A DNA stretch of 64,000 nt, taken from contig CAAGLY010000002.1 in assembly GCA_900770925.1 (NCBI GenBank), positions 18,942 through 82,941 on the forward strand. The letters run 5' to 3'. Below, piece by piece: positions 1-64,000 of this stretch. The stretch comes from Bacilli bacterium (lineage in GTDB: Bacteria; Bacillota_I; Bacilli_A; RFN20; CAG-288). The position numbers were made by a program, and so were the translations under genes. The notes below the pieces were generated by a model. That model searched no databases. It was given only the letters and a program-made list of their open reading frames with translations, and was not told where the DNA came from. How positions within the stretch are numbered: position 1 is the stretch's first letter; every line of letters begins with the position of its first letter.

Positions 1-208
1 TTAAGTTTGTGTCTCCGAAGAGAGTAAAGCTGCCTTCGCTTGGCTTTGCTATTCCGGTCAATAGACGGATTAAGGTCGTTTTTCCGGCTCCGTTCTTTCC
101 GACTAATCCGATGATTTCTCCTTTTTCAACGGAAAAAGTCGCATTACGGAGGACCCATTTCTTGCTGTAGCATTTTCCAAGCTGGTGGGTCTGGACAATC
201 GTTTCCAT
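1..208 (-). CDS. ABC transporter ATP-binding protein, N-terminal part. The start codon is at 206-208 and the gene runs off the window start.
   Basis: The reverse-complement translation is METIVQTHQLGKCYSKKWVLRNATFSVEKGEIIGLVGKNGAGKTTLIRLLTGIAKPSEGSF..., which contains a Walker A motif (GKNGAGKTT). Confidence 0.7.
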   Translation of the reverse strand, partial: METIVQTHQLGKCYSKKWVLRNATFSVEKGEIIGLVGKNGAGKTTLIRLLTGIAKPSEGSFTLFGDTNL

Positions 209-255
209 GATTTGCCTCCTTTTTTAAATTATATCAAACCGCTGAAAATAGCAGT

Positions 256-921
256 TCAGATATTCCTCAGTTCCGTATAAGAGTGCCTATAGTAATCGCA
301 GCTGCTCTGAATTTCCCTCTCGTGAAGCTTATTATGACGATCATAGACACCGACAACGGTAAAGCCTGCCTTCTTTGCTGTCACAATAGCCGGAAGGATA
401 TCTTCAAAGACAATGGTCTCTTCTGGTTTAGCATGCCTTTTCTCAGCTAACCTTAAATAGATCTTCGGTTCAGACTTTGTTGAGTTGATTTCATTGACGT
501 TCCTTGCAAAATCAAAATACTGTTCCCTCTGATTGCGGATAAGGCACGGCCTATAGAGTTCCCGCTTGTTGGTAGTGGCTAAGGAGAGAGGATAACCCTT
601 CTCTTTCAGGTATTTTAGGAATTCTTTGGTGTTTGGCTTAGCAAGGATATCTTTCTCATAGGCTTCCTTTGCCCAGGTAAGCCAGAGAGAGGCAATCTCT
701 TCCGGTGTCTCTTGGATATGGTATTCCTCTTTTGTGAACACCGCCCTTTCCCTGAAGGACATATGAGAGATTCTCTGTGAGTAGTCAATCGGCCTATCCC
801 TATGATGCAGCTTAAAGAATCGCTTGTCGATATCGAGCCACCTTCCTAAGGAATTGACCAGGGTTCCATCCCTGTCGAAAATAACTGCTTTCTTGTTTTT
901 GAATAATTCGGTTTTCTGCAT
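256..921 (-). CDS. HAD-superfamily hydrolase (phosphatase or beta-phosphoglucomutase-like)
   Basis: HAD motif I is present (VIFDRDGTLV). The protein is about 220 aa, typical for the family. It is divergent from the exonuclease gene. Confidence 0.65.
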   Translation of the reverse strand: MQKTELFKNKKAVIFDRDGTLVNSLGRWLDIDKRFFKLHHRDRPIDYSQRISHMSFRERAVFTKEEYHIQETPEEIASLWLTWAKEAYEKDILAKPNTKEFLKYLKEKGYPLSLATTNKRELYRPCLIRNQREQYFDFARNVNEINSTKSEPKIYLRLAEKRHAKPEETIVFEDILPAIVTAKKAGFTVVGVYDRHNKLHEREIQSSCDYYRHSYTELRNI

Positions 922-985
922 GAAATGATTATACCGAATTTATTCCTATGGCAGTTATTCTTCTTAAGATTCGCTCTTTTCGTTT

Positions 986-991
986 TATAAT
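986..991 (+). promoter_or_regulatory. -10 box (TATAAT) lying 9 nt upstream of the ATG at 1001, implying a leaderless or near-leaderless mRNA
   Basis: TATAAT is at 986-991. No SD is possible between it and the ATG at 1001. It lies inside a 15-nt motif TTTATAATCTAATTG that is repeated at 2154-2168. Confidence 0.4.
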
Positions 992-1000
992 CTAATTGTT

Positions 1001-1936
1001 ATGAACTACGTTTTCTTTGATATCGAATGTGCAAACTGTATTCAGGGCGAAGGAAAGATCTGTTCTTTCGGCTATGTTAAAACCGATGAAAACTTCAATG
1101 TCATCCAGGAACAGGACATTTTAAGGAATCCGGCAGCCCCTTTCCTTCTAGGCAATGCCAAGAAAGGCAAGGGAATCACCCTTGCCTATCCTCTTTTCCG
1201 TTTCCGGGAATCTCCGCTTTTCCCCCGCTTCTATAAGCAGATAAAGAAACTGCTTACGGATCCGGATACTCTTGTCTTCGGTTTTGCAGTAGATCAGGAT
1301 GCTTCCTATGTTTCCTATTCCTGTGCCCGTTATCATCTTCCTTATATCCAGTTTAAGTTCTTTGATATTCAGAAGCTTGAAAAGGAAATCAATCACCGGA
1401 AGAATGCAAGCGGACTTCAGGCCTTGATTGAAGAATACGGAGAGGGTGTCTTTACCTATCATCGATCAGAAGATGATGCCTTAAGGACTAGGGAAGTCTT
1501 TAAGCACAGGAGTAAAGCGAGGAACAGGTCGGTCAAGGAAATCTGGGAGAAGTATCCAGAGTGCATCAATGATACAGAGAGACTTCTTCAGCATCTTCAG
1601 GATCAGAAGAAGAACCGGGAAAGGAAGAAACGGAGGGTGACACGGAGGGAGGCTTTCTACTCTCTGCCTTGCCCTCAGGCGAATATCAACTGTTATTCTG
1701 CTCTTCTCTGGGGAAAGAAGTTCTTCTTTACGGCAAAGGTATTAAAGGATCAGAAGTTCAGGGATGTCCTATCTAAGAAGAGAGAGAGGTTCTTTAAAAA
1801 GGGCGGTAATCTGACAAGAGATTTCAAGGAAGCGGATTATGTTGTTCTTCATAGCCCGGCTGATAAGCGGCGGGCAAGCGAAGAACATCCGGAAACCGTC
1901 TTCCTTTCCTTTGAAGAAGTGAGGAAGGAACTCTAG
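1001..1936 (+). CDS. DnaQ-like DEDDh 3'-5' exonuclease with a basic C-terminal BRCT-like domain
   Basis: Exo I motif is FFDIE. An Exo III-like YHRSEDDA motif carries the Tyr/His plus Asp. The C-terminus is K/R-rich and reads WGKKFFFTAKVLKDQKFRDVLSKKRERFFKKGGNLTRDFKEADYVVL, which fits the BRCT consensus. Confidence 0.55.
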   Translation: MNYVFFDIECANCIQGEGKICSFGYVKTDENFNVIQEQDILRNPAAPFLLGNAKKGKGITLAYPLFRFRESPLFPRFYKQIKKLLTDPDTLVFGFAVDQDASYVSYSCARYHLPYIQFKFFDIQKLEKEINHRKNASGLQALIEEYGEGVFTYHRSEDDALRTREVFKHRSKARNRSVKEIWEKYPECINDTERLLQHLQDQKKNRERKKRRVTRREAFYSLPCPQANINCYSALLWGKKFFFTAKVLKDQKFRDVLSKKRERFFKKGGNLTRDFKEADYVVLHSPADKRRASEEHPETVFLSFEEVRKEL

Positions 1937-2132
1937 TTTTCATGATTCGCTTATCTTATCGGTAAAGGTTGCTTCTTACTGTTTTCCGTATGAAGATTAA
2001 GAAAATTTGGTTTAATTCAGATACTTTTTGCGTTAGAATACTAAGCAGATAGCCAATGAAAGAAACAACAGGGCTGTCATTGAATTGATAAGAGAACAGA
2101 ATCCTAAGGAAGAAAGTTTTCTTCAAGGGGTA

Positions 2133-2161
2133 TTGTAATCGCTTTCAATTCCATTTATAAT
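2133..2161 (+). promoter_or_regulatory. sigma-A-type promoter (TTGTAA, 17-nt spacer, TATAAT) for the HPr-like gene
   Basis: TTGTAA is at 2133-2138 and TATAAT at 2156-2161, with a 17-nt spacer. An RBS (AAGGAAAAG) lies 5 nt before the ATG at 2183. Confidence 0.45.
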
Positions 2162-2182
2162 CTAATTGCAAGGAAAAGAATT

Positions 2183-2449
2183 ATGGCTACATTCAAAATC
2201 AAAGTTACCAACATTGGCGGACTTACTTCACGTTCCAGCGCAGAATTAGTCGAAGAGGCTAATCATCATAAATGCGAAGTCATCAGGAAATTAGATGATG
2301 GCGAAGAATGCGATCTCAAATCCATCAGGAATGTCTTCGGTGTCCATCCGATTCAGCAGGGCGAAGTTCTCACTATCGTCTGCACTGGTGACGACGAAGA
2401 AGCTGCTGTCGAAGGCTTCCAGCGTTTAGCTGAACAGTACAGCTTCTAA
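2183..2449 (+). CDS. HPr-like phosphocarrier paralog (Crh-like) with Thr where the catalytic His15 should be and Ser47 retained
   Basis: The 88-aa protein aligns with HPr and Crh over GLxxRPA, KSIMGxM and IxxxGxDEE. The site reads GGLTSRSS instead of GIHARPA. The LKSIRNV serine is conserved. Confidence 0.65.
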   Translation: MATFKIKVTNIGGLTSRSSAELVEEANHHKCEVIRKLDDGEECDLKSIRNVFGVHPIQQGEVLTIVCTGDDEEAAVEGFQRLAEQYSF

Positions 2450-2778
2450 TCCAACCGACTTCCATTGGCCAAGTGGAATAGATGATTCGGTGCCGATCAG
2501 GGAAGGGATGACTATACGTTCCGTGTTGGGATGAGATGTGAAGTTCTGGGATTATACGATCCGGGATGTATTGTGCCGTTACGATATGGGATGAGATGTA
2601 AGCTGAGAAGAGAAGTGCCGTTACGAGCTGACGAGACGTTATGTTGACTAGATGGAGACGAAGTCTGGATTAACCCCTACTTTTGTTTCGACGGAGGAAT
2701 ATGGGAAGTACCCTTTCGATTCCGGTGACGCATGGGTTGGCGCGCTAACCTCACATTCATCTAATAGGTAAAAAATAA

Positions 2779-2802
2779 GGGAGCCGACGGGCTCCCTTTT
2801 TT
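2779..2802. terminator. Rho-independent terminator, bidirectional
   Basis: The hairpin is GGGAGCC-GACG-GGCTCCC, followed by TTTTTT on the + strand and preceded by an A-run. It terminates the HPr-like transcript 330 nt after the stop, and also the minus-strand two-gene unit ending at 2809. Confidence 0.75.
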
Positions 2803-2808
2803 CTGTGA

Positions 2809-3177
2809 TTAGAACAGCGGATTGAATAAATCCGTAATGGTCTTGTAGTTTTTCTGCTTAAAGGGGAACCTCCCCTTTAAAGCATAGTAGGTGTTATCCG
2901 AGTACCTGATCGTAAGGAAGAACTTCAGGGAGAAATCAGCTCTGTTATCTTCATAGAGGAGCGCACAGAAATCATCATCGGTGCTGTTTTTGACAGAATT
3001 GATGACTTCCCTTACTTTATCCTTCTCTTTGTCGGTTAACGGACGTGTCCCCTTAGAATTAGTCAGTATCCATTTGTCTTTGCCCGTATCGATTTCCAGA
3101 GACTGAGTCTTCTCGATGGATTCGGGGTCTCTTTTCCAGAAGCGGATGAATTTAATCGCCATTGGTCCTCTCCTCAT
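2809..3177 (-). CDS. hypothetical protein. The start is probably the internal Met of MAIKF at about 3162.
   Basis: The ORF overlaps the upstream zinc-ribbon gene by about 26 nt and is followed by the strong terminator. No domain was recognised. Confidence 0.4.
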   Translation of the reverse strand: MRRGPMAIKFIRFWKRDPESIEKTQSLEIDTGKDKWILTNSKGTRPLTDKEKDKVREVINSVKNSTDDDFCALLYEDNRADFSLKFFLTIRYSDNTYYALKGRFPFKQKNYKTITDLFNPLF

Positions 3178-3697
3178 CTGTCTCGAAGAACTGTTCGAAG
3201 ATCATTGGCAGGATTTTGAAATAAGGCGGGAAACGGTTTGTTCCCTTGTAGACTTTCTCAGGAAGGATAGAAAGAGAGAAGCCGAGCTTGATTTCGTACT
3301 TTGCGTTTCCGCTAGGAAGGAGAAGCCCTAATAATTCCGGTTCCCAGTCTAAGATATAGAGCTTGCGGAAAAGAAGGGTCTTCAGTTCCGGAAAGATTGG
3401 AGCGATGTTCCTTGGTTCGAAAGGCTGCCTCCTACCGTTTTTATCAATTGTGGAAGCGGATAGCATGACTTTCTCATTGCTTTCCTTATGGATCTTGATC
3501 TGTCTAGTGAAACCTTCTTTGTCTGTCTTCGAATAGAAAAAATCAGAAAGATTCTCTTCGTACTGTCCGATGGTTGTGCCATCATCGACTCCGAAGTCTT
3601 TATGGCAATCTAGACATTCAAAGCCATGGGTTCCTAATTTCTTATCCCTGAACGGCTGAGTGTTGTCTTTTCCGCAGCGTGGGCAGATTTCGTTCAT
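3152..3697 (-). CDS. hypothetical protein with an N-terminal Cys4 zinc ribbon
   Basis: The N-terminus reads CPRCGKD...CLDCHKD, with two CxxC pairs. There is no other recognisable domain. The start overlaps the rsuA-like stop by 4 nt. Confidence 0.45.
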   Translation of the reverse strand: MNEICPRCGKDNTQPFRDKKLGTHGFECLDCHKDFGVDDGTTIGQYEENLSDFFYSKTDKEGFTRQIKIHKESNEKVMLSASTIDKNGRRQPFEPRNIAPIFPELKTLLFRKLYILDWEPELLGLLLPSGNAKYEIKLGFSLSILPEKVYKGTNRFPPYFKILPMIFEQFFETDEERTNGD

Positions 3698-4413
3698 AAC
3701 TGGTCCTCCTTTTTCCTATGGCAGCTTTCTAAAAGCTGATCAGTTTCCTCTTCAGTAAGAAGACGTGTCTGATTTAAGGGCAGGTCTTTCAGTTCAATCG
3801 GTCCGAAACGGACTCTCTCTAATTCCCTTACATCATAATTATAGTGCCCGAAAAGACGCTTGACTTCATGATACTTCCCTTCATGCACGGTTAAGTAGGC
3901 GTGATAGTCATCGACGATTTCTAATTTGCTCGGCGCTGCAATCTCGCCTCTTCCGATGTCGATCTCCTGGTTGAATAAATCAGGCAGGGTCGGACGGAGA
4001 AGGTGGTTCACGGTGACATAGTAGGTCTTCTCTACTCCGGTCTTTGGAGAAGAGAGGCGTGCATTTAAGACTCCGTTATCGGTTAAGAGAAGCAGACCGG
4101 TCGTATCCTGATCAAGACGTCCTACCCTTCTCAGTCTCTTCCGGTATTCTTCCGGAATCAGATTCCTGACGGAAGGATAGTTCTCATCGATCCTTGAACA
4201 CCTGTATCCTTTTGGTTTGTTGATCATTAAAACTATGAAGGGAACATTCGGGATTTCCTTGTCGTTGACTTCAATCTTGTCTGTGCCATGGATTTCGGCA
4301 TCGTATTTGGAAACAAGGACTCCGTTTACTTTGACTTCCCTGTTGCGGAGATACTTCTTTACGGATCTTCTCGACCCGTATCCGTTAATCGAAAGGAACC
4401 GGTCTAAGCGCAT
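3694..4413 (-). CDS. pseudouridine synthase, RsuA/RluB family, with an S4 domain
   Basis: The N-terminal S4-like region reads MRLDRFLS. The catalytic motif reads GRLDQDTTGLLLLTDNG. Confidence 0.8.
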   Translation of the reverse strand: MRLDRFLSINGYGSRRSVKKYLRNREVKVNGVLVSKYDAEIHGTDKIEVNDKEIPNVPFIVLMINKPKGYRCSRIDENYPSVRNLIPEEYRKRLRRVGRLDQDTTGLLLLTDNGVLNARLSSPKTGVEKTYYVTVNHLLRPTLPDLFNQEIDIGRGEIAAPSKLEIVDDYHAYLTVHEGKYHEVKRLFGHYNYDVRELERVRFGPIELKDLPLNQTRLLTEEETDQLLESCHRKKEDQL

Positions 4414-5315
4414 GATTTGTTTCCGTTCTTTTTCTTGAGAAGCTCTGTTGCTTCCGGAATAGCAAGAATGAGAGAAATAAAGAACCTGGCTAAAGGGATG
4501 CAGATAAGTGTAATCTGCTGAGCTGTCTTAGTAATGCCTTCGACATAAACGTCTCCTTTTAGCTGGAAGGCAAAGGCATAGATGAATCCGGATAAGAGAA
4601 CAGCTGCTTTCCTGCTCAGCTGCTGAGGTTTTGCTTCTGTTCTTGATTTGACAAGATATCCTGTTGTGTTTCCAACTGCCCTAGCAAGAAGAATAAACAG
4701 AGCATAGATAATCCACGTCTTTATTCCGGCATAGACGGCTTCTTTCCTTATTCCGCTAAGCGGAAGAAGAGTAGAAGAGAGGTAAAGGAGACTTGTTGTG
4801 CCAAGTCCGATATAGCTCCTGAAGAAGAAGCTGATAGTGAATAGGCCAAGGATAATATATTTCGAAGACTTTGAATCACTCTCGAAAGTTGGCTCTTTGA
4901 TAAACATGAGAGATAAACAGATAGAAAACATAACTAAGAACACGAGTAGTGAGCTAATCCTATCTTTCTTTTCGTTTTTCTGGCTGAAGAACTTAATGAG
5001 CGTGATGCCAAATAAGGGAAGAGTAAAGACTCCCCTTCCGATAGTCAGGGCATAATGGAAGTTATTGTTGAGGTAGATAAACGGAACAGAAAAGATAAGA
5101 AGAGAGGTGATTGCCCCGCCGACATAATAGGTCCAGCTCGATTTAAGATAATTTAATTCTTTGTTCTTCACTCCTTCTCTCGGAGCGGAATCGATCTTCC
5201 TCCTTTTACGGAGAGAGCCGACGTCAAAAAAAGGAATGATGGCAAGAGCATAGACAAGCCTTCCTTTGATAAAAAGGAGAACGTAATCTCCGATTGTTTT
5301 TTTCTCGTTATTCAT
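4404..5315 (-). CDS. hypothetical polytopic membrane protein
   Basis: There are multiple hydrophobic segments. The track start at 5324 is a TTG. The ATG at 5315 (MNNEKK) follows a TATAAT, so it may be near-leaderless. Confidence 0.4.
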   Translation of the reverse strand: MNNEKKTIGDYVLLFIKGRLVYALAIIPFFDVGSLRKRRKIDSAPREGVKNKELNYLKSSWTYYVGGAITSLLIFSVPFIYLNNNFHYALTIGRGVFTLPLFGITLIKFFSQKNEKKDRISSLLVFLVMFSICLSLMFIKEPTFESDSKSSKYIILGLFTISFFFRSYIGLGTTSLLYLSSTLLPLSGIRKEAVYAGIKTWIIYALFILLARAVGNTTGYLVKSRTEAKPQQLSRKAAVLLSGFIYAFAFQLKGDVYVEGITKTAQQITLICIPLARFFISLILAIPEATELLKKKNGNKSCA

Positions 5316-5418
5316 GGATGACAATATTATATCGGAATTTAGCTTCTTCTGCTTTCTTAGTTTATCTAGATGCGATTAATCGTATAAGAAAGCCCTCTAT
5401 TTCTTTGTCGGGACTTCT

Positions 5419-6672
5419 TTATTTTTCGTAGGGAAGCGGATGTTTCCTGTTTAGCTTCCGAACTTCCTCTCTGACCTGCTCTTTGATCTTCCTGTTTTCC
5501 GGATTATGGAGAATCAGACTGATTAAATGCCCGACATTCTCAAAATCCTCTTCTTTGTATCCGCGAGTAGTCCTAGCCGGAGTTCCAAGTCGTAATCCGG
5601 AGGTGTAGGCGGGCTTTTCCTCATCACCAGGGATTGCATTCTTATTGGTCGTGATGTTGACCTCTTCTAAAAGGGTCTGTGCTTTCAATCCCGTAATATG
5701 ACAGGTGCTCTTCACATCCACCAGCCTCAAATGATTATCGGTTCCGCCGGTTACAAGACGGAATCCTTCCCGGATAAGAGTAGAGGCTAAAGCCTTGGCG
5801 TTCTTGATAATCTGATGCGTGTACTGAGTGAACTCCGGTTTTAAGTCCTCGCCGAAGCAGACCGCTTTAGCAAGAATGGTGTTCTCTAAAGGACCTCCCT
5901 GGCATCTTGGGAAGACGGCTTTATCAATCTTTGCTCCGATTTCTTCGTTGTTCGAGAGAATCAATCCTCCTCTTGGACCGCGTAGTGTCTTATGGGTAGT
6001 CGAAGTGACCACATCGGCATAAGGAAGCGGAGAAGGATGATCACCGGTAGCGACAAGACCGGCAATATGAGCCATATCCACCATCAATAAGGCGTTGACT
6101 TCATCAGCAATAGATCTGAATTCCTTGAAGTCGATGATTCTCGGATAAGCACTCGCTCCGCAGATAATCATTTTCGGACAGACTTCCTGTGCTATCTTCC
6201 GGACTTGATCGTAATCGATTCTTCCTGTCTTCTCCTCTACCCCATAGGAAAAAGACGTGTATTCTCTGCCGGAGAAGTTGAAGCGGTATCCATGGCTTAG
6301 ATGCCCGCCGGCATCTAAGGACCTGCCCAATATCCGGTCTCCGAGATTAAGCAGGGCACTATAGGCTTCCCTATTTGCCTGAGTTCCGGAGTGAGGCTGA
6401 ACATTAGCCCAGTTACAATGGAAGAGCTCTTTTGCCCGTTTGATGGCGAGCCTTTCTCCTTCATCAATAAACTGACAGCCTCCGTAGTATCTTTTTCCAG
6501 GGTAGCCTTCTGCGTACTTATTGGTGAAAATTGATCCGTTTGCTTCTCTTACCGCATTGGAAACATAGTTCTCGCTGGCAATCAGCTCAATGTTCTCTTC
6601 CTGTCTTTTCCGTTCCTTGATAAGAGCGGCATAGGCTTCCTTATCTTTCCTTAGTTCGGTGTTTTCAATCAT
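5419..6672 (-). CDS. glyA: serine hydroxymethyltransferase
   Basis: The full-length 417-aa protein carries the PLP-Lys motif [13 protein letters not shown] and the N-terminal [10 protein letters not shown]. The RBS is AAGGAGAAC. Confidence 0.95.
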
Positions 6673-6743
6673 AAAGTTCTCCTTTCGTTATTTTTAGTTT
6701 ATCATAGTGGACATAAATGGATTATACAGGAAGGAGTGGGACT

Positions 6744-7247
6744 ATGGAACAGAAGAGAAACAGAAAGCTGATTGAGAACAGGAGAAACAGAAAGAATATC
6801 TCTTTTCTTTTTCTGCTTGTTTTCTCCGCCTATTTCCTCCTCTCCTACTTCCTTCCTTTTTCTTATACCTATAGGAAAGGAAAAACCGTGACTATCTCTG
6901 GCTTCTCAATGTTCTCCTTCAAGGATGCCAGCGGCTATCTTCTTTTGTCCTATAAAAGGAGGATCGTTTCCTACGTGGCAGCCGGAATAAGGCTGCTTGT
7001 TTCTCTTCTTGCAGTTCTCTCAGGTGGGGAAATCAAGAAGAGAGCGACTTATCTTCTTTCTTTGCTTTTTCTTATCCTGCTTGCCGGAGAGATTGGTTTA
7101 TTAGTCGAAAGGAATGCCTATGGAGACACTAACGTTTATCCCCATGTGAATAGGATTATCCAGCTTATCCTCTCTGTCTGCTTCCTGATCGGATACCTTG
7201 TATTAGCCATCATCCTGAACAGAAAAAAGAAAGCAGAAAAATCCTAG
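6744..7247 (+). CDS. hypothetical membrane protein
   Basis: There are four or more hydrophobic helices. An RBS (AGGAAGGAG) precedes the ATG at 6744, although the track starts at 6717. Confidence 0.4.
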   Translation: MEQKRNRKLIENRRNRKNISFLFLLVFSAYFLLSYFLPFSYTYRKGKTVTISGFSMFSFKDASGYLLLSYKRRIVSYVAAGIRLLVSLLAVLSGGEIKKRATYLLSLLFLILLAGEIGLLVERNAYGDTNVYPHVNRIIQLILSVCFLIGYLVLAIILNRKKKAEKS

Positions 7248-7330
7248 CCATCAAAATAATCAAAAAAGACAACTTCTTTTTAATAGCAGAGTATTAAAGG
7301 AAGAGACAAACTGTTTTTCTGAAAAAAACG

Positions 7331-7366
7331 GCAAAGAAAAAGCGGCCTGAATCATCAAGCCGCTTT
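7331..7366 (-). terminator. Rho-independent terminator for the minus-strand lipoprotein gene
   Basis: The hairpin is AAGCGGC...GCCGCTT. On the minus strand it is followed by a T-rich tract. Confidence 0.5.
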
Positions 7367-7374
7367 ATTAAGGA

Positions 7375-7872
7375 CTACTTAGAATACTTGACGGTGATGT
7401 TGTAGGTGACCTTGCTGTTATCGCCAGTTCCCTTGGCTTTGATAGCAGTGACTAATCCGAATTCATTCCATTCGACGGAAGAAGAGGCTTTGCTTCCGTC
7501 ATCATCCTTGGTTTCATAAGTAACCTTGAAGGATCCGCCGGCATAATAGGTATAGCCATCCCTTTCGGCAACAGTGTAGGTAGTGATACCAAAGGCGTTG
7601 ACGATTACAGCATAGGGAGTATCAGAGAGAGAAGCTGGGGTGATGAGACGTCCGTTGACTTTGAGGTTGGCAGAAATTTTCTGCTCAGACTTGCTGTCAG
7701 AAGAGCGGGTAGTGGCGCTTCCGGAAACAGTGGCTGTCGTGTATTCGACCGTCTTCTTGACGGCTTCACCGGCCTTGGACTTGAAATCAGCAAAAGAAAC
7801 TTTGCTAGCGCAGGAAGCAAGAGATAAAGCGCAAACAGAGAGCATAACTAAACCACGTAAACCTTTTTTCAT
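7375..7872 (-). CDS. lipoprotein, function unknown
   Basis: The signal peptide carries a lipobox (MKKGLRGLVMLSVCALSLASC). The protein is Ser/Thr-rich. The RBS is GGAGGAAAA. Confidence 0.55.
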   Translation of the reverse strand: MKKGLRGLVMLSVCALSLASCASKVSFADFKSKAGEAVKKTVEYTTATVSGSATTRSSDSKSEQKISANLKVNGRLITPASLSDTPYAVIVNAFGITTYTVAERDGYTYYAGGSFKVTYETKDDDGSKASSSVEWNEFGLVTAIKAKGTGDNSKVTYNITVKYSK

Positions 7873-8113
7873 TTGATTTTCCTCCGTTTGTCTAGGATGG
7901 TAAATCTCTAGACACGTACCCTTATCTTATCATTATTTTTAGAAAAAGGTAGAAAAAGTTTAATATTTTCTTTGAGCGCATTTCATAGTGAATTGAAAAC
8001 CGAACTGTTGTTTTCCTCGGGAAATAGGATTGCAGGATTGCCATTGCTGTTTGGGCTAATTAATGGGGTATAGAACAGAATGGTACTATTGGTCTTGCCT
8101 GTAAGCGTTTTCT

Positions 8114-9823
8114 GTGTTATCTTCTTTTGGGTTTTGGGCTATCGCTATGGAAAAAAAGACGATTAAGCTAAAGTCCGTATTAATAGTTACGATTATCGAA
8201 ATTGCACTGATTCTTATCTCAGCGTGTATTTCGATTGTAATTCTGAATTCTGATGTTAAGAACTATCAGAAAGAAAATCAGGTTTATATCGAACACACCT
8301 TTGATGAATATCAGAAAAGGATACAGGAACGTGAGGAAGCTTTCACTTCAAATTGTTTGTCAATTGAACAGTCACGTAGTTTTAATGCTCTGAAAAACGG
8401 AAAAGATGAAGATGATTATCTTCAAAAAGCACAGGACATTAACGATGTAGAGGATAGGCTTCTCTCTCTGGTTCAATTTCATCCCATTGCGAGAAAGGCA
8501 TCCATCTACATTTCATCTAAGGCTGAGGATATTTATATCACCACAGATCAGATTGAATCGGAAAAAGTCATTTTCCGCACCTTCCTTTCGGAAGAAAATA
8601 ATCGTGTTTCCTTCCGTCTTTATCAGTCCGATATATATTTTGTGTACGGAAACAGAAACAGCGGACTTTTTACCATCCAGATAGATGATTTTTATCTACT
8701 TGATCTTTTTTCACGTATCGGAACTCTTTATGATAAAAACAATGCCTTTAAGTGTGTGGAAAACGGGAAAGCATATTTTGTTACCACCAATAGGAAAAGG
8801 AGTGATTCCGAATTTCTTTCTTCTCGGCCGAAGTACTCTTCCGGAATTCAGGGTAATCATATTGTCTATATCTCGAAATACTTTGACTTAGTTGATCTGT
8901 ATGTTCTTGTTTCTCTTCAGAATCAGAGGACAGAACGGATTCTTCCTCCGCTAGTCCTTAGGATTGTCATCTGTCTTTTTGAAGCGGTCGCTAGCGTTTT
9001 CCTTACCTATCGGATTGCCGGACGTCCAAGGAAAACAGTGCTTTCTGCAAGGAAAAAAATAGAGGATGGAAATTTTGATGTCCGGATTGAAGAAAAAAGC
9101 AGTATCAAGGATTTTTCTAGGCTGTATAACGGATTTAATCAAAGGACATCCTCTTTGAATCAGTATGTGAACGAAAACTATATTCAACAGCTTCGGATTC
9201 AGGAAAGCGAGTTCCGTTATCTTCAGTCTCAGATTAATCCCCATTTCCTTTATAACTGCTTTGCCAACATTTCCTCTCTTTGTCAAATAGGTGAAATCCA
9301 GAAGGCCGGAGAGAGGACAAACGATTTATCAAAGTACTATTATTACATTACGAACAAAGAACCGGTTGTTACACTGAGAGAGGAATACGAGAACAGGAGG
9401 CAGTTTATCCGAATCCAGGAAATCCGTTTCGGTGACCGGGTAAGCTTTGATATTCAGCCTCTTGATGATACTGTTTCCGAAATTAAGGTTCCAAAGCTGA
9501 TTTTTCAGCCAATCTGTGAAAACTCCTATAAATATGTGTTCTCTAAAATCGCAAAGGGAGGACATCTCTTTTTCCATTATTCTCTGAAAGACGGACAACT
9601 GATTGTGGAAATCGGGGATAACGGAAACCTACTTGATGATTCTCAAATCGAATCTCTGAATCAGCGTATTTCCTCTTCTAGTGTGATTGGCCAGCATGGT
9701 CTTACCAATATCTCTAGACGGCTTCAGTTCTTTTCCTCTGCGGAGGATAACGTTGTCTTAAAAAAGAACGAAAAAGGAGGACTTTCTGTGATTCTGAAAA
9801 TCAAAACCGAGGTAAACAGATGA
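8114..9823 (+). CDS. sensor histidine kinase, YesM/LytS family (PF06580-type)
   Basis: There are two TM segments and a HAMP-like region. The His box reads QINPHFLYNCFANISSL, and a C-terminal ATPase domain follows. Confidence 0.8.
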   Translation: MLSSFGFWAIAMEKKTIKLKSVLIVTIIEIALILISACISIVILNSDVKNYQKENQVYIEHTFDEYQKRIQEREEAFTSNCLSIEQSRSFNALKNGKDEDDYLQKAQDINDVEDRLLSLVQFHPIARKASIYISSKAEDIYITTDQIESEKVIFRTFLSEENNRVSFRLYQSDIYFVYGNRNSGLFTIQIDDFYLLDLFSRIGTLYDKNNAFKCVENGKAYFVTTNRKRSDSEFLSSRPKYSSGIQGNHIVYISKYFDLVDLYVLVSLQNQRTERILPPLVLRIVICLFEAVASVFLTYRIAGRPRKTVLSARKKIEDGNFDVRIEEKSSIKDFSRLYNGFNQRTSSLNQYVNENYIQQLRIQESEFRYLQSQINPHFLYNCFANISSLCQIGEIQKAGERTNDLSKYYYYITNKEPVVTLREEYENRRQFIRIQEIRFGDRVSFDIQPLDDTVSEIKVPKLIFQPICENSYKYVFSKIAKGGHLFFHYSLKDGQLIVEIGDNGNLLDDSQIESLNQRISSSSVIGQHGLTNISRRLQFFSSAEDNVVLKKNEKGGLSVILKIKTEVNR

Positions 9824-11010
9824 AAAAAGCGAATGTTGCTTTAATTGATGATGAAAAGCATATCGCGGATTTTTATTCTAAGATTATCCGGGATACTTTT
9901 TTTAAGGAAGCTGAGGTCTTTACTTTCTATTATTCAGAGGATCTTCTTGCGAGTCAGATTTCTTTTGATTTGATTGTCTGCGATATCGATAGGCCTGCAA
10001 TCGACGGAATCGAATTAGCGAAAAGAAGGCGAGAAAAAGGGAAAACAGAGATTATTTTTCTTACTGGAAGGAATGACTTCTCTCATTCCTATCAGGCTTT
10101 GCAGATTCCGAATGTCTCTTATATCCTGAAAATCGATGCGGCGGATAAGCTTGCAAATGCTGTTCGCGAGAAACTCTCTCAAATCAATGAGAAATGGGAA
10201 CTTCGGTCTTATTATCGGAATATTGAAAACGAGAACCAGAAGCTTCAGGAAGAAAAAATCACTAAAGAGTTGAAGAAGGTTTTAGACGGCAACGAGGTTG
10301 AAAAAGGAGTGCGTTTTGATGACTCCTACCTGTTTTTGGCGAAGCTTTTCACTTCAAAAGAAGACAATACCTCGCTTCTGAGAGATTCTTTTTCCCTTCG
10401 CACGGGAGAAATCCTGCGCTTAGAGGATGATCTCTATTTTTTCTTGAAGAATTCTTTGGAGCCCTCTTTTTACGAGAAGGCATCGGTGTCTAGGAATGCC
10501 ATTTATCAGAGTACAAAGGACAGGTGCAGGCTTGTTTATTTTGATCATAAAGTGAAGAGGGAGGACTTTGCTTCCGTCTACGGAAGGCTTAAGGAGTATC
10601 TTCTTTCCCATTCCGAAAACGGGAACAGGGTCTCCGTTTTCCGTCTATCTGATGACAGGGACGAGTTCACTCAAAGGGATAACGATAATCGGTTCCTAAA
10701 TGAAATCCATGAGTTTGTTCTAGAAGAGAGGGAAAGAGATGCAAGCCTGAATTCAATCGCAAAGCACTTCAACTACAATCCCTCTTATCTTTCCCGTCTA
10801 TTTAAAGCCAAATACAACCAGAATATTAAAGACTATATTATTTCCATTAAGCTGAAAAAAGCCAAGCAGCTGCTAAAGGAGACGGATTTGCTTACGAAAG
10901 AAATCGCGCAGAAACTCGGTTTCTATTCAATGTCTCACTTCTTCCGCGTGTTTAAGAAAGAATTCTCTAGGTCGCCAAATGAATTCCGAGAACTTTCCCG
11001 CAGAAAGTAA
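9820..11010 (+). CDS. response regulator with a C-terminal AraC-type HTH (YesN-like)
   Basis: The N-terminal receiver domain has the phospho-acceptor region (LIVCDIDRP). The C-terminal AraC HTH reads HFNYNPSYLSRLFK...FYSMSHFFRVFKKEF. The start overlaps the kinase stop as ATGA. Confidence 0.8.
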   Translation: MKKANVALIDDEKHIADFYSKIIRDTFFKEAEVFTFYYSEDLLASQISFDLIVCDIDRPAIDGIELAKRRREKGKTEIIFLTGRNDFSHSYQALQIPNVSYILKIDAADKLANAVREKLSQINEKWELRSYYRNIENENQKLQEEKITKELKKVLDGNEVEKGVRFDDSYLFLAKLFTSKEDNTSLLRDSFSLRTGEILRLEDDLYFFLKNSLEPSFYEKASVSRNAIYQSTKDRCRLVYFDHKVKREDFASVYGRLKEYLLSHSENGNRVSVFRLSDDRDEFTQRDNDNRFLNEIHEFVLEERERDASLNSIAKHFNYNPSYLSRLFKAKYNQNIKDYIISIKLKKAKQLLKETDLLTKEIAQKLGFYSMSHFFRVFKKEFSRSPNEFRELSRRK

Positions 11011-11088
11011 AAGAAGCACATAAATGTCATTTTTTGAGAATTGAAACGCTTTCATACTGAAATTATGATAATTTCAGGAGGATAGAAT

Positions 11089-12747
11089 ATGACAACCATC
11101 AAGAAAAACAGGATTTCGGCACTTGCATTTGCTTCAATTTTCACAATGACAGCAGGATGCAAACAGAAAGAAAACGAAAGCGTTTCTGTCTATAAGGATC
11201 CGGAATACCGCCCGTTTGGCAAATACGATGAACCGGTAAATATCAAAGGGGTCAGGGAATATCTTGACCATAATGATAGCCGTGTTCCTTCATCAACAAC
11301 ACCGGATAACCAGAAATTTATTCAAATCCTGAGAGATGAGCTGAATATCAATTTTGAGTATAGGTGGAAGGTTTCTCCAGCCCAATATGAAAACAAATTA
11401 ACCTCTTCTATCTTATCCAAACAATATCCGGATATTCTGAAGGTAACCGCCAGTCAGTATGCAGACTTTAAGAGTACCGGACTTTTGGCCGATTTGACGG
11501 AAACCTATAAATATGCATCACCGGCAGTCAAGAAATTCCTTGACCGTGATTCAAGTGTCATTGAATCCCTGAAAGACGAAGATGGGAAAATCTATGCTAT
11601 CCCTCAGTATGATGATTATAAAAAGGAAATCCCGGTAAGGTATTATCGCAAGGACTGGCTGAATGAACTTGGGCTTTCGGAGCCGAAGAATCCGTTGGAA
11701 CTGACAAATGTCCTGACACAGTTTAAGACGAAGAAAGGGGCTACTGACGGAATCGCTTTGTTCAAGGAAAGGAAGTCATCTTATTTTTCCTTCGATTATT
11801 ATAGGCAGAGGTTTGGCTACCAACCCTATACCTGGATTGATGATGGAACCGGCAATTTACAAAGTGCAGATGTTTCTCAGGATGCAAAAGATGCCCTCAC
11901 TTACTTCTCCGGACTCTATCAGGATGGACTGAGGCCGAAGGATTATGCTTCCCGGGATGCTTCTCAGGCAGAGAGCTCTGTCAAGTCTCAGAAAGCCGGC
12001 GTTGTTTTTGGACCTTGGTGGCAATACGAATATCCAATTGGTTCTCTCCTCCAGACTCAGGAATGGGGATGCTGTCCGATTCCTCTTGCTGAGGGGAAAA
12101 AGACAACGGTTTCCAGACAGAATATTTCCTATTATTATGTTGTTCTGAAACAGTGCAAGCATCCGGAAGCGCTAAGGAAGAGGATTAACAGGTATATTGA
12201 CGCGGATGGCAAGCCGGGATGCAATGCGTCCGATGGGTACGTCTGGTCCTGGTGCCCGACACAGTTTAACGATCCAAATGACGTTGATGAGACTTTCCTC
12301 AAAATCAATGCACAGCTTAAGACGGATCCTACGGCCAGCCAACCGGCTCCGGATACCTTTACTAGCCATGAGAAGAAGCTTTGGAACGCTTATCCGAACT
12401 ATCTGAAGTGGAGCGAAGACCATGGTTCGACTAAATTCGAAGAAAATAACTTTGCCAATATCATCGGCCGTATCAATCAGGATGGCGCTTGGGCTGCAAT
12501 CCGGAAGACAGATGAAGACAAAAAAGTTAAATTCAATGAGTTCTATGGTATCCCGGGAGACCAGAGGTCTGATTTCGGAAGCCAGATAACAACACATACC
12601 GATGTCTACTTCTCTGAAGTCATAACTGGAAAGAAAAATCTGAATTCGACCTGGGATGACTATGTTAAAGAATGGAATAATCTTCACGGAAAACAGATAT
12701 CGGAAGAAATCAACGCTTGGTATAAGTCTACTAAGTCAGGTAAATAA
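11089..12747 (+). CDS. ABC transporter substrate-binding lipoprotein (large family-1 SBP, LplA/YesO-like)
   Basis: The signal peptide carries a lipobox (IFTMTAGC). The protein is 552 aa and sits immediately upstream of two CUT1-type permeases. The RBS is AGGAGG. Confidence 0.75.
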   Translation: MTTIKKNRISALAFASIFTMTAGCKQKENESVSVYKDPEYRPFGKYDEPVNIKGVREYLDHNDSRVPSSTTPDNQKFIQILRDELNINFEYRWKVSPAQYENKLTSSILSKQYPDILKVTASQYADFKSTGLLADLTETYKYASPAVKKFLDRDSSVIESLKDEDGKIYAIPQYDDYKKEIPVRYYRKDWLNELGLSEPKNPLELTNVLTQFKTKKGATDGIALFKERKSSYFSFDYYRQRFGYQPYTWIDDGTGNLQSADVSQDAKDALTYFSGLYQDGLRPKDYASRDASQAESSVKSQKAGVVFGPWWQYEYPIGSLLQTQEWGCCPIPLAEGKKTTVSRQNISYYYVVLKQCKHPEALRKRINRYIDADGKPGCNASDGYVWSWCPTQFNDPNDVDETFLKINAQLKTDPTASQPAPDTFTSHEKKLWNAYPNYLKWSEDHGSTKFEENNFANIIGRINQDGAWAAIRKTDEDKKVKFNEFYGIPGDQRSDFGSQITTHTDVYFSEVITGKKNLNSTWDDYVKEWNNLHGKQISEEINAWYKSTKSGK

Positions 12748-12749
12748 TA

Positions 12750-13697
12750 ATGACTGCCGCTGGCATTAATCTTAGACCAGTCTCCAAGAAAGAAAAAAGA
12801 AGGCAATTTCTTAAATCACAAGGAGTCTGGTGGGCTAGGCTGCTTCCTGGTCTTCTGCTTACCCTGATTTTCAAATATGGATCGAGGTTTGGCATTGTCA
12901 TTGCCTTTGAAGATTTCAATTATGCAAAAGGTGGATTTTTAGGACATAAATGGGTTGGTTTAGATAACTTCATCTATGTTTTCCAGCTTTCCGGATTTCT
13001 TCAATCGGTAAAAAATACTCTGATTAGGCAAGCCTGGAAGGTCAGCCTTGGTATCATCGTCCCTTTGGTTCTTGCTCTTCTGATTAATGAGGTTGGTAAA
13101 AAGTGGTTTGCAAAGTTTGTTCAAACGACCTTCTTCCTTCCCTTCTTTCTGAGCTGGGTTATCTTAGGAGGAGTTATTAATCAGATTTTCTCCTATAACG
13201 GAATTATCAATGCGGTCGGTTCCTTCTTCGGTGCTGAAAAAGTACTATTCCTGACAGACAATCGTGTCTTCCGGACAATCAGGATAATAACGGATGTCTG
13301 GAAAGGAAGGGGATATAATAGGGTAATCTTCTTAGCCGCTATTATTGGTATTGATCAATCCCTTTATGAAGCAGCTGAAATCGATGGAGCGAATCGTCTT
13401 CAGCGAGTTCTCCATATCACTCTTCCTGGCATAAGGCCGATGGTTGTCAGGCTTTCGACTTTATCTTTAAGTGGATTACTTAACGGCAACTTTGATCAAA
13501 TCTATATTCTCTATAATCCTCTTGTTTATCAGACGGGGGATATCATCGATACTTTCATCTATCGTATCTCCTTCTCTGGAAAAAGGCAGATGGATGTCGG
13601 CGCCGCAATTGGATTATTGAAATCTCTGCTCTCGATTCTCCTGATTGGTTCCACCTATTTTGTTGCTTATAAGAAATTCGATTATCGTATTTTCTAG
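12750..13697 (+). CDS. ABC transporter permease (LplB/YtcP-like)
   Basis: There are six TM segments. The EAA loop reads YEAAEIDGANRLQRVLHITLPGIRP. Confidence 0.8.
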   Translation: MTAAGINLRPVSKKEKRRQFLKSQGVWWARLLPGLLLTLIFKYGSRFGIVIAFEDFNYAKGGFLGHKWVGLDNFIYVFQLSGFLQSVKNTLIRQAWKVSLGIIVPLVLALLINEVGKKWFAKFVQTTFFLPFFLSWVILGGVINQIFSYNGIINAVGSFFGAEKVLFLTDNRVFRTIRIITDVWKGRGYNRVIFLAAIIGIDQSLYEAAEIDGANRLQRVLHITLPGIRPMVVRLSTLSLSGLLNGNFDQIYILYNPLVYQTGDIIDTFIYRISFSGKRQMDVGAAIGLLKSLLSILLIGSTYFVAYKKFDYRIF

Positions 13698-13707
13698 GAG
13701 AAGACAT

Positions 13708-14655
13708 ATGGAAAAAACGAACAACACCATTACACGCAAGTTTTCTCTTTTTGCTAGTACGGATACAGTATCCCGAAAGATTTTCGTTGTCTGCAACTAC
13801 ATTTTTCTTGCGATTCTTTCTCTCATCTGTATTGCTCCTTTTGCCCATCTTCTTGCACTTTCTTTTTCGGGTGATGCCTATACAAGTGCGGGACAAGTCG
13901 GACTTGTTCCTAAAGGATTCACTTTAGATGCCTATATCCTTCTTGCCGGAAAACCGGAATTCTTCCGTGCTTTCGGAATCTCGGTCGCCCGTACGATCTT
14001 GGGAACTCTCTTCTCTTTGCTTGTAGTCATTCTTGCTGCCTATCCTCTCTCAAAAGGCAACAAACGATTTAAAGGACGAACAGCACTTGCCTGGATTCTT
14101 GCTTTTACTAGGTGGTTCAGCGGAGGATTAGCAGCAACCTATGTCCTCTATGGATCCTTAGGACTGATTGACAACTTCCTGGTATTCATCATTCCGAATG
14201 CCTGCGATGTCTACTTTGTTATCAGGCTGATGAATTTCTTCCGTAAGCTCCCCAAGGACCTCGAAGAAGCTGCAAGGAGGGATGGATGCTCTCAGCTTCA
14301 GATTCTTTTTAAAATCTTTGTTCCTCTTTCGATTCCTGCCATTGTTACCATTGTTCTCTTTACTGCAGTCGGACAGTGGAATTCCTGGTTCGATGGTATT
14401 CTCTTTAGGAATGATCCGAAAAATTATCCGCTTCAGTCCTATCTTTACAACAGGATCAGGTCTACCGATCCGACCAAGAGGGTATCGGCAGGTGGGAAAC
14501 TCACTCCTGAGCAGCTTGAGCAGTTAAAGAATATCGGCTCGAAGAATATCCAGTCTGCTCAGATTTTCTTAGGCAGGCTTCCGGTAACTATCATCTTCCC
14601 GTTTGTTCAGAAGTACTTTGTCAAAGGCCTGACCTTAGGAGGTGTTAAAGAATGA
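13708..14655 (+). CDS. ABC transporter permease (LplC/YtcQ-like)
   Basis: The RBS is AGGAG at 13696-13700, followed by ATG at 13708. The EAA loop reads EEAARRDGCSQLQILFKIFVPLSIP. Confidence 0.8.
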   Translation: MEKTNNTITRKFSLFASTDTVSRKIFVVCNYIFLAILSLICIAPFAHLLALSFSGDAYTSAGQVGLVPKGFTLDAYILLAGKPEFFRAFGISVARTILGTLFSLLVVILAAYPLSKGNKRFKGRTALAWILAFTRWFSGGLAATYVLYGSLGLIDNFLVFIIPNACDVYFVIRLMNFFRKLPKDLEEAARRDGCSQLQILFKIFVPLSIPAIVTIVLFTAVGQWNSWFDGILFRNDPKNYPLQSYLYNRIRSTDPTKRVSAGGKLTPEQLEQLKNIGSKNIQSAQIFLGRLPVTIIFPFVQKYFVKGLTLGGVKE

Positions 14656-16304
14656 AAAAGACCTTGTCTTTTTTCCTTTCAGCTTTTGTTCTGACTTCGT
14701 GCGGAGTCACTTCTGTTTCTCCTTCGGTTTCTGTTCCTACACCCGAAAAAGAATGTTCTGTTCTTGTTTGCTTCTCTGGAGATGGAGAGGAAGGAAAAAG
14801 TCTGAAAATAAAAGAATCTTTCCGGGAAAGAAATAAAACATCTTCTATTAGCTATGAAAGGCTTCCTCTTGGAACAAATGGAAGCAACTATGCTTCATTA
14901 GTTGAGAGTAAAGTTCTGTCGGCTGATTATGCCAAAGTTCTTGTTATCGGTCAGAAAACAGGATTTTATTTACAGGATACCTTTCAACATCTGCAGGGAA
15001 TCGATTTCGTTACCATCGATGCTGAAAATATTTATTCCTATTCCAATGTCAGGAGCTACGATTTCATTCCGGAAGAGATTGGATATCTCGCTTCGGGTTT
15101 GAGGAAAGAAAACAAAGTCGGCTATTTTTCTTCCTTTGATGATCAAAACGATAAAAAAAGACTATTTGGTTTTCTCCAGAAGCAGAAGGAAATCTCTGTA
15201 TCTAAGCACGTCTATGTTCACCATATTGAGGAAACCTCCAATTATGAAAAAACAGTTGCTTATTATAATGACTTAAAGGAAAAAGGAGTTCAGGCACTAT
15301 TTGAATCAATCGGAGATAATTATGATTTTCTTCCTGAAGAAGAGAAGAGGAAAGTTATCTCTGTTTCTTCTTCGGATTTTCTCTACAAGGACAGGGAGGC
15401 TGTTTACGATCGGATTGAAAAGGACATTCTTTCCCAAAAAGTCAAAAACACAGAGTTATCTTATAAGGATGGGTATCTGAAATTCAAAGACGGACATCAG
15501 GAAACGCTATCTTATCTTCCTTATGATGAAGGACAATTCAAACAGTTATCCGAGGAACTGATAGTCGATTCTTCAAATGATTATGGTCCGAAATACTCTG
15601 TCGATATTCCCTATCATGAAGGAATCCCCGAATGCGGTGAGACCAATGATTGGAAACATGCTCCACGTTATGGTGCTGATCATGGACGAAAACCATCTGG
15701 ATGGACAGCCATAGGCGCCTGGGCGACCATCTATAGCCAAGAAGGGTTCAGACGGGCGGAAAATACCGGAATTGAATTCAAGAACAGGAGAATCTGGGGG
15801 TACACTGAGCAGACCGGTTGGAAACTGATTGAATGGGCGAACCCGGTCGGCTCTTTCTACGACAAAGACTTCAAGAATGATTATCACAAGGATTTCCCGC
15901 TCTGTTTCAGAAACAATCCAAGTAATAAGACGACTCAGATTAAACTGGATGGAACAAACAAGGGCTTCAATTATCATCCTTTTTCCAGCCAAAACGACCT
16001 GATTCCTGCCGGACTCGAAAATCTCACCTATGTTATCTCCACAATGGATATTCGTCTCATTGTCTGGGATAAAAACAAGGAATCCGATATTGACAATGCA
16101 AAATACGTGGCAAACATCGGAGCAGATTACTGGAGTAAAAAAGGCGCTGTCTGGCAGCCGGACTGGTCGACAAACCGTGATGTCTGTGTTGGACAATTTC
16201 GGACAATTACAAAAAAATGGAAAACTCTCTATAGGACTAATATTCCCATAGATCAATACGATTCCGTCGTAAAGGACGGAAAGTTCTTATCTGAATTCGA
16301 GTAA
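14652..16304 (+). CDS. surface lipoprotein with a BMP/PBP1-like N-terminal domain and an uncharacterised C-terminal domain
   Basis: The signal peptide carries a lipobox (FVLTSC). The N-terminal region resembles BMP/PnrA binding proteins (FIPEEIGYLASGLRKENKVGYFSSFDDQ...RLFGF). The RBS is AGGAGGTG. Confidence 0.5.
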   Translation: MKKTLSFFLSAFVLTSCGVTSVSPSVSVPTPEKECSVLVCFSGDGEEGKSLKIKESFRERNKTSSISYERLPLGTNGSNYASLVESKVLSADYAKVLVIGQKTGFYLQDTFQHLQGIDFVTIDAENIYSYSNVRSYDFIPEEIGYLASGLRKENKVGYFSSFDDQNDKKRLFGFLQKQKEISVSKHVYVHHIEETSNYEKTVAYYNDLKEKGVQALFESIGDNYDFLPEEEKRKVISVSSSDFLYKDREAVYDRIEKDILSQKVKNTELSYKDGYLKFKDGHQETLSYLPYDEGQFKQLSEELIVDSSNDYGPKYSVDIPYHEGIPECGETNDWKHAPRYGADHGRKPSGWTAIGAWATIYSQEGFRRAENTGIEFKNRRIWGYTEQTGWKLIEWANPVGSFYDKDFKNDYHKDFPLCFRNNPSNKTTQIKLDGTNKGFNYHPFSSQNDLIPAGLENLTYVISTMDIRLIVWDKNKESDIDNAKYVANIGADYWSKKGAVWQPDWSTNRDVCVGQFRTITKKWKTLYRTNIPIDQYDSVVKDGKFLSEFE

Positions 16305-16401
16305 GATACGGGACGGGACTTGGTATACCAACAAAAGACGAACTGGCAGTCCTTAGTAAGGAGAAAGTACAAATGAGGACTGGCTGTATGTACTTATTTT
16401 T

Positions 16402-18042
16402 ATGCGGAACAAATTCAAATGTTTGATGACAATCTTAAGTGCTTTGGCACTGACTGGATGTGGTGTTAAGACGAGTGAATCAGGAAATATTCCTTCTGAA
16501 ACTGGTAAGAAGTCGTCTGTTTCTCAGCAAGCCGGAAAAATAAACGGAATTACGATGAGGAAGGAAGGAGTCGCCTGTGAAACTGTGTCGGTTGGCGCAG
16601 GATACACGGTTCAGCTTTCTGCTGAGGTCAATGCAACCGGAAATCCGGATAAAACCATTTCTTGGGAAACTAGTAATCCAAAGATTGCCACAGTTGATAC
16701 GAACGGACTTGTTACTGGTGTTGATTTCGGTGATTGTGAGATTAGTGCAAAAATCGGAAAAATCAAAGCAAGCTGCAAAGTCTCTGTCACTGACTATCAT
16801 CGTTCCTCTTCGGTGTTTGAAAATATTACCCGTTTAGCAAACAATCCTTACAATACACAGAACGGGCTTGCTGATTATGTGATTGATTGCTCATCCGAGG
16901 ACTATGTTACGGTTAAGTTTGATCGTGGTGCTACGGATAAGTGGGCATCTATTATCTTAAATTATGATGCCAAAATCTATGACTATACTGATTTTCAGTT
17001 AGGAGTTGAGCTGGTTAGCGGACATCTTTCAACGTTCGGTGTTGAGTTCCAGGGAACGAATGAATTCAAATCATTTTATAACGTTTCCTTGGAACAGGGA
17101 AAAGAAGCCGTTTTGAATGTTCCGCTTACCGATTATATTATCGAAGATTCCGGCAGCTGGTCTTCTATTGCTTTAGAATTCAATAATCCGACAGATGATA
17201 ATGATTCTAATCGCAAGGAAAACGAAAATGTTGAATTACGAATCAAGAAAGCAAAGCTTGTGAAAGGAGAAAAGAAAGCGCCTGGAAAAGTCGAAGGCCT
17301 GAAATTCGATGAGACTCTTCAGAAGCTCTCTTTCAAGAAAGTCATTGGGGCAACAGAGTATAAGGTCGAGGCGACAAAAGATGGTTCCCCCCTTGAATTA
17401 GATACTGCTTATACCCGCTTTGCTTCTATTACAGAGCCGATGACCGATATCCGTACGGTTTTCACTCCGAAGAAGACAAAAGATATCAATCAGAACTTCG
17501 CTGAAATCAAAGGTGTCTATACTTTCCAGATTACAGCAAAGAATAGTGTCGGATTTGGAACGCCTAGCGAGAAAATCACTGTCAATATTGATCAGAATGC
17601 TAGTGAGGAGAAGTCCGGATTCACTTGCATTGGATTTACCGATGGAACGATTAGTCCGAATCAATACAATGGAGATAAGGAATCGTATTCTACAGAAAAG
17701 AAGGAAGACGGATATCATCTGAAGTTTACAGGAAGTGCTGGCCATGAGTGGGATTCCTTTACTGCGAACTTTGGTACAGCCCAGGCGTTTAAACACTTCA
17801 AAATGAAGTTCTCCGTTCTTAAGGGAAATCCTGTAGAGGCAGTTGCCGAACTTGCCGGTGCTACCGACGAAGGAAAACAGCAGCATTCCTTTACCATCAC
17901 CGAAGGGGAAAATGTTGTGGCGTTTGACATTACCTGCGATACCACAAAAGGCTATGGTCGTTTAAGCCTTCAGTTTGGTCATTCCGGTGCCGCCTGCGGA
18001 GAAACCGAAATTCTTCTTACCGATTTAGAAATTACGGAATAA
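16402..18042 (+). CDS. surface lipoprotein with a Big_2 (bacterial Ig-like) domain
   Basis: The signal peptide carries a lipobox (ALALTGC). The Big_2 signature reads VSVGAGYTVQLSAEVNATGNPDKTISWETSNPKIATVDTNGLVTGV. The start context is unusual (see the uORF finding). Confidence 0.6.
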   Translation: MRNKFKCLMTILSALALTGCGVKTSESGNIPSETGKKSSVSQQAGKINGITMRKEGVACETVSVGAGYTVQLSAEVNATGNPDKTISWETSNPKIATVDTNGLVTGVDFGDCEISAKIGKIKASCKVSVTDYHRSSSVFENITRLANNPYNTQNGLADYVIDCSSEDYVTVKFDRGATDKWASIILNYDAKIYDYTDFQLGVELVSGHLSTFGVEFQGTNEFKSFYNVSLEQGKEAVLNVPLTDYIIEDSGSWSSIALEFNNPTDDNDSNRKENENVELRIKKAKLVKGEKKAPGKVEGLKFDETLQKLSFKKVIGATEYKVEATKDGSPLELDTAYTRFASITEPMTDIRTVFTPKKTKDINQNFAEIKGVYTFQITAKNSVGFGTPSEKITVNIDQNASEEKSGFTCIGFTDGTISPNQYNGDKESYSTEKKEDGYHLKFTGSAGHEWDSFTANFGTAQAFKHFKMKFSVLKGNPVEAVAELAGATDEGKQQHSFTITEGENVVAFDITCDTTKGYGRLSLQFGHSGAACGETEILLTDLEITE

Positions 18043-18061
18043 TTTCCAGAAAGGAGACAAA

Positions 18062-18096
18062 AGGCTGCTAATTCTTTAGCAGCCTCTTTATTTCAT
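18062..18096 (+). terminator. Rho-independent terminator-like hairpin directly abutting the next start codon
   Basis: The stem is AGGCTGCTAA-TTCT-TTAGCAGCCT, a perfect 10 bp, followed by CTTTATTTCATT. The ATG is at 18098. Confidence 0.6.
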
Positions 18097-18097
18097 T

Positions 18098-19306
18098 ATG
18101 AATGCTAAAGAATATATTATTTCTCATCTTCATGATACGCTACGAAAAAAGGGACGTCAGGAAGGCGCTAGGAGCCTGCCGTATTCCTACACCGCTCCTT
18201 GTGCAAATGGATTGTTTGATGATCTGTACTATTGGGATACTTATTTTTTTAACAAGGCACTTCTTCTCGAAGGAGAAGAACAGAGGGTTCGTGATAATAT
18301 TCTTGACTTCTGTTTCCTTATTGAACAATACGGCTTTATTCCGAATTCGGCTAATTTCGGAATGGTGAATCGCACTCAGGTGCCCTATTTTATCTTGATG
18401 TGCGATGAGTATCTTTCAAAGTATCCAAGCGTAGCAAGGCAGAAGAGGCTTTTCCCTTACAGGAAAAAAGAATATGAGTTCTGGATGGCAAATCGTCTCC
18501 TTCCCTGTGGGCTAAACCATTATTCCGGACATGCCGATGACCATTTTCTTGAAGAATTTTCTAAGGTATTTACGCAGCGGGTTCATACCCTCAGCCATCC
18601 GGAATTTGATTTGAAAACAATCGGGCATAATGCAATTGCGGAATGTGAATCAGGATGGGATTTCTCTTCCCGTTTTGATCAGCGCTGTGTTGATTTCGCC
18701 CCTGTTGATTTAAATGCCCTTCTTTATATCAATGAAGGAATCCTTGCCAAATACTCCAATAGTCCAACAGAAAAGGAGCAATACCTTTTTGCACAGAAAA
18801 AACGCAAGGAAAACAGGATGAAGTATAGGTATAAGGATGGTCTTTTCTTTGATTATGATACAAAGAATAAAAAGACATCCTCTTTCTATCATTGTGGAAT
18901 GTTCTATCCGTTCCTTGCTGACTTTACCTTTGATAAAAATGCTTTTGAGAAACTATGTTCTAAGTTGATCTATCCAAAAGGAATTGCAGCTTCAGAGAAG
19001 ATAGACAATACTCACAATTACCAGTGGGGATTTCCGAACAGGTGGCCGAATCTTGCAATGGTTTCTTTCTTTTCCTGCCTAAACGTCAAGGAAAACGAGC
19101 TTGCTAAGGAAATTGGACTGAAATACCTTTCGACTGTAGAAGAAGCCTATTTGGAAACAGGATGCCTTTGGGAAAAATATGATGTTCTCTTTGGCGGAAA
19201 GAGCCGGAAAAACGAATATCAGGATACGGAGAGGATGGGATGGACGGCAGGTACCTATCTTGTTTTGGAGAGCGAATGCCGTAGAAGAGGGTGGATTCAT
19301 GAATAA
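18098..19306 (+). CDS. glycoside hydrolase, trehalase-like (GH37 or clan GH-G fold)
   Basis: One motif resembles trehalase signature 1 (GLFDDLYYWDTYFF, compared with GGRFxExYYWDSY). Another resembles signature 2 (YQWGFPNRWPNL, compared with QWDYPNAWPP). Confidence 0.5.
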   Translation: MNAKEYIISHLHDTLRKKGRQEGARSLPYSYTAPCANGLFDDLYYWDTYFFNKALLLEGEEQRVRDNILDFCFLIEQYGFIPNSANFGMVNRTQVPYFILMCDEYLSKYPSVARQKRLFPYRKKEYEFWMANRLLPCGLNHYSGHADDHFLEEFSKVFTQRVHTLSHPEFDLKTIGHNAIAECESGWDFSSRFDQRCVDFAPVDLNALLYINEGILAKYSNSPTEKEQYLFAQKKRKENRMKYRYKDGLFFDYDTKNKKTSSFYHCGMFYPFLADFTFDKNAFEKLCSKLIYPKGIAASEKIDNTHNYQWGFPNRWPNLAMVSFFSCLNVKENELAKEIGLKYLSTVEEAYLETGCLWEKYDVLFGGKSRKNEYQDTERMGWTAGTYLVLESECRRRGWIHE

Positions 19307-21245
19307 AAGGGAACATTTGACTTCTTTTGGTTCCTGGGATATTAAGGATAGCAAAGGCAATTTATATCGCTGCAGTGATGGACCGAACGGAATTCGTGAG
19401 GTCATAAAAGAACAGAACGGATATCAGATTGCTAAGGAAAGCGATGCCTATCCCACCTTATCTTTTCTGGGAAACACATTTGATGAGGAAATTGTCGAAA
19501 AAATCGGATATTGTCTTGGCCAGGAATGCCGGGAAAAAGGGATTTCTCTCCTTTTAGGACCGGGAGTCAATATTAAACGGACTCCTCTTTGCGGTAGAAA
19601 CTTTGAATATTTTTCTGAAGATCCTTATCTTTCCGGCCGGCTCGGGTATTCCTATATCCAGGGAGTACAAAGACATCATGTCGGTTGTGCTTTGAAGCAT
19701 TTTTCCTGTAATAATCGGGAGTATGATCGCTTTTTTCAGAGCAGCGAAGTGGATGAACGGACACTTCACGAAATCTACTTCCGTCCGTTTGAAATCGCTC
19801 TGAAAGCCCATCCCTATGCTTTGATGTGTTCCTATAATCCGGTGAACGGAATTCTTGCCAGTGAGAATTCCTATCTTCTGAAAGAGGTTCTTCGACAGGA
19901 GTTTTCCTACCAAGGACTTATTATTTCGGATTGGGGAGCTGTCCGAAATCGGGCGATTTCCCTGAAAGCAGGAATTGATGTAGCCTTTCCTTACAATCCT
20001 TCTTTTTCTAGTCAGCTGGAAGAAGGATATCGGGATGGATATCTTTCAGACAAGGAGATTGACGCTTCCTTGAATCGGATTGATCATTTTGCAGATCAAG
20101 TAAACAGGAATGAACCGACAGAAAAAGCGAATCAATATCAGGTCATGAAAGAAGCATGTCTTTCTGGAATCGTTCTTCTGAAGAACGAGGAAGGGATTCT
20201 CCCTTTATCTCCGCTGAAGAAGAATATTCTTCTTTTGGGGTCCATACTGGATCAACCGATTCTTGGTGGCGGCGGTTCTTCTCAGATTACTCCCAAGAAT
20301 GAAGTAAAAAGCTTATTGAATGCTCTAACAGATATTGATCAAAGCCATAACTATTCCTACGAACAGGCTTATAGGATGCGTTATTCCTTGGTAACTCCTT
20401 TTGGATTTAAGATTGCTAGGGAAAAGGCGTATTCTGCTGATGTGGTTATCCTTGGAGTGGCAGATACGATTCTCGAGGAAAAAGAAGAGACCGATCGGAC
20501 AAGCTTATCTCTTGACCAGGCCTATCTTGATCTGATTGATAAAGTAGCAAGAATCAATCCGAATATTGTCTTAGTCGTTCAGTCCGGGTCTGCGGTTGAT
20601 CTTTCCGTTGTTCAGAGCAAAGTAAAAGCAATCCTTCAAATTGGCTATGCTGGTGAAAGGATTTATCCGGCACTTGCTGAAATTCTTCTTGGCAAAGTAT
20701 CACCGAGCGGACGTCTAGCGGAATCCTATCCTCTTTCTTTAGAAGACACCTACACGAAAGGAAAGGTTGGGAATTCCTTCAGGGAACGTTATACAGATGG
20801 AGTATTTGTCGGATATCGTTATTATTGCAGTGAAGAAATTCCGGTTCTGTATCCGTTTGGATACGGACTTTCCTATCTAAATGTCTGTTATTTATCTCTT
20901 GAGGTAAATGATAACTATCAAGTCAAAGTGCTAATCCGTAATGATTCGGATAGGCCAGGAAAAGAAGTTGTCCAGCTTTATATCCGGGAAGTCTTTCCGT
21001 CTGTTTCCCGCCCTATTCGTGAATTGAAGGCCTTTAAAAAAGTAAGTATACTTCCACATGAAACAAAAGAAGTCGTCTTTTCTCTCTCTAAAGAAGATTT
21101 CATGTACTATTCTGTGAATCTTCATCGTTATTATCTTGAACCAGGAAGTTATGAGATTCAGATTGGCCGCAATGCCAACGATATTGTTCTGAGTAAGAAA
21201 ATCAATATTCAGGTAGCAAAATGGGAAGGATATTCAAGATATTAA
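19299..21245 (+). CDS. glycoside hydrolase family 3 (beta-glucosidase or beta-N-acetylhexosaminidase)
   Basis: The N-terminal GH3 signature reads LLGPGVNIKRTPLCGRNFEYFSEDPYL. The catalytic-Asp region reads GLIISDWGAV. An RBS precedes the ATG at 19299. The track start at 19179 is upstream of that RBS. Confidence 0.8.
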   Translation: MNKREHLTSFGSWDIKDSKGNLYRCSDGPNGIREVIKEQNGYQIAKESDAYPTLSFLGNTFDEEIVEKIGYCLGQECREKGISLLLGPGVNIKRTPLCGRNFEYFSEDPYLSGRLGYSYIQGVQRHHVGCALKHFSCNNREYDRFFQSSEVDERTLHEIYFRPFEIALKAHPYALMCSYNPVNGILASENSYLLKEVLRQEFSYQGLIISDWGAVRNRAISLKAGIDVAFPYNPSFSSQLEEGYRDGYLSDKEIDASLNRIDHFADQVNRNEPTEKANQYQVMKEACLSGIVLLKNEEGILPLSPLKKNILLLGSILDQPILGGGGSSQITPKNEVKSLLNALTDIDQSHNYSYEQAYRMRYSLVTPFGFKIAREKAYSADVVILGVADTILEEKEETDRTSLSLDQAYLDLIDKVARINPNIVLVVQSGSAVDLSVVQSKVKAILQIGYAGERIYPALAEILLGKVSPSGRLAESYPLSLEDTYTKGKVGNSFRERYTDGVFVGYRYYCSEEIPVLYPFGYGLSYLNVCYLSLEVNDNYQVKVLIRNDSDRPGKEVVQLYIREVFPSVSRPIRELKAFKKVSILPHETKEVVFSLSKEDFMYYSVNLHRYYLEPGSYEIQIGRNANDIVLSKKINIQVAKWEGYSRY

Positions 21246-21246
21246 T

Positions 21247-22749
21247 ATGACAATTGAGATACAGATTCGGCAAGGAGAATCCTATTATGGCCTGGCCTGT
21301 AATGAAGGCGTTCGTTTTCCGTTGACTCAATCCAGTAGCTATGAATTTGATCTGAGAACCTATCATAGCGGAAATCAGGCGAGTTCTGTTCTTCTTTCGA
21401 CAAGGGGAAAGTATATCTATAGTGACTATCCCTTCCATATCCTTGTGAAAAAAGGAATTAGGACACTCGAAGGAAAGGATATTCTGGTTAAGGAAAATGG
21501 AAAGACGCTGAAGTCCGCTCACCAAGGTCTGATCAGAGACTTTTTCCGTTCCGACCATCGCATTCCAGATGAGAGAAGGTTCACCAGGATTCAATACAAT
21601 ACCTGGATTGAAAGGGGATGGGATTGCACGGAAGAAAAAGTTCTCCAGTATGCATCATCGATTCTTGAACACGGCTATCCTGCCGGAATTCTTAGGATTG
21701 ATGACTGTTGGTGCAAGGACTATGGAGAATGGGACTTTGATCCTAGTAAGTTCAAAAACCCGGGAAAGAGGGTGGAGAAGCTTCATCAGAGGGGTTTCCT
21801 TGTCATGCTTTGGTGCTGTCCGTTTGTTTCTCCGGACAGTGCTCGGTTCCGTTCGCAGGAATCTCTCTTTTTCCGGAATAAAAAAGGAGACACCGGTATC
21901 TCTCATTGGTGGAATGGCTATTCTGCTGTCTATGACAGGACTCTTCCCGAAGCAAGAAGTGCGTTTCTAGCGTCGCTTTCTTTCCTTAAGGAAAAATACG
22001 GAATTGATGGCTTTAAGCTTGATGCCGGAGATCCGGAATATTATCCAGATGATTTTGAATTCCATGGAATCGAACGTTCAAGGCAGGCTAAGGAATATGC
22101 GGCTCTTGGTGAGAAATTTCCTCTTTCCGAACTCCGTGTTGCTTTTAATAATAATCTGAAAGGAGTTGCCCATCGTCTGAGAGATAAAAACCATTCCTGG
22201 AACGAGGATGGCATCAACACATTGATACCTGATGGAATCAGGGAAGGCTTGCTTGGTTATCCTTACTTCTGTCCAGATAGGATCGGAGGAGGTATGCTTT
22301 TAGATTTTACCAAACCGGATTTTGTGTTTTCACAGGACCTTTTTGTCCGCTATGCCCAGGCCGCTGCATATAGGCCTAGGAGGCAGTTTTCTCTTATGCC
22401 TTATAAAAAATTGGATGAAGAACATTTAGAGGCAGTAAAAAAAGCCGTAGATATCCATCTTAAAAATTCCGGCCTTATCGTTTCTTTAGCTAAACAGTCT
22501 AAAGAGACAGGAGAACCGATTGTAAAGCCTTTGAATTATTTTTACCCAGGTTCAGCATATGATTCGATTAAAGACGAATTCGTTTTGACGGAGGACTTTC
22601 TTGTTGCGCCAATGGTGCAGGAAGGAACAAGCAGAGAAGTGGTGATTCCCGATGGAATCTGGGTGGATGAAACCGGAAAACAATATTCGAAAGGAACATA
22701 TCAGATTGAAGTTCCGCTTAATCGTATCCCTGTTTTCCGTAAAAGGTAA
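21247..22749 (+). CDS. clan GH-D glycosidase (GH27/GH36-like alpha-galactosidase or alpha-N-acetylgalactosaminidase family)
   Basis: The GH27-type signature reads GILRIDDCWCKDYGEWDFDPSKF. The downstream motif GIDGFKLDAGD can be compared with GVDYLKYDNC. Confidence 0.5.
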   Translation: MTIEIQIRQGESYYGLACNEGVRFPLTQSSSYEFDLRTYHSGNQASSVLLSTRGKYIYSDYPFHILVKKGIRTLEGKDILVKENGKTLKSAHQGLIRDFFRSDHRIPDERRFTRIQYNTWIERGWDCTEEKVLQYASSILEHGYPAGILRIDDCWCKDYGEWDFDPSKFKNPGKRVEKLHQRGFLVMLWCCPFVSPDSARFRSQESLFFRNKKGDTGISHWWNGYSAVYDRTLPEARSAFLASLSFLKEKYGIDGFKLDAGDPEYYPDDFEFHGIERSRQAKEYAALGEKFPLSELRVAFNNNLKGVAHRLRDKNHSWNEDGINTLIPDGIREGLLGYPYFCPDRIGGGMLLDFTKPDFVFSQDLFVRYAQAAAYRPRRQFSLMPYKKLDEEHLEAVKKAVDIHLKNSGLIVSLAKQSKETGEPIVKPLNYFYPGSAYDSIKDEFVLTEDFLVAPMVQEGTSREVVIPDGIWVDETGKQYSKGTYQIEVPLNRIPVFRKR

Positions 22750-22827
22750 AAAAAGAGTATTGACCTATGTTTTTCACAATTTCATGTATGTAACCGGTTT
22801 CCTATAATGGAAATGGTGAGGTATGCC

Positions 22828-23919
22828 ATGGAAAATTATGAAAAGCTGACCATCGGAAAAAGATATCTGACAGGAAGGATTAATCTTGGCCTTGTTTTTC
22901 TTTTTACTCTTTTCCTCTATTTAGTGGGAGGAATCGGGATTGGAAAGAAAATGGTGGGCTTTGATCAGGAAGTCCTACACCAGAAGAAACTTACCGGCGA
23001 AATCTATAATCATAGGTATGATACCCACCTTTATTGCAAAGATAAAGATGGTAATGCAAGGGAAGTGGATGAAATTTTCAAAAACTATGTTCAGAACCAG
23101 CTTTCTGGGGAAATGAAAGATGCAGATGGCAGTTATCTTGATCCGCTTGCTTATTATTACATCAGCTTTGATAAATCTAGGTCAGTCAATGAATTCAATC
23201 ATCAGATTCTTCTTGTTGGAAACGAAGATTCGTTCTATGAAGCAAAGGATAGGGAAAGCCTAGGATATCTCAAACTTGAAGTGAAGGAAAAGCTGTCTTC
23301 TTATTTTGATGGAAAGATGACGGATTCGAACAAGAAAACATATAATTCATTTTCTGATTTTTTCTCGAAAGCCTGGTTCAATGCCGTAGAGAAAGAAAAG
23401 AAAGGACCAATCATCACTTCATTAGTGAATCAGTTCAATCAATCGGTCCTACTGCAGGGATTGGGTTTAGGAATACCGGCACTCTGCTCTTATCTGATTG
23501 TAAGGATTCTCTTTGAATTTATCCTGCCTCTTTCCTGCAAGCAGCGGACAAGGGGGAACCTTCTTCTTCATTCTGACATCCGAAGAAAAAGCGGCAATTT
23601 TCGCCCAGCTTGGTGGCAGACACTGATTCGGTTTCTTGTCAATCTTATTCTTGATTGCTATATTCCTTTCTATGTTCTTGCCCTTGTTACTGGTGTAGAG
23701 AACGCATGCAAGGTTCCTTTGCTGAAGATTGGTTCTTTCTCTCTCCCGCTAGCAACCGTAGGATTTACCCTTACGATTTTCGCTTTAATCAATCTTTTTG
23801 TCCTCTCTTTTAGTAAATCCCATCAATCTTATGCTGATCTGATAACGGCGACTTATCACGCAAAGCGTGTCGAAAATCAAACGGAGGAAAATACAGATGG
23901 CAGACGTAAAGCTCATTAA
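22828..23919 (+). CDS. hypothetical polytopic membrane protein
   Basis: There are several TM helices. An RBS (GGTGAGG) precedes the ATG at 22828. The ATGs at 22807 and 22813 sit inside or next to a TATAAT at 22801-22806. The 3' end overlaps the following ATPase gene. Confidence 0.4.
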   Translation: MENYEKLTIGKRYLTGRINLGLVFLFTLFLYLVGGIGIGKKMVGFDQEVLHQKKLTGEIYNHRYDTHLYCKDKDGNAREVDEIFKNYVQNQLSGEMKDADGSYLDPLAYYYISFDKSRSVNEFNHQILLVGNEDSFYEAKDRESLGYLKLEVKEKLSSYFDGKMTDSNKKTYNSFSDFFSKAWFNAVEKEKKGPIITSLVNQFNQSVLLQGLGLGIPALCSYLIVRILFEFILPLSCKQRTRGNLLLHSDIRRKSGNFRPAWWQTLIRFLVNLILDCYIPFYVLALVTGVENACKVPLLKIGSFSLPLATVGFTLTIFALINLFVLSFSKSHQSYADLITATYHAKRVENQTEENTDGRRKAH

Positions 23920-25435
23920 TGTCAATAAGATCTACGATAATAAGGTGCAGGCTGTCCATGACTTCAACTTGGATATTAAAGACAAGGAGTTCACGGTCTT
24001 TGTCGGTCCGTCCGGATGCGGAAAATCAACAACACTTCGAAGGATTGCCGGACTTGAGGAAATCACGACGGGTGAATTATATATTGACGGTGTTTTCTGT
24101 AATTATGTACCTCCAAAAGACAGAGGGATTGCAATGGTTTTCCAAACCTATGCCCTTTATCCCCATAGGACTGTCTTTGATAACAGGGCTTTTTCTCTGA
24201 AAATCAAGAAATTTCCTTTCCCGGTTTTTGAAGAGGAAGATAAAAACCGTCTTAAGGAAATCAACAGAAAGCTTGATGGGCTCTATGATGTTTTAGATAA
24301 AAAACTTCAGAAAAAGAAAAAACTGGAAGATATTAAGAACGAATATAACGAATATGTCCGTTTCGAAAAAAGCAAGAACAAGGAACCTAATCCATCCAAG
24401 AGGGATAAGTATGAGAAAAAACTTGCGGGCTTTTCCCAATTAGTTGAGGAATGCAATCACCTTCAGGATCAGATTGATCTTGTTCAGGATGAATTCAAAC
24501 AGGCTAAGACCAATGCAAAAATCTGCACCGCCATTGATAAGAAAAGAATCGCTCAGCTTTCCAAAGAGATTAGCAAGCTGAAAAAGAACAATAGCCCAGA
24601 GGATATTGTTTCCAGGAAAGAAGAACAGTTAAAAGAAGCACAGACGATTCCTAGTCCGGTATATAAACTCAAACATAGGAACAAAAATGAAATCAAGGAA
24701 CGGATTCATCAGGCCGCAAAGATCCTTGATATCGAGAATTATCTTGGACGAAAACCACGGGAACTTTCTGGCGGTCAGCGGCAACGTGTTGCCTTAGGAC
24801 GTGCAATTGTCCGCAATGCTAAAGTCTTCCTGATGGATGAACCTCTTTCCAATCTTGATGCAAAGCTCCGTGTTTCCAGGCGAAGCGAAATCATTAAGCT
24901 GCATAAGAAAATAAATGCGACGACGATTTATGTCACCCATGATCAGACAGAAGCAAGGACAAGGGCAGATAAAATCGTGGTCAGGAAAGACGGCTATATC
25001 CAGCAGGTCGGAACTCCAAAGGAAATCTATTCTCATCCGGTGAACAAATTTGTTGCCGGTTTTATCGGAGCTCCTGCAAGGAATTTTATCGAAGTTCTTT
25101 ATCAGGATGGAAAAATCATCCATGATGGTGGTGAAGAACAAGTTGATGCAGAAAGGATAGAAGCTTTAAAGGCTTATAACGGCAAGAAAGTCATCTTAGG
25201 TATTCGTCCGGAAGATATTCAGATTTCTTCGGACAAAGGAAGCTATCCGATCTCTATCGATGTTTCAGAACTTCTTGGCAGTGAACTTCTGATTCATTTC
25301 TCTTTCTGTGGAGCAAATCTGACAGCAAAGTGTGAAGCGGACTCCATTTCCCCCGAAGAGAAGACAGCATGGATAACTTTCAAACAGAATAAAATCCATT
25401 TCTTCGATAAAGAAACGGAAAAGACAATTCTTTAG
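23897..25435 (+). CDS. sugar ABC transporter ATP-binding protein (MsmK/MalK-like) with an insertion of about 150 aa in the helical subdomain
   Basis: The RBS is GGAGG, followed by ATG at 23897. Motifs present are Walker A (GPSGCGKST), the Q-loop, the LSGGQRQRVALGRA signature, Walker B (FLMDEPLSNLD) and a C-terminal MalK-like regulatory domain. Confidence 0.8.
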   Translation: MADVKLINVNKIYDNKVQAVHDFNLDIKDKEFTVFVGPSGCGKSTTLRRIAGLEEITTGELYIDGVFCNYVPPKDRGIAMVFQTYALYPHRTVFDNRAFSLKIKKFPFPVFEEEDKNRLKEINRKLDGLYDVLDKKLQKKKKLEDIKNEYNEYVRFEKSKNKEPNPSKRDKYEKKLAGFSQLVEECNHLQDQIDLVQDEFKQAKTNAKICTAIDKKRIAQLSKEISKLKKNNSPEDIVSRKEEQLKEAQTIPSPVYKLKHRNKNEIKERIHQAAKILDIENYLGRKPRELSGGQRQRVALGRAIVRNAKVFLMDEPLSNLDAKLRVSRRSEIIKLHKKINATTIYVTHDQTEARTRADKIVVRKDGYIQQVGTPKEIYSHPVNKFVAGFIGAPARNFIEVLYQDGKIIHDGGEEQVDAERIEALKAYNGKKVILGIRPEDIQISSDKGSYPISIDVSELLGSELLIHFSFCGANLTAKCEADSISPEEKTAWITFKQNKIHFFDKETEKTIL

Positions 25436-25485
25436 ATAGTTAGATAAAGCAAATTATTCTAGATGATAAAAAGTGCCTGTAAACC

Positions 25486-26310
25486 ATGAACCATAGACTA
25501 ATTCATCTTAATCAATTATATCCTTTGGATACTGACCCAGTGCTAGAAGTGTTTCAGCCTACTTATTTTGACTTTGAGAGGAAACAGCAGCCATTAACAA
25601 GAGCAATGGTTGTTCTTCCCGGCGGCGGCTATAGTTTCTGTTCACATCGTGAAGCTGATCCGATAGCCTGCCGGTTTGTTTCTGAGGGATATTGTTCCTT
25701 TGTCCTTTGGTATAGCACCGGCCGACAGTTCCCGACTCCGTATTTAGAGCTCTTTGCTTGCATTGATTATCTTCAGGAGCATGCAGCTGACTTGCATATC
25801 AATAAAGAAAAAATAGCAAGGATTGGTTTTTCGGCAGGTGGCCATCTTGCCGGAAGCTATTGTTCCCTTTGGGATGATGAGTCAAGGAAAGCCTATCTTG
25901 GAATTGAAAATCATCAGGTGCATGTCAATGCACTTGTTCTATCTTATCCGGTGATTACAAGGGATAAATGGACTCATCTTCCGACAAGGAAGGTTATTAC
26001 CGGGGGAGATCCATATCTTCGGGAAAAACTATCAATCGAGAAGCATATTACAAAAGACTATCCGCCTACATTTCTATGGGCTACGGAGGAAGACAATGTC
26101 GTTCCTGTCGTGAATTCTAAGAGGATGGATAGGGCTCTTAAAAAAGCATCGGTTGAACATTGCTGTATTCTTTATCCGCATCTAGGCCATGGGTTGTCTT
26201 TGGGGAAAAAATTTCTGAACTATGATATTAAGGGACATGAAAAAGACAGGGAGGAGGTTTCTTCCTGGTTTGATGAGTGCTTATTGTTTCTGGACCGGGT
26301 TCTTGATTGA
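25486..26310 (+). CDS. alpha/beta-hydrolase fold esterase (carbohydrate esterase-like)
   Basis: The oxyanion-hole region reads VVLPGGGY. The nucleophile elbow reads GFSAGGHLAG. Confidence 0.65.
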   Translation: MNHRLIHLNQLYPLDTDPVLEVFQPTYFDFERKQQPLTRAMVVLPGGGYSFCSHREADPIACRFVSEGYCSFVLWYSTGRQFPTPYLELFACIDYLQEHAADLHINKEKIARIGFSAGGHLAGSYCSLWDDESRKAYLGIENHQVHVNALVLSYPVITRDKWTHLPTRKVITGGDPYLREKLSIEKHITKDYPPTFLWATEEDNVVPVVNSKRMDRALKKASVEHCCILYPHLGHGLSLGKKFLNYDIKGHEKDREEVSSWFDECLLFLDRVLD

Positions 26311-26323
26311 AAAAATAGCAGAA

Positions 26324-26352
26324 AACGATGCTGACTTGTGCATCGTTTTTTC
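26324..26352 (+). terminator. Rho-independent terminator after the esterase gene
   Basis: The hairpin is ACGATGC-TGACTTGTG-CATCGT, followed by TTTTTTCT. Confidence 0.6.
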
Positions 26353-26605
26353 TGGATGTAATTACTAGATATATTTGAGGAAATTTTTCACTTTCTCTGC
26401 CTTTCTCAGAATTTGTTTCTGATAGTGCAGATAGAACATGCAAAGAAGCTTTTCAAGCAAAGGATATTAAAAAAAGTCAAATATCTCTTTACTAGTTCTT
26501 ATTCAATTTAACTACTAAAAATGATATATTAAACAAGGTTGAAGAAATAGTTTTTAAAATGCCTCTTTCTTCCTGTGTGATTCATCTGCTACAAAGGAGA
26601 TAACA

Positions 26606-29113
26606 ATGAGCTTTCTCGATAAAGTATTCCGTATTGATGCACGTGCCTTTAAGAAAATCCAGAAAAAAGCAAGTCGGGTTTTCGGCTATGAAGAGGAATT
26701 CAAGAAGAAAACCGATTCTGAGCTGAAAGCAAGGACCCCTTATCTGAAGAAGAAATTCGCTGATGGCTATACTGTCGACGATCTTCTTCCGGAAGCATTT
26801 GCAACTGCCCGTGAAGCCGGACGCCGTGTCCTTGGCCAGTTCCCGTACCCGGTCCAGGTCTTCGGTGCTACCGTCTTAAATGAAGGCGACGTCGCTGAAA
26901 GGCGTACCGGTGAAGGTAAGACCTTAACCGCTACTAGGGCCGTTTATCTTAATGCTCTGGAAGGAAAAGGAACCCACGTTGTCACCGTCAATGAATACCT
27001 CGCTCAGCGTGACTCGGAGTGGATGGGAAACATCTATCGCTTCTTAGGACTTACTGTTGGTGTTAACCTCCGTGAGTTATCGACTCAGCAGAAACAGGAT
27101 GCCTATAAGTGTGATATCACCTATACCACTAACTCTGAAGTCGGTTTTGATTACCTCCGTGATAACAGGGCTAAGTCGGTTCAGAACCGTGTTATCCGTT
27201 CTCCTAAGGACGGCGGACTGCATTTTGCCGTCATCGATGAAGCTGACTCTATTCTAATTGATGAATCCCGTACTCCGCTTATTATCTCCGGCGGAAGCGG
27301 AATCACTGCTTCTAGCTATGTCACGGCTGACCGTGCGGTCAAAGGACTCCGTAAGGACCGTGATTATACGATCGATATCGAGAAGAAGGTTGCCAAGCTT
27401 ACCGACAGCGGTGTTGCCAAGGTTGAAAAAGCCTTTGGCATCGATAACCTCTTCGATGCTCAGTGGGCAGATCTTGCTCACCGTGTCCAGCAGGCATTAA
27501 AAGCAAACTACATCAGGCGTAACGGTGTTGAATACATGGTTGGAGACGGAGAAATCCTCTTAATCGATGGCTTCACCGGCCGTGTCAGGAAGGGACGTGA
27601 GTATTCCGATGGTCTCCAGCAGGCACTTCAGGCTAAGGAACATGTCGAAATCAAACCGGAGACAGTTACTTTAGCTACGATCACTTATCAGAACTTCTTC
27701 CGTCTTTATGATAAGCTTGCCGGTATGACCGGTACGGCTAAGACTGAGGAAGAGGAATTCCGTAAGGTCTACAACAGGCGTGTTGTGACGATTCCGACTA
27801 ACCGTCCGATTGCCCGTATTGATGATGCGGATTCGATCTTTGGAACCGAAGAGGCAAAGTATAACGCCATTGTAAAAGAGGTTGCAGCCCGTCATGAGAA
27901 GGGACAGCCGATCTTAATCGGTACTCCTTCTGTCGAGAAATCCGAGATTGTCGATCAGAAACTGAATGCTCTTCATATTCCGCATGAAGTTCTTAACGCA
28001 AAGAACAATGCCAAGGAAGCTGCGATTATTGCTAAAGCAGGCCAGAAGGATGCCGTTACGATTGCTACTAACATGGCTGGCCGTGGTACCGATATTAAGC
28101 TTGGCGAAGGCGTGAAGGAAATTGGCGGTCTTGCCGTTCTTGCTACGGAACGTAACGAGTCCCGTCGTATTGATAATCAGCTCAAAGGCCGTGCCGGCCG
28201 TCAGGGTGATCCGGGTTATTCCAAATTCTATGTTTCTCTCCAGGATGAAATTTTTGTCCGCTTTGCTCCTCAGTCAAGGAAGAACCTTTATGAGAAGTTA
28301 GGCGATGAAGCTTTTGAATCCGCCAGGAGGTCTAAGGCTATCACTTCTGCCCAGAAGCGTGTCGAAGGAAGGAACTTCGATACCCGTAAGCAGCTGTTGA
28401 ACTATGATGATGTTCTTTCACGTCAACGTAAAATCAGGTATGATCGCCGTGACCATATCTTATATAGCAAGACGATTTCTGAGACTAGGCCAGATTATTT
28501 CCATCTTACCAGTAAGACACTTTGCAACCAGGCAACTTATGTCAAGGATCAGGAAACGATTGTCAATGCTAAGAAGCTGACGGAAATCACTGCCAAAGCC
28601 TTATCAATTGATCCGAGCACAATCCATATCGAAGCTCTTGATCAGGCAAATATCAATGATGCTGTTGATCTCTTCTCTGCTGTCTTAGAGAAGAGGTATA
28701 AGGAACATAGCAAGGACTGGACACAGGAGAGGCGTGACTTTGCCGAGAAGACGGTCTGCCTTGACTGCATCGACCGTCGTTGGACAAAGCACATCGATTC
28801 TAGGTCTAAGCTCCGTGATGCTATCTGGCTCCGTTCTTATGCCCAGACTGATCCGCTTCAGGCTTATACCAATGAAGGCTTCGCTAGGTTCGATGAGAGG
28901 AACAACAACATCGCTAATGATGTTGTCCGTACTATCCTTCATGTCAGGTTCCGCAAGAATCCGGAAGTTCAGCAGAATATCCAGAGAGCACCGATTAATC
29001 AGACTGTTCCTGCTGCTGAAAAGAAGGTTAAGTTCAATCCAGATGCAGTCAGCAATATCACTCCGGATGATGACGGCATTGACCGGAGCAATCCGACTGC
29101 CAAGATTAACTAA
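26606..29113 (+). CDS. secA: preprotein translocase ATPase SecA
   Basis: The 835-aa protein carries the DEAD-like motor motifs (GEGKTLTA, DEADSILIDE), an IRA domain and a C-terminal tail. The RBS is AGGAGA. Confidence 0.95.
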   Translation: MSFLDKVFRIDARAFKKIQKKASRVFGYEEEFKKKTDSELKARTPYLKKKFADGYTVDDLLPEAFATAREAGRRVLGQFPYPVQVFGATVLNEGDVAERRTGEGKTLTATRAVYLNALEGKGTHVVTVNEYLAQRDSEWMGNIYRFLGLTVGVNLRELSTQQKQDAYKCDITYTTNSEVGFDYLRDNRAKSVQNRVIRSPKDGGLHFAVIDEADSILIDESRTPLIISGGSGITASSYVTADRAVKGLRKDRDYTIDIEKKVAKLTDSGVAKVEKAFGIDNLFDAQWADLAHRVQQALKANYIRRNGVEYMVGDGEILLIDGFTGRVRKGREYSDGLQQALQAKEHVEIKPETVTLATITYQNFFRLYDKLAGMTGTAKTEEEEFRKVYNRRVVTIPTNRPIARIDDADSIFGTEEAKYNAIVKEVAARHEKGQPILIGTPSVEKSEIVDQKLNALHIPHEVLNAKNNAKEAAIIAKAGQKDAVTIATNMAGRGTDIKLGEGVKEIGGLAVLATERNESRRIDNQLKGRAGRQGDPGYSKFYVSLQDEIFVRFAPQSRKNLYEKLGDEAFESARRSKAITSAQKRVEGRNFDTRKQLLNYDDVLSRQRKIRYDRRDHILYSKTISETRPDYFHLTSKTLCNQATYVKDQETIVNAKKLTEITAKALSIDPSTIHIEALDQANINDAVDLFSAVLEKRYKEHSKDWTQERRDFAEKTVCLDCIDRRWTKHIDSRSKLRDAIWLRSYAQTDPLQAYTNEGFARFDERNNNIANDVVRTILHVRFRKNPEVQQNIQRAPINQTVPAAEKKVKFNPDAVSNITPDDDGIDRSNPTAKIN

Positions 29114-29149
29114 TCTATCTATTTCTTTAATATAAGGAGCGCCGAACAA

Positions 29150-30268
29150 TGAAAGAACTTTCTGATCTGAATCGTTTACACGATACTCTTTCGGAACAGG
29201 TCCTTTCTTTGCAAGGCTGCCTTTGACTTCCCTAGACTGGAAGAAGAGAAGGCAGCCTTAAGCAAGCAAAGCGAGGATCCGTCGTTCTGGAAAAATCCAA
29301 GCTTAGCTGCCAGTGTTAACCGTAAATTAGCCGATATCGAAAATAAAATCAATTCGATTGAATCCTTTAAGTCCCGCCTTTCCTCGATTCAGGAGTCTTT
29401 AGATTTCCTGAAAGAGGATAGGGATAAGGATATCTTTGAGGATGCTGATCAGTCCCTGAATACCCTGAATAAGGACTTTGACGTTTTTTCTAAGACAATC
29501 TTCTATTCTGGCCCTTATGATGAGGCAAACGCTATTCTTGAATTTCATCCCGGAGCGGGCGGAACAGAAGCTCATGATTGGGCACAGAGGCTTTTAAGAA
29601 GGTATGAACGTTTCTGTGAATCGAATGGCTATCATTATAAGATTGTCGATAGGATTGAGGGAGAAGAGGCCGGTATTTCCTCTGCTACAAGGGTTGTGGA
29701 AGGAAAGAGGGCGTATGGAAACCTTCGCTCTGAGAACGGAGTCCATCGCTTAGTCCGTATCTCGCCTTTTGATGCTTCCGGTTCCCGGCATACTTCTTTT
29801 GCTTCCGTTTCCGTCATTCCGGAAATCGATGATTCCATCGATATCGAAATCCGTCCGGAAGATTTAAGAATCGATACCTATCATTCTTCCGGTGCAGGCG
29901 GACAGAATGTCAATAAGACGGAGTCTGCTGTCCGTATTACCCATCTTCCTACCGGCATTGTCGTATCCTGCCAGATTGAGCGGGATCAGCTTGCCAATAA
30001 GGAAACCTGTAGGGAAATGCTCCGCTCGAAGCTGTTCCAGATCGAACTGAAGAAAAAACAGGATGAACTGAATAAGATTTCTGGACAGAAGAAGGATATT
30101 TCCTTCTCTAGCCAGATCCGTTCGTATGTCTTCTGCCCCTATACCTTAGTTAAAGATCATCGGGATGACTATTCGGAAGTCTCTGTCCAGTCCGTCATGG
30201 ACGGAAAGATAAACGGATTCATCGATGCTTATCTGAAATGGGATTTCAGGAGAAATCATCAGAAATGA
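29150..30268 (+). CDS. prfB: peptide chain release factor 2, carrying the programmed +1 frameshift site CTT TGA C at 29221-29227. The 5' frame is anomalous (see finding).
   Basis: The post-shift frame encodes DFPRLEEEKAALSKQSEDPSFW...SGAGGQNVNKTESAVRITHLPTGIVV, giving the GGQ motif and an SPF-type region. The shift site and the upstream AAGG match the classical RF2 autoregulatory site. Synteny with secA is conserved. Confidence 0.85.
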
Positions 30269-31389
30269 AATGGTCTAGGAAATCTTGGCTGAAAAAGGAA
30301 GCCGGAATCATCAAGCGTGAATTCACGAGTGAAAGCCCCCGGAAGATAATCCAAAACATCCTTTATATTGTCTTAGGAGCTTCTATCTCTGCTTTTGCTG
30401 ATTCTTTCTTCACTATTCCTCTCAACATTGTCTCTGGCGGTATTGCTTCCCTATCCATTATTTCTCATCAGATTCCAGGGAGGAGTCAGATATCGACGGA
30501 GAGGTATGTCCTGATCTATACCTGGGGATTCTTCTTCCTCGGACTGATATTGGTCGGATTGAAGTATTCTCTTAACACGCTTGTCTATTCTATTACATAT
30601 CCGTTAATGGTCAGGCTCTTCACCTTTATGGTTAACCATGCCTGTATCGATGGGAATCATATCTTCAATGTTGTAGAGAGGGCATCCCGGATGGATCCTT
30701 CTCTGACAAGGCCAGACGGGAGCGCAGTAAATGCTAAGGACTGGTTACCTTTAGCTTATCTAGTCGGAGCAATCTTCGGAGGCAGGCTGGTCGGAACAGG
30801 TATCGGATTCGCCTTTGTCGGAGGAGGCTCCTCCGGAGGCACGGATGTGATTAATGTCCTCGCTAACCGATATCTTCATATCCGGATCGGAACATCCACC
30901 TTTATCTGTGACTTGCTGATTATCTCTGGCGGTTTCTTCGTGAATGGATACCAGCTGATTCCGACTCTTGTCGGCATTCTCTCTGCCTTCCTCTGTTCTT
31001 TTAGGATCGATAAAGTGTTCTTAGGGAACAGGCAGTATTTCATGGCTCTTGTCTCGTCTGAGAAAATCGATGAAAGGAATCAATTCATCAATCAGGATCT
31101 TGGCCGAGGCACGACCTTGATTTCCTGTCGTGGCGGCTATACGAAAAAACAGACGGAATTGCTTCAGGTCTGCTTCGATAAGCATGATTATTCGGTCATT
31201 AGGCAGGCCATTAAGCAATTTGATCCGAATGCCTTTGTTTCCGTTGTTGCCACGAAAGAAATTCTAGGATATGGCTTCACGCGGTCTACTCCGAAAGTGA
31301 ATAGGAAAGACATCGCTCTTTCCCCGGATGATGCAAGAAAACTCACAGCGAAAGCCCATCGCCTGAAAAAGAAAAACAGGTCGGAATAA
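30265..31389 (+). CDS. YitT-family membrane protein (DUF161/DUF2179)
   Basis: The ATG at 30265 overlaps the prfB stop as ATGA. There is a five-to-six-TM N-terminal domain and a C-terminal DUF2179-like soluble domain. Confidence 0.65.
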   Translation: MKWSRKSWLKKEAGIIKREFTSESPRKIIQNILYIVLGASISAFADSFFTIPLNIVSGGIASLSIISHQIPGRSQISTERYVLIYTWGFFFLGLILVGLKYSLNTLVYSITYPLMVRLFTFMVNHACIDGNHIFNVVERASRMDPSLTRPDGSAVNAKDWLPLAYLVGAIFGGRLVGTGIGFAFVGGGSSGGTDVINVLANRYLHIRIGTSTFICDLLIISGGFFVNGYQLIPTLVGILSAFLCSFRIDKVFLGNRQYFMALVSSEKIDERNQFINQDLGRGTTLISCRGGYTKKQTELLQVCFDKHDYSVIRQAIKQFDPNAFVSVVATKEILGYGFTRSTPKVNRKDIALSPDDARKLTAKAHRLKKKNRSE

Positions 31390-31405
31390 TCCGGCCTGTT
31401 TTGCT

Positions 31406-31807
31406 TTAGCGGATGAAACTTGGTTCTAGGATAACGTCTTCACCGGTTGTTTTAAAAACGAGACCGAATGAAAGAGTAGTTGTCTTGCTGCTGAGCTTTA
31501 TATTCTCTACGCATCCTTTTTTGAACAGAGTCTTATCTGTCTGGTTCTTGATTGAAAGGTAAGGGCCAATGAGCTTTTTATCCTCATTAGAAGCCGAAAG
31601 CCAGGTAAGGGAAGAATCATCATAGCTAAGCTCCGTTCCGTAAGGATAGGAAACAAGGGTTTCCTTTAATAACTGATCTTTGATCAGCCCTTTTCCTTCT
31701 TGGTAAGCGTATTGCCGGAAAGAGAGGATAGATTCACTTTTGTTTTGATGACAGCCGGTGAGTGAAAGAAGAACGGGTAGGAGTAAAAATATTTTCTTTT
31801 TCATCAT
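31406..31807 (-). CDS. lipoprotein, function unknown
   Basis: The signal peptide carries a lipobox (MMKKKIFLLLPVLLSLTGC). Confidence 0.5.
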   Translation of the reverse strand: MMKKKIFLLLPVLLSLTGCHQNKSESILSFRQYAYQEGKGLIKDQLLKETLVSYPYGTELSYDDSSLTWLSASNEDKKLIGPYLSIKNQTDKTLFKKGCVENIKLSSKTTTLSFGLVFKTTGEDVILEPSFIR

Positions 31808-32193
31808 CAGAATGAATCGAAATAGAAGACCATGCCTCTATTGAGAACGATTTCCTTTTTTCCGTTTTCGTCTAGACTGTTTTCAAGATTTGGTGAGTCA
31901 AAATCAAGATAGAAGGGCGTGCGGTAGAAATAGCATCCCCTGGCTGTTCCCTGGATATTCCGGACCAGGTCATCATCATAGCGAAGTACATAATCTCTTT
32001 GGAAGAGATGGTATTCTTGATATTTCCTTTCACCGGAAAAACAGATTGTGCCGTCTTCTTTGGTTTCCCTTGTATACTGCTTGAAGTAAACGGCCACATA
32101 ATCGGCTGTTGTTTTAATGTTAGAACTTTCGTTACATCCGACTAGTAGAAAAGAAATTGTGGCGAAGAATAATGATTTATTCATGTTAAACAC
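31807..32193 (-). CDS. lipoprotein, function unknown
   Basis: The signal peptide carries a lipobox (MFNMNKSLFFATISFLLVGC). The gene is co-oriented with the preceding lipoprotein gene and directly abuts it. Confidence 0.5.
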   Translation of the reverse strand: MFNMNKSLFFATISFLLVGCNESSNIKTTADYVAVYFKQYTRETKEDGTICFSGERKYQEYHLFQRDYVLRYDDDLVRNIQGTARGCYFYRTPFYLDFDSPNLENSLDENGKKEIVLNRGMVFYFDSF

Positions 32194-32355
32194 CCACGCT
32201 TGTTATCAATTTTTACTATAATACCACCTCCAACTTATTTTCAAGCTTTTTTGAAATTAAAAGCTGGTAAAGTCTGTAACGGGTAATCTACTAAGTCTTC
32301 AGCAATGAAGCAGGGAAAATCATTCCACCCTAGGAACATAGTGCACTATTTTCTT

Positions 32356-32895
32356 TTATTTTTCTATCCGATTTTTGATTAGGTAAGTGAAGAGGGCACT
32401 TTGAGTCTTAGCATCCGGAAGCTCATCATTTCTTACCCTATCTAAAAGCTGACCCCTTGGAATAAAGGAACAGGTGATTCTTTCTACGTTATCCAGATGG
32501 GTTTCTTCTTTGCGGAGCTTTCTTGCCAAAAAGAGATGCCTGACTTCGTCGGAGGAACCGACAGAAGGATAGATGACACCTAAGTCATTCCATTCTTCTC
32601 CGACATATCCGGTTTCCTCTTTCAGTTCCCGTTTCGCGGCATCAAGCCAAGACTCTCCTTCTTCCTTGTCTCCGGCTGGAATCTCAAGAATATCTTTGCA
32701 GTAAGGATAACGGAAGTTTGATTCAATCAGCACTTCTTCTTTTTCGTTGATTGCTAAAACACAGCTGCATCCATGGTAATGGATCAGCTGCCATGGAACA
32801 ATTGTTCCGTCTTCCCTTTCTGTCTTCGTGTTTTTGATTTCAAATCCGATTCCATGGAAGATACTCTCTTCCCTGATTCGTTTTCTTTTGTTCAT
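32356..32895 (-). CDS. NUDIX hydrolase (ADP-ribose pyrophosphatase-like)
   Basis: The Nudix box reads GDKEEGESWLDAAKRELKEETGY. Confidence 0.75.
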   Translation of the reverse strand: MNKRKRIREESIFHGIGFEIKNTKTEREDGTIVPWQLIHYHGCSCVLAINEKEEVLIESNFRYPYCKDILEIPAGDKEEGESWLDAAKRELKEETGYVGEEWNDLGVIYPSVGSSDEVRHLFLARKLRKEETHLDNVERITCSFIPRGQLLDRVRNDELPDAKTQSALFTYLIKNRIEK

Positions 32896-32896
32896 T

Positions 32897-33439
32897 TTAT
32901 CTGTCTAAGAGCAGATACTGTAAGATACCGGCAAGAGTCTTTCCGTCACGGATTTTATCTTCTTTGACCCTTTGCTTCACTTCTTCAAGTGGTACGAAAC
33001 GGTATTTGAGGTCTTCTCCGGCATCTAAATGCTGTCCTTTGAAGGTCAGACCTTTTGCTAAATAGATTTCGATGACTTCATCCGTATAAGCAACACTAGG
33101 ATAGAAAGTGCCGAGCTTCTTCCACTCTTTAGCCTGATATCCGGTTTCTTCCTCGAATTCCCGTTTTGCGGTTGTCAGCCCGTCTTCGCTTGGTTCAGCC
33201 TTTCCGGCAGGAAGCTCGATCCTGACATCGTCATAAGGATAACGGTACTGCTCTTCTAAAATGATTTCATTCTTCTCATTGATAGCAAGGATAGCAGAAG
33301 CATGGCAGTGACGGATGACTTCCCGGTGTGTCTTTCTTCCGCTAGGAAGAGTGACATCATCGACATAGACATCAAGTATATGCCCTTTATAGATTTCCTT
33401 GGATGCCGTTTTCTTTTCTCTTACTTCATCGATGTTCAT
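32897..33439 (-). CDS. NUDIX hydrolase (ADP-ribose pyrophosphatase-like), a tandem paralog
   Basis: The Nudix box reads GKAEPSEDGLTTAKREFEEETGY. It lies 1 nt upstream of the previous NUDIX gene. Confidence 0.75.
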   Translation of the reverse strand: MNIDEVREKKTASKEIYKGHILDVYVDDVTLPSGRKTHREVIRHCHASAILAINEKNEIILEEQYRYPYDDVRIELPAGKAEPSEDGLTTAKREFEEETGYQAKEWKKLGTFYPSVAYTDEVIEIYLAKGLTFKGQHLDAGEDLKYRFVPLEEVKQRVKEDKIRDGKTLAGILQYLLLDR

Positions 33440-33499
33440 AATATCTACCCCCGTGTTTTTCTATCTTTATTATATACTTCTGAACCCTTTCACAGAAAA

Positions 33500-33536
33500 A
33501 AGGAAGCAAGGGCATATCCCTGACTTCCTTTTGTTT
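33500..33536 (-). terminator. Rho-independent terminator for the metalloprotease-lipoprotein operon
   Basis: On the minus strand the stem AAAAGGAAG...CTTCCTTTT has an inner GGG/CCC pairing and is followed by TTTTTTCTG. A TATAAT for the NUDIX genes follows. Confidence 0.5.
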
Positions 33537-33540
33537 CGGA

Positions 33541-34221
33541 TTATCGGCTGACTGTTATATCCTTTCCGCTGTTTTCAAATCTGAATTTGTAAGTAATCGA
33601 GTCGGAACATAGGACAGACTGGTTTCCAAAGAAAGGGGCAGCGAAGTTTAAGGTCTCGTTTTCTTTCGGGGCAAGACAGGTGATAGTTAATTTAGCTTCG
33701 TTTCCGTCTCCGAGAATCGAATAGCAGGATGTGAAATCAATCTGGAAATCTAGGCAGACATCATAAACCCGGTAGAATACCTTATTAACACTCAAGGAAA
33801 AGACATGATAGGAAGACTCTTCTATTTCCGGAAGTGAAACTGCTTTGTATCCGAAGTCTTTTGATGAATCCGGAAAACCGAATTGACAATAAAGATAGGG
33901 AACTACAGATAGATAAAGGGAAGCATATTGACTGAAATTCAGGCCGACTCCTATCGTAAAAGTGATCCTCGGTCCGGAAACGGCCTGTTTTCCTTCGGTG
34001 TCCCTATCGATAATTAGATGCGCATCATTCACGGGCACACCAATTGGAATGTCTCCCGTGTCATCTGGTTCTCTGTTTTCTGATCTGAATGTGTTTTTCT
34101 GGGTCAGTTCCTCTGCTGTGTAAGGAAATCCGTTATCATCATATAGAAATTCTGCTGTTGATTGCGAACAACCGATAAGGAGAGGGAAAAGCCTGATTAG
34201 TGCAATTGATTTTCTGTTCAT
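33541..34221 (-). CDS. lipoprotein, function unknown
   Basis: The internal start is MNRKSIALIRLFPLLIGC (lipobox). The track ORF extends to 34311 but overlaps the upstream gene. A start at about 34221 gives a 4-nt ATGA-type overlap. Confidence 0.5.
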   Translation of the reverse strand: MNRKSIALIRLFPLLIGCSQSTAEFLYDDNGFPYTAEELTQKNTFRSENREPDDTGDIPIGVPVNDAHLIIDRDTEGKQAVSGPRITFTIGVGLNFSQYASLYLSVVPYLYCQFGFPDSSKDFGYKAVSLPEIEESSYHVFSLSVNKVFYRVYDVCLDFQIDFTSCYSILGDGNEAKLTITCLAPKENETLNFAAPFFGNQSVLCSDSITYKFRFENSGKDITVSR

Positions 34222-34898
34222 AATCTTTCTCCTTTGCTTGTTTGTGGCATAAGGCAATTTAATAGCGCTTCTGGTCTTTTGACTTCGAAAACGCTGTTGT
34301 GCACTGACCATTTCAATTTGATTTTGTTTGATACAATTGATCTTTCTTCAAAGCTATTTTGTTTAGAGTAGAACTGATTGCTTTGCGTATCAAACATTGT
34401 TAATCCAATAGAGATAGAACCGGAACTACCGCCCATCTTCTTCAGATAATAGTCGAAATCAATATCGATTCTGAAAGATCGATGATAGGTTAGATAATAT
34501 GTATCTGTGGTATAGTCCTCGGAATAATCCATCGCGTACTCACTTTGATTAATAGCAGGAAGTTCCTTTGAAAAGGAGTATTCATCCATGTCACCATAAA
34601 TGGCGATGACCGGCATATATTGCTTCCAGTCCTTTATTTTATCTTTGAATAGGCCGACATATATTTCTAATGGATAAATGTGGCTGCTGTCCACCTTTGT
34701 TTCTGGAAGCCGGAAATCGATTCTTGCCGGATTTTCAAAGGCATACTGCTTTCTTTCATTGACACTATAGGTATTGGAGAAATAATAGGTAAAGGTGTTT
34801 TCCTTTGCGATTTGGCTGCTTTTTGATTGACAGCCTGAAAGCAATAATAAGCAACAATTAAAAAGAATCCTAGGTAATTTCATATGATGTCCTTTCAT
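34218..34898 (-). CDS. lipoprotein, function unknown
   Basis: The signal peptide carries a lipobox (MKLPRILFNCCLLLLSGC). The start is probably at about 34883. It overlaps the metalloprotease stop. Confidence 0.5.
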   Translation of the reverse strand: MKGHHMKLPRILFNCCLLLLSGCQSKSSQIAKENTFTYYFSNTYSVNERKQYAFENPARIDFRLPETKVDSSHIYPLEIYVGLFKDKIKDWKQYMPVIAIYGDMDEYSFSKELPAINQSEYAMDYSEDYTTDTYYLTYHRSFRIDIDFDYYLKKMGGSSGSISIGLTMFDTQSNQFYSKQNSFEERSIVSNKIKLKWSVHNSVFEVKRPEALLNCLMPQTSKGERL

Positions 34899-37000
34899 CT
34901 ATTCAGTTTTGCAAAAGGACCATAGACTGGACCTAATTCTGTCTGTACACCCGTTGTCGATTTGTAGTAAGCAGTAATTGAAACGTAGTAATCTGGATGA
35001 ACCTGAATGTAATTTGCCTCATTGTTAGTCAATTTATAGTTCAGGTTGTCGCCCGAAGTTGTCGGGTATATCGGATTGCCGCTGTTTAGCATTTTGATTG
35101 GATTTCCTCCGGCATGATCGTATATTCCTATATAAAACTTATTGTTTCTGATAAAACCATTGTTAACTAGATGACCTTGATACATGTTTTGAGCTTTTTC
35201 TATATCTTTCCATTTAATAAGATGGGATTGTCCAGATGTGGTTAATTGTGCCTTACAGGGACATAAATGGTAGCATTCTGCTAACTCTGAAATCTCTTGA
35301 AAACCAAATTGCATTTGAAGCTCCCAAAGGTATTCGTAAAAATAATCTGGTGCTAAATCTTGCCCAATCATCGAAGTAAGTACTTTCCTTAATGAACTTT
35401 CACTGATTGAAAACACATCTTTTCCGATTTTGCTGGAATTCCATAGATGATAAAGGAATCTAATGATAGCCAATTCACATCCATCTCCGCCTTGTATATC
35501 TTCTAGATAATTGATATAGCCTGAATTTTCATCTTCCGGCATATATTCATCGAACGAGAATGTCCCATCTTTGTCTATCCCATAATTACTTGCATAATAG
35601 CGATTATCTCCTATGCTTAAGTAAGTTTCTTTTTTTAATTCATCAGGGAAAGACTCTTGAGCCATGGTTGCCCAAAACGTTGGCCAGCCTTCCGCCCATG
35701 CCAGTCGTAATCCGTCCTGCTTTGCTTTTTCTTCATTCAGACGGGGCACTGACTCGGGGGAATCGCTAATTGTATATTTGCTAAAATTCAATAGATAACT
35801 ACAATCATCGTTTGATGCGTAATGTGTGCCGCCAATTGAATTTGTAAAACGCCTGCAATGTTCAAGGTGATGACCGTATTCATGACCAAAGACATCCCAA
35901 GATTCGTAACTCTTTAAAGATGTATTATTATTTGGTGAATTACTTATATAGATAGTATTCTTGTTGTATAATGCGGTTTTTGTTTGAGAAGATGGGAATT
36001 GAACTGAGCATTGTTTTAGAGTTATAAACGAATTTGTTGGGAGAATGGTTTGTGCTGCATGTGTAGCATAATAATACAAGGATTGATAGATTTCTGTCAT
36101 CTGACCAAAATCGGAACTTGGAGTAAAACAATAATTTAAAGTCTTTTCTGTATTACCACTGACTAAAGTAATTGGAATTTCAATAGCATATTGTTGCCCT
36201 TTGCTATCAATTGAGTTTATATATTTAGAAGAAAGACTTAGAGAAATCGAGTATTTTCGGTTTTCGATTTCATTCCAAATTGAATCTAGATCATTTGTGT
36301 TATTCCCAATTGACGGAAGCCCCGATCCATTTGAAAGTGAAAATTCAAAAAGCGCAGTTCCCGTCTTATCTGTATTTTTTGTAATTGATTTTCCAGAATC
36401 CGTGGTTAGAGTAACTGTTACTCCAGTTAAAGGAAATTCTGTTCCTTTGGAATCTTTCCAGGAAAAAGTGCTTGAGAGACTCTTGCTTTTTATAGGTGAA
36501 ATAGGACCGATGATTATTGGTTTAAAGCCGGCTACTGTGTTTGTTCCGCTAAATAATATTTTCGATGGTATACCAATAGCTTTTTTTGCGGTGTCTAACG
36601 ATAACGAAGAACAAGAAACTCTTCCCAAACTATCTCTGTAAAAATAGAAAGTGCTAAGAGTACTATTATCGTTTCGAAGGATAGATAAAGTTGCTTCTGC
36701 TAGTTCTATTGTTGCATCGATGAATAAAAACTCGTTTGTGGCTTTAAAACCTGTTATGGTTAGTCCTTTTGTGGAGTAATTAAATTTATCTGAATTCTTG
36801 ACACTTAGTTTCAAAGATACCTGACTATTCGGAAAAATAGTTTCAAAATCTTCTATTCTGTCGTTGGAATAATATCTGATAGTCGAAGATGATGCGAAAT
36901 GTCCAAAACTGGCAGTGCTGCTATTCTTTTTCTGTGAGCCTGATAGTACAAGACCTAAAGAAGATAGGATGAAAGGAACCCTCAATATGTTTTTTATCAT
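34895..37000 (-). CDS. secreted putative zinc metallopeptidase (HEXXH)
   Basis: There is an N-terminal signal peptide without a lipobox Cys. Residues 1-370 are Ser/Thr-rich beta-rich repeats. The motif WDVFGHEYGHHLEH has the HEXXH arrangement, with Glu three residues after the second His. The RBS is GGAGG. Confidence 0.5.
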   Translation of the reverse strand: MIKNILRVPFILSSLGLVLSGSQKKNSSTASFGHFASSSTIRYYSNDRIEDFETIFPNSQVSLKLSVKNSDKFNYSTKGLTITGFKATNEFLFIDATIELAEATLSILRNDNSTLSTFYFYRDSLGRVSCSSLSLDTAKKAIGIPSKILFSGTNTVAGFKPIIIGPISPIKSKSLSSTFSWKDSKGTEFPLTGVTVTLTTDSGKSITKNTDKTGTALFEFSLSNGSGLPSIGNNTNDLDSIWNEIENRKYSISLSLSSKYINSIDSKGQQYAIEIPITLVSGNTEKTLNYCFTPSSDFGQMTEIYQSLYYYATHAAQTILPTNSFITLKQCSVQFPSSQTKTALYNKNTIYISNSPNNNTSLKSYESWDVFGHEYGHHLEHCRRFTNSIGGTHYASNDDCSYLLNFSKYTISDSPESVPRLNEEKAKQDGLRLAWAEGWPTFWATMAQESFPDELKKETYLSIGDNRYYASNYGIDKDGTFSFDEYMPEDENSGYINYLEDIQGGDGCELAIIRFLYHLWNSSKIGKDVFSISESSLRKVLTSMIGQDLAPDYFYEYLWELQMQFGFQEISELAECYHLCPCKAQLTTSGQSHLIKWKDIEKAQNMYQGHLVNNGFIRNNKFYIGIYDHAGGNPIKMLNSGNPIYPTTSGDNLNYKLTNNEANYIQVHPDYYVSITAYYKSTTGVQTELGPVYGPFAKLNR

Positions 37001-37598
37001 ATAAACCTCCGCTGTTTTGTTTCATTATAAAGCTATCCAATTTTACTAATTTGTTCCACCTCGTGATTCCTAGGACATTCGTATAGTAAAAACATCCTTA
37101 ATTATCGAGAAAATCAGAAAAAATTAGTAATTATTCATTGAAAAGAAAGCGTTTTCCTATAAACTTGCTGAGCTTTGCACATCACCTTGAACCATGTTTC
37201 TTTCCAATCTTCTTGATAACAGCTGCTTTCTTAAGGGATAACTGTGCGCGTAATTGCTACCCATTGCCATGTGCAGAAGAAGAACAGTGTTACGCAAAAG
37301 GATGTTGGTAGCCTTTTTTCACAATTTCGGCCACCCTTTCGCCGAATATTAATAGAGCGACTTGACGTATCGTTAGCAACTCCCCGTCCCTTTTTTGCTG
37401 CTGAACTCTGGCTTGGCTTTCGCGCTGAAGTCGCAATCCTTTAAGAAATCCTCGTAACATTCCTTGCTATGTCTCCTGAGACTGAAAATTATCCTTATTC
37501 GTTGTATCGGGAGGACTGCTATGTTTGCAGAAGGTCTAAATTATGAACTAGCTTTTTTCCTTTTTCCTTTCCCTTTTCTCAACTATAATGGAACGGAT

Positions 37599-38210
37599 AT
37601 GAACAAGAAAATAATTGTATTTGCAACGTCGAATCCGAATAAAGTCGTAGAAGTAAAGGAGAGGCTCTCTCCATTAGGATATTCTGTTATCTGTCTTAAG
37701 GATCTTGGATTAGAGGTCACGCATCCGGAGGATGCCGAGACCTTTGCCGGAAACGCAAAGATCAAAGCAGAGGATATCGCTTCGAAGTGCGGTTATCCGA
37801 TTATCAGTGATGACAGCGGACTTTCTATTGATGCTCTTGATGGTTTCCCGGGTGTTCATTCTGCCCGTTTCAGGGAAGGCCATCCTTATTCGGAAAAGAA
37901 TCAGGCCATCCTCAAGAGGAGGGAAGGCAAGGAAAACCGGAAAGCGGCATTTCATACCGCTAGGGTTTATCTGGATAAGAAGAAAGGAATCGAAGAGGTC
38001 TTTGAAGGGATTGCTCCCGGTGAGATAGTCAAGGCATTCGATGATAAGGCAAGGCATGGCTTTGGCTATGATCCGATCTTCTATTCCTATGATTTAAAGA
38101 AGACGTTCGGTCAGGCAACTAGGCAGGAGAAAGACTCTGTCTCGCATAGAGGACGTGCATTAAAGAAGACATTTGAATTTATTCAGAAGCTTAGCGAAGA
38201 AGGTAAATAG
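37599..38210 (+). CDS. rdgB: non-canonical purine NTP pyrophosphatase (RdgB/Ham1 family)
   Basis: The motifs ATSNPNKVVE, SDDSGL, GFGYDPIF and SHRG are present. An alternative in-frame ATG at 37521 follows a strong GGGAGGA and would add a 26-aa hydrophobic extension. Confidence 0.8.
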   Translation: MNKKIIVFATSNPNKVVEVKERLSPLGYSVICLKDLGLEVTHPEDAETFAGNAKIKAEDIASKCGYPIISDDSGLSIDALDGFPGVHSARFREGHPYSEKNQAILKRREGKENRKAAFHTARVYLDKKKGIEEVFEGIAPGEIVKAFDDKARHGFGYDPIFYSYDLKKTFGQATRQEKDSVSHRGRALKKTFEFIQKLSEEGK

Positions 38211-38213
38211 AAT

Positions 38214-38780
38214 ATGAAGATTATCTTAGGAATTGGAAATATCGGACCGGAGTATGAGGACACCCGGCATAATTCCGGATTCCAGGCAATTGATATTATC
38301 AGCGAGGATTTCCATATCGACAGGGGAAAGAAAAAATTCGATGCCTTTGTCGGAAAAGGAAATATCTATGGTGAGGATGTACTGTTAAGGAAACCGACAA
38401 CCTATGTCAATCTGAGCGGAAATGCGTTGATTCAGGCAAAGAATTTCTTTAAAGTGGATACCTCGGATATTCTGATTCTTGTCGATGACAGGGATACGGA
38501 GCCTGGATCAATCCGGCTGAGAAGGAAAGGTGCTGCCGGAGGCCATAACGGACTGAAGTCGATTATTTCGGTTCTTGGAAACGACACCTTCAACCGGATC
38601 CGGATTGGAATCGGAAGACCGGAAATCAAGCATAGCGATGTTGCTGACTTTGTTCTCTCCCATCCTAAGGATAAGGAAGTCTATGAGAAGTGGAAGGATG
38701 GTATTAATAAAGCAGCTGCAGCTGCGGAATGCTGCAGGAAGTTCTCTTTTGATAAGGCAAGGAATAGGTTTAACAAATAA
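38214..38780 (+). CDS. pth: peptidyl-tRNA hydrolase
   Basis: The N-terminus reads GIGNIGPEYEDTRHNSGF with the catalytic His. The protein is 188 aa and lies immediately upstream of mfd, a conserved pth-mfd synteny. Confidence 0.9.
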   Translation: MKIILGIGNIGPEYEDTRHNSGFQAIDIISEDFHIDRGKKKFDAFVGKGNIYGEDVLLRKPTTYVNLSGNALIQAKNFFKVDTSDILILVDDRDTEPGSIRLRRKGAAGGHNGLKSIISVLGNDTFNRIRIGIGRPEIKHSDVADFVLSHPKDKEVYEKWKDGINKAAAAAECCRKFSFDKARNRFNK

Positions 38781-41700
38781 ATGGGAATCCTTGACCATCT
38801 GTCCCTGTTCTCCTATCTCAATGGCAATCCGGAATTAGAAAAACTGAATCAGGATAAAGACCTATCGGTCTCTTCCCCGGAAGCGCTAGCTAGGCTAGCT
38901 GCCCTTTCGTTCCACGAAAAGGAACGGAAGAGGTTTTTCCTATTCCCGACTCTTGGCTATGCAGAAGCGTTCTATCAGTTCCTGAGCGACTATGTCAAAG
39001 AGGATGAGAGCTATCTCTTCCCCTTTGATGAAATCTTTAAGACAAGTGCTATCGGTGTTTCTCCGGAAAGGGATGAGGAACGTCTTCTTTCGCTTTCTTC
39101 CATTGTTTCTCCAAAGCCTTCTATCCTAGTCGGACACAGGTCTTCCTACCAGATCCGGATCAGGAATCAAAAACAATATAGGGATTCAAGGATAGATCTT
39201 AAGCAGGGAGATAGGTTACTCCTTTCTGATCTGGTCAGCAAGCTATTTAAACTCGGCTATCAGAGGAGGGACCGGGTAACCTGCCCGAATCAGATGGCAA
39301 GGCGTGGAGGCATCCTTGATGTCTTTGATGTCAGCTATTCCGATCCGATCCGAAGGGAGTTCTTCGGAGATGAACTTGATGACTTGCGTTTCTTCAAAGT
39401 CAATGATGAACGCTCTTTCCAGCATGTCAAGCAGATAACTCTCCATACGGCTTCTAGGCGTCTTCTTTCGGAAGAGGAAATATCCTCTGGTATTCAGCAG
39501 TTAGATTATCTTCTGAATAGTCAGGAAGCTAGGATTGACCGGATATCCTTCGATGAACTGAAACAGACAATCGAAGAAGTAAAAGAGGAAGCTAAACGTG
39601 GCTATCTTTCTGAACTCCATGCCCGTTTCTATCCTTTCTTTTCGAAGGAAGAACACTCTCTATCGGATTATCTTTCTGATTATGAGTGTTTTATCTTTGA
39701 TTATAAACAATGTAAAGAAGAACTAGAAGGATTAAAGAAACGGGAAAAGGCATTCTTTGATAAATCAATAAAAGATGGCTGCTCGTTAAAAGGAGAACAG
39801 AGGTTTGCTTCCGCCTGTTATCTTGATCATTTCCATAAAGTAGATAATAAGGAAGAAAACTCCTTCCTTCTCCGGGATAGCGCCTTTAAGGCCGTTTCCT
39901 ATGCTCAGTCCGATGATAGGATCAAAGCCTATCTTCAGGAAGGATACAAGATCCGTATCCTTCTTCCGGAACCGAACTATAGCAATTATCAGAATTATCT
40001 CCATGAAGCGAATATTCCTTTTACGATCTACCCTCTGCATAGTGAGGTCAGGTTCTTAGAAGGAAGACTTACCCATGGATTTGAAATCCCGAAAGAAAAA
40101 CACGTTTATCTTTCGGCAAAGGAAATCTATGGTATTTCTAGCCAGCGTTCCCGTTTCCTCTCCCGCTATAAGGAAGCAAAGGTCATCCGCCGGTATGAGG
40201 ACCTTGAGGTCGGAGACTATGTTGTCCATGAAGTCAATGGCGTAGGCAGATATCTTGGCGTAAGTGAACTGAACGGACTTGAATATTTAAAGATTCAGTA
40301 TGCCGAGGATGCTCTCTTCTATCTTCCTCTTGCTCAATATAAAAGGATCCGGAAATACTCTTCCCGAGAAGGGTTCACTCCTTCTCTAGACCGCCTTGGC
40401 GGTTCAACCTGGTCTCGCAAGAAGAGCCGTATCCGGAGCAAGATTTCCTATCTTGCTGACCAGCTTCTTTCCCTTTATTCAGAACGTGCTATCCGTCCTG
40501 GGTTTGCTTTTCCAAGTGATCCAGAGAGGGAAGAGGCGTTCAGGAAGAGTTTCCCTTATCCTTATACAGAGAGCCAGAGGAAGGCGAGGGAAGATATCCG
40601 CTTGGATAGGGAGAGTCCTCATCCTAGGGACCGGCTTGTTGCTGGTGATGTCGGATTCGGAAAAACAGAGATTGCCTTCTTCGCTGCCTTTAAATGCATC
40701 TCTAGCCATAAGCAGGCGGTCTTGCTCTGCCCAACCACGATACTCTCTAGGCAGCATTTTAAGGTGGCAAGGCAGAGATTCCATGACTTCGGTGTCCATC
40801 TTGCCTTACTTAACCGCTTTACTTCTTCCCAGGAAGAGAAACACATCAAAGAAGGACTGAAGAACGGAAAGATAGATTTTGTCATTGGAACCCATGCCCT
40901 GCTTTCGGATTCGGTTGTCTTTCATGACCTCGGCCTTCTGATTATCGATGAGGAACAGAAGTTCGGTGTTGCGCACAAGGAAAAAATCAAAGAAAAAGCG
41001 AAAAATGTCGACTGTCTGACTCTGACGGCGACTCCTATTCCACGGACAAGGCAGATGTCTCTTCTCGGTGTACGTACGCTTTCTTATCTGACCGAAGCCC
41101 CCGTTAACCGTAGGCCGGTTAAGACCTATGTTGCTAAGCAGGACAAGGAACTGATTAAGGAAGTCATCCAGAAGGAGCTTGACCGTCAGGGACAGGTTTT
41201 CTATCTTCACAATAAGATTTCCGATATCTTTGAAGTTGCCGGAAAGCTCGAGAAGAGCTTTCCGAATATGAACATCGGAGTTGTCCATGCCAGAAGGGAG
41301 CCGGAAGAGGTTGAGGAGAAGAGGACAGCATTCTACAACAAGGAAATCGATATTCTTGTCTGCACCTCGATTATCGAATCCGGATTAGATATTCCGAATG
41401 TCAACACGATTATTGTTGAGAATGCGGATCATTTCGGATTATCATCGCTATATCAGATTAAAGGACGTGTCGGAAGAAGTGATCGTCTTGCTTATGCCTA
41501 TTTCTTCTTCAAGGATTCGAAGAACATTACTCCCGATGCCCGTAAGCGTCTTAAAGCCTTGAAAGATTTCACGGAGCTAGGTTCAGGCTATAAGATTGCC
41601 AGGCAGGATCTTAATATCCGGGGCGCCGGCGATATCTTAGGAAGCGAGCAGGCCGGTTTTGTCGATTCTCTTGGTTATGACGCCTATAGGGATCTTCTCA

Positions 41701-42203
41701 AAGAAGTTGTCAGCGAGAAGAAACTGAGGAAGGAAGGAGTCGTGAAAGAGAACAAGACTGACTTTGAGCTCTCCTTCTCTCTTGATGCCCATATTCCCTC
41801 GGAATACGGAAATGAGAGCCAGCGTATTTCCATGTATCAGGAACTCTCCGACTGCAAAAATGATGAAGACCTCAAAAACTTTTCTAACAAGCTCGAGGAT
41901 GTCTATGGCCCCTATCCTGAGGAAGTCGCTAATCTTCTGATTAAACGAAAAATTGAAATTAATCTTAATTCCGGCATCTTCCAGTCCTTTGAGGAAGGCC
42001 TTGGCAAATACTGCAGGGAAAGGACAAAAGCTTTCTCTTTAAAGCCGAAAGCCTATAAGAAAAGGGACGGAGAACTCCGTCCTCTTAGGGTCAAGCTTCA
42101 TAGGAAGGTCACCTCTGATCAGCGCTTTGCCTTTGCTCTGACTAAGACAAGAGACTATCTTCAGGACAGGTTATTCCTGACGGAGAAACTCTGTCAGATA
42201 TAG
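38781..42203 (+). CDS. mfd: transcription-repair coupling factor
   Basis: The 1140-aa protein has a UvrB-homology N-terminus, an RNAP-interaction domain, superfamily 2 helicase motifs (GDVGFGKTE, DEEQKFG) and a TRG motif. Confidence 0.95.
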   Translation: MGILDHLSLFSYLNGNPELEKLNQDKDLSVSSPEALARLAALSFHEKERKRFFLFPTLGYAEAFYQFLSDYVKEDESYLFPFDEIFKTSAIGVSPERDEERLLSLSSIVSPKPSILVGHRSSYQIRIRNQKQYRDSRIDLKQGDRLLLSDLVSKLFKLGYQRRDRVTCPNQMARRGGILDVFDVSYSDPIRREFFGDELDDLRFFKVNDERSFQHVKQITLHTASRRLLSEEEISSGIQQLDYLLNSQEARIDRISFDELKQTIEEVKEEAKRGYLSELHARFYPFFSKEEHSLSDYLSDYECFIFDYKQCKEELEGLKKREKAFFDKSIKDGCSLKGEQRFASACYLDHFHKVDNKEENSFLLRDSAFKAVSYAQSDDRIKAYLQEGYKIRILLPEPNYSNYQNYLHEANIPFTIYPLHSEVRFLEGRLTHGFEIPKEKHVYLSAKEIYGISSQRSRFLSRYKEAKVIRRYEDLEVGDYVVHEVNGVGRYLGVSELNGLEYLKIQYAEDALFYLPLAQYKRIRKYSSREGFTPSLDRLGGSTWSRKKSRIRSKISYLADQLLSLYSERAIRPGFAFPSDPEREEAFRKSFPYPYTESQRKAREDIRLDRESPHPRDRLVAGDVGFGKTEIAFFAAFKCISSHKQAVLLCPTTILSRQHFKVARQRFHDFGVHLALLNRFTSSQEEKHIKEGLKNGKIDFVIGTHALLSDSVVFHDLGLLIIDEEQKFGVAHKEKIKEKAKNVDCLTLTATPIPRTRQMSLLGVRTLSYLTEAPVNRRPVKTYVAKQDKELIKEVIQKELDRQGQVFYLHNKISDIFEVAGKLEKSFPNMNIGVVHARREPEEVEEKRTAFYNKEIDILVCTSIIESGLDIPNVNTIIVENADHFGLSSLYQIKGRVGRSDRLAYAYFFFKDSKNITPDARKRLKALKDFTELGSGYKIARQDLNIRGAGDILGSEQAGFVDSLGYDAYRDLLKEVVSEKKLRKEGVVKENKTDFELSFSLDAHIPSEYGNESQRISMYQELSDCKNDEDLKNFSNKLEDVYGPYPEEVANLLIKRKIEINLNSGIFQSFEEGLGKYCRERTKAFSLKPKAYKKRDGELRPLRVKLHRKVTSDQRFAFALTKTRDYLQDRLFLTEKLCQI

Positions 42204-42801
42204 GATTTTGCTTTAGATTTGGTTCTTCTGCCTTCTGGTCAGAAAGGAAGGCGCGGATATTTTCGATTTTCCTTATTTCCTGGAAACGGATCGGAAGCAG
42301 GTAATAGAAGGAAAAGACGTTTTCGGCTGCTTCGCTGTCTTGGACGACATCGATATAGCAGATGGATAGCTCAGGTCTTGAACGGTAGTAATAGAAGTTA
42401 TCAGTAAGCAGAACCAAATCTCCTTTTGGATTCTGAGACTGGATGTTGTTCCGTTTGAATGCCCGGTATCCGTTTGGTATCTGGACAAAGAAATAGAGCG
42501 CCCTATATCCGTGGGGAAGTTCCCTGTTGTCTTTCTGATTGTCTTTCCATATCCTATGGCTTTCAAAGGAGAGTTTATCCTGTTCGCTAGTGATTGCGGT
42601 AACTGAAAAATAATAGGAATCGAAAGCTGCATTCTTGATGTCCCTTTCAAGTTCTTTTCCTTCGATTGAATCAAAAGCGGGAGCGGCTTTTGATACTATC
42701 CTGTTTCCGTAGTAGCACTGGTAACAGGCTGTTTTTTCTTCCTTTGTGCAGGAGGTCATCCTCCTTGTCAAGGATAGGCAGAGAAAGAGGTTCTTTTTCA
42801 T
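42142..42801 (-). CDS. lipoprotein, function unknown
   Basis: The internal start is MKKNLFLCLSLTRRMTSC (lipobox). The 5' extension shown in the track overlaps the plus-strand NUDIX gene. The start coordinate is uncertain by 1-2 nt. Confidence 0.5.
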   Translation of the reverse strand: MKKNLFLCLSLTRRMTSCTKEEKTACYQCYYGNRIVSKAAPAFDSIEGKELERDIKNAAFDSYYFSVTAITSEQDKLSFESHRIWKDNQKDNRELPHGYRALYFFVQIPNGYRAFKRNNIQSQNPKGDLVLLTDNFYYYRSRPELSICYIDVVQDSEAAENVFSFYYLLPIRFQEIRKIENIRAFLSDQKAEEPNLKQNPISDRVSPSGITCPEDSLLS

Positions 42802-42853
42802 TTCTGAATCCATTATAATCTTTTCGGAAAATAGAAGAAAAGAGGAACCGGTT

Positions 42854-43267
42854 ATGAGAGAAGTCATCACTCGCTGTATACTCTGCAATATCTGTAGGAT
42901 TGAGGATGGGAAAGGAAATGTCCTTGTCCAGGAACGGATTAAGAAAGACTGGCCGGGACTGAATTTTCCAGGCGGCCATGTCGAAGGGAAAGAGGATATC
43001 GATAATTCTGTCCGTCGGGAAATCAAGGAAGAGACAGGCCTTTCTCTTGGTAAGGTGACCTTCTGCGGCATCAGGGAATGGCCTTGGCGGGATGATATCC
43101 GGTATTTCACCTTTGTCTATAAGTCGAAGGACTTTTCCGGAGAACTCAAGAGCTCCGAAGAAGGTAAAGTATATTGGATTAAGAAAGAAAATCTGTTCAA
43201 TCATGTCTGCTCTCAGGATTTAGATAAGATCTTCGCTATCTGTGAAAACCGTCCTTATCTGGACTAA
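42854..43267 (+). CDS. NUDIX hydrolase (MutT-like)
   Basis: The RBS is AGAGGAA, followed by ATG at 42854. The Nudix box reads GGHVEGKEDIDNSVRREIKEETGL. Confidence 0.7.
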   Translation: MREVITRCILCNICRIEDGKGNVLVQERIKKDWPGLNFPGGHVEGKEDIDNSVRREIKEETGLSLGKVTFCGIREWPWRDDIRYFTFVYKSKDFSGELKSSEEGKVYWIKKENLFNHVCSQDLDKIFAICENRPYLD

Positions 43268-43280
43268 AAGGAGGAAAATT

Positions 43281-44000
43281 ATGCGAATCAGGATTATCCG
43301 TCATGCCGAGCCGAATTATGAGATTGACGGCTTAACGGAAAAAGGGCAGCGGGAAGCCTTGCTGCTTAAAGATAGATTATTAAAAGAAAAAATTGATGAT
43401 ATCTATGTTTCTCCTTTAGGACGTGCACAGTGTACGGCTGCTCCTTATCTGAAAGCATCCGGGAAAAAGGCAATTACGGTGGACTGGCTCCATGAATTCA
43501 ATAATGTCACGATCAATCGGGAATATAAGCCGGGTATCTGCTGGGATCTCCTTCCGAGTGAATGGGAAGACAAAAAAGAGCTTTATGATGAAGACAAATG
43601 GTATAAGAACCTGACGGAAATCAAAGGAAGCCTGAAGGAAGAGGCAGATAAAGTCGCAAAAGGCTTAGACTCTGTCCTTGCCTTGCATGGATATGGCCGG
43701 GAAGGAAAGCATTATCGTGTTGAACAGGGAAACCATGATACGATTGCTCTGTTCTGTCATTTCGGAGTAGAGTGCATCCTTCTTGCTCATCTTTTCTCCG
43801 TCTCTCCTGAGCCTTTGCTTAGGCATACGGTTGCCCTCCCTTCTTCGGTTACTATTCTCTATAGTGAGGAACGCCGGAAAGGAATCGCCTCTTTCCGTAG
43901 GACGGAATTCGGTTCCTTGGAACACCTTTATCAAAAAGAACCGGCCTCTTTTGCAGCCCGGTTCTGTGAAACATTTGAAGACGATACACGCCACGATTAG
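43281..44000 (+). CDS. histidine phosphatase superfamily protein (phosphoglycerate-mutase-like)
   Basis: The RBS is AGGAGGA, followed by ATG at 43281. The catalytic motif reads IRHAEP (the RHG motif). Confidence 0.65.
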   Translation: MRIRIIRHAEPNYEIDGLTEKGQREALLLKDRLLKEKIDDIYVSPLGRAQCTAAPYLKASGKKAITVDWLHEFNNVTINREYKPGICWDLLPSEWEDKKELYDEDKWYKNLTEIKGSLKEEADKVAKGLDSVLALHGYGREGKHYRVEQGNHDTIALFCHFGVECILLAHLFSVSPEPLLRHTVALPSSVTILYSEERRKGIASFRRTEFGSLEHLYQKEPASFAARFCETFEDDTRHD

Positions 44001-45076
44001 CGGATGTGCGGTTTATTCTTCTCTTTATACCTGCTCTTATCTGCTTCTTCTAGGATGTCAAGGACATTTCCGCTGCCTGGCTGGAAGTCAGCCTGACCGA
44101 AGGAGTAAGTCGGATAGAAAGGATGAAGGGTAATCCTATTCTGCCACTTCTGGTGGAAGTCTTTTTTCGCATCTTCGAATTTGTCCCTATTCTTATTGGC
44201 GAGAATGACAAACTCATCTCCTCCGTAACGGAAGACCTTTCCGCAGCGGTTGAAACATTCCCGCCTAATAGAGGAAAAGTCGATAAGGACCTTATCTCCT
44301 TTACGATGCCCATAGCGGTCATTGATGGATTTGAAATTATCGATATCAATCCTGATTATCTTAGCATTTGTGTTCCTATGCGTTAAGATGGATTCAAAGG
44401 TCTGTCTGTTCATTAACGATGTTAATCCATCTGTTTCTGAACAGATTTCGACAGTCATGATGTAAACAAACCTAGCGCTGACTGTATAGACAGGCCATTC
44501 GATGTGGAGTCCCGGTAAAATCCAATGGAGGAGGCTTGCGGTTAAGACGATGAGCTGTGTAGTAACCAGAGTAGGAAGGCAGTGGTACTGACGTTTCCGG
44601 CTGGTATTGAAGAGGGAAAACGTACTCAAAATAAAACCGATAATGACGATGAGTTCATAGATCCAGTAGAACTTTCCTCGCAGGATGACATTCGTGTCAC
44701 TGTCGTAATGGATAAAGAAATTAAATGGCCTACTGATACACTGGATGATTACGTTGATGATAATCAGGGCAAGGTTAGCAAGGGAGATACGTGTCTGCTT
44801 GAAGACTAGACCGGCAAAGAAGGCAACGACCGGTGTAATCATGAACTCGATGTGGCGGAGAAGTTTCCTTGCGGTAGGACTGCCCCATTTGAAAGGAGTC
44901 CTGCTGACGGATATCCATTCAAACCCCCTTCCGAAAAAGATAGTCAGGAATAGACAGAGGAAGGCATGCTTCTGCCAGCGACTTAAGGTCGGATTACGAT
45001 GAATGAGGTATTCACAGACGATAATAGCGAGATAGGATAGTAAACCCCCAGCTGAATAGTAATAAAACCAATTCAT
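43997..45076 (-). CDS. membrane-anchored diguanylate cyclase (GGDEF domain)
   Basis: An N-terminal region with about six TM helices is followed by RYGGDEF and upstream DxxN...RxGD motifs. Confidence 0.75.
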   Translation of the reverse strand: MNWFYYYSAGGLLSYLAIIVCEYLIHRNPTLSRWQKHAFLCLFLTIFFGRGFEWISVSRTPFKWGSPTARKLLRHIEFMITPVVAFFAGLVFKQTRISLANLALIIINVIIQCISRPFNFFIHYDSDTNVILRGKFYWIYELIVIIGFILSTFSLFNTSRKRQYHCLPTLVTTQLIVLTASLLHWILPGLHIEWPVYTVSARFVYIMTVEICSETDGLTSLMNRQTFESILTHRNTNAKIIRIDIDNFKSINDRYGHRKGDKVLIDFSSIRRECFNRCGKVFRYGGDEFVILANKNRDKFEDAKKDFHQKWQNRITLHPFYPTYSFGQADFQPGSGNVLDILEEADKSRYKEKNKPHIR

Positions 45077-45150
45077 ACTTTAAGATATACTATCTTATTT
45101 TTTAGCAGATGGAAAGGAGGATGCTTAAAAAAACAGATTTTATCCTGCTG

Positions 45151-45858
45151 TTATTTATTCAATAAACTAGCGGCTTCTTCATCGCAGTAGATTGTGGCAT
45201 CGTTATGCTGGTTAAGGAGAGAAGCGGGGGTGGCTTCATCGACTTTACCGAAAGTCTTTTTAATGGCTTCTGCTTTGTTCTTTCCCCTGGCGATTAAGAT
45301 AATCTTCTTTGCCTGCCTGATACTCTTCCTTCCCCTAGTGACTGCCTGGGTCGGAACATCATTGACGGAAGCGAAGAAGCGGGAGTTATCCTTGATTGTC
45401 TTTTCAGCCAGGTCAGCAATATGGGTTAAGGAATCGAAGGAAGTTCCCGGTTCATTGAAACCGATATGCCCATCTGCTCCGATACCAAGCAGCTGAAGGT
45501 CAACCCCTCCTGCTTTCTTGATTTCCTCATCATAAGTCTTCCTTCCTTCTAAGGACGGGAAATGCGTGTTTTCTTTCCTGATGTTGATGAAATCAAAGAG
45601 ATGCGTATCCATGAAGTAGCGGTAGGACTGTGTGAAATCAGGGTTATTGATGTACTCATCTAAGTTAAATGAAGTGACCTTGGAAAAATCGACCTTCTCT
45701 TCCTTTGCTAATTCAATAATCTTCTGATATGTCTTGATTGGACTAGATCCTGTGGCTAAGCCAAGCACCGCATTCGGTTTCTCTTTGACTAACTGAATTA
45801 TCGTCTTAGCGATTTCTAACGCCCTCTCATCCGGATTGTTAATAATGACAAGCTTCAT
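45151..45858 (-). CDS. nagB: glucosamine-6-phosphate deaminase
   Basis: The 235-aa protein has the motifs LGLATGSSP and LDEY, and is typical of the short NagB class. Confidence 0.9.
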   Translation of the reverse strand: MKLVIINNPDERALEIAKTIIQLVKEKPNAVLGLATGSSPIKTYQKIIELAKEEKVDFSKVTSFNLDEYINNPDFTQSYRYFMDTHLFDFINIRKENTHFPSLEGRKTYDEEIKKAGGVDLQLLGIGADGHIGFNEPGTSFDSLTHIADLAEKTIKDNSRFFASVNDVPTQAVTRGRKSIRQAKKIILIARGKNKAEAIKKTFGKVDEATPASLLNQHNDATIYCDEEAASLLNK

Positions 45859-45876
45859 TTTTCTATTTCCTTTCTG

Positions 45877-47031
45877 TTATTTCTGATAGACAATCTCGCC
45901 GCCCACAATTGTTGCCCAGATATTCCTATCCTTATCAGCAATGACAAAGTCTGCTTTCTTTCCTGCTTTGATAGAACCAATCTGATCATAGAGGCCCCTA
46001 TTCTTAGCTGGGTTCTTACTTGCCCTATCGACTGCATCTTCTAAGGATAAGGAGAGAAGATTCTTCCTGTTTCGGACCGCTTCATTCAGATGGAGAATCG
46101 ATCCTGCCAATGTTCCGTCAAGAAGTCTGGCAGCACCGTCTTTGACATAGACCTTCTGTCCGCCAAGCTGATAGGTTCCGTTTGGCCTTCCTTTGGCTTC
46201 CCTGGAATCCGTAATCAGAGTGATTTTATCCTTGCCCTTGCAGCGATACCTCATCTCGATGCATTCTCTGCAGACATGATGGAAATCTGCAATCAGTTCA
46301 CAGGAGACAGAGTCGGAGATCCTTAAGGCACCGGCCGTGCCCCTTTCCCGATGCTTGATTCCTGTCCTGGCATTGAAGGTATGAGTTCCGATTGTCACAC
46401 CGTTCTTGATGGCTTCTAAGGCTAAGGCACAGGTGTTATCCGTATGCCCGATGGAAGCGGCAATACGATGGGAGACCCTATATTCAAGAAAGTCTTTATG
46501 ATTCGGATCATAGGAGAAAGTGACTTCCTTGATATGATGCCCGGATAATTCATCGTAATGCATTAGAAGGGAAGCGTTCAGTGGAACGATATCTTCTTCA
46601 TTCTGTGCCCCGCAGAACTTCTTTGAAATAAACGGACCTTCTAGATGAATGCCCATCACACGGCTCTTTCCGGTCTGATTCCGCCTGTATTCGTTAATGG
46701 CAGTCAGAGCAGCTTCGATATGACGGTTATCCCTTGTCCTTGTAGTAAAGCTGAAGGTAGTAGTACCGTCTTCTGCTTCGGCATCCGCAATAGTCTTTAA
46801 TGCTTCTCCTGTTGCATCCCTTGCATCAGCGTTCTTTGCGCCATGAATATGTTCATCCACTAGACCGGGGAGGACAAAGTATCCTTCCGGAACAGAAAGA
46901 TAATCTGGGTTATTTTCTTTTCCGTCACCGATCTGACTGATGGTATCCTGATTGATTTCCAGAGAGGCTTTCTTGATTCCTTCGCCTTCGATATAAATAT
47001 CAGAATTTGAGATACCTTTAATTCTCTTCAT
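45877..47031 (-). CDS. nagA: N-acetylglucosamine-6-phosphate deacetylase
   Basis: The start is MKRIKG after a GGAGGA RBS. The metal-binding motifs are GLVDEHIHG, an HLEGP motif and an HTFN motif. The 5' extension in the track is upstream of the RBS. Confidence 0.85.
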   Translation of the reverse strand: MKRIKGISNSDIYIEGEGIKKASLEINQDTISQIGDGKENNPDYLSVPEGYFVLPGLVDEHIHGAKNADARDATGEALKTIADAEAEDGTTTFSFTTRTRDNRHIEAALTAINEYRRNQTGKSRVMGIHLEGPFISKKFCGAQNEEDIVPLNASLLMHYDELSGHHIKEVTFSYDPNHKDFLEYRVSHRIAASIGHTDNTCALALEAIKNGVTIGTHTFNARTGIKHRERGTAGALRISDSVSCELIADFHHVCRECIEMRYRCKGKDKITLITDSREAKGRPNGTYQLGGQKVYVKDGAARLLDGTLAGSILHLNEAVRNRKNLLSLSLEDAVDRASKNPAKNRGLYDQIGSIKAGKKADFVIADKDRNIWATIVGGEIVYQK

Positions 47032-47198
47032 TTCTGTTATCCTCCGCTTACTTATTTTAACATTATGTACTGAAGCAGAAGTGCAAGTGCAAAACACGAA
47101 TGATTTTTGATTAATGAGCAGGAAATGTACAATCTCATATCGAAACTCCAATTCATAAAGAAATGTGATTAGAATGTTATGAGGGGGAGGAATTATCC

Positions 47199-47924
47199 GT
47201 GGACCGAAAAGCTGATTCTTACCCAGTGCTTGCTGATGTGAAAGGAGTGTTCTTTGATTGTTGGGGAACACTTCTCCACGAGAAAGAAGACAGAAGAGTA
47301 TACCTAAAACAGATCTATGATCACTGCCTGAATAAAGGAGAGGTTGATTGGGATAAGGCATACAAGGAAGCTTCTGAGTTCTGGGACAATTACCAGAAAG
47401 TATCACATTATGACGTCCGTATTGATGCGATGGTTTCCCTATTCTGCCTGATGTATAACGTTAAACTTGACTCTCCTATTGAAGTTGTATCATCAAAGAT
47501 TATCGATGATATTGCAGGAGAACCAATTGATGGAGTAATTGACTTCCTCCACGAACTTAACAGACGGAATATTCAGCATGGAGTAATCAGCAATACAGTA
47601 TTTGATGGCAGAGAGACCGAGAAGATTATTCAGGATAAACTGAAAGACAATGGCTTCTCATCCTTTTTCTTCTCGAATGACTATGCTCTCCGCAAGCCAT
47701 ATCCGACTATCTTCCTCGCTGCATTGAAAAAAGCAGGAAGGCACAAGGAAGACTGTCTCTTTATCGGTGATTCCTTTATTGACGATATTGTCGGTTCTTA
47801 TCGCTTCGGATTTAAGAAATCTGTCTTTCTCTCCTATCGTTCTTCGCAGAGAGAACTCTCCGAGAAAAAAGAATACGCAGATGTGAACTATGTTTCTGTT
47901 TTCCGTTATCAGGATCTAATTTAG
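47199..47924 (+). CDS. HAD-superfamily hydrolase with a GTG start
   Basis: The RBS is GGGGGAGGA, followed by GTG at 47199. Motif I is degenerate (FFDCWGTLL). A motif IV-like LFIGDSFIDD is present. Confidence 0.55.
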   Translation: MDRKADSYPVLADVKGVFFDCWGTLLHEKEDRRVYLKQIYDHCLNKGEVDWDKAYKEASEFWDNYQKVSHYDVRIDAMVSLFCLMYNVKLDSPIEVVSSKIIDDIAGEPIDGVIDFLHELNRRNIQHGVISNTVFDGRETEKIIQDKLKDNGFSSFFFSNDYALRKPYPTIFLAALKKAGRHKEDCLFIGDSFIDDIVGSYRFGFKKSVFLSYRSSQRELSEKKEYADVNYVSVFRYQDLI

Positions 47925-47944
47925 CTTATCTATAGGAGGATAAT

Positions 47945-49351
47945 ATGATTCATTTTGGAACTGGCGGTTTCCGCGGAGTAATCGGTGATGATTTCACTAA
48001 GGATAATGTCAAAAAGATTGCCCAGGCAATCAGCGACATCATCCATGAGGCAAATTCCAAGAAACCTGTTGTGATTGGCTATGATTTCCGTTTCGGTTCC
48101 GATGCTTTTGCTATCTATAGGGCTAACACATTGGCTGCGAATAATATTCCGGTCATTTTAGCAAGCGGACCAACTCCTACTCCGGCAGTCAGGTCAGTGA
48201 GTAAAGCTATGGATAACGACTTTGGAATCAGGATCACTGCCAGCCACAATCCTTATTATTTCAATGGCGTGAAGCTGTTCCAGGGACAGGGCAGGGATGC
48301 GGAGGTCGAACTGACTGATTGCGTCGAACATAAAGTCCAGTGCCTGAACACCTATAAGACAAGGAACTATCAGGATGCTTTGGATTCCGGGAAAATTGTC
48401 CGCCAGGATATTCTTACTCCGTTCTTAGATCATATCCGCGCCTTCCTCCATCCATCAAAATCCAAAGCTCCACTTCATGTTCTCTTTGATCCAATCTATG
48501 GAACTGGTGCCTTAACCTTAAGGAATATCGCCAAGAATCTCGATATTGATGCCGATAGGATTCACTCTGAGCACGATGCTTTCTTCGGGCATCGACTTCC
48601 TAATCCGATTGAAGAGAACTTAATCGAAGATAAGAAGCTAATTCTCGAGAACCGTTATGATCTTGCAATCGGAACTGATTCCGATTGCGATCGTATTGCC
48701 ATCCTTGATGAAAAAGGAAACTATGTCGATGCCAATGAAGTCAGGGCCTGTATCTATTATTACCTCGTGAAATATCTAGGCAGGAAAGGTGACTGCATCA
48801 AGAATGTTGCCACAAGCAATCTCCTAGATGCCAGGAGTGAAAAGCTCGGATTCACCTGCCATAGGGTAGACGTCGGATTTAAGAATATCTCTGCCGGAAT
48901 CAAGAAGTATGATGCCTTAATCGGAGGTGAATCCTCTGGAGGACTGACCATCCGCGGCTACATCTATGGTAAGGATTCCACCTTCGCTTCTGCTCTCTTC
49001 TTAGAAAGGGTTAAGACAAGGAATAAGCCGGTCAGTGAGATTGTCAAAGAGGTCCGTGACTTTGCTGATTTCCACTCTATCAGGCTAGAAGACAGTTACA
49101 CTTTCCGTTATCGGAGCAATGTCTTTAAGGCCGGAAAAGAGATTGTGCCTGATTTTGATCAGAAACCAGTCGATAAGATTTGCCTGAATAACAACTTCAA
49201 ATATCTCTTCAGTGATGGGGGATGGGCATTGATTCGATTCTCAGGCACAGAACCCTTATGCCGTATCAGGGGTGAATCACCGGATAGGAACATCACAAAG
49301 AAACGGATTCAGATTCTGAAAGACTTCTTAAGCAAAGCGGATCACGCTTAA
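47945..49351 (+). CDS. alpha-D-phosphohexomutase (phosphomannomutase or phosphoglucosamine-mutase-like)
   Basis: The active-site Ser loop reads ITASHNPYYFNGVKL. The metal loop reads GTDSDCDR. The sugar loop reads GGESSGG. Confidence 0.8.
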   Translation: MIHFGTGGFRGVIGDDFTKDNVKKIAQAISDIIHEANSKKPVVIGYDFRFGSDAFAIYRANTLAANNIPVILASGPTPTPAVRSVSKAMDNDFGIRITASHNPYYFNGVKLFQGQGRDAEVELTDCVEHKVQCLNTYKTRNYQDALDSGKIVRQDILTPFLDHIRAFLHPSKSKAPLHVLFDPIYGTGALTLRNIAKNLDIDADRIHSEHDAFFGHRLPNPIEENLIEDKKLILENRYDLAIGTDSDCDRIAILDEKGNYVDANEVRACIYYYLVKYLGRKGDCIKNVATSNLLDARSEKLGFTCHRVDVGFKNISAGIKKYDALIGGESSGGLTIRGYIYGKDSTFASALFLERVKTRNKPVSEIVKEVRDFADFHSIRLEDSYTFRYRSNVFKAGKEIVPDFDQKPVDKICLNNNFKYLFSDGGWALIRFSGTEPLCRIRGESPDRNITKKRIQILKDFLSKADHA

Positions 49352-49356
49352 GAAAA

Positions 49357-49395
49357 CAAAAAATGCACAGGCGGATACCTGTGCATTTTGCTTTC
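49357..49395. terminator. bidirectional Rho-independent terminator between the convergent phosphohexomutase genes
   Basis: The hairpin AAATGCACAGG-CGGATAC-CCTGTGCATTT is flanked by an A-run and a T-run. Confidence 0.6.
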
Positions 49396-49403
49396 TGTTC
49401 TAT

Positions 49404-51089
49404 TTAGCGGAAGAATTTAGCTAAATCATCTGCAATGACCTGATCTTCTTCTTTTGCTTTCTCCCTAGAGGAGGAAGAAACGGAGATATAGGCTTTCAGT
49501 TTCGGTTCTGTTCCGGAAGGACGGACAATGATGGAGGATTCATCTTCAAGGATGAACATGAGGACATCGGCCTTCGGAAGTCCGTTTAATCCAGGAAGAT
49601 AGTCTAAGGTCTTGATGACCTTCTTTCCGCCGAGAGTCTCGATACCTTTGCGGAAGTGCTTCCTGATTTCCTGCCTCTTCTCGAAACCGGAGGAACCATC
49701 GAACTCATAGTTGTGAAGAGAATTGTTCGTGTATCCGTAGGTCTTATAGAGCTCATCAAGCTTGTCTAATAAGGAGATTCCTTTTGACTTGTAGTAGGCA
49801 AACCTTTCACAGATCCTGAAAGCACCATCGACAGCATCCTTATCCCGGACATAGGTTCCGGTCAGACACCCGTAGGATTCCTCAAATCCGAAGATGTAGC
49901 TATCTTCCTTATGTTCCTTTTCTAATAATCCGATCTGTTCACCGATGTATTTGAATCCGGTTAAGACATTGATGGTTTTAACCTGATAGTGGTTAGCAAT
50001 CTTCTCGGCCCTATCAGAAGTAACGATTGTTTTGACTAGAACCGGATCTTCCGGCCTCTTTCCTAAAGCCTGGCGGCGTTCGCAGATATAGTTGAATAAG
50101 AGCCTTCCGGTCTGGTTTCCGGAAAGGAGTTGGTAGTTGCCTTCTTTGTTTAAGACAGCGATACCGACACGGTCACAGTCTGGATCGGTGGCTAAGAGAA
50201 GGTCCGCCTTGTGTTCCTTTGCATAGTTCCTTCCTAATGCCATGGCTTCCTGGATTTCCGGATTCGGGAACGGACAGGTCGGGAAGTAGCCGTTCGGAAA
50301 CTGCTGTTCCTTAACGACGGTAATGTTCGTATATCCGGATTCCTCTAAAGTACGGGTGACCGGGATAAGTCCGGTTCCGTTAAGCGGAGTATAGACAATG
50401 GCAACGTTCTTATCGATCTTCTCATCGCCTAAGAGAGACTGTTTCTTGACTTCAGAAATAAAGGCAGTCAGGACTTTTGGAGGGATATAGGAAATCAGGC
50501 CTTTTTCGAAACCTTCATCATAGGAGATGAGCTTAATATCCTTGAAGATATCGAGAGATTCGATTTCAGATAAGACTTCGGCAGCGGCTTCTGTCGTAAT
50601 CTGGCAGCCATCCTCTCCGTAGACCTTGTATCCGTTGTACTTAGAAGGATTGTGGCTGGCAGTCACCATGACACCGGCAGAGCAATGGAGATAGCGGGTA
50701 GCAAAGGATAAGGTCGGGACAGGGGAAATCTGCGGATAGATGCTGACCTTGATTCCGTTTGCGGCAAAGACTCTGGCGGCAATCTTAGCAAAGACATCGC
50801 TCTTTAAGCGGCTATCGCGAGAAATAGCGACAGAACGTTTTCCTTCCGGATAATGTTTGCAGATATAGTTGGACAAGCCCTGAGAAGCCTTAGCAACGGT
50901 ATAGATGTTCCTGCGGTTTGTGCCGGCGCCGATGACTCCGCGTAAGCCTCCGGTTCCGAACTCTAGATCACGATAGAAGGCATCTTCCATCTGTGCCTCA
51001 TTCCTGCTTTTCAGCTCTTTGGATAAGTCGACATCATCGACTTCCTTTAGCCAGCTCTGATAAAGACTCTTATAGTCGCGTTCTGCCAT
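49404..51089 (-). CDS. pgcA: phosphoglucomutase (PgcA-like alpha-D-phosphohexomutase)
   Basis: The motifs VTASHNPSKYNGYKVY, ATDPDCDR and GFEESYG are present. The length, 561 aa, is typical of Firmicute PgcA. Confidence 0.8.
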   Translation of the reverse strand: MAERDYKSLYQSWLKEVDDVDLSKELKSRNEAQMEDAFYRDLEFGTGGLRGVIGAGTNRRNIYTVAKASQGLSNYICKHYPEGKRSVAISRDSRLKSDVFAKIAARVFAANGIKVSIYPQISPVPTLSFATRYLHCSAGVMVTASHNPSKYNGYKVYGEDGCQITTEAAAEVLSEIESLDIFKDIKLISYDEGFEKGLISYIPPKVLTAFISEVKKQSLLGDEKIDKNVAIVYTPLNGTGLIPVTRTLEESGYTNITVVKEQQFPNGYFPTCPFPNPEIQEAMALGRNYAKEHKADLLLATDPDCDRVGIAVLNKEGNYQLLSGNQTGRLLFNYICERRQALGKRPEDPVLVKTIVTSDRAEKIANHYQVKTINVLTGFKYIGEQIGLLEKEHKEDSYIFGFEESYGCLTGTYVRDKDAVDGAFRICERFAYYKSKGISLLDKLDELYKTYGYTNNSLHNYEFDGSSGFEKRQEIRKHFRKGIETLGGKKVIKTLDYLPGLNGLPKADVLMFILEDESSIIVRPSGTEPKLKAYISVSSSSREKAKEEDQVIADDLAKFFR

Positions 51090-51204
51090 ATTTGATACCT
51101 CTTCTTCCTAATCCATTTTATTCCAAAATCTGTGTTTATGGAACAAAAATGAGTACGGAAAATAGGAATAATGGAATTACGCTCTTTTTCTTTTTTCCGG
51201 AATA

Positions 51205-51245
51205 AGAAAAGCAGGCCGCTAAGGAGGGGGCAGCCTGCTCACATC
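51205..51245 (-). terminator. probable terminator after the MalK-like gene
   Basis: On the minus strand the hairpin AGCAGGC...GCCTGCT is followed by TTTCTTATTCC. Confidence 0.4.
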
Positions 51246-51260
51246 TATTGGAGATTGGGA

Positions 51261-52913
51261 TTAATCGATGTCTAACGAACCGGCCGAAATCAGCTTTTCG
51301 CTGGTTTTATCGAAGAGAAGGATATCGTTGCCCTTGAAGCCGACTTTGATGTGCTCATTGACCTTGAAGTCATTGGCACCGAAGATGACACCGGTAACGA
51401 TGAATCCGTTGATGTTCCTCTTGATTGTGGTTTCCCTACCACTAGGCCTGGCGGAGTAAACGACGGCATCCCTGCCTTTGCCTTCTCCTTCGGCAAGAGT
51501 AATGAATTCCGGACGCACACCTAAGATATAGTCTTCATCGGTCGGATCATGCTCTTCCTTACGTTCATAGAGACCATCAATCTTAGTGATTTTGTAGTTG
51601 AAGGTGGTATCCTTATTGAGCTTCTCAACGTAGCCTTTTTCCTTCTTCCTAGCCTCTTTCTTTGCCTTAGCATCAGCAATTTCCTGATTACGCATAGAGA
51701 CTTCTTCTGCTAAGTCAATTGGTTCATTCGGCTTGAAGACGGCTGTAATGGAATCAAAGAAGCGGCATTCGATGGTTCCGTCTTCTCTCTGTTTGACCTT
51801 GGTTTCCCTTAAGGTCATGGCCGGGTTACCGACGAAGTCGGCAACGAAGAGATTGTTCGGACGGCTATAGACCTTTAACGGAGCATCATACTGCTGGAGT
51901 GAGCCATTATTGATTAAGCAGATACGGCTAGCAAGGGTCCTTGCCTCTAACTGATCGTGGGTAACGTAGACAAAGGTTGCACCAGTCTCGACATGCAGAC
52001 GTTTTAACTCAGAGCGCCTTTCTAGACGAAGCTTAGCATCAAGGTTAGAGAGAGGTTCATCCATGAAGATGACCTTCGGTTCCGGTGCCAAGGTACGGGC
52101 GATAGCGACACGTTGCTGCTGACCGCCGGAGAGTTCGTTCGGATAACGTTTCCTGAATTCTTCGACTTTGACAATACGGGCAACATGGCGGATAGCCTGT
52201 TCGCACTCTTCTTTGGAAAGACCGCGCTTTTTCCTGAGAATTACTCCATTCTCTGCTAATTCTCCTCTTTCGTTGAGGACAATGCCTTTGGCTTTATATC
52301 CTTCGGCAATGGTCTTCCTCTTTTCCTGGCATTCTTTGATCTTAGCCTCAGCCTTTGCTTTCCTATCTCCCTGTTCAAGGTGCAGAGCATAGATTTCTTT
52401 AGCGGTATACCTAGAGATAGTGAAGTTATCGATTAACTTGATTAAGGCAACATCCTCATTGATCTTGCCTTTCTTATCGACCGAGTCTTTGACAAAGTAG
52501 ACAACACGGTCTGCTTTTTCACTTAGGATTCTGACGATCTGACTGCGGGTAAGATAATCGAAGTCCGTTTCGGGCCTTTCCTTCTTGATGTTCTTTAAAC
52601 CGAACTGGATGTTCTGATAGACAGTCCTGTTCGGCCAGAGTGCATAGTTCTGGAAAAGGAAGCCGACACGGCGCTTATTCGGAGGAACATTGATTCCCTT
52701 TTTAGAGGAAAAGACGATTTCGTCACCGATTGTGATTTCACCGGAAGTCGGAGTTTCAAGACCGGCGATCCTGCGTAACAGGGTAGTCTTTCCGCATCCG
52801 GAAGGACCAAGGAGAACAACGAAGGATTCATTCGGAATATCCCTAGTGATATGGTCGCTTCCGTAGAAATCCTTCCAGCGTTTGACAACATCTGTAATTT
52901 TAATTTCAGGCAT
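51261..52913 (-). CDS. ABC transporter ATP-binding protein (MalK/PotA-like) with an insertion of about 180 aa
   Basis: The motifs Walker A (GPSGCGKTT), the Q-loop, the LSGGQQQRVAIARTL signature and Walker B (IFMDEPLSNLD) are present. The insertion is K/E-rich. Confidence 0.8.
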   Translation of the reverse strand: MPEIKITDVVKRWKDFYGSDHITRDIPNESFVVLLGPSGCGKTTLLRRIAGLETPTSGEITIGDEIVFSSKKGINVPPNKRRVGFLFQNYALWPNRTVYQNIQFGLKNIKKERPETDFDYLTRSQIVRILSEKADRVVYFVKDSVDKKGKINEDVALIKLIDNFTISRYTAKEIYALHLEQGDRKAKAEAKIKECQEKRKTIAEGYKAKGIVLNERGELAENGVILRKKRGLSKEECEQAIRHVARIVKVEEFRKRYPNELSGGQQQRVAIARTLAPEPKVIFMDEPLSNLDAKLRLERRSELKRLHVETGATFVYVTHDQLEARTLASRICLINNGSLQQYDAPLKVYSRPNNLFVADFVGNPAMTLRETKVKQREDGTIECRFFDSITAVFKPNEPIDLAEEVSMRNQEIADAKAKKEARKKEKGYVEKLNKDTTFNYKITKIDGLYERKEEHDPTDEDYILGVRPEFITLAEGEGKGRDAVVYSARPSGRETTIKRNINGFIVTGVIFGANDFKVNEHIKVGFKGNDILLFDKTSEKLISAGSLDID

Positions 52914-52936
52914 GGTTATTTTTCTCCTTCAAGGAT

Positions 52937-54796
52937 TTACTTTGATTTACTGGCAACACCGCCATCAAGACGGGAACCGGTACTCCACTGAACGATTAAA
53001 TTTGCGGCTAAGACGAAGATGATGATGATAAGGTTACAGGCAGAAGACCTTGCCGGAACACCGATTTCATCGTAGTGGTTCCTAGCTAATGTCAGTAACG
53101 AAGTGGAATCGGTGGATAACCTGACGAAGAGCGAGAGCTCACGAGTGCAGGTGATAAGCGGAAGTGTGTAGCCGGAGATGAAGGAAGACTTCTGAATCGG
53201 GATGATGATCTTGCCCCTGCGCTTTGGCCAGGAAGCATTCTGGATGATAGCGGCTTCCTCGATTTCACCGGAGAGCTGACTCCTGGCATTGAGAGAGGAA
53301 CGGGAAGAGAACGGGATGTATTTGATGGTACCGACGAGAACAAAGAGCATGGTTGTACCCCTGATGTTCCTCTTTCCGCCGAGGACGGCGAAGGCGGCAC
53401 CAAAGCCAATAGACGGAAGCAGATAAGGAATGAAGGCCATTGCGTTAACGTATTGAGCAAACCGGCTCTTTCGGTTCTTGCTGACTGCATAACCGATTAG
53501 GTTACCGATGGTACCGGCGCAGAGTGCACAGATCAGACCTACTTTGACTGTATTACCGAACGCTTTCCATATTGTCTTGTTGTACAAGATACCGAGTTCG
53601 TTCCTGACTTGAGAGTTGGTGTTATCTTTATTTACCCACCAGATTGTTGTTAAGCCAGAAGAGAAATCGTTTGGATTCGGGAGTAATGTCTGTAAAGCGA
53701 AGGAAATAATCGGATAGATAGCGGTGCATGCGGTAAGGATGATGAGGATGGCGGCAGCAACCCAACGTCCGATTTTGCCGAGGTTGACCGGCTCAACCTG
53801 GCCGGCCTTTCCGGTAACGGTCGTATACTGCTTACGGCTACGGCTTGACCTTGTATTGAAGAAGAGAATGATTAAGCCGATAAATGTCCTGACTAAGGCG
53901 ATAACAGCTGCCATAGAAGGATAGTCTTTTTTGTTTAGCCTATACTGAACGGCGAGGCTGTCATAGTGGAGATAGTACGGAATCGGGTAGGAACCGATAG
54001 CATTGGAGAAGACAAGCAAGATAGTAGAGAGGATAGCAGGGGTAATCCTAGGAATGGTGACACGGAGGAAGATCTTCCACTTCGGAGTATTGAGAATCGT
54101 AGCGGCTTCCTCGAGGTTGGAATCCCTGTTTTTAAAGACATTACCGATCATCCTGTAGGCGAAGGCAGCGTAGTGGATACCAAGGATGAGAGATGTCGGG
54201 AAGAGACCTTCCGTAAACCAGGACGGACAATGAATGCCCCAGTTTGCAAGGATACCATTGGTTTCTCCTTTGTTCTGTCCTGACCAGAAGAGATATTTCC
54301 AGACAATTGCAAGAGTCCATTGCGGCCTGATGTAAGGGAAAATGAAGATAGTGGAAATATAGGATTTGCAGGGCCTATTCGTTCGGGTTACCAGATAAGC
54401 CGCAACACCGCCGAAGAGTAAAGCGAAGATACAGGAAAGCACACCGGTAATCAGAGAACGGCCAAGAGGAACCCAGAAGACGACTTCGGATAAACCGAGG
54501 AAATTCTGGTTTAAAGCGGCAAGCCATCCGAATGGATAAGTTGTCCCGACCTTTTTTTCAGAAAAGATGCTTTCGAATCCGGCGTGGATGGTAAAGGAAT
54601 CCGTTATTAACGAAATCATAGGCGCAATAATGCCTAAAGTTAATAGGATACCGAAGACAATAAGAATGATATGGTCCGGCTTTTCACAATAAGTGGCAAT
54701 CTGGTTGAAGATTTTACGGCCAGTGCTGATGTCACCTTTCTCTTTCGGATGCGGAGCAGGATTCTTTTTTACATTAGTGATATTTATTTCTGCCAT
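52937..54796 (-). CDS. fused two-domain ABC transporter permease
   Basis: The 619-aa protein has about 12 TM segments and two EAA loops (EEAATILNTPKWKIFLRVTIP and EIEEAAIIQNASWPKRRGK). The architecture resembles FbpB, ThiP and Mycoplasma p69 permeases. Confidence 0.7.
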   Translation of the reverse strand: MAEINITNVKKNPAPHPKEKGDISTGRKIFNQIATYCEKPDHIILIVFGILLTLGIIAPMISLITDSFTIHAGFESIFSEKKVGTTYPFGWLAALNQNFLGLSEVVFWVPLGRSLITGVLSCIFALLFGGVAAYLVTRTNRPCKSYISTIFIFPYIRPQWTLAIVWKYLFWSGQNKGETNGILANWGIHCPSWFTEGLFPTSLILGIHYAAFAYRMIGNVFKNRDSNLEEAATILNTPKWKIFLRVTIPRITPAILSTILLVFSNAIGSYPIPYYLHYDSLAVQYRLNKKDYPSMAAVIALVRTFIGLIILFFNTRSSRSRKQYTTVTGKAGQVEPVNLGKIGRWVAAAILIILTACTAIYPIISFALQTLLPNPNDFSSGLTTIWWVNKDNTNSQVRNELGILYNKTIWKAFGNTVKVGLICALCAGTIGNLIGYAVSKNRKSRFAQYVNAMAFIPYLLPSIGFGAAFAVLGGKRNIRGTTMLFVLVGTIKYIPFSSRSSLNARSQLSGEIEEAAIIQNASWPKRRGKIIIPIQKSSFISGYTLPLITCTRELSLFVRLSTDSTSLLTLARNHYDEIGVPARSSACNLIIIIFVLAANLIVQWSTGSRLDGGVASKSK

Positions 54797-54841
54797 AGAG
54801 GTATTCTCCTGTGACCAATAAACAGATGGTTTTTAATAAAG

Positions 54842-54871
54842 AATAGCGAGATGACGGACCATCTCGCTATT
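54842..54871 (-). terminator. intra-operon hairpin (attenuator or terminator) between the SBP and permease genes
   Basis: The stem AATAGCGAGATG-ACGGACC-CATCTCGCTATT is a perfect 12 bp. It is followed on the minus strand by a weak T-tract. Confidence 0.45.
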
Positions 54872-54897
54872 CTGATAGACAGACTAGAAAGCTAGGT

Positions 54898-56319
54898 TTA
54901 CTTTGTCTTTAAAGTGGTGAACCAAGCGGCAAGACCGGCATGAGCAGAGGAATATTCAGGCTCTTCTTCGACTAATTTATCCTTCCAATAACTCCAGCCC
55001 TTATCGTTCCTGGTCTTTGCTTCAATGACTTTATCGACCTCCTTGGTTTCCGGATTATAGATCTTCCATCCTTTACCGCTTTCGGAATGATCGATTCCGA
55101 CAGTGGAATTGATTGGGTAGCAGCCCATATCTTTACCCCAAGCATAGAAACCGTCCTTGGTGCAGGTAATGAAGTGGCTGAAGGCACAGGCAGCATACGG
55201 ATACTTAGCGTTCTTGAAGATCTGGCAATAATGCTTGTAGGAATATCCGCCAACACCGATATAGTCCGTGTTGTATGCGACGACATCGACGTTATTGACG
55301 GAAGCATCCTTGGATTCTTTGATCTTACGGAGCTTAGAATAGACGAGTAATCCGTTCTTTCCGGCATTGTTCTTGTTGGATAAAGCAGTCCTAATCGGGC
55401 CGTCATCGTTGTTATAAGAGTTGTTCTCAACAACTAACTTATCCCAAGCAAGAGCATATTCTCCGTCAGTGGAATCGACTTTGTATAACTTAGCAATCTT
55501 CTTATCACGGACATACTTGAGAGCTTCGTCAGCAGCCTTCTTTAAATCTCCTGCAGGAAGAGCATCATAAGCTTTCTTGACAACACTTGCATGTTCCTGT
55601 TTGGTTAACCTGATTAAGAAGTTACGGCCGACCGTTTCGTTACGGAAGTCCATGAACTCGAAGCCTTTAGTGGTGAATTCCCACCTATTAGTGACTTGCT
55701 TGCCATCGGCATTGTTGTGCCTGAAGACCTTGGCATTACGTTCCCTGCCTAACGGGCTATAGCTTTCGCCCGGAGCGGCTTCTTTGTATTCCTTCGGAAC
55801 GAAGTTGAGAAGATGTCCGGTCTCGATTTCCTTAGCCTGAAGGTCATTGGCGTTCTGGATTAAAGTCCTGTTGAACAGATTGGCGCCTTTGATATCGGCA
55901 TCAACGAAGTCATAGATCTGTCCGCCGGTCTGGTTCTGCCAATGGGAAGTGGCGGTAAAATTCGGCTTATAAGTCTTGAAATCGGCATAATCCGGATTAT
56001 CGACAAAGTCTGTGTGATTTTCAGCGTACTTCTGTCCCTGTAAGCATTTGATGAAGGCGTCCATGGCAGCCTGACCACGAGAAGTGTTTCCACATGCATA
56101 CCATTCCTGACCGTCTAACTCATCCCTTGCTTTCTTATAGAGATCTTTCCAGCTTAAGGTTTCTGCATCAGCGATAGCTTTTTCGACGCGGGTCTTTTCA
56201 ACCGGAGCTGGGCCGGCAGATGTTCCTGTCTGCTCACTGGCGGAAGTTTTTTCGCCGGCGCATCCGACTAATGTCAGCATCGAAAGTGCAGTCAAACTCA
56301 AAGAAACTAACTTCTTCAT
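54898..56319 (-). CDS. ABC transporter substrate-binding lipoprotein
   Basis: The signal peptide carries a lipobox (LSMLTLVGC). It is followed by a Gly/Ser/Thr/Ala-rich linker. The gene is the first in an operon with the fused permease and the ATPase. Confidence 0.7.
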   Translation of the reverse strand: MKKLVSLSLTALSMLTLVGCAGEKTSASEQTGTSAGPAPVEKTRVEKAIADAETLSWKDLYKKARDELDGQEWYACGNTSRGQAAMDAFIKCLQGQKYAENHTDFVDNPDYADFKTYKPNFTATSHWQNQTGGQIYDFVDADIKGANLFNRTLIQNANDLQAKEIETGHLLNFVPKEYKEAAPGESYSPLGRERNAKVFRHNNADGKQVTNRWEFTTKGFEFMDFRNETVGRNFLIRLTKQEHASVVKKAYDALPAGDLKKAADEALKYVRDKKIAKLYKVDSTDGEYALAWDKLVVENNSYNNDDGPIRTALSNKNNAGKNGLLVYSKLRKIKESKDASVNNVDVVAYNTDYIGVGGYSYKHYCQIFKNAKYPYAACAFSHFITCTKDGFYAWGKDMGCYPINSTVGIDHSESGKGWKIYNPETKEVDKVIEAKTRNDKGWSYWKDKLVEEEPEYSSAHAGLAAWFTTLKTK

Positions 56320-56530
56320 TTTTTCTAAACCCTCCTTATTAGGTTTATGCAGGCTTGCGCCTGGAACTGAAAAATATTTTAGGATGTAACCCCTTACTTT
56401 TCAAGACTAATTGTAAAGAAGCGCATACAATTCAACACAAATGTTGTTTGCAGAGACTCAAAAAATGTCAAAAAACATGGAAATTTAAAGGAAACCCAAG
56501 CTTATTTTTACAATTTACCAAACAGAAAAT

Positions 56531-57850
56531 CTAAATTTGTTCATTTCTGACAAATAAGCAGGGAATGAACATTGTGAAGGGAATATCGTTTTTCTTTAGG
56601 TCCTTAAAGAAAGGAACGCACTGGATTTTTTCGTTCTGGATGAACATGGGGTAGATTGGGATAAGGAAAGAAGGGACTCCCTGTTTCTTTAAAAACAGAT
56701 AGACGTCCTTTTCCTTTAAATCAGTGCCTAACTGATCCCCTTTATGATAGTTCCGGATCTTAACCGGAAGTCCTTTCCTATTAAATAAAGAAGGGTCAGA
56801 TAAGTCGATCTGGAAATAAGGTGTGATATATTCTTTTTTCTGTCTGAATACGTACTCATAGGAAATCCGATTCAGATCCGAATAGAGGAAGAAGCCTTCC
56901 TTATATCGATATAGATTAAGGGTATCTGTTAGTTTTAGGACACCTGGTTTTGGATTGAGAAGAAAAGAGTACCTCTTTTTCCCTAATCCGGAAGAATAGC
57001 TGCTTTTCGGAAGCTGCTTTTCTAACAGATAGAAGCAGAACCGCTTCTTCTGCTCTTTGCTTAAGGAAGAATAATAAGAGTAAGAATAAGGAGCTTTTTT
57101 CTGACTGAACTGTAAGTAAAGAAAAGAAAGGGTGTTATTTCTTTCTTCTGCTTCCTGGATTTCCTTATCCCTGTCCTCTTCTTTGATTTCTGTCCGGATC
57201 TTATTCCGTTTCTTGTTCCTGTTGTAGTTTGTAATGTCGTCATAGAAGAGGATCTTATTCTCTTCTAGCCTTGCGGTAAGCTGCTTTTTGCTGATGGATA
57301 ACCTAGGGCGGATAATCTTCCTTCCTTGGTAATTGTTGATTTCGGATAATCCGTAGTGTAGAGGAAGATTATTTCGGATTAACTGTAATCGATAGGTTTC
57401 GATATAGTCTGTCTTCTGATGTGCGGTAAGAAGTCCTTCGTAGTGATTGTTTTTCACTAGTTTCCGAAAATAATGGTAACGGAACCGACGTGCCCAGTCT
57501 TCAAAGTTTCCGTAGTTCTTTCGATAGCGGACATCTTTTCTGAAATAAGATAATCCAAAAAAAGAGACATAGTGGAAGAAGATTCTTTCTTCTTCTTTTA
57601 CCAGGCCTGAGTCATGGTAATTGATATAGACGAGAGCAATATGGTCTTTTAAGGATTCTTTGAAATAGAAAGAAAGCTGGTAGAGGAGAAAAACCGAGTC
57701 TCCTCCGGAAGAAAACGCAAGCAGATACTTTTTTCTTTTATCGACTAATCGCTCGAGTGATGTCTGAACCGAATCTATCGGCTTAAGGCTCATACTCAAT
57801 GATAACATCCTCATATGGAATGAAGATGTTGTTTCCTTCGAAATAGACAT
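56531..57850 (-). CDS. tilS: tRNA(Ile)-lysidine synthetase
   Basis: The PP-loop reads LLAFSSGGDSVFLL. The true start is probably the internal Met at about 57793 (MSLKPIDS...), which minimises overlap with the upstream gene. Confidence 0.85.
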   Translation of the reverse strand: MSISKETTSSFHMRMLSLSMSLKPIDSVQTSLERLVDKRKKYLLAFSSGGDSVFLLYQLSFYFKESLKDHIALVYINYHDSGLVKEEERIFFHYVSFFGLSYFRKDVRYRKNYGNFEDWARRFRYHYFRKLVKNNHYEGLLTAHQKTDYIETYRLQLIRNNLPLHYGLSEINNYQGRKIIRPRLSISKKQLTARLEENKILFYDDITNYNRNKKRNKIRTEIKEEDRDKEIQEAEERNNTLSFLYLQFSQKKAPYSYSYYSSLSKEQKKRFCFYLLEKQLPKSSYSSGLGKKRYSFLLNPKPGVLKLTDTLNLYRYKEGFFLYSDLNRISYEYVFRQKKEYITPYFQIDLSDPSLFNRKGLPVKIRNYHKGDQLGTDLKEKDVYLFLKKQGVPSFLIPIYPMFIQNEKIQCVPFFKDLKKNDIPFTMFIPCLFVRNEQI

Positions 57851-58100
57851 CGGCGTAGTCCTGGTCTTTGATATTATTGTTTTCCTGAGCGAGACCTTTA
57901 TACTTTTCGATGATCTCCGCTTCCTTTGCTTTAAGAGAATGGTTCTTCTGAATCTGATAAGAGGAGAGAATCACCATTACAGCTAAAAGAACAACACAGA
58001 AAATCCTGACGGAAATATAGATAATCGACCTTGCTTTCTTTGTGGAATGATTAGTTCCTTCCGTCTTTTTGATCATTCTGTTTCTCCTCCAGAATCTCAT
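57783..58100 (-). CDS. septum-formation initiator-like small membrane protein (DivIC/FtsL family), tentative
   Basis: There is a single TM helix (IIYISVRIFCVVLLAVMVIL) followed by a coiled-coil (LKAKEAEIIEKYKGLAQENNNIK). Its position between the S4 (yabO-like) gene and tilS mirrors yabO...divIC...tilS in Bacillus. Confidence 0.45.
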   Translation of the reverse strand: MRFWRRNRMIKKTEGTNHSTKKARSIIYISVRIFCVVLLAVMVILSSYQIQKNHSLKAKEAEIIEKYKGLAQENNNIKDQDYADVYFEGNNIFIPYEDVIIEYEP

Positions 58101-58329
58101 ACCTCATATCAGCATCGTCAATCTTAGAGACCATGCGGATCTCTTTGATTCTGGCACGGACGCTCTTACCGACCGGTGAAGATATCTCGATGGTATCATC
58201 AAGCTTGACTTCATTAGAGGGCTTAGCTATTTTTCCGTTCAGTCTAACATAGCCTTTATCGATGAATTCCTTCGCCGCATTACGTCGTTTGATTAAGCGG
58301 CTGACTTTCAGATATTTATCTAATCTCAT
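58051..58329 (-). CDS. S4-domain RNA-binding protein (YabO/Hsp15-like)
   Basis: The N-terminus reads MRLDKYLKVSRLIKRRNAAKEFIDKGYVRLNGKIAKPS, the S4 signature. Confidence 0.75.
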   Translation of the reverse strand: MRLDKYLKVSRLIKRRNAAKEFIDKGYVRLNGKIAKPSNEVKLDDTIEISSPVGKSVRARIKEIRMVSKIDDADMRYEILEEKQNDQKDGRN

Positions 58330-58671
58330 CGTTGTTTCCTATCTCTTCTATTATCGTTTTTTCTATGGAAAAAGGAAAGATAGGAAAATGAGAAAATTAT
58401 TCATTGCTGTTTTTTCCTTTTGATCTGGGCACAAAAAACAGAAGCATAAAAAGTCCGGCTTTTACCCGCTTAGAATACCTAGTCAAGAAAAAAATAAAAA
58501 AATATATGGGGATAATAAAAAAGCCATTTCATTTGACTAAAAATACGATGGCCACGATAAAAATCACTATTACTTGGTAGCGCTTACCATTTTTAAAAAT
58601 AGAAATGCCGTCCGGATTTTCGATTTCCTGACCTTATAATGTTCCTGTCATCGCGAGATGACTTTATCGTT

Positions 58672-58742
58672 TCTATTCGTATAATTACCCAGATTGGTGG
58701 GAAGTCTCTACGCTGTGGACCGCAAATCCAGCACTACGAATA
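58672..58742 (+). promoter_or_regulatory. purine riboswitch aptamer, guanine class (C at the specificity position)
   Basis: P1 is UUCGUA/UACGAA. J1-2 is UAUAAU. P2/L2 is CCCA-GAUUGG-UGGG. J2-3 is AAGUCUCUAC. L3 is ACCGCAAAU. J3-1 is ACUA. These match the xpt-type consensus. It lies about 95 nt upstream of the BMP nucleoside ABC operon, and a possible TATAAT sits at about 58635. Confidence 0.75.
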
Positions 58743-58835
58743 AAAAACAATCAATCATCTTTTTTCATTTTTTATTTAAAAAAGAGATTTTCATCCGTTC
58801 TTGGTAATCAAAGGCCAAAAAGGAGAAAATTCAAA

Positions 58836-60179
58836 ATGAAAAAAGGTCTTAAGTTTGCTGGTCTGGCTCTTTTATCTGTTTTAGCAAGGACGGGATGCAC
58901 AAAAGGCGGAGATTCTACTGCTACTGCTGGAAGCGAGAAACCTGCAAGCACGCTTAAAGTCGGCTTAATCTGTGTCGGTGATGAGACTGAGACCTACTCC
59001 AAGGCCCACATTGATGGAATCAAGGCAGCTGCTGCTAAGCTTGGAGCTACTGTCATTTATAAAAACTCTGTTCCAGAAGGAACCCAGGTTGTTGATGCCT
59101 GCACGGAATTAAAAGAAGCTGGCGCACAGCTTATTTTCACCAACTCCTATGGCCATCAGGATTATGCCTGTGCTTTTGCTAAAGATAATCTGGATCTTAC
59201 CATTGTCGCTGATACTGGTGATTATGCTGCTATCTCTGGACTTTCCAATCTCAAGAATGCTTTCACCAACATCTATGAAGCACGTTATGTCTCCGGTGTT
59301 GTCGCTGGAAGGAAACTGAAAGAGCTCAATGCTGCTGGAAAGATTGAAGCTTCTAGCAAGGATGCTGCTGGAAACATCAAGATCGGCTACGTTGGTGCCT
59401 ATAACTATGCTGAAGTCGTTTCTGGATACACTGCTTTCTATCTTGGTGTCAAGGAAGGCTTCGAAGCAGATAATGTTGTCAGGGAAGTCAAATATACCAA
59501 CTCTTGGTATGATCATGATGCTGAAAATACTGCTGCCAAGTATTTAAGGTCCCAAGGCTGCGTCATCATTGGCCAGCATGCTGATTCCACTGGTGCACCG
59601 GAAGCTGTCGAAGAAGAACACAATAAAGGCAAGGAAGTCTATTCTGTTGGATACAACATTGATAGGCTTTCCAAGGCTCCGACCGCTGCATTAACCTCTT
59701 CCACGAATAACTGGGAAAAGTATTATGAGTATGCCATTGGACAGTTCAAGAAAGGCGAATCCATTGCTGTTGACTGGGCAAAAGGATATGCCGATGATGC
59801 TGTTGGTATCACTACTCTTGGTCCGAATGTTGCTGAAGGAACCAAGGCTAAGGTTGATTCCCTTGTCGCTGAAATCAAAGCTGGCACCAAGCATGTCTTT
59901 GATACCTCTAAGTTCACCATCACCGGTGCTAACAAGGACAACATCAACAATGCCGGTGCCACTATTGATGAAGCAACCGGACATGTCACTAAGAACAGGG
60001 TTGACTTCTCTTACAAAGATTGGACCCAGGGCGGAAAGGTCATCTATCAGGGTGAGACTGTCGACACTGTCAAGAAGAGCGGCGATGTCAGCTACGTCGA
60101 AGAATCTGTCAAACGTTCTGCTCCTTACTTTGCTCTTCGTATTGATGGTATTAAGGAAACTGCCGTTGATGCCAAGTAG
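58836..60179 (+). CDS. BMP-family (PnrA/TmpC/Med-like) nucleoside ABC transporter substrate-binding lipoprotein
   Basis: The signal peptide carries a lipobox (LARTGC). The region VGLICVGDETETYSKAHIDG...AQLIFTNSYGHQ is typical of BMP/PnrA. The RBS is AAAGGAGAAAA. Confidence 0.85.
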   Translation: MKKGLKFAGLALLSVLARTGCTKGGDSTATAGSEKPASTLKVGLICVGDETETYSKAHIDGIKAAAAKLGATVIYKNSVPEGTQVVDACTELKEAGAQLIFTNSYGHQDYACAFAKDNLDLTIVADTGDYAAISGLSNLKNAFTNIYEARYVSGVVAGRKLKELNAAGKIEASSKDAAGNIKIGYVGAYNYAEVVSGYTAFYLGVKEGFEADNVVREVKYTNSWYDHDAENTAAKYLRSQGCVIIGQHADSTGAPEAVEEEHNKGKEVYSVGYNIDRLSKAPTAALTSSTNNWEKYYEYAIGQFKKGESIAVDWAKGYADDAVGITTLGPNVAEGTKAKVDSLVAEIKAGTKHVFDTSKFTITGANKDNINNAGATIDEATGHVTKNRVDFSYKDWTQGGKVIYQGETVDTVKKSGDVSYVEESVKRSAPYFALRIDGIKETAVDAK

Positions 60180-60231
60180 TCTTTCCACGAAGGAATTCTA
60201 AAAATCACAGGGAGGGCTATACCCTCCCTGT

Positions 60232-61800
60232 TTGCCGTTTATGAAAGGTATGAAAAATATGGGTGAAACAGCAATTCAGAGGATTTCAATCAGCAAACGC
60301 TTCGGTAAGACAATCGCAAACGAAAACGTGAATCTAAGTATTGAGAAAGGCGAAATCCTTTCTTTATTAGGCGAAAACGGCTCTGGAAAGACAACCTTAA
60401 GGAACATGCTTTCCGGAATCTATTATCCTGACTCGGGTGAAATTTATGTCGATGGAAAGAGAGTGGTGATTTCTTCTCCGAAGGATGCTTTTGATCTTGG
60501 TATTGGAAGGGTTCATCAGCATTTTAAGCTGATCGATGTTTTTACTGCTAGCGAAAACATTGTCCTTGGCTTGAAGAACGAGCCTTTCTTCCTCAGCCGT
60601 AGAAAAATCAATAAGAAAGTCAAAGAGATTTCAAATCGATATGGATTTGATCTTGATCCCAAGAAAAAAGTCTATGAAAGGTCTGTCTCTGAAAAACAGA
60701 TTGTTGAAATCAGGAAACTTCTTTATCGTGGTGTTCATACTTTGATTCTTGACGAGCCGACCGCTGTTCTTACCCCTCAAGAAACAGAACGTTTATTCCA
60801 TATTCTTCGTGAAAGGAAGAAGGATGGAAAAACGATTATCATTATTACCCATAAGCTGAATGAAGTTCTTGAACTATCGGATCGGGTTGCTATTCTACGC
60901 AAGGGAAAACTGGTGGATAGGATTAAGACGAGTGAAGCGAACGAGAGCATCTTAACCGATGCAATGGTCGGCGAGCATGTCAAGCTTGAAATCGAGCGGG
61001 ACGAGATTTCAGCTGAGAAAAAAGAAAAAGTTCTTGAGATTTCTCATCTCTCCTGCACTGCTGAGGATGGAATCCGTTGCTTGAAAGATGTTTCCTTCTC
61101 CGCTTATTCTGGTGAGATTCTTGGTATTGCAGGTGTTTCCGGATCTGGACAGAAAGTCTTACTCGAAGCCATCTGCGGACTTCAACATGCCGATAATGGA
61201 AGCAAGATTCTCTTCACAGACCATCAAAACATTACAGAAGATTTGATTGGAAGGACTCCGAAACAGATTAAGCACAAAGGTGTCCGTTTGGCCTTTGTTC
61301 CAGAAGATCGTTTGGGTATGGGTCTTGTTGGTGATTTCGGAAGGACTGGTAATAGGAGGTTACGCTCCTATGAAGATGGAAAGTCTCCGTTTATTAATTT
61401 CCGGAATCCGAAACATACTGCTGCGGAAGTAAAAGAAGGCCTCAATGTTCTCACTCCTTCATTGGAAACTCCTGTCCGTACTCTCTCTGGCGGAAATGTT
61501 CAAAAGGTTCTTGTCGGACGTGAGATTTCTTCTTCGCCTCGTCTCCTTCTCACTGCATATGCTACCCGTGGACTTGATATTAACACCTCTTATGCAATCT
61601 ACAACATTCTGAATGAACAGAAGAAGAAAGGTGCTGCTGTTATCTATGTCGGTGAAGACCTGGATGTTCTTCTTGCCTTATGCGATCGAATCCTTGTCTT
61701 ATGCGATGGGCAATGCACTGGCATTGTCTCCGCAAGAGACACGGATAAGAGGACGATTGGAAAGAGGATGAGCAGGAATAAGGAGAAGAACAATGACTAA
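60232..61800 (+). CDS. nucleoside/sugar ABC transporter ATP-binding protein with duplicated ATPase domains (NupA/RnsA-like)
   Basis: The N-terminal domain has Walker A (GENGSGKTT) and a signature plus Walker B (LILDEPT). The second domain has GVSGSGQ and LSGGNVQKV. Confidence 0.85.
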   Translation: MPFMKGMKNMGETAIQRISISKRFGKTIANENVNLSIEKGEILSLLGENGSGKTTLRNMLSGIYYPDSGEIYVDGKRVVISSPKDAFDLGIGRVHQHFKLIDVFTASENIVLGLKNEPFFLSRRKINKKVKEISNRYGFDLDPKKKVYERSVSEKQIVEIRKLLYRGVHTLILDEPTAVLTPQETERLFHILRERKKDGKTIIIITHKLNEVLELSDRVAILRKGKLVDRIKTSEANESILTDAMVGEHVKLEIERDEISAEKKEKVLEISHLSCTAEDGIRCLKDVSFSAYSGEILGIAGVSGSGQKVLLEAICGLQHADNGSKILFTDHQNITEDLIGRTPKQIKHKGVRLAFVPEDRLGMGLVGDFGRTGNRRLRSYEDGKSPFINFRNPKHTAAEVKEGLNVLTPSLETPVRTLSGGNVQKVLVGREISSSPRLLLTAYATRGLDINTSYAIYNILNEQKKKGAAVIYVGEDLDVLLALCDRILVLCDGQCTGIVSARDTDKRTIGKRMSRNKEKNND

Positions 61801-63001
61801 AACAAAAAGACCAAAGATTATCCGAGTTGCTAAACGGAGCATTGCTTCTCCGTTTGATAAGATCAAAGCTTATGTTGTCCCTTTGCTTTTCGCCTTAGTT
61901 CTTTCTGTCCTTTTCTTATGGCTGGTAGGACGAAAGAATCCGTTCACAGCTGTTAAGTATATTTTTGAAGGAACCTTCTTCATTACGGATTCTGGCTCCT
62001 TATCTCCGTCTCGTCTCCTTGCTTTTGCTAAGAATGCCATTGTCCTTCTCTGGATTGCACTTGCTTTAGCACCATGCTACAAAATGAGATACTGGAACAT
62101 CGGTGGACAAGGACAAGTTCTCATTGGAGCACTTCTTACGGCTTGCTGCAGGATTTATCTTCCACAGACAAGGCCGAACGCTCTTGCTGTCATGATAGCC
62201 GCTGTTGTTGCTGCCATTGGCGGAGCTATCTGGTCTTATATTCCTGCAATCTTCAAAGCCAAGTGGAATACGAATGAAACCCTCTTCACTCTGAGGAGGA
62301 ACTATCTTGCCATCCTTCTTGTTGAATTATGCACGAATATCTGGCGTGGAAGTAAATCCGCACTAGGGCAAATCAATGTCTCGAATCGCTTTGGATGGTT
62401 CTACCAGATTCCTCATACGGCAATCAAGAACCAGTTCCTTAACAGCAATGTGTTCTTCCCGTTGATTTTTGTAGCTGTTCTTGTTGCTGTTAGGTTTGTC
62501 TATATTAAATATACGAAGCATGGCTATGAAAGGACTGTTGTCGGCGAATCTCTTTCCACGGCTAGATACACTGGTATCAATGTCCGTCATGTCATTCGTC
62601 GCACCGCTGCTTTAAGCGGATTGCTTTGCGGTTTGATCGGATTCTTATCTGTTTCGAACTTTGATCATTCTATCTCCACCTTCTCTGATTTTGGTTATGG
62701 TTTCACGGCTGTTATTGTCTGCTGGCTTAGTAACTTCAATCCTTTCGCTAGGATTGGTTACTCGTCACTTCTTGTCTTTTTGGAAAGAGGGGCAAAGAAC
62801 CTTAGCGATAGTCAGTATGCAGCACCATATCTGAACGAATACTCTACGCAGTTTGTCATTTTCGTCATTATTCTTGCATTCCTTTCTGCTACCTTCTTCC
62901 TCCGCTATCAAGTAACTCTTGATTTGCCAGGAAAGCAGAAACGAAGGAAAGCGAAACTGACAAAAGGATTATTAAATCCAGCAAAGAAGGAGGCTAGGTA
63001 A
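61793..63001 (+). CDS. ABC transporter permease (BPD_transp_2 family, NupB/RnsC-like)
   Basis: It is a polytopic membrane protein that overlaps the ATPase stop. This gene order is typical of BMP systems. Confidence 0.8.
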   Translation: MTKTKRPKIIRVAKRSIASPFDKIKAYVVPLLFALVLSVLFLWLVGRKNPFTAVKYIFEGTFFITDSGSLSPSRLLAFAKNAIVLLWIALALAPCYKMRYWNIGGQGQVLIGALLTACCRIYLPQTRPNALAVMIAAVVAAIGGAIWSYIPAIFKAKWNTNETLFTLRRNYLAILLVELCTNIWRGSKSALGQINVSNRFGWFYQIPHTAIKNQFLNSNVFFPLIFVAVLVAVRFVYIKYTKHGYERTVVGESLSTARYTGINVRHVIRRTAALSGLLCGLIGFLSVSNFDHSISTFSDFGYGFTAVIVCWLSNFNPFARIGYSSLLVFLERGAKNLSDSQYAAPYLNEYSTQFVIFVIILAFLSATFFLRYQVTLDLPGKQKRRKAKLTKGLLNPAKKEAR

Positions 63002-63002
63002 T

Positions 63003-63980
63003 ATGGAAACGTTCATCTCCTGGTTCACGATTGCAATTGTCTACGGAACCATCCTTTCTCTTTCTGCCTGTGGGGAAACCATCAATGAAAAAGCAGGACA
63101 TCTGAATCTTGGTATTCCTGGAATTAGGTATTTAAGTGGCGTTGCTTCTTTTGCACTCACCAGTAGGTATGAAGGAACTGGAAACCCTAACGGATTTGTG
63201 GTTGCTAGGATTGCAATTCTTTCTTCCTTTGCTGTTGGTGCAGTTCTTGGTTTTATCTACTCTCTCTTCGCTGTAACCTTCAAGTGCAATCAGAACGTTC
63301 TTGGCCTAGCAATCGCTTCTTTCGGCGTCGGCTTCGGAAAGTTCATCTCTGTCAGGCTGGGAAATACTCCGAAACTCACAAAGGCCAATCAAGTCTTTAA
63401 CGCGGGCATTCCTTTCTTTAAGGACTTAGGCGTGGCCGGAAAGCTTTTCTTCAACTACGGGTTCAGGACTTATATCACATTATTGATTCTGATTCTGGCA
63501 AGGCTTTTCTTCCGCAAAACAAAAATCGGTCTTAATCTTCGTGCTATTGGCGAATCTCCAGCTACATCCGATGCCGTTGGCTTGAATGTTACAAAATACA
63601 AATATATTGCAACTAGGATCGGGTGCGGACTAGCAGGACTCGGCGGAAGGATCTATGTCAGGCAGTTCTCTACCGGTTCTTGGTCTACGAATAACAACAT
63701 TGAAGCCTTAGGATGGCTTGCTGTTGCCCTCGTTATCTTCGCTTCTTGGAAGCCGGTTCATCTTATCTGGGGTGCTCCTTTATTCGGATTCCTCTTCTGG
63801 GCTTGGACTTATCTTCCTTCTCTTCTTAAAATCTCGGGCTTCAAAGGCAGGAACGAGCTTCTGGAAAGGCTTCCGTATCTTGTTACCATCCTTATTCTTG
63901 TCTTTAATTCGAGGCGCAAAAAGAAAGAAAACCAGCCGCCGGAATCGCTTGGTTTATCCTACTTCCGGGAGGACAGATAG
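63003..63980 (+). CDS. ABC transporter permease (BPD_transp_2 family, NupC/RnsD-like)
   Basis: It is the second permease of the BMP-type system, with 8-10 TM segments. Confidence 0.8.
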   Translation: METFISWFTIAIVYGTILSLSACGETINEKAGHLNLGIPGIRYLSGVASFALTSRYEGTGNPNGFVVARIAILSSFAVGAVLGFIYSLFAVTFKCNQNVLGLAIASFGVGFGKFISVRLGNTPKLTKANQVFNAGIPFFKDLGVAGKLFFNYGFRTYITLLILILARLFFRKTKIGLNLRAIGESPATSDAVGLNVTKYKYIATRIGCGLAGLGGRIYVRQFSTGSWSTNNNIEALGWLAVALVIFASWKPVHLIWGAPLFGFLFWAWTYLPSLLKISGFKGRNELLERLPYLVTILILVFNSRRKKKENQPPESLGLSYFREDR

Positions 63981-64000
63981 AAGAACAAAGGCCGGAGCTA

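Follow-up and report, generated by a model that had tools for sequence, protein, structure and literature searches.

In Firmicutes, catabolite repression is usually framed as an offshoot of the phosphotransferase system (PTS), with HPr shared between the two: His15 serves transport and Ser46 serves regulation. The locus described here lies in a 64-kb stretch of DNA, analysed over its whole length and referred to below as the window, and encodes an HPr-family protein that has lost the histidine and kept the serine. It belongs to an order-level, uncultured, and abundant gut group that appears to have lost the PTS yet kept HPr under strong purifying selection. The locus thereby raises the questions of whether HprK/CcpA signalling can be persistent and useful without any PTS, and of how sugar preference is organised when import is of the ABC type only.

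The open reading frame at 2183-2449 (+) encodes an 88-aa protein, MATFKIKVTNIGGLTSRSSAELVEEANHHKCEVIRKLDDGEECDLKSIRNVFGVHPIQQGEVLTIVCTGDDEEAAVEGFQRLAEQYSF. Its residues 3-84 match the Pfam profile PTS-HPr (PF00381) over 79 of 81 profile positions with a score of 52.8 bits (E = 4.3e-14), the gathering cut-off being 23 bits. The AlphaFold2 model, built on the family alignment, has a pLDDT of 88.1 and a pTM of 0.77 and reveals the beta-alpha-beta-beta-alpha-beta-alpha topology of HPr, including the open-faced beta-sandwich. Foldseek superposes the model on structures of HPr and Crh with TM-scores of 0.81-0.88 and rmsd of 1.3-2.0 Å, and the fold matches include HPr bound to CcpA (2fep, 1rzr) and to HprK/P (1kkl). 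The HPr fold proposed for this reading frame in the initial annotation is thus borne out by profile, model, and superposition alike. As to narrower classes, the protein stays under all curated NCBIfam cut-offs, scoring 43.4 bits with the PtsH model TIGR01003 (cut-off 47.9) and 36.7 bits with the Crh equivalog NF010354 (cut-off 123).

The closest PDB entry by sequence, as determined by phmmer, is B. subtilis Crh (1zvv, E = 2e-5), with E. coli and other HPrs scoring nearly equal. In the alignment with Crh, GGLTSRSS lies opposite TGLQARPA, which puts Thr15 (codon ACT, 2225-2227) at the position of His15 in HPr and of Gln15 in Crh. Similarly, LKSIRNV lies opposite AKSIMGL, so that Ser47 (codon TCC, 2321-2323) is the equivalent of Ser46. 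A profile alignment with 150 library representatives places GLTSRSS in the same columns as canonical GLHARPA, and inspection of positions 15 and 46 against PF00381 reveals no canonical histidine aligned and Ser47 in the place of Ser46. The His15 of GxHARPA is therefore absent, as had been claimed from the sequence, and so is the Gln15 characteristic of Crh; residue 15 is Thr, found within GLTSRSS, and this holds throughout the clade. Because the catalytic His15 is permanently replaced by Thr, the protein can neither accept phosphate from Enzyme I nor pass it to Enzyme II, which upholds the earlier statement that it takes no part in PTS phosphotransfer. The automatic label 'HPr family phosphocarrier protein' misleads the metabolic reconstruction of the metagenome-assembled genomes (MAGs) that carry the gene.

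Conservation across species shows that the loss of the histidine is shared widely. A word-indexed search found close homologues in 67 clusters at 90% identity, nearly all of 88 aa, and the named ones are recorded as 'HPr family phosphocarrier protein' of 'Bacilli bacterium' MAGs. In a scan of GTDB with one genome per species, 47 species turned out to have the gene, with Thr15 in 46 of them and Ser in the remaining one; outliers at 43-49% identity read GLTPRLAAELVEEAN. Thr15, which the initial annotation took to be unusual, is therefore the clade-wide state. The carriers are RFN20-type Bacilli, among them Ca. Enterosoma and UBA7642 (L024, L026, L028), several UBA/UMGS 'Mollicutes' and 'Bacillales' MAGs, and Clostridium sp. 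CAG:568. Ca. Enterosoma corresponds to the GTDB genus UBA7642 of the order RFN20, family CAG-288 (PMC8035907).

The family alignment has no variation at G13, L14, R17, S18, A20-H28, C43-I48, or N50-F52, and at least 90% of its members have T15. Ser47, within (C/A)DLKSI(M/R)NV, is invariant together with its helix in all members of the family and of the wider clade, in agreement with the earlier claim that the HprK-target serine is kept. Ordinary HPrs show less conservation on the surface formed by helix 1 and helix 2. Within the genus of the window, Arg replaces the otherwise invariant Met after the serine (LKSIRNV vs. LKSIMNV), a change that could alter recognition by HprK or CcpA.

More distant relatives reveal the same pattern. 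A HMMER search of 1.84 billion representatives gave 1451 matches, 24 of them with E ≤ 1e-10. The top-ranked matches are mostly His-less (T, S, N, G, or I at position 15) and all have the serine; canonical His15 HPrs form the majority below about rank 25. A second search, seeded with wider-clade members, gave 489 proteins, and the 111 newly listed matches were aligned. At position 15 these proteins carry T (96), N (8), S (6), or G (1), and Ser46 is present in every one of the 111. Relaxation of position 15 to small polar residues, with the Ser46 helix fixed, is what one would expect of a protein left with its regulatory function alone. The near-invariance of about 35 positions across the 47 species rules out a decaying pseudogene or relic. 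Judged by these alignments, the gene represents a conserved His-less regulatory HPr family and not a one-off mutation.

The initial annotation called the protein Crh-like. The two do have much in common: like Crh of B. subtilis and other Bacillales, the protein has the HPr fold and a length of about 85-88 aa, lacks His15, and keeps Arg17 and Ser46, so that it is likewise barred from phosphotransfer and suited as a Ser-phosphorylated co-effector of CcpA. Membership in the Crh group, however, does not hold. The protein shares 28% identity with Crh and 29% with B. subtilis HPr, and its score with the Crh equivalog is far below the cut-off given above. In a rough neighbour-joining tree, the T/S/N/G15 clade forms one cluster, and Crh is found elsewhere, beside other Q15 and T15 proteins. 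Crh has Gln15 in contrast to the Thr15 found here. The context differs as well: this gene lies beside those for TrpRS, GalU, and a pseudouridine synthase, and not in a yvc/whiA-type operon like that of crh in Bacillus. A further difference is the cre-type operator on the gene's own promoter. Because of the identity values, the separate tree cluster, the NF010354 score, and the gene context, the protein is regarded as analogous to Crh, not orthologous, and its loss of His15 as independent of that in Crh.

The comparison with canonical HPr (PtsH) of Firmicutes leads to a similar result. The Pfam family, the fold, Arg17, and the Ser46 helix (LKSIM in most members) are common to both, and the nearest relatives outside the family are canonical GLHARPA HPrs. 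In contrast to canonical HPr, which is dually phosphorylated on His15 and Ser46, the protein lacks His15 and falls short of TIGR01003. No ptsI adjoins the gene, whereas a ptsHI operon is usual for canonical HPr. Across species, helix 1 and the Ser helix hardly vary here, unlike in canonical HPr, and the core clade adds conserved His28-His29, Cys31, and Cys43.

The gene stands alone on its own strand. As determined by neighbour clustering in the 47 species, TrpRS-like or GalU-like genes occupy the divergent side, and small unknown genes, an RsuA-type pseudouridine synthase, and a membrane protein occupy the convergent side. Across these species the gene has the character of an orthologue kept in one copy and in synteny. 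Its counterparts in the wider clade are divergent from galU, with alr next downstream; the four wider-clade contexts contain galU, alr, PFOR, and PEPCK, and none of the four contains HprK, LacI, or PTS genes. A functional operon was considered and rejected: synteny is strong, but the neighbours are housekeeping genes on the opposite strand.

The putative promoter is of the sigma-70 type and lies at 2133-2161 (+), with a -35 hexamer TTGTAA (2133-2138), a 17-nt spacer, and a -10 hexamer TATAAT (2156-2161), which together match the consensus at 10 of 12 positions. A Shine-Dalgarno-like element read from the sequence, AAGGAAAAG (2170-2178, +), is found 5-13 nt before the ATG, and the AAGGA/AGGAA motif is conserved in the orthologous upstream regions. 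The promoter architecture is kept upstream of the orthologue in most species. At the other end of the transcription unit, the only terminator-like hairpin is that at 2777-2798. The initial annotation is supported in describing the gene as monocistronic, with a promoter of its own and an extended 3' region.

The promoter contains a further element. A palindromic box, TGTAATCGCTTTCA, at 2134-2147 covers part of the -35 hexamer and of the spacer and has the form of a cre-type operator, i.e., one of the LacI/CcpA family. It fits perfectly TGWNANCGNTNWCA, the 14-nt cre consensus with a central CG, and no other site in the window does so, where 0.28 perfect matches would be expected by chance. Among 48 sequences, 30 have a perfect match located 44-52 nt before the start. 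When one mismatch is allowed, 41 of the 42 core-clade sequences carry the box at this offset, and the central CG never varies. The positions T1, G2, A4, A5, C7, G8, T10, T11, and C13 are essentially invariant, and the clade consensus, TGTAATCGCTTACA, is a 12/14 palindrome. Within the intergenic DNA, blastn aligns the last ~50 nt before the start codon across species and nothing else, and the box stays with the HPr-like gene when the upstream neighbour differs. In the wider-clade promoters examined, the cre-type operator is absent. The predicted conserved operator on the gene's own promoter is a new element.

In its perfect fit to TGWNANCGNTNWCA, its 14-nt palindrome, its invariant central CG, and its overlap with the -35 hexamer, the box resembles the cre/CcpA operators of Firmicutes. 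A Rex- or CRP-type palindrome was considered as an alternative and rejected. The consensuses of these regulators are TTGTGAA-N4-TTCACAA and TGTGA-N6-TCACA, respectively; TGTAA-N4-TTACA with an invariant central CG misfits both and fits the LacI family. The predicted binder could be a CcpA-like protein or any other LacI-family member. Overlap with the -35 hexamer is the classic operator position for repression, and the placement of the box over this hexamer leads us to predict repression. These data point to catabolite-type repression of the HPr-like gene, which would possibly be autoregulation.

The box differs from the known cre/CcpA operators in that it is located on the co-effector's own gene and is nearly the only strong site in the DNA examined. 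In 860 kb there are 51 sites with at most one mismatch, of which 41 are at the promoter of the HPr-like gene, and the other 10 are near the shuffled expectation of 7.5. Because cre-like sites elsewhere occur at near chance frequency, a broad CcpA regulon is not evident in this DNA. The window contains two weaker intergenic cre-like sites. The first, TGTAAGCGTTTTCT at 8100-8113 (+), is upstream of a YesM-type sensor kinase that heads a sugar ABC-transporter/glycoside-hydrolase cluster. It is also found in a related species (L006, at 19952) and might be a second site of action for this regulator. The second, at 22789-22802, lies upstream of RDD/MsmK genes. Taken together, these two sites give only a hint of a regulon.

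The long 3' region extends from the stop codon to the terminator (2450-2776, +; about 330 nt) and was compared with that of the two closest species (L005, L006). A hairpin block at 2457-2495 (+) and a ~100-nt block at 2664-2762 (+) are nearly identical in all three, and the variable repeat-bearing middle between them (about 2496-2663, +) diverges. The bidirectional intrinsic terminator at 2777-2804 has a 9-bp GC-rich stem (hairpin at 2777-2798) followed by a T-run, is conserved in the same two species, and is shared with the convergent gene at 2809-3177 (-). The region matches no Rfam family, tRNA, or tmRNA. With a fold z-score of -1.05, it reveals no global folding signal as a whole, and no trace is left in it of the cluster-12 gene found at this spot in other species. 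A candidate 15-codon ORF at 2701 has a frameshifting indel and only non-synonymous changes; for this reason, the 2664-2762 block looks non-coding. The block is undetectable by blastn beyond the closest relatives, and downstream spacers range from 22 to 858 nt across species, so the family does not in general have a long 3' region.

Family membership, fold, the register of Thr15 and Ser47, conservation throughout the clade, a single HPr-family ORF in the window, and the conserved operator are supported directly, and a mechanism can be proposed on this basis. With a probability of roughly 55%, the protein works by a Crh-type mechanism that was reached independently. At high glycolytic flux, HPr kinase/phosphorylase (HprK) would phosphorylate Ser47, and the P-Ser form would bind a CcpA-type repressor of the LacI family. 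The repressor would then occupy cre operators, including the one over the -35 hexamer of the HPr-like gene, and the co-repressor gene itself would come under catabolite-type repression. A repressor box on the gene's own promoter would mean negative autoregulation. Selection has kept the regulatory face of the protein, which comprises Arg17, helix 1 (AELVEEAN), and the Ser46 helix (CDLKSIxNVF). In its unphosphorylated form, His15 makes contact with CcpA, and Crh acts with CcpA while lacking His15 (PMC3526391). A role of the protein as a co-effector of a CcpA-like regulator is plausible, and the conserved operator on its own promoter lends it indirect support.

The alternative that survives best is that the main targets are other than CcpA, although we regard this as rather unlikely. 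The P-Ser or the unmodified protein would then modulate an MsmK/MalK-type ABC ATPase or metabolic enzymes, and the cre-type box would merely let some LacI-family regulator control expression. The sugar genes identified in the window by Pfam are consistent with this idea. They include a YesM/YesN-type two-component system, ABC transporters, trehalase-like, GH3, and GH31 hydrolases, nagA/nagB, and phosphoglucomutases, as well as an MsmK-like ATPase with a MalK OB/TOBE tail (23867-25435). The organism relies on ABC uptake of sugars, and several transporter operons are present in the window. The fold matches also include solved structures of HPr with partners outside the PTS, namely glycogen phosphorylase (9s8k), Rsd (4xwj), and FruR (7x7h). 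The scarcity of cre-like sites beyond the gene's own promoter favours such targets too, and the conserved helix-1/helix-2 surface would fit any fixed partner. However, the gene shows no link to transporter genes, its neighbours being of the housekeeping type (TrpRS-like, GalU-like, pseudouridine synthase, and alr in the wider clade). The proposed interactions are known from other organisms, with examples being inducer exclusion by P-Ser-HPr in lactic acid bacteria and the interactions of Crh with MgsA, of HPr with GapA, and of E. coli HPr with glycogen phosphorylase. Besides, such targets are compatible with the CcpA route rather than exclusive of it.

The next alternative concerns the rest of the genome. 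The initial annotation considered the protein a paralog, and a true Crh-like paralog would stand beside a canonical His15 HPr, Enzyme I, and PTS permeases encoded elsewhere. We consider this improbable. A six-frame HMM scan of the 64-kb window found no second HPr-family ORF, and no PTS component, HprK, or LacI-family gene is present among the sizeable ORFs of the window according to Pfam; the window's carbohydrate genes are all of the ABC type. Sequences of B. subtilis HprK, CcpA, HPr, and Crh and of E. coli EI were used as tblastn queries, and there was no match to HprK, CcpA, or EI in the window or in 47 related loci (~0.9 Mb, essentially one syntenic region of 20 kb). The HprK probe turned out to be 100% identical to B. 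subtilis HprK, and among the matches listed (at least 120) all are from Bacillus. Nor is there a homologue of HprK, CcpA/LacI-family proteins, or EI within 10 kb beyond each end of the window, which brings the part of the genome covered to ~82 kb. That neither HprK nor a LacI-family gene appeared in this sequence counts against the proposed Crh-type mechanism, though only as weak evidence, since one syntenic region was essentially all that was covered.

A published phylogenomic survey agrees with these data. It gives the frequency of the gene for Enzyme I, ptsI (K08483), as 0% in 'gut lineage 2' (RFN20), a figure based on 21 incomplete MAGs, as compared to 2% in RF39 and 100% in Erysipelotrichales (PMC7301438, supplement 2). 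EII genes are found in about 0-5% of RFN20 genomes, and the authors conclude that lineages of this kind probably import sugars via ABC transporters (PMC7301438). The single HPr-family ORF in the window and the 0% of ptsI in RFN20 genomes led us to the reading that the 88-aa protein is probably the only HPr of the lineage, rather than a paralog; unlike Crh, it would then probably not coexist with a functional HPr. The single-copy behaviour of the orthologue across 47 species also speaks against a paralog. In favour of one, only ~82 kb of the genome (the window plus flanks) was covered, canonical His15 HPrs (e.g., P0201) are among the nearest relatives outside the family, and calls of absence based on MAGs can err.

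The GC content of the window is 40-46%, UGA serves as a stop codon, and prfB has a CUU UGA C frameshift site. The window proteins are recorded in NCBI as proteins of 'Mollicutes bacterium' MAGs and are present on hundreds of metagenomic contigs. The analysis placed the window in RFN20 by its synteny and homology with MAGs of that order.

Phosphorylation of Thr15 itself, e.g., by a Hanks-type Ser/Thr kinase, which would make a two-site switch replacing the His15~P/Ser46-P antagonism, appears highly improbable: Thr is dominant (46/47 species, 96/111 in the wider clade) and the alternative Ser is also phosphorylatable, but Asn, Gly, and Ile occur at position 15 in the wider clade as well, so a hydroxyl is not required there, the locus has no linked kinase gene, and the literature search gave no experimental precedent.

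An HPr gene retained without Enzyme I has counterparts elsewhere. Ureaplasma and Bartonella possess ptsH and lack ptsI (PMC2405797). The likeness lies in the retention of an HPr gene without Enzyme I, which implies a purely regulatory role. The literature search found no direct precedent for Thr15 or for a His-less HPr of this type. We know of no cre-type operator on the promoters of the orphan ptsH genes of Ureaplasma and Bartonella.

The independently reached Crh-type mechanism can be taken one step further, although only tentatively. In a wall-less, PTS-less gut lineage, the protein may be part of a stripped catabolite module in which HPr is only a Ser-P read-out and its own gene is the principal target of the repressor. 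If this is true, the module would be a self-limiting stand-alone sensor circuit, and the HprK-HPr(Ser)-CcpA axis would outlive the PTS from which it evolved. Crh is usually seen as an extra specific to Bacillales; in the same case, Crh-type proteins could have arisen at least twice, through paralogy in Bacillales and, here, through degeneration of the sole ptsH. The operator on the gene's own promoter provides a concrete DNA site, a predicted feedback loop, and a motif for mapping the regulon in RFN20.

Two blocks in the 3' region of the HPr-like gene (2183-2449) remain about 95% identical across three species: a hairpin block just 3' of the stop codon (2457-2495) and a stretch of approximately 100 nt (2664-2762) immediately 5' of the terminator. 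The repeat-bearing DNA between them turned out to be diverged in the same comparison. The longer block matched neither Rfam nor tRNA. A protein-coding role for the 15-codon open reading frame at 2701 seems unlikely, since an indel breaks the frame in L005 and all changes in L006 are non-synonymous, these loci belonging to the two species closest to that of the window. With the frame disrupted in one relative and altered only non-synonymously in the other, the probable identity of the 2664-2762 block is that of an RNA element or a small RNA.

Within the protein, His28, His29 and Cys31 (2264-2275), together with Cys43 (2309-2311), are invariant or near-invariant in the core clade, with Tyr replacing His at residue 29 in some members. 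Canonical HPr, in contrast, lacks these residues. Cys43 is missing from most of the wider clade of His-less HPr proteins. By position, the four residues fall where helix 1 ends and in the beta2/beta3 hairpin, so together they might make up a metal or redox site. Two positions past Ser47, the helix serine equivalent to the regulatory Ser46, codon 49 (2327-2329) encodes Arg in the genus of the window, together with the related loci L005-L007, whereas all remaining family members have Met (LKSIRNVFGV vs. LKSIMNVFAL). In canonical HPr, the Met at this position is part of the hydrophobic patch at which HprK, CcpA and EI make contact.

Convergent with the HPr-like gene are two small conserved genes on the minus strand (2809-3697, clusters 5 and 4), syntenic in most of the 47 species. 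One product is of 122 aa; the other, of 181 aa, has a zinc-ribbon-like N-terminus (CxxC...CxxC), and a Pfam match was found in neither. In three lineages of the wider clade (L056-L061), the His-less HPr gene is directly followed on the same strand by an alanine racemase gene and has a GalU-like gene divergent from it. Two of these loci, L058 and L059, carry an upstream inverted repeat, TTGTGAAAAAAA...TTTTCACAA, where the cre-type box would be.

Elsewhere in the window, prfB (RF-2, 29149-30268) contains a classic programmed +1 frameshift: the in-frame CTT TGA C is at 29221-29227, and the reading frame then runs on to 30268. Such a site is in keeping with UGA serving to terminate translation in this lineage, which is labelled 'Mollicutes'. 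A purine riboswitch (58657-58756; RF00167, 51.6 bits) precedes a Bmp/PnrA-type nucleoside ABC transporter operon (58836-63980). At 522 aa (23867-25435) and 550 aa (51261-52913), two ABC-transporter ATPases are of unusual length, and the ABC_tran domain of each is broken up by an inserted segment of well over 100 aa. In one protein, Pfam matches the domain in two separate stretches; in the other, the 137 profile positions are stretched over residues 22-288.

Two weaker cre-like boxes are intergenic. The first (8100-8113), kept in L006 at 19952, lies upstream of the YesM/YesN two-component genes, the leading genes of a cluster for sugar ABC transporters and glycoside hydrolases, and the second (22789-22802) lies upstream of the RDD/MsmK genes. 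Both may be additional targets of the regulator that would act at the HPr-like promoter.

Follow-up and report, generated by a model that had tools for sequence, protein, structure and literature searches.

What lies between the gene for an HPr/Crh-like protein and the terminator that follows it in this Bacilli genome? In the window, by which we mean the whole stretch of 64,000 nucleotides (64 kb) that was analysed, the interval holds an element of roughly 345 nt on the + strand (2454-2802). The preliminary description pointed to four GGGATG motifs and two pairs of direct repeats in it, and offered three options, namely a 3'UTR-derived sRNA, a protein-sequestering RNA and a degraded repeat element. 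The motif coordinates (2505, 2528, 2563 and 2588, all on the + strand and spanning 84 nt) proved exact, and so did both repeats, GGGATGAGATGT(G/A)AAG (a 15-16-mer at 2528 and 2588) and GTGCCGTTACGA (at 2573 and 2615). Across the whole 64 kb GGGATG is not enriched (34 matches vs 30 +/- 6 expected), and four copies on one strand within 353 nt, where about 0.12 would be expected by our arithmetic, form a local cluster beyond chance.

It is evident that the true regularity is not the hexamer itself. The arrays consist of pentamers G-R-K-A-H with one G per 5 nt, and since a G stands at every fifth nucleotide in 2482-2660, each GGGAUG joins one complete unit, GGGAU, to the opening G of its successor. 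In 2450-2802 the generalised hexamer GRKAHG has 13 occurrences, compared with 1.17 per 353 nt elsewhere, and of the four G-phased runs in the 64 kb (both strands) that reach 7 pentamers or more, three fall within the element. The G-G autocorrelation at lag 5 reached z = 5.4 against dinucleotide shuffles for the whole element; for 2482-2660 it was 1.82 times the expectation (z = 5.7, p < 0.001), and none of 1000 dinucleotide shuffles was as high. The longest in-phase run has 9 pentamers (shuffle p = 0.008). Four arrays, about 150 nt in total, can be delimited (Table 1), the second and third being mutually in phase (2558 - 2518 = 40). The direct repeats are local duplications inside these arrays; the members of the 23-nt repeat pair are spaced by 60 nt and hence are in phase.

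Table 1. Positions in the window of the element's modules and of the genes on either side.
Feature	Position	Strand	Remarks
HPr/Crh-like gene, 88 aa	2183-2449	+	Pfam PF00381, E = 4e-14; stop codon 2447-2449
5' hairpin	2460-2478	+	stem 2460-2464/2474-2478 (UUCCA/UGGAA); loop 2465-2473 (UUGGCCAAG)
Pentamer array 1, 5 units	2490-2514	+	GUGCC GAUCA GGGAA GGGAU GACUA; includes GGGAUG 2505
Pentamer array 2, 7 units	2518-2552	+	includes GGGAUG 2528 and first copy of GGGAUGAGAUGU
Pentamer array 3, 9 units	2558-2602	+	GAUCC GGGAU GUAUU GUGCC GUUAC GAUAU GGGAU GAGAU GUAAG; includes GGGAUG 2563 and 2588 and first GUGCCGUUACGA
Pentamer array 4, 7 units	2605-2639	+	GAGAA GAGAA GUGCC GUUAC GAGCU GACGA GACGU; includes second GUGCCGUUACGA
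Clade-specific 3' domain (CCCCUACUUUUGUUUCGACGGAGGAAUAUGGGAAGUACCCUUUCGAUUCC...GGUUGGCGCGCUAACC...)	2671-2768	+	cross-species conservation; about 100 nt
Intrinsic terminator	2777-2804	+	AAGGGAGCC-GACG-GGCUCCCUU and U-run; plain 9-bp hairpin 2777-2798; bidirectional
Convergent gene	2809-3177	-	served too by the bidirectional terminator 2777-2804

The region had also been called structured, which free energy alone does not back; the MFE z-score was -1.0 on the + strand and -0.8 on the - strand, neither being significant. By thermodynamic prediction the pairing of the arrays was 0.64 vs 0.60 for the remainder of the window element, and in most relatives the arrays were slightly less paired than the remainder.

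The gene upstream has a promoter-like site ahead of it (2133-2161). Its product carries Thr at the His15 position (GGLTSRSS), retains the Ser46 context (LKSI) and does not reach the TIGR01003 cut-off in score. The strong terminator that had been noted after about 330 nt is real: the 2777-2798 hairpin with its T-run is the sole + strand terminator between the HPr stop codon and the convergent gene, and no + strand gene follows it within the window. The window RNA is most likely the 3' part of the HPr-like transcript and co-transcribed with that gene, because no promoter-like or terminator-like site was seen in the window from the HPr stop codon to 2777.

To place the element we gathered relatives with the HPr-like protein, which gave 41 genome and 26 metagenome loci at 51-94% identity. 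Their records are all of uncultured gut Bacilli, labelled Bacilli, 'Mollicutes' or Candidatus Enterosoma, and they presumably belong to the RF39-type group. Gene order is kept among them, from the HPr-like gene through a gap to a convergent operon (proteins of ~122 aa and ~175 aa and a pseudouridine synthase). The gap contains a hairpin/array element in 36 of the 41 genome loci and 23 of the 26 metagenome loci (HPr at least 51% identical); where HPr identity is at least 64%, an element of the same kind on the same strand is found in nearly all loci. Loci without the RNA include L033, L037, L038, L041 and L106. The constant upstream neighbour of the RNA is the HPr-like gene. The earlier statement that no nearby gene explains the region was thus incomplete, since synteny ties the element to this gene in about 45 related genomes, each with a noncoding RNA in the same slot and on the same strand.

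Members of the RNA family can be as short as about 150 nt (L004, L009) or as long as about 750 nt (L008, L032, L040). Their 5' hairpin, UAUAUCA-UUGGCCA-UGAUAUA, precedes AGUCGAGACG and CCCUUUC; longer versions have an extra hairpin whose loop is UGCUGAGA and whose stems covary, and the terminator is a long hairpin with a conserved AAUU-GUUG-AAUU apex. The arrays vary from 0 to more than 40 units; their lag-5 z-scores reach 6.9, and the phase is kept over 23 (L012), 21 (L007), 18 (L040) and 13 (L028) pentamers in a row. Their consensus is again G-R-K-A-H, the commonest units being GAGAC, GAUAC, GAGAA, GGGAU, GAGAU, GGGAA and GAUAU. Of the 62 indels of 4 nt or more between close relatives, 24 have a length divisible by 5 (20% expected), and two pairs (L004 and L084; L014 and L092) differ in length by exactly 10 nt each. 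In 10 relatives a gene for a protein of ~170 aa lies 3' of the RNA; this gene is absent from the window, and its product matched no Pfam or NCBIfam family and had only two database relatives in a word-indexed search.

In the family alignment of the 5' hairpin (A2), 88.9% of cells are paired among 31 distinct sequences, with two compensatory pairs. Nine U.G pairs in it would be A.C on the opposite strand, so that these nine pairs exist only on the + strand, and this places the RNA there. Compensatory changes occur in other family modules as well: one pair of the apical stem of the 3' hairpin, for example, is C-G, U-A or G-C. These substitutions therefore indicate that the family is a real structured RNA. 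The terminator at 2777-2804 shows compensatory changes from G-C to A-U in relatives. A scan of viral contigs for the hairpin motif gave one match, inside an integrase CDS, which we regard as chance.

The units of the relatives bear on the resemblance of the GGGATG cores to the CsrA/RsmA binding consensus, which had been raised from the window alone. A CsrA-sequestering RNA would titrate CsrA through its GGA sites, as in CsrB and RsmZ. The dense cluster of GGGAUG agrees with this, GGGAUGU at 2563 fits the 3' half of the SELEX consensus RUACARGGAUGU, and RNA sponges with many repeats are well established, CsrB carrying 18 CsrA sites (PMC4347634). In that consensus, however, both ACA and GGA are 100% conserved and GGA lies preferably in a hairpin loop (PMC4347634), whereas ACA is missing at all four sites here, and all four GGGAUG motifs, far from falling in loops, are largely within predicted stems by the MFE structure and by pairing probabilities. 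Moreover, GGA is not kept in the homologues, which mostly use GAGAC, GAUAC, GAGAA and GAGAU units, all without GGA; the conserved feature is therefore the 5-nt phase of G. A tblastn search with B. subtilis CsrA and FliW (approximate queries) gave nothing below E = 0.5 in the window and 160 loci, which is a weak negative. We consider the CsrA assignment refuted for the family and leave it only a marginal chance, while the general idea of a protein-titrating RNA survives. CsrB, CsrC and RsmX-Z are likewise noncoding and end in a Rho-independent terminator, their short purine-rich motif is present in many copies whose number differs from species to species, and the titration logic is plausible for the window RNA too. 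They differ in that GGA and ACA are not conserved here, the motifs are phased linearly rather than set in hairpin loops, CsrA was not detected by the approximate queries, and there is no Rfam match.

Compared with most relatives, the window copy is reduced. Together with the sister lineages L001-L003, which reappear as L081-L083 in the metagenomes, it forms a clade with a different stem round the same loop, a 3' domain of its own and a plain terminator. The window lacks the long terminator hairpin with the AAUUGUUGAAUU apex, and on inspection no hairpin with a UGCUGAGA loop was seen in it; both are present in most long members. The metagenome scan with the HPr-like protein, which added 26 relatives, gave no new lineage of this clade, and a profile of the clade's 3' region matched the three sister lineages and nothing else in nhmmer searches. 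On the other hand, the window RNA lies in the same slot as the family, 3' of the HPr gene, on the same strand and before the convergent operon; it has four G-phased G-R-K-A-H arrays of 5-9 units each with family-like units; the 9-mer CATTGGCCA (2463-2471) is common to the window and the family hairpin loop; and the nearest outgroup, L005, shares GGAGGA(A)UAUGGGA...GUUUCG and UUACGAGCU with the window. Homology to the family is argued from these features taken together. A covariance model of the hairpin made without the window clade scored the window site at 7.9 bits (E ~7, rank 6 in the window), and the model that includes the clade gave 33 bits, as expected by construction. The best reading is that the window RNA is a shortened, divergent member of a lineage-specific noncoding RNA family, its hairpin homology not being significant by the clade-excluding model. 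The 9-mer CAUUGGCCA occurs twice in the 64 kb vs 0.34 expected, the other copy being within a CDS; this second CATTGGCCA, at 59567 in a 447-aa CDS and without hairpin arms, was set aside as chance.

Conservation in close relatives, proposed at the outset as a check, was found, although the repeats themselves are the least conserved in sequence and retain mainly their phasing. With the window as reference, identity to L002, L003 and L001 was 96%, 96% and 74% in the 5' hairpin region, 93%, 93% and 90% in the 3' domain (2671-2768), and 72%, 73% and 57% in the arrays, in addition to some 60-70 gap columns. The corresponding values were 58%, 58% and 55% for the convergent 122-aa CDS and 74%, 74% and 45% for the exonuclease CDS, and HPr third codon positions were 75% (L002) and 62% (L001) identical. 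Flanking CDS identity is elsewhere summarised as 55-80%. The 3' domain is the most conserved DNA of the neighbourhood and the arrays are the least. The lag-5 phasing is nevertheless kept in the sisters (z = 2.2 in L001, 3.3 in L002 and 4.0 in L003) despite an array identity of 57-73% and many indels; that is, the arrays evolve fast in sequence but their phasing is conserved. Among nine strain-level contigs with an identical HPr protein, SNPs occur solely in 2561-2617 and in the A-run before the terminator, being concentrated in array 3, and the 5' hairpin and the 3' domain are invariant. Strong purifying selection on these two modules is indicated by the comparisons.

This pattern bears on whether the element is a decaying remnant, that is, a pentanucleotide microsatellite or a degenerating family copy with no present function. 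Fast array evolution with indels biased to multiples of 5, the loss of two family modules and of the downstream ~170-aa gene, and the failure of the leave-clade-out model to recognise the hairpin are all in keeping with such decay. They are outweighed by a 3' domain and a 5' hairpin that exceed any flanking coding sequence in conservation and are invariant in nine strains, and by units that are heterogeneous, unlike identical slippage products, with a G-R-K-A-H consensus that holds across distant lineages. We regard decay as very improbable. Of the three options offered at first, the degraded repeat element is contradicted by the purifying selection and strain invariance of the two modules, and what fits best is a functional RNA that shares the mRNA terminator and may bind protein. 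That the element is a functional conserved RNA of some kind we hold with high confidence.

Conservation of the 3' domain could also reflect a small protein. An SD-like GGAGG (2693-2697) precedes AUG 2701, which opens a 15-codon ORF (2701-2748); GGAGG-N3-ATG is kept in the four clade members and MGSTLS is common to them. The 38-aa, Cys-rich ORF noted earlier (2531-2647) does exist. Both were rejected, as neither is conserved among relatives. For the 15-codon ORF, the frame in L001 is broken by an indel of 1 nt beyond which the nucleotides are still identical, L005 has only ATG GGA TGA at the site, and most family members have no start codon there; the 38-aa ORF is located in a segment deleted in L002 and L003; and there were no Pfam matches. 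The 15-codon ORF does not account for the conservation of the 3' domain, and a small-protein gene is the least credible of the readings discussed here. The 3' domain has no 5-nt phasing. RNAalifold folds it into a long irregular hairpin, a tentative fold given that the four clade sequences are nearly identical and hold no informative variation.

No known RNA accounts for the element either. With Rfam 15 at gathering scores the window gave only a purine riboswitch (58657-58756) and nothing in the element, and 18 relatives gave only SRP RNA elsewhere. At E <= 10, window positions 1900-3300 gave matches at chance level only, and the long member L016 nothing relevant; the families without a match include OLE, ROOL, GOLLD, raiA, 6S, tmRNA and RNase P. 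ARAGORN found no tRNA or tmRNA. The RNA downstream of HPr is thus a family absent from Rfam 15, and we found no description of it in the literature.

A more serious alternative is that the window RNA acts as a cis-acting 3' UTR or as a base-pairing sRNA derived from it, with the 3' domain and terminator active and the arrays a dispensable linker. The two active parts would be set free or would work as an sRNA that bears the seed, or they would govern how stable the HPr-like mRNA is. A conserved segment directly upstream of a terminator is the typical layout of 3'UTR-derived sRNAs. Here the most conserved part is the 100 nt abutting the terminator, no promoter-like or terminator-like site interrupts the stretch from the stop codon to 2777, and pairing with targets or with the ribosome could involve the SD-like GGAGG and a CCUC element. 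The relatives tell against it. In L016 a promoter-like TAGTCA-18-CATAAT comes straight after the HPr stop codon, and in L006 and L008 sequence inspection placed a terminator-like hairpin between the HPr gene and the RNA and a promoter-like site ahead of the RNA. The RNA therefore is not generally a UTR, and some relatives seem to carry it as a gene of its own. In addition, a linker would leave unexplained both the maintenance of phasing amid array turnover and arrays of more than 100 nt. We judge this alternative unlikely, though with a real share of the probability.

What, then, could the phased arrays do? We propose that the pentamers serve as single-stranded, multivalent sites for an RNA-binding protein that assembles into oligomeric rings or filaments, each subunit of which would read one unit in a TRAP-like geometry. 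The RNA might then be a scaffold or a titrating sponge whose capacity is tuned by array length. TRAP is an 11-mer ring with the RNA wound about its outside, and it binds 11 GAG/UAG repeats with spacers of 2-3 nt (PMC3913778). In formal terms GAGAC, GAGAU and GAGAA can each be read as GAG with a spacer of 2 nt. Like the TRAP-binding RNAs of Bacillus (trp leader, trpG, trpP, ycbK), the family repeats short units in tandem at a step of about 5 nt and often uses units of the GAG type, its 7-23 units would be enough for one or two rings, and some relatives have a terminator and then a further gene behind the arrays. Measured against the 9-11 (G/U)AG triplets of a TRAP site, the spacing fits and GAG is common, but many units have GGG, GAU or GUG in its place. 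GGGAU, GAUAC and GUGUC lack TRAP's critical A2/G3 and argue for a specificity other than TRAP's, perhaps G1, A4 and non-G5. The family also differs from TRAP-binding RNAs in that the array number is not fixed at 9-11, conserved structured modules are added, and in the window the arrays are part of a 3' region that no + strand gene follows.

We tentatively favour a multivalent protein-binding platform with a 5-nt register for the arrays, at somewhat less than an even chance. The explanation as a whole, that the window holds a reduced copy of a lineage RNA whose arrays dock an oligomeric RNA-binding protein, we put at about even. Several observations go against such a platform. No homologue of TRAP, CsrA, Hfq or HutP was found by tblastn (approximate queries) in the 64 kb or the fetched loci, and no mtrB-like ORF was seen in the window; the G-R-K-A-H units differ from TRAP's (G/U)AG; pairing predictions do not single out the arrays as unpaired; and the phasing could partly be a mutational by-product of pentamer slippage.

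If the arrays are such a platform, the 5' hairpin and the 3' domain may serve folding, stability or a second interaction, for example loop-loop self-association. The self-complementary loop core could, as a further speculation, mediate this self-association, as compared with ROOL, GOLLD and OLE (PMC12286853). A still broader proposal is that reduced-genome, uncultured gut Bacilli possess an RNA class of 150-750 nt whose arrays wrap or polymerise an oligomeric protein of TRAP-like geometry and new specificity, whose loops self-associate and which forms a regulatory module tied to the Crh-like HPr and thereby perhaps to carbon-status signalling; this we find doubtful as a whole. If the reading is true, the conserved noncoding RNAs of a little-studied, uncultured branch of gut Bacillota would gain a new family. 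Its signature, a G at each fifth nucleotide that is held through sequence turnover, would be unusual and easily testable, and would predict an RNA-binding protein that forms rings or filaments, keeps a 5-nt register and does not belong to the TRAP family; synthetic (GAGAC)n or native arrays would be a simple bait for this partner. Linkage to a Crh-like HPr paralogue that has lost His15 and kept Ser46 would suggest a route from carbon-status signalling to RNA-based regulation. The 'empty' intergenic regions of ~350 to 750 nt in these MAGs should then be annotated as RNA genes.

The hairpin loops can be given a greater role than in the platform reading, namely that palindromic loops drive homo-oligomers of a self-assembling 'ornate' RNA whose function is in architecture, the arrays being structural or spacers. 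ROOL, GOLLD and OLE were recently shown to be homo-oligomeric (PMC12286853). In our family the palindromic core of the 5' hairpin loop survives replacement, as UGGCCA in most members, the 8-nt self-complementary UUGGCCAA in the window, UGCGCA in L091 and GAUC in L004/L084, and long members have more conserved palindromes and covarying hairpins. However, a palindromic apex comes with every near-perfect hairpin, and just two loop replacements are independent, with a joint chance that we estimate at roughly 0.01. The arrays are too length-variable and too purine-rich for a fixed architecture, and the window version is short with an MFE z-score that is not significant. We consider this reading improbable, though less so than decay.

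Among known RNAs of this kind, OLE variant 2 has been found among uncultured gut bacteria of the RF39 clade (PMC11332333); the present RNA does not match the OLE model. The family is broadly like OLE, ROOL, GOLLD and raiA, as its long members (600-750 nt) have several conserved covarying hairpins, its hosts are Bacillota that are uncultured or anaerobic, its gene neighbourhood is fixed, and its self-complementary loops could allow homo-oligomers to form (PMC12286853). Unlike them, our RNA gives no covariance-model match even at E <= 10, it alone has extreme length variation and low-complexity phased arrays, and the window copy is only ~345 nt long. The kissing hairpins of retroviral dimerisation initiation sites have a 6-nt palindrome in a loop of 7-9 nt, with alternative palindromes by lineage. 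The family hairpin resembles them in its palindrome within a loop and in the lineage-specific alternatives; rather than mediate dimerisation, the palindrome of the window could lengthen the stem, with UU/AA pairing around GGCC.

The terminator of the RNA family found 3' of the HPr/Crh-like gene forms a long hairpin. Its apex, NNAUU-GUUG-AAUNN, is invariant apart from compensatory changes in the NN pairs, and it has a conserved 3' internal loop, GUAAC; GGAUCC or CAUCGGAUG often stands 5' of the hairpin. Such features are unusual for a plain terminator and suggest a second recognition element. The window copy of the RNA lacks the long hairpin.

In ten relatives, a gene for a conserved protein of about 170 aa starts just past the RNA terminator on the + strand, and in L016, one of these loci, it has a promoter-like site of its own. 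Its products matched no family in Pfam or NCBIfam and are 30-68% identical in pairwise comparisons, with Y(I/V)TRKDEQE..GYS as a common motif. The gene is confined to loci with the RNA and is not present in the 64-kb window. Its product is a candidate partner of this RNA.

Many relatives conserve the motif (R)GAAGUC-N-AUA(N)U in the interval from the HPr stop codon to the 5' hairpin, where it coincides with a -10 box of promoter-like type (in L016, TAGTCA-18-CATAAT). This motif is missing from the window's clade, in which the hairpin arm has the sequence GACUUCC, reverse-complementary to GGAAGUC.

Features at the HPr/RNA locus and elsewhere in the window (coordinates local to the window or to each relative's locus, L)
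Feature	Locus	Position	Strand
122-aa gene	window	2809-3177	-
181-aa gene, N-terminal CxxC...CxxC zinc ribbon	window	3152-3697	-
Purine riboswitch aptamer	window	58657-58756	+
447-aa ORF	window	58836-60179	
Long terminator hairpin	L007	5004-5048	
Long terminator hairpin	L016	4976-5018	
Long terminator hairpin	L039	4922-4964	
Long terminator hairpin	~20 further relatives		
~170-aa protein gene	L005	4710-5243	+
~170-aa protein gene	L013	4430-4975	+
~170-aa protein gene	L014	5026-5550	+
~170-aa protein gene	L016	4992-5561	+
~170-aa protein gene	L017	4478-5002	+
~170-aa protein gene	L007, L019, L020, L028, L029		+
(R)GAAGUC-N-AUA(N)U motif region	L016	4268-4297	
Like sequence right after HPr stop	L008, L014, L019, L020, L023, L024, L028, L029, L032		
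SRP RNA (RF00169)	L001	237-333	-
SRP RNA (RF00169)	L005	637-722	-
SRP RNA (RF00169)	L006, L014, L020, L039		

The convergent 122-aa and 181-aa genes overlap and form, with a pseudouridine synthase gene, an operon kept in all relatives, even where the RNA is missing. Divergence of the 122-aa gene is unusually high (55-58% nucleotide identity, window versus sister lineages).

A further contig, L170 (ENA ERZ28634832 scaffold_3446), encodes at 194-460 an HPr-like protein identical to that of the window, followed by an RNA of the type in L002 (a sister lineage in the window's clade), with the short array version, and by a different downstream neighbourhood (dCMP deaminase). This combination suggests either that the HPr/RNA locus has recombined or that the assembly is chimeric.

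Relatives carry a small bacterial SRP RNA (54-61 bits) roughly 3 kb 5' of their HPr-like gene; the equivalent position would lie ahead of the window's first base. The sole Rfam match at gathering score in the window is a purine riboswitch (RF00167, 51.6 bits), located upstream of the 447-aa ORF.

Follow-up and report, generated by a model that had tools for sequence, protein, structure and literature searches.

The locus lies in an uncultured gut bacterium, in which a surface lipoprotein gene carries a strong Shine-Dalgarno (SD) sequence some 40 nt upstream of what appears to be its true start. The window, that is the whole stretch of DNA that was analysed, covers 64,000 nt, and the features described are on its plus strand unless marked otherwise. 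A gene for a 550-amino-acid lipoprotein ends with TAA at 16302-16304 and is followed by an intergenic leader of 97 nt (16305-16401), after which comes the gene for a second lipoprotein (16402-18042, 546 amino acids from ATG 16402), with Pfam matches to Big_2 and Big-like domains (PF02368, Big_2, 48.4 bits where the gathering score is 22.8, residues 60-120; PF22359 matches too). The leader contains one strong SD, SD1 (AAGGAGAAA, 16358-16366), whose GGAG core ends at 16363, 9 nt from ATG 16373 and 38 nt from ATG 16402. An earlier sequence-only reading gave 7 nt for the spacing between SD1 and ATG 16373; it is 6 nt from the end of the 9-mer and 9 nt from the core, within the range of 7-10 nt that is native to the window. 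The same reading regarded SD1 as the sole SD of the region, which has to be amended, as a second SD-like sequence, SD2 (GAGGA, 16375-16379, -6.1 kcal/mol to the anti-SD), lies 8 nt in front of ATG 16388, the pair spanning 16375-16390. The anti-SD duplex energies upstream of the starts are -8.2 kcal/mol for ATG 16373, -1.6 for ATG 16402 and -3.3 for ATG 16426, and the energy scan found no SD within 20 nt upstream of either of the last two. A run of five T (16397-16401, here T5) abuts ATG 16402, and its length fixes the frame relation between the lipoprotein ORF and a short ORF that precedes it.

This short upstream ORF (uORF) has 17 codons (MRTGCMYLFLCGTNSNV, 16373-16426 including TGA) and runs in the +1 frame, one base downstream, relative to the lipoprotein. 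It reads ATG AGG ACT GGC TGT ATG TAC TTA TTT TTA TGC GGA ACA AAT TCA AAT GTT TGA, where the sixth codon is ATG 16388, from which a 12-codon version would run (MYLFLCGTNSNV). The uORF reads across ATG 16402 and ends at TGA 16424-16426, the last base of which is shared, in the sequence TGATG (16424-16428), with ATG 16426, the codon for Met9 of the lipoprotein, in frame with ATG 16402. A further ATG at 16419, in the third frame, lies 5 nt upstream of the stop. Direct reading thus bears out the earlier description of the SD, ATG 16373, the 17-codon ORF and the one-base overlap. That TGA is a stop here is clear from the code of the organism: TGA ends nine of 51 genes, tryptophan is encoded by TGG every time (177 codons), and there is an RF2 gene with its frameshift site, CTT TGA C, all of which rules out genetic code 4. 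SD-led short ORFs that are otherwise unexplained number only two in 5.9 kb of intergenic DNA, both strands included, and of the 102 gene/frame combinations that the window offers, three (about 3%) have an out-of-frame stop that overlaps an internal in-frame start. The arrangement is uncommon because these counts are low, with the proviso that it was spotted post hoc and the background counted afterwards.

Where, then, does the lipoprotein begin? Public gene calls place the start at ATG 16426 (538 amino acids), and within a public protein cluster of 684 members all 40 of the 40 that were read are annotated from that codon, with 538-539 amino acids. The two candidate starts were compared against rules for lipoprotein signals, namely a lipobox [LVI][ASTVI][GAS]C with the cysteine at 15-35 and K/R within the first seven residues (PS51257), together with the G+LPP pattern. 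The G+LPP pattern is reportedly that of Sutcliffe and Harrington from 2002. The product of ATG 16402 begins MRNKFKCLMTILSALALTGC, has the signal peptide MRNKFKCLMTILSALALTG|C with LTG|C at the cleavage site, the lipobox cysteine being Cys20 (16459-16461), and carries R2, K4 and K6; it satisfies both rules. The product of ATG 16426, MTILSALALTGC, has its cysteine at position 12, lacks K/R and fails both. The claim that a textbook signal peptide follows from ATG 16402, with no SD of its own, therefore holds, and this is the sole start that satisfies the rules. The gene is under purifying selection, with 34 nonsynonymous and 61 synonymous codon changes relative to the divergent lineage L004, and within codons 1-15 of the 16402 frame four of four polymorphisms are synonymous. 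At 16422, one of the variable sites and upstream of ATG 16426, the change is synonymous in the 16402 frame and gives V17A in the uORF.

The orthologue in a sister species points in the same direction. It is syntenic (38% identity), with AGGAGG, a 6-nt spacer and ATG, has the N-terminus MKKFKKIAISCLFALSLAGLAGC and is devoid of a uORF. ATG 16402 is marked as the ancestral start of the lipoprotein, and appears to be the real one, because the orthologue begins MKKFKK, to be compared with MRNKFK here. The orthologous junction measures 10 nt in the sister species against 97 nt here, about 87 nt longer. Comparison with orthologous start regions had been proposed as a way to expose a sequencing error, on the grounds that orthologues might show a single continuous ORF from the SD-proximal ATG; such an ORF is indeed found in the 38% orthologue, but the conclusion of error does not follow, since a continuous ORF in another species reflects evolutionary rearrangement. 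Protein searches for orthologues of intermediate divergence gave just the cluster at 90% identity or more and the 36-38% orthologue, and a scan of metagenome DNA gave two further loci. As to the origin of the extra spacer, it was compared with the window and the orthologue loci, where matches are just 9-20 nt long at chance level (E of at least 0.3), and a mobile or repeated element within these sequences is thereby rejected as its source. The leader does contain internal direct repeats (ACTGGCnGT twice; GGAGAAAGTACAAATG and GGAACAAATTCAAATG), which are too short to prove an origin by duplication.

The arrangement is genuine and fixed in the species. This was established from 49 assemblies, from many samples and assemblers, with L004 as the divergent reference lineage. 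T5 is found in 48 of the 49 copies, T4 in one (L001), and the T6 that would fuse the frames in none; the relation between the uORF and lipoprotein frames is accordingly the same in 48 assemblies. The suggestion that the locus contains a one-nucleotide frame error, whether from sequencing or assembly, is thus refuted. SD1 is invariant in all 49 copies, as is the presence of ATG 16388, so that every copy retains at least one SD-led AUG in the uORF frame. ATG 16373 is replaced by AGG in three copies (L035, L036 and L039) through T16374G, a change that upgrades SD2 to AAAGGAGGA; because SD2 is strengthened, translation of the uORF is not obviously lost in those strains. The TGATG overlap is kept in 48 of the 49 conspecific assemblies, is absent from the sole other species with an orthologue, and is destroyed in L001, where T4 turns the uORF into a 31-codon ORF in the third frame with its stop 38 nt further downstream. 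Indel variants are confined to the leader, the other being the loss of one GGGAC in L003. The leader as a whole differs from that of L004 at five of 97 positions (5.2%), whereas the flanking genes differ at 18-23% of their four-fold sites (binomial P = 3e-5), and the leader is thus under purifying selection. The uORF peptide itself differs in this sole divergent lineage at three of 17 positions (G4D, Y7C and V17A), every change being nonsynonymous, and the candidacy of a conserved small protein is rejected on this basis.

The predicted structure of the leader RNA is dominated by hairpin B (16347-16382), an inverted repeat (I1) in which CAGUCCUUA at 16347-16355 pairs with UGAGGACUG at 16374-16382, with an energy of -10.6 to -12 kcal/mol and a pair probability of 0.99 in three sequence contexts. 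In the prediction SD1 occupies the 18-nt loop (unpaired probability 0.91), and the UG of AUG 16373 and the whole of SD2 are paired. Covariation lends hairpin B no support; a C50.A79 mismatch breaks it in L004, and in the AGG allele the A55-U74 pair is lost. Hairpin A (16365-16395) is a second inverted repeat (I2, 7 nt, 100% complementary) in which AAGUACA at 16365-16371 would pair with UGUACUU at 16389-16395 around a 17-nt loop, with -4.5 to -6.1 kcal/mol. The energies predicted for opening the four starts (over -4 to +12 and -15 to +12, respectively) are 10.9 and 14.2 for AUG 16373, 6.3 and 13.9 for AUG 16388, 3.2 and 5.8 for AUG 16402, and 6.9 and 7.4 for AUG 16426, a ranking that is unchanged in the L004, L035 and L001 alleles, with AUG 16402 the lowest of the four. 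In these models the uORF begins where the leader is most structured and AUG 16402 sits where it is most open and U-rich, bearing in mind that accessibility computed from thermodynamics predicts behaviour in vivo only weakly. Other roles for the leader were considered and set aside. A scan of 16150-16600 against Rfam 15 (E up to 10) gave two chance-level matches far below the gathering scores, and no known RNA family is credible there. A scan of the leader revealed no promoter-like site, and by eye just poor matches to a -10 element, which speaks against an internal promoter, or a leaderless message that begins at 16402. The only terminator-like match (16262-16281) falls within the gene upstream and its T-tail is poor, and hairpin A with U5 is too weak for a terminator.

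A start codon with no SD may seem out of place here, as Firmicutes-type ribosomes are generally strongly SD-dependent. Within the window, however, about one-third of the genes lack a proximal SD, some of these starts being taken from our own crude gene model. For instance, the next gene of the operon (ATG 18098) has an SD-less start that is conserved in the orthologue, and 41-50 nt upstream of its ATG both species have an SD-like sequence (AAGGAGACA) with no usable start codon, invariant in 48 copies. This junction (18050-18100) has a related design of SD, hairpin, U-tract and AUG that is conserved across species. SD-less initiation is known to be permitted by a local absence of structure (Scharff et al. 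2011, PMC3121790), and the likeness is that AUG 16402 is SD-less with the lowest opening energy in the leader and that further SD-less genes occur in the same window; the difference is that a strong SD and competing AUGs lie just upstream, which is atypical for SD-less genes.

The reading that we favour, with a probability of roughly 0.4, is that the lipoprotein is initiated independently of an SD at AUG 16402 and that the hairpin-masked uORF acts as a modulator; which AUGs serve, and in what proportion, we infer rather than observe. The junction is about 87 nt longer than in the sister species, and the sole strong SD, SD1, lies about 40 nt upstream of the start, where it fronts AUG 16373 and AUG 16388 of the out-of-frame ORF of 17 or 12 codons. 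Lying where the leader is most open and rich in U, AUG 16402 would need no SD for initiation, much as the other SD-less genes of the genome, including the next in the operon, appear to do without one. Hairpin B would mask both uORF start regions and leave SD1 exposed in its loop, so that the uORF would be a modulator and not a prerequisite. Ribosomes that do start on the uORF would occlude AUG 16402; once they had stopped at UGAUG, AUG 16426 would be the one codon from which they could resume efficiently, and the product would have a defective signal peptide. A further possible role of SD1 is that of a docking site for ribosomes or of an mRNA-stabilising site. What this explanation leaves unexplained is the near-invariance of SD1, both uORF AUGs and the UGA, as decoys, if harmful, should be purged.

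The arrangement could be read instead as positive translational coupling, in which ribosomes recruited by SD1 or SD2 translate the ORF of 12-17 codons and reinitiate at AUG 16426, perhaps back-tracking to 16402, so that synthesis of the lipoprotein would hinge on the uORF; this is possible, though somewhat less probable than SD-independent initiation at AUG 16402. Coupling by termination-reinitiation is known from polycistronic mRNAs with stop/start overlaps of 1 or 4 nt (TGATG, ATGA; PMC6728339, PMC10666635, PMC12548453), and the locus resembles them in that an SD-led upstream ORF ends in UGAUG (-1) over an in-frame AUG of an SD-less main ORF. The background for such an overlap in the window is about 3%. 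The strength and spacing of SD1 are native-like, two SD-led AUGs stand in one frame with at least one of them kept in every copy, the allele that loses AUG 16373 gains a stronger SD2, and the leader is constrained. At the level of sequence the start signals of the uORF are thus in place, but the predicted structure masks both AUGs, the least accessible sites of the leader, and three strains have no ATG 16373. Reinitiation requires overlaps of -1 or -4, and at a distance of about 20 nt hardly any is left (PMC10666635); because of this need and the steep fall-off with distance it would use ATG 16426, which stands at -1, and not the ancestral ATG 16402, which begins 24 nt before the last base of the stop; the third-frame AUG 16419 is nearer. 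The restart codon is the one whose product fails both lipoprotein rules. Other points against coupling are that the orthologue works without a uORF, that L001 shifts the stop 38 nt downstream into another frame, and that SD-less genes are common in the genome. In comparison with known termination-reinitiation pairs, the upstream partner here is a non-conserved peptide of 12-17 codons and not a gene, the overlapped AUG is non-ancestral and yields a deficient signal peptide with the real start 24 nt inside the uORF, and the overlap is missing from the orthologue and lost in one strain. Obligatory termination-reinitiation is therefore doubtful, and the proposal that expression of the lipoprotein probably depends on it is unsupported as it was put: the overlap would feed 16426, the T4 strain lacks it, and accessibility and the SD-less genes argue otherwise.

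The 38-nt gap between SD1 and AUG 16402 also invites comparison with split ribosome-binding sites. These are said to have been worked out in phage T4 by Nivinskas (1999) and by Malys and Nivinskas (2009). If hairpin A formed, either alone or in an H-type pseudoknot with hairpin B, it would loop out the decoy AUGs and bring SD1 to about 7 nt from AUG 16402 (1 + 6 nt), but such a site is improbable here. Its basis is a perfect 7-bp inverted repeat that runs from 1 nt past the SD1 core to 6 nt before AUG 16402, and whose arms have no nucleotide in common with hairpin B, so that a pseudoknot would be topologically possible. In L004 hairpin A is the minimum free energy (MFE) structure, and the one substitution there, A16392G, retains its pair (U-A to U.G); the T4 and AGG variants are both tolerated by the model. 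Precedent comes from T4 genes 38 and 25, where spacings of 22 and 27 nt shrink to 5 and 11 nt, respectively, through structure (PMC3014915), and where, as here, an SD-AUG gap of more than 15 nt would be restored to within 5-11 nt by an inverted repeat in between; for gene 25 the arrangement is likewise lineage-specific, with more distant relatives canonical. The bridging hairpin here differs in being weak and out-competed by another in the predictions, with a pair probability of 0.003 in the major allele and a z-score of only about -2 from a window chosen post hoc, so that a populated structure is not what the models give. No true compensatory change is found, and covariation lends the hairpin no support; in the MFE extension SD1 is paired with the U-run, which would close the site, not open it; and the segment to be looped out holds two SD-led AUGs, unlike in T4.

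Slightly less probable again is a leader that is recent and specific to the species and that yields two N-terminal proteoforms in a ratio set by its fold. Expansion of the junction from 10 to 97 nt would have displaced the ancestral SD and created the SD-led decoy ORF; the exported lipoprotein would come from the SD-less AUG 16402, and termination-reinitiation would supply a form from AUG 16426 that is signal-deficient and probably cytoplasmic or poorly exported. Hairpin B, as against hairpin A or the pseudoknot, would set the ratio of the forms. Were this true, the design at 18050-18100 would indicate that distal SDs with structured spacers are lineage-wide.

SD1 might, alternatively, serve mainly as an mRNA-stabilising docking site that shields a processed transcript from 5'-exonuclease, with the short ORF incidental, though this seems quite unlikely. 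The type case of such a STAB-SD is reportedly cryIIIA of B. thuringiensis, described by Agaisse and Lereclus in 1996. What the locus shares with it is an mRNA of Firmicutes type in which a strong SD precedes the authentic start by tens of nt; SD1 is predicted to be exposed in a hairpin loop, and the orphan SD-like sequence upstream of the next gene would be a parallel in both species. In B. subtilis RNase J1 is blocked by ribosomes at a strong SD (PMC5737220). SD1 differs, however, in having a well-spaced AUG, which makes it a normal initiation site and not an orphan SD. Such a role is compatible with SD-less initiation at AUG 16402 and does not exclude it. Least probable of all, and largely refuted, is an artefact or decay (a base error in the T-run, pseudogenisation of the start, or fusion of the ORFs through programmed -1 frameshifting at A_UUU_UUA, 16396-16402). 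In its favour, T6 would join ATG 16373 to the frame of the lipoprotein, that frame is -1 relative to the uORF with UUU_UUA exactly at the junction, and the length of the T-run varies (T4 in L001). The T5 of 48 assemblies and the purifying selection on the gene speak against error and decay; the heptamer departs from the canonical X_XXY_YYZ in its first base, an A; just a weak 5-bp hairpin and no outstanding stimulatory structure lies downstream, the T4 allele would break the frame relation, and the T6-fusion precursor fails the G+LPP rule.

A short leader ORF also recalls the erm and cat genes of Firmicutes, which are controlled by leader-peptide translational attenuation. The resemblance extends to a short SD-led leader ORF and to alternative leader hairpins that involve SD-like sequences. 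The differences are that the main gene here has no SD to be sequestered and unmasked, that the leader peptide is not conserved (the three nonsynonymous changes in L004), that the leader ORF overlaps the main start, and that the gene is for a glycan-utilisation lipoprotein and not for resistance. Overall the arrangement is of a type already familiar, with a putative effect on expression. Current understanding is not overturned, each of its elements (uORFs, coupling, split SDs, SD-less initiation) being well known; rather, a natural before/after pair is provided, with a canonical SD 6 nt before the ATG in the orthologue and a displaced SD with an overlapping uORF here. It could be used to follow the choice of start by a Firmicutes-type ribosome when the SD has been captured by out-of-frame AUGs, and could show whether reinitiation reaches a start codon upstream of the stop. 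There is also a consequence for annotation, as the ATG 16426 start drops the charged part of the signal peptide of an abundant gut-bacterium surface protein, and automated predictions of localisation will therefore err.

SD-led uORFs before SD-less genes do not appear to be a genome-wide habit, this case alone having been found. The candidate at 32184 on the minus strand has only ATT/ATA as starts, and its GGAGGTG most likely sits in a promoter spacer (TTGAAA...TATTAT, as read by eye).

The start of the Big_2 lipoprotein gene is occupied by two overlapping reading frames on the forward strand, and direct reading bears out the anatomy proposed in the sequence-only reading. A strong Shine-Dalgarno sequence (SD1, AAGGAGAAA, 16358-66) precedes ATG 16373 of a 17-codon short ORF (MRTGCMYLFLCGTNSNV), whose TGA stop (16424-26) ends on the A that begins ATG 16426. 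The latter lies in the same frame as ATG 16402, from which the lipoprotein ORF runs to 18042 (546 aa; N-terminus MRNKFKCLMTILSALALTG, then Cys20 at 16459-61), and a third-frame ATG is found at 16419. The anti-SD duplex energy is -8.2 kcal/mol 5' of ATG 16373, -1.6 at ATG 16402 and -3.3 at ATG 16426, and the GGAG core of SD1 lies 9 nt from ATG 16373, a spacing typical of real genes in the window. SD1 had been taken as the sole SD of the region; it is the only strong one, but a GAGGA (SD2, 16375-79, -6.1 kcal/mol) had been overlooked 8 nt 5' of ATG 16388, codon 6 of the short ORF. In the window an out-of-frame stop overlaps an internal in-frame start in 3 of 102 gene/frame combinations, and unexplained intergenic short ORFs with an SD and ATG are rare (two in 5.9 kb). 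The second of these, at 2701-2748, has ACGGAGGAAT directly 5' of its ATG (-8.9 kcal/mol) and 15 codons, MGSTLSIPVTHGLAR.

The gene belongs to a glycan-utilisation operon comprising, in order, a sensor kinase, a regulator, a 552-aa putative binding lipoprotein (without a Pfam match in the window; SBP_bac_1 at the orthologous position in L042, a locus of a sister species), two permeases, a 550-aa lipoprotein, the Big_2 lipoprotein, a trehalase-family GH, GH3 and GH31. The window has a G+C content of 42.7%, and the gut MAGs that it matches carry the labels 'uncultured Mollicutes bacterium UMGS1247' and 'Bacillales bacterium UBA4682'. TGA genuinely terminates translation here, since it ends 9 of the 51 genes in the window, Trp is always encoded by TGG and an RF2 gene is present. 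This prfB lies directly 3' of secA (29149-29229 and 29228-30270), where a 25-codon ORF, MKELSDLNRLHDTLSEQVLSLQGCL, terminates at CTT TGA C, the well-known site of programmed +1 frameshifting in RF2 genes, and the +1 frame then carries the SPF and GGQ motifs.

The start region was compared in 49 copies (the window, two species-representative genomes, two metagenome contigs and 44 ENA/Logan contigs), which are not all independent as some share sequencing runs. A one-nucleotide frame error, once offered as an explanation, is refuted: the T5 run at 16397-16401 is present in 48 copies, and the T6 allele that would fuse ATG 16373 with the lipoprotein frame is in none. The remaining copy, L001, has T4, the sole indel across its 7.6 kb and so apparently a real non-coding variant; there the short ORF shifts to the third frame, extends to 31 codons and no longer forms the TGATG overlap. 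In three copies (L035, L036 and L039), on two haplotype backgrounds, T16374G converts ATG 16373 to AGG and simultaneously creates AAAGGAGGA 8 nt 5' of ATG 16388. The only other indel in the 201-nt region (16280-16480) is the loss from a metagenome contig, L003, of one unit from the GGGACGGGAC tandem (16308-16319), leaving a single GGGAC. The arrangement of short ORF and lipoprotein gene is real, fixed and constrained.

What is constrained is the leader, not the peptide. Against L004, a divergent conspecific lineage with 96.4% identity over 8.2 kb, four-fold sites diverge by 0.229 in the upstream gene and by 0.184 in the Big_2 gene, whereas the 97-nt leader (16305-16401) has 5 changes, or 0.052 (binomial P = 3e-5 against 0.20). 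Every change in the short-ORF peptide is nonsynonymous (G4D, Y7C, V17A); both changes within the 16402 frame are synonymous, including codon 7 TGT>TGC, which lies 5' of ATG 16426, as is each of the four polymorphisms that the 49 copies show in codons 1-15 of that frame. With 34 nonsynonymous and 61 synonymous codon changes against L004, the Big_2 protein is under purifying selection. Along the operon (15190-23379) four-fold divergence from L004 drops gene by gene (0.23, 0.18, 0.08, 0.04, 0.03, 0.03), a gradient suggestive of either recombination with a boundary near 18-19 kb or a higher turnover rate in the two surface lipoprotein genes.

Searching with the C-terminal 413 aa of the protein recovered orthologues of 702-703 aa (36-38% identity) from another species, where the operon is fully syntenic. 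Here the intergenic gap is 10 nt; the TAG stop of the upstream gene overlaps AGGAGG, which is followed by 6 nt and the ATG (TTAGGAGGTAAACAATG), and the junction holds no uORF. Because the orthologue (N-terminus MKKFKKIAISCLFALSLAGLAGC) has an n-region resembling MRNKFK, ATG 16402 is the homologous, ancestral start. When the PROSITE PS51257 rule and the G+LPP pattern are applied as regular expressions, start 16402 passes and start 16426 fails (Cys12, no K/R). In public annotation, all 40 members read of the 684 in 90% cluster P0001 start at ATG 16426 (538-539 aa), so that the charged n-region of the lipoprotein signal peptide, MRNKFKCL, is lost; this is probably a systematic mis-annotation that truncates the protein by 8 residues.

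The predicted RNA ensemble is dominated by hairpin B (16347-55/16374-82; -10.6 to -12 kcal/mol; pair probability 0.99 in three contexts), in which SD1 sits unpaired in the loop and the UG of AUG 16373 and the whole of SD2 are base-paired. Opening energies over -4..+12 and -15..+12 are 10.9 and 14.2 kcal/mol for AUG 16373, 6.3 and 13.9 for AUG 16388, 6.9 and 7.4 for AUG 16426, and 3.2 and 5.8 for AUG 16402, a ranking for ribosome-sized footprints consistent across the window, L004, L035 and L001 alleles. AUG 16373 is thus the most closed and AUG 16402 the most open, on a par with the SD-less control starts 1001 and 21247. Folding of the leader as a whole is unremarkable (z = -0.5; about -2 in a narrower window), Rfam matched nothing in the start region, no promoter-like site was seen in the leader, and the sole terminator-like match (16262-81) is inside the upstream gene.

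SD-less starts also occur elsewhere in this genome. By a crude gene model of our own, a strong proximal SD precedes about 30 of the 51 genes and roughly a third lack one; some of the latter are coupled at overlaps, and about 8 are neither coupled nor SD-led. Several SD-less genes, at 921 (minus strand, ggTATAATcatttcATG), 1001 and 5315 (minus strand), have a TATAAT box 7-11 nt 5' of the ATG and are candidates for leaderless or near-leaderless mRNAs. A GGAGGTG 47-51 nt 5' of SD-less ATG 32184 (32185-32240, minus strand) was dropped as a second uORF case: only ATT/ATA codons follow it, in a frame ending in ATGA at the gene start, and it most likely sits in a promoter spacer (TTGAAA ... TATTAT).

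How, then, would AUG 16402 be initiated? The ancestral layout was SD, 6 nt and ATG; in this species the junction is some 87 nt longer, and the strong SD now fronts out-of-frame AUGs. The reading tentatively favoured, at a probability of roughly 0.4, is that AUG 16402 is initiated directly and independently of an SD, the uORF acting as a partly masked modulator. It is preferred because TGATG would feed AUG 16426, the T4 and AGG variants exist, the uORF starts are predicted to be masked and AUG 16402 open, and precedents for SD-less initiation exist in this genome as well as in published work (PMC3121790). Its main weakness is that the strong retention of SD1, the AUGs and the UGA is left unaccounted for. 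Possible, if somewhat doubtful, is the dependence on termination-reinitiation proposed at the outset, in which the uORF would be obligatorily and positively coupled to the lipoprotein. The TGATG overlap and SD-led uORF make it plausible, and reinitiation is well documented at -1/-4 overlaps; however, a distance of about 20 nt nearly abolishes it (PMC10666635, PMC12548453), so restart would be at AUG 16426, giving a product without a rule-compliant signal peptide, and the T4 and AGG alleles and masked uORF starts likewise tell against it. A split SD bridged by a hairpin or pseudoknot is unlikely: hairpin A (16365-71/16389-95), a perfect 7-bp repeat, would reduce the effective distance between SD1 and AUG 16402 to 7 nt, resembling the split SDs of T4 genes 38 and 25 (PMC3014915), but its predicted probability is 0.003. 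An H-type pseudoknot is conceivable since the arms of hairpins A and B do not overlap; in L004 a C.A mismatch in hairpin B shifts the MFE to hairpin A (U-A to U.G), extended by pairing of SD1 with a U-run, and covariation gives no real support for either hairpin. Less probable again is that SD1 serves as a STAB-SD-like stabiliser, and artefact or frameshifting is scarcely credible given the near-universal T5 run. The kind of arrangement is already known.

At the next junction, between the Big_2 and trehalase-family genes (18043-18100), an SD-like AAAGGAGA is followed after 5 nt by a 10-bp GC-rich hairpin (-19.9 kcal/mol, z = -4) and a 12-nt U-rich tail that directly adjoins ATG 18098, a start lacking any proximal SD. 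The ensemble resembles an intrinsic terminator or attenuator placed immediately before an SD-less start, with an orphan SD further 5'. Across 48 conspecific copies, one of them L004 at 3.6% divergence, the 55-nt spacer does not vary. The same design recurs in the orthologous locus (L042, 6113-6178), with AAGGAGACA, a 10-bp hairpin (up to 13 bp in the MFE; -20 kcal/mol, z = -4.3) unrelated in sequence to the window stem, an 11-nt U-rich tail and the ATG, and this recurrence shows that the lineage conserves SD-less, U-rich starts preceded by a distal SD.
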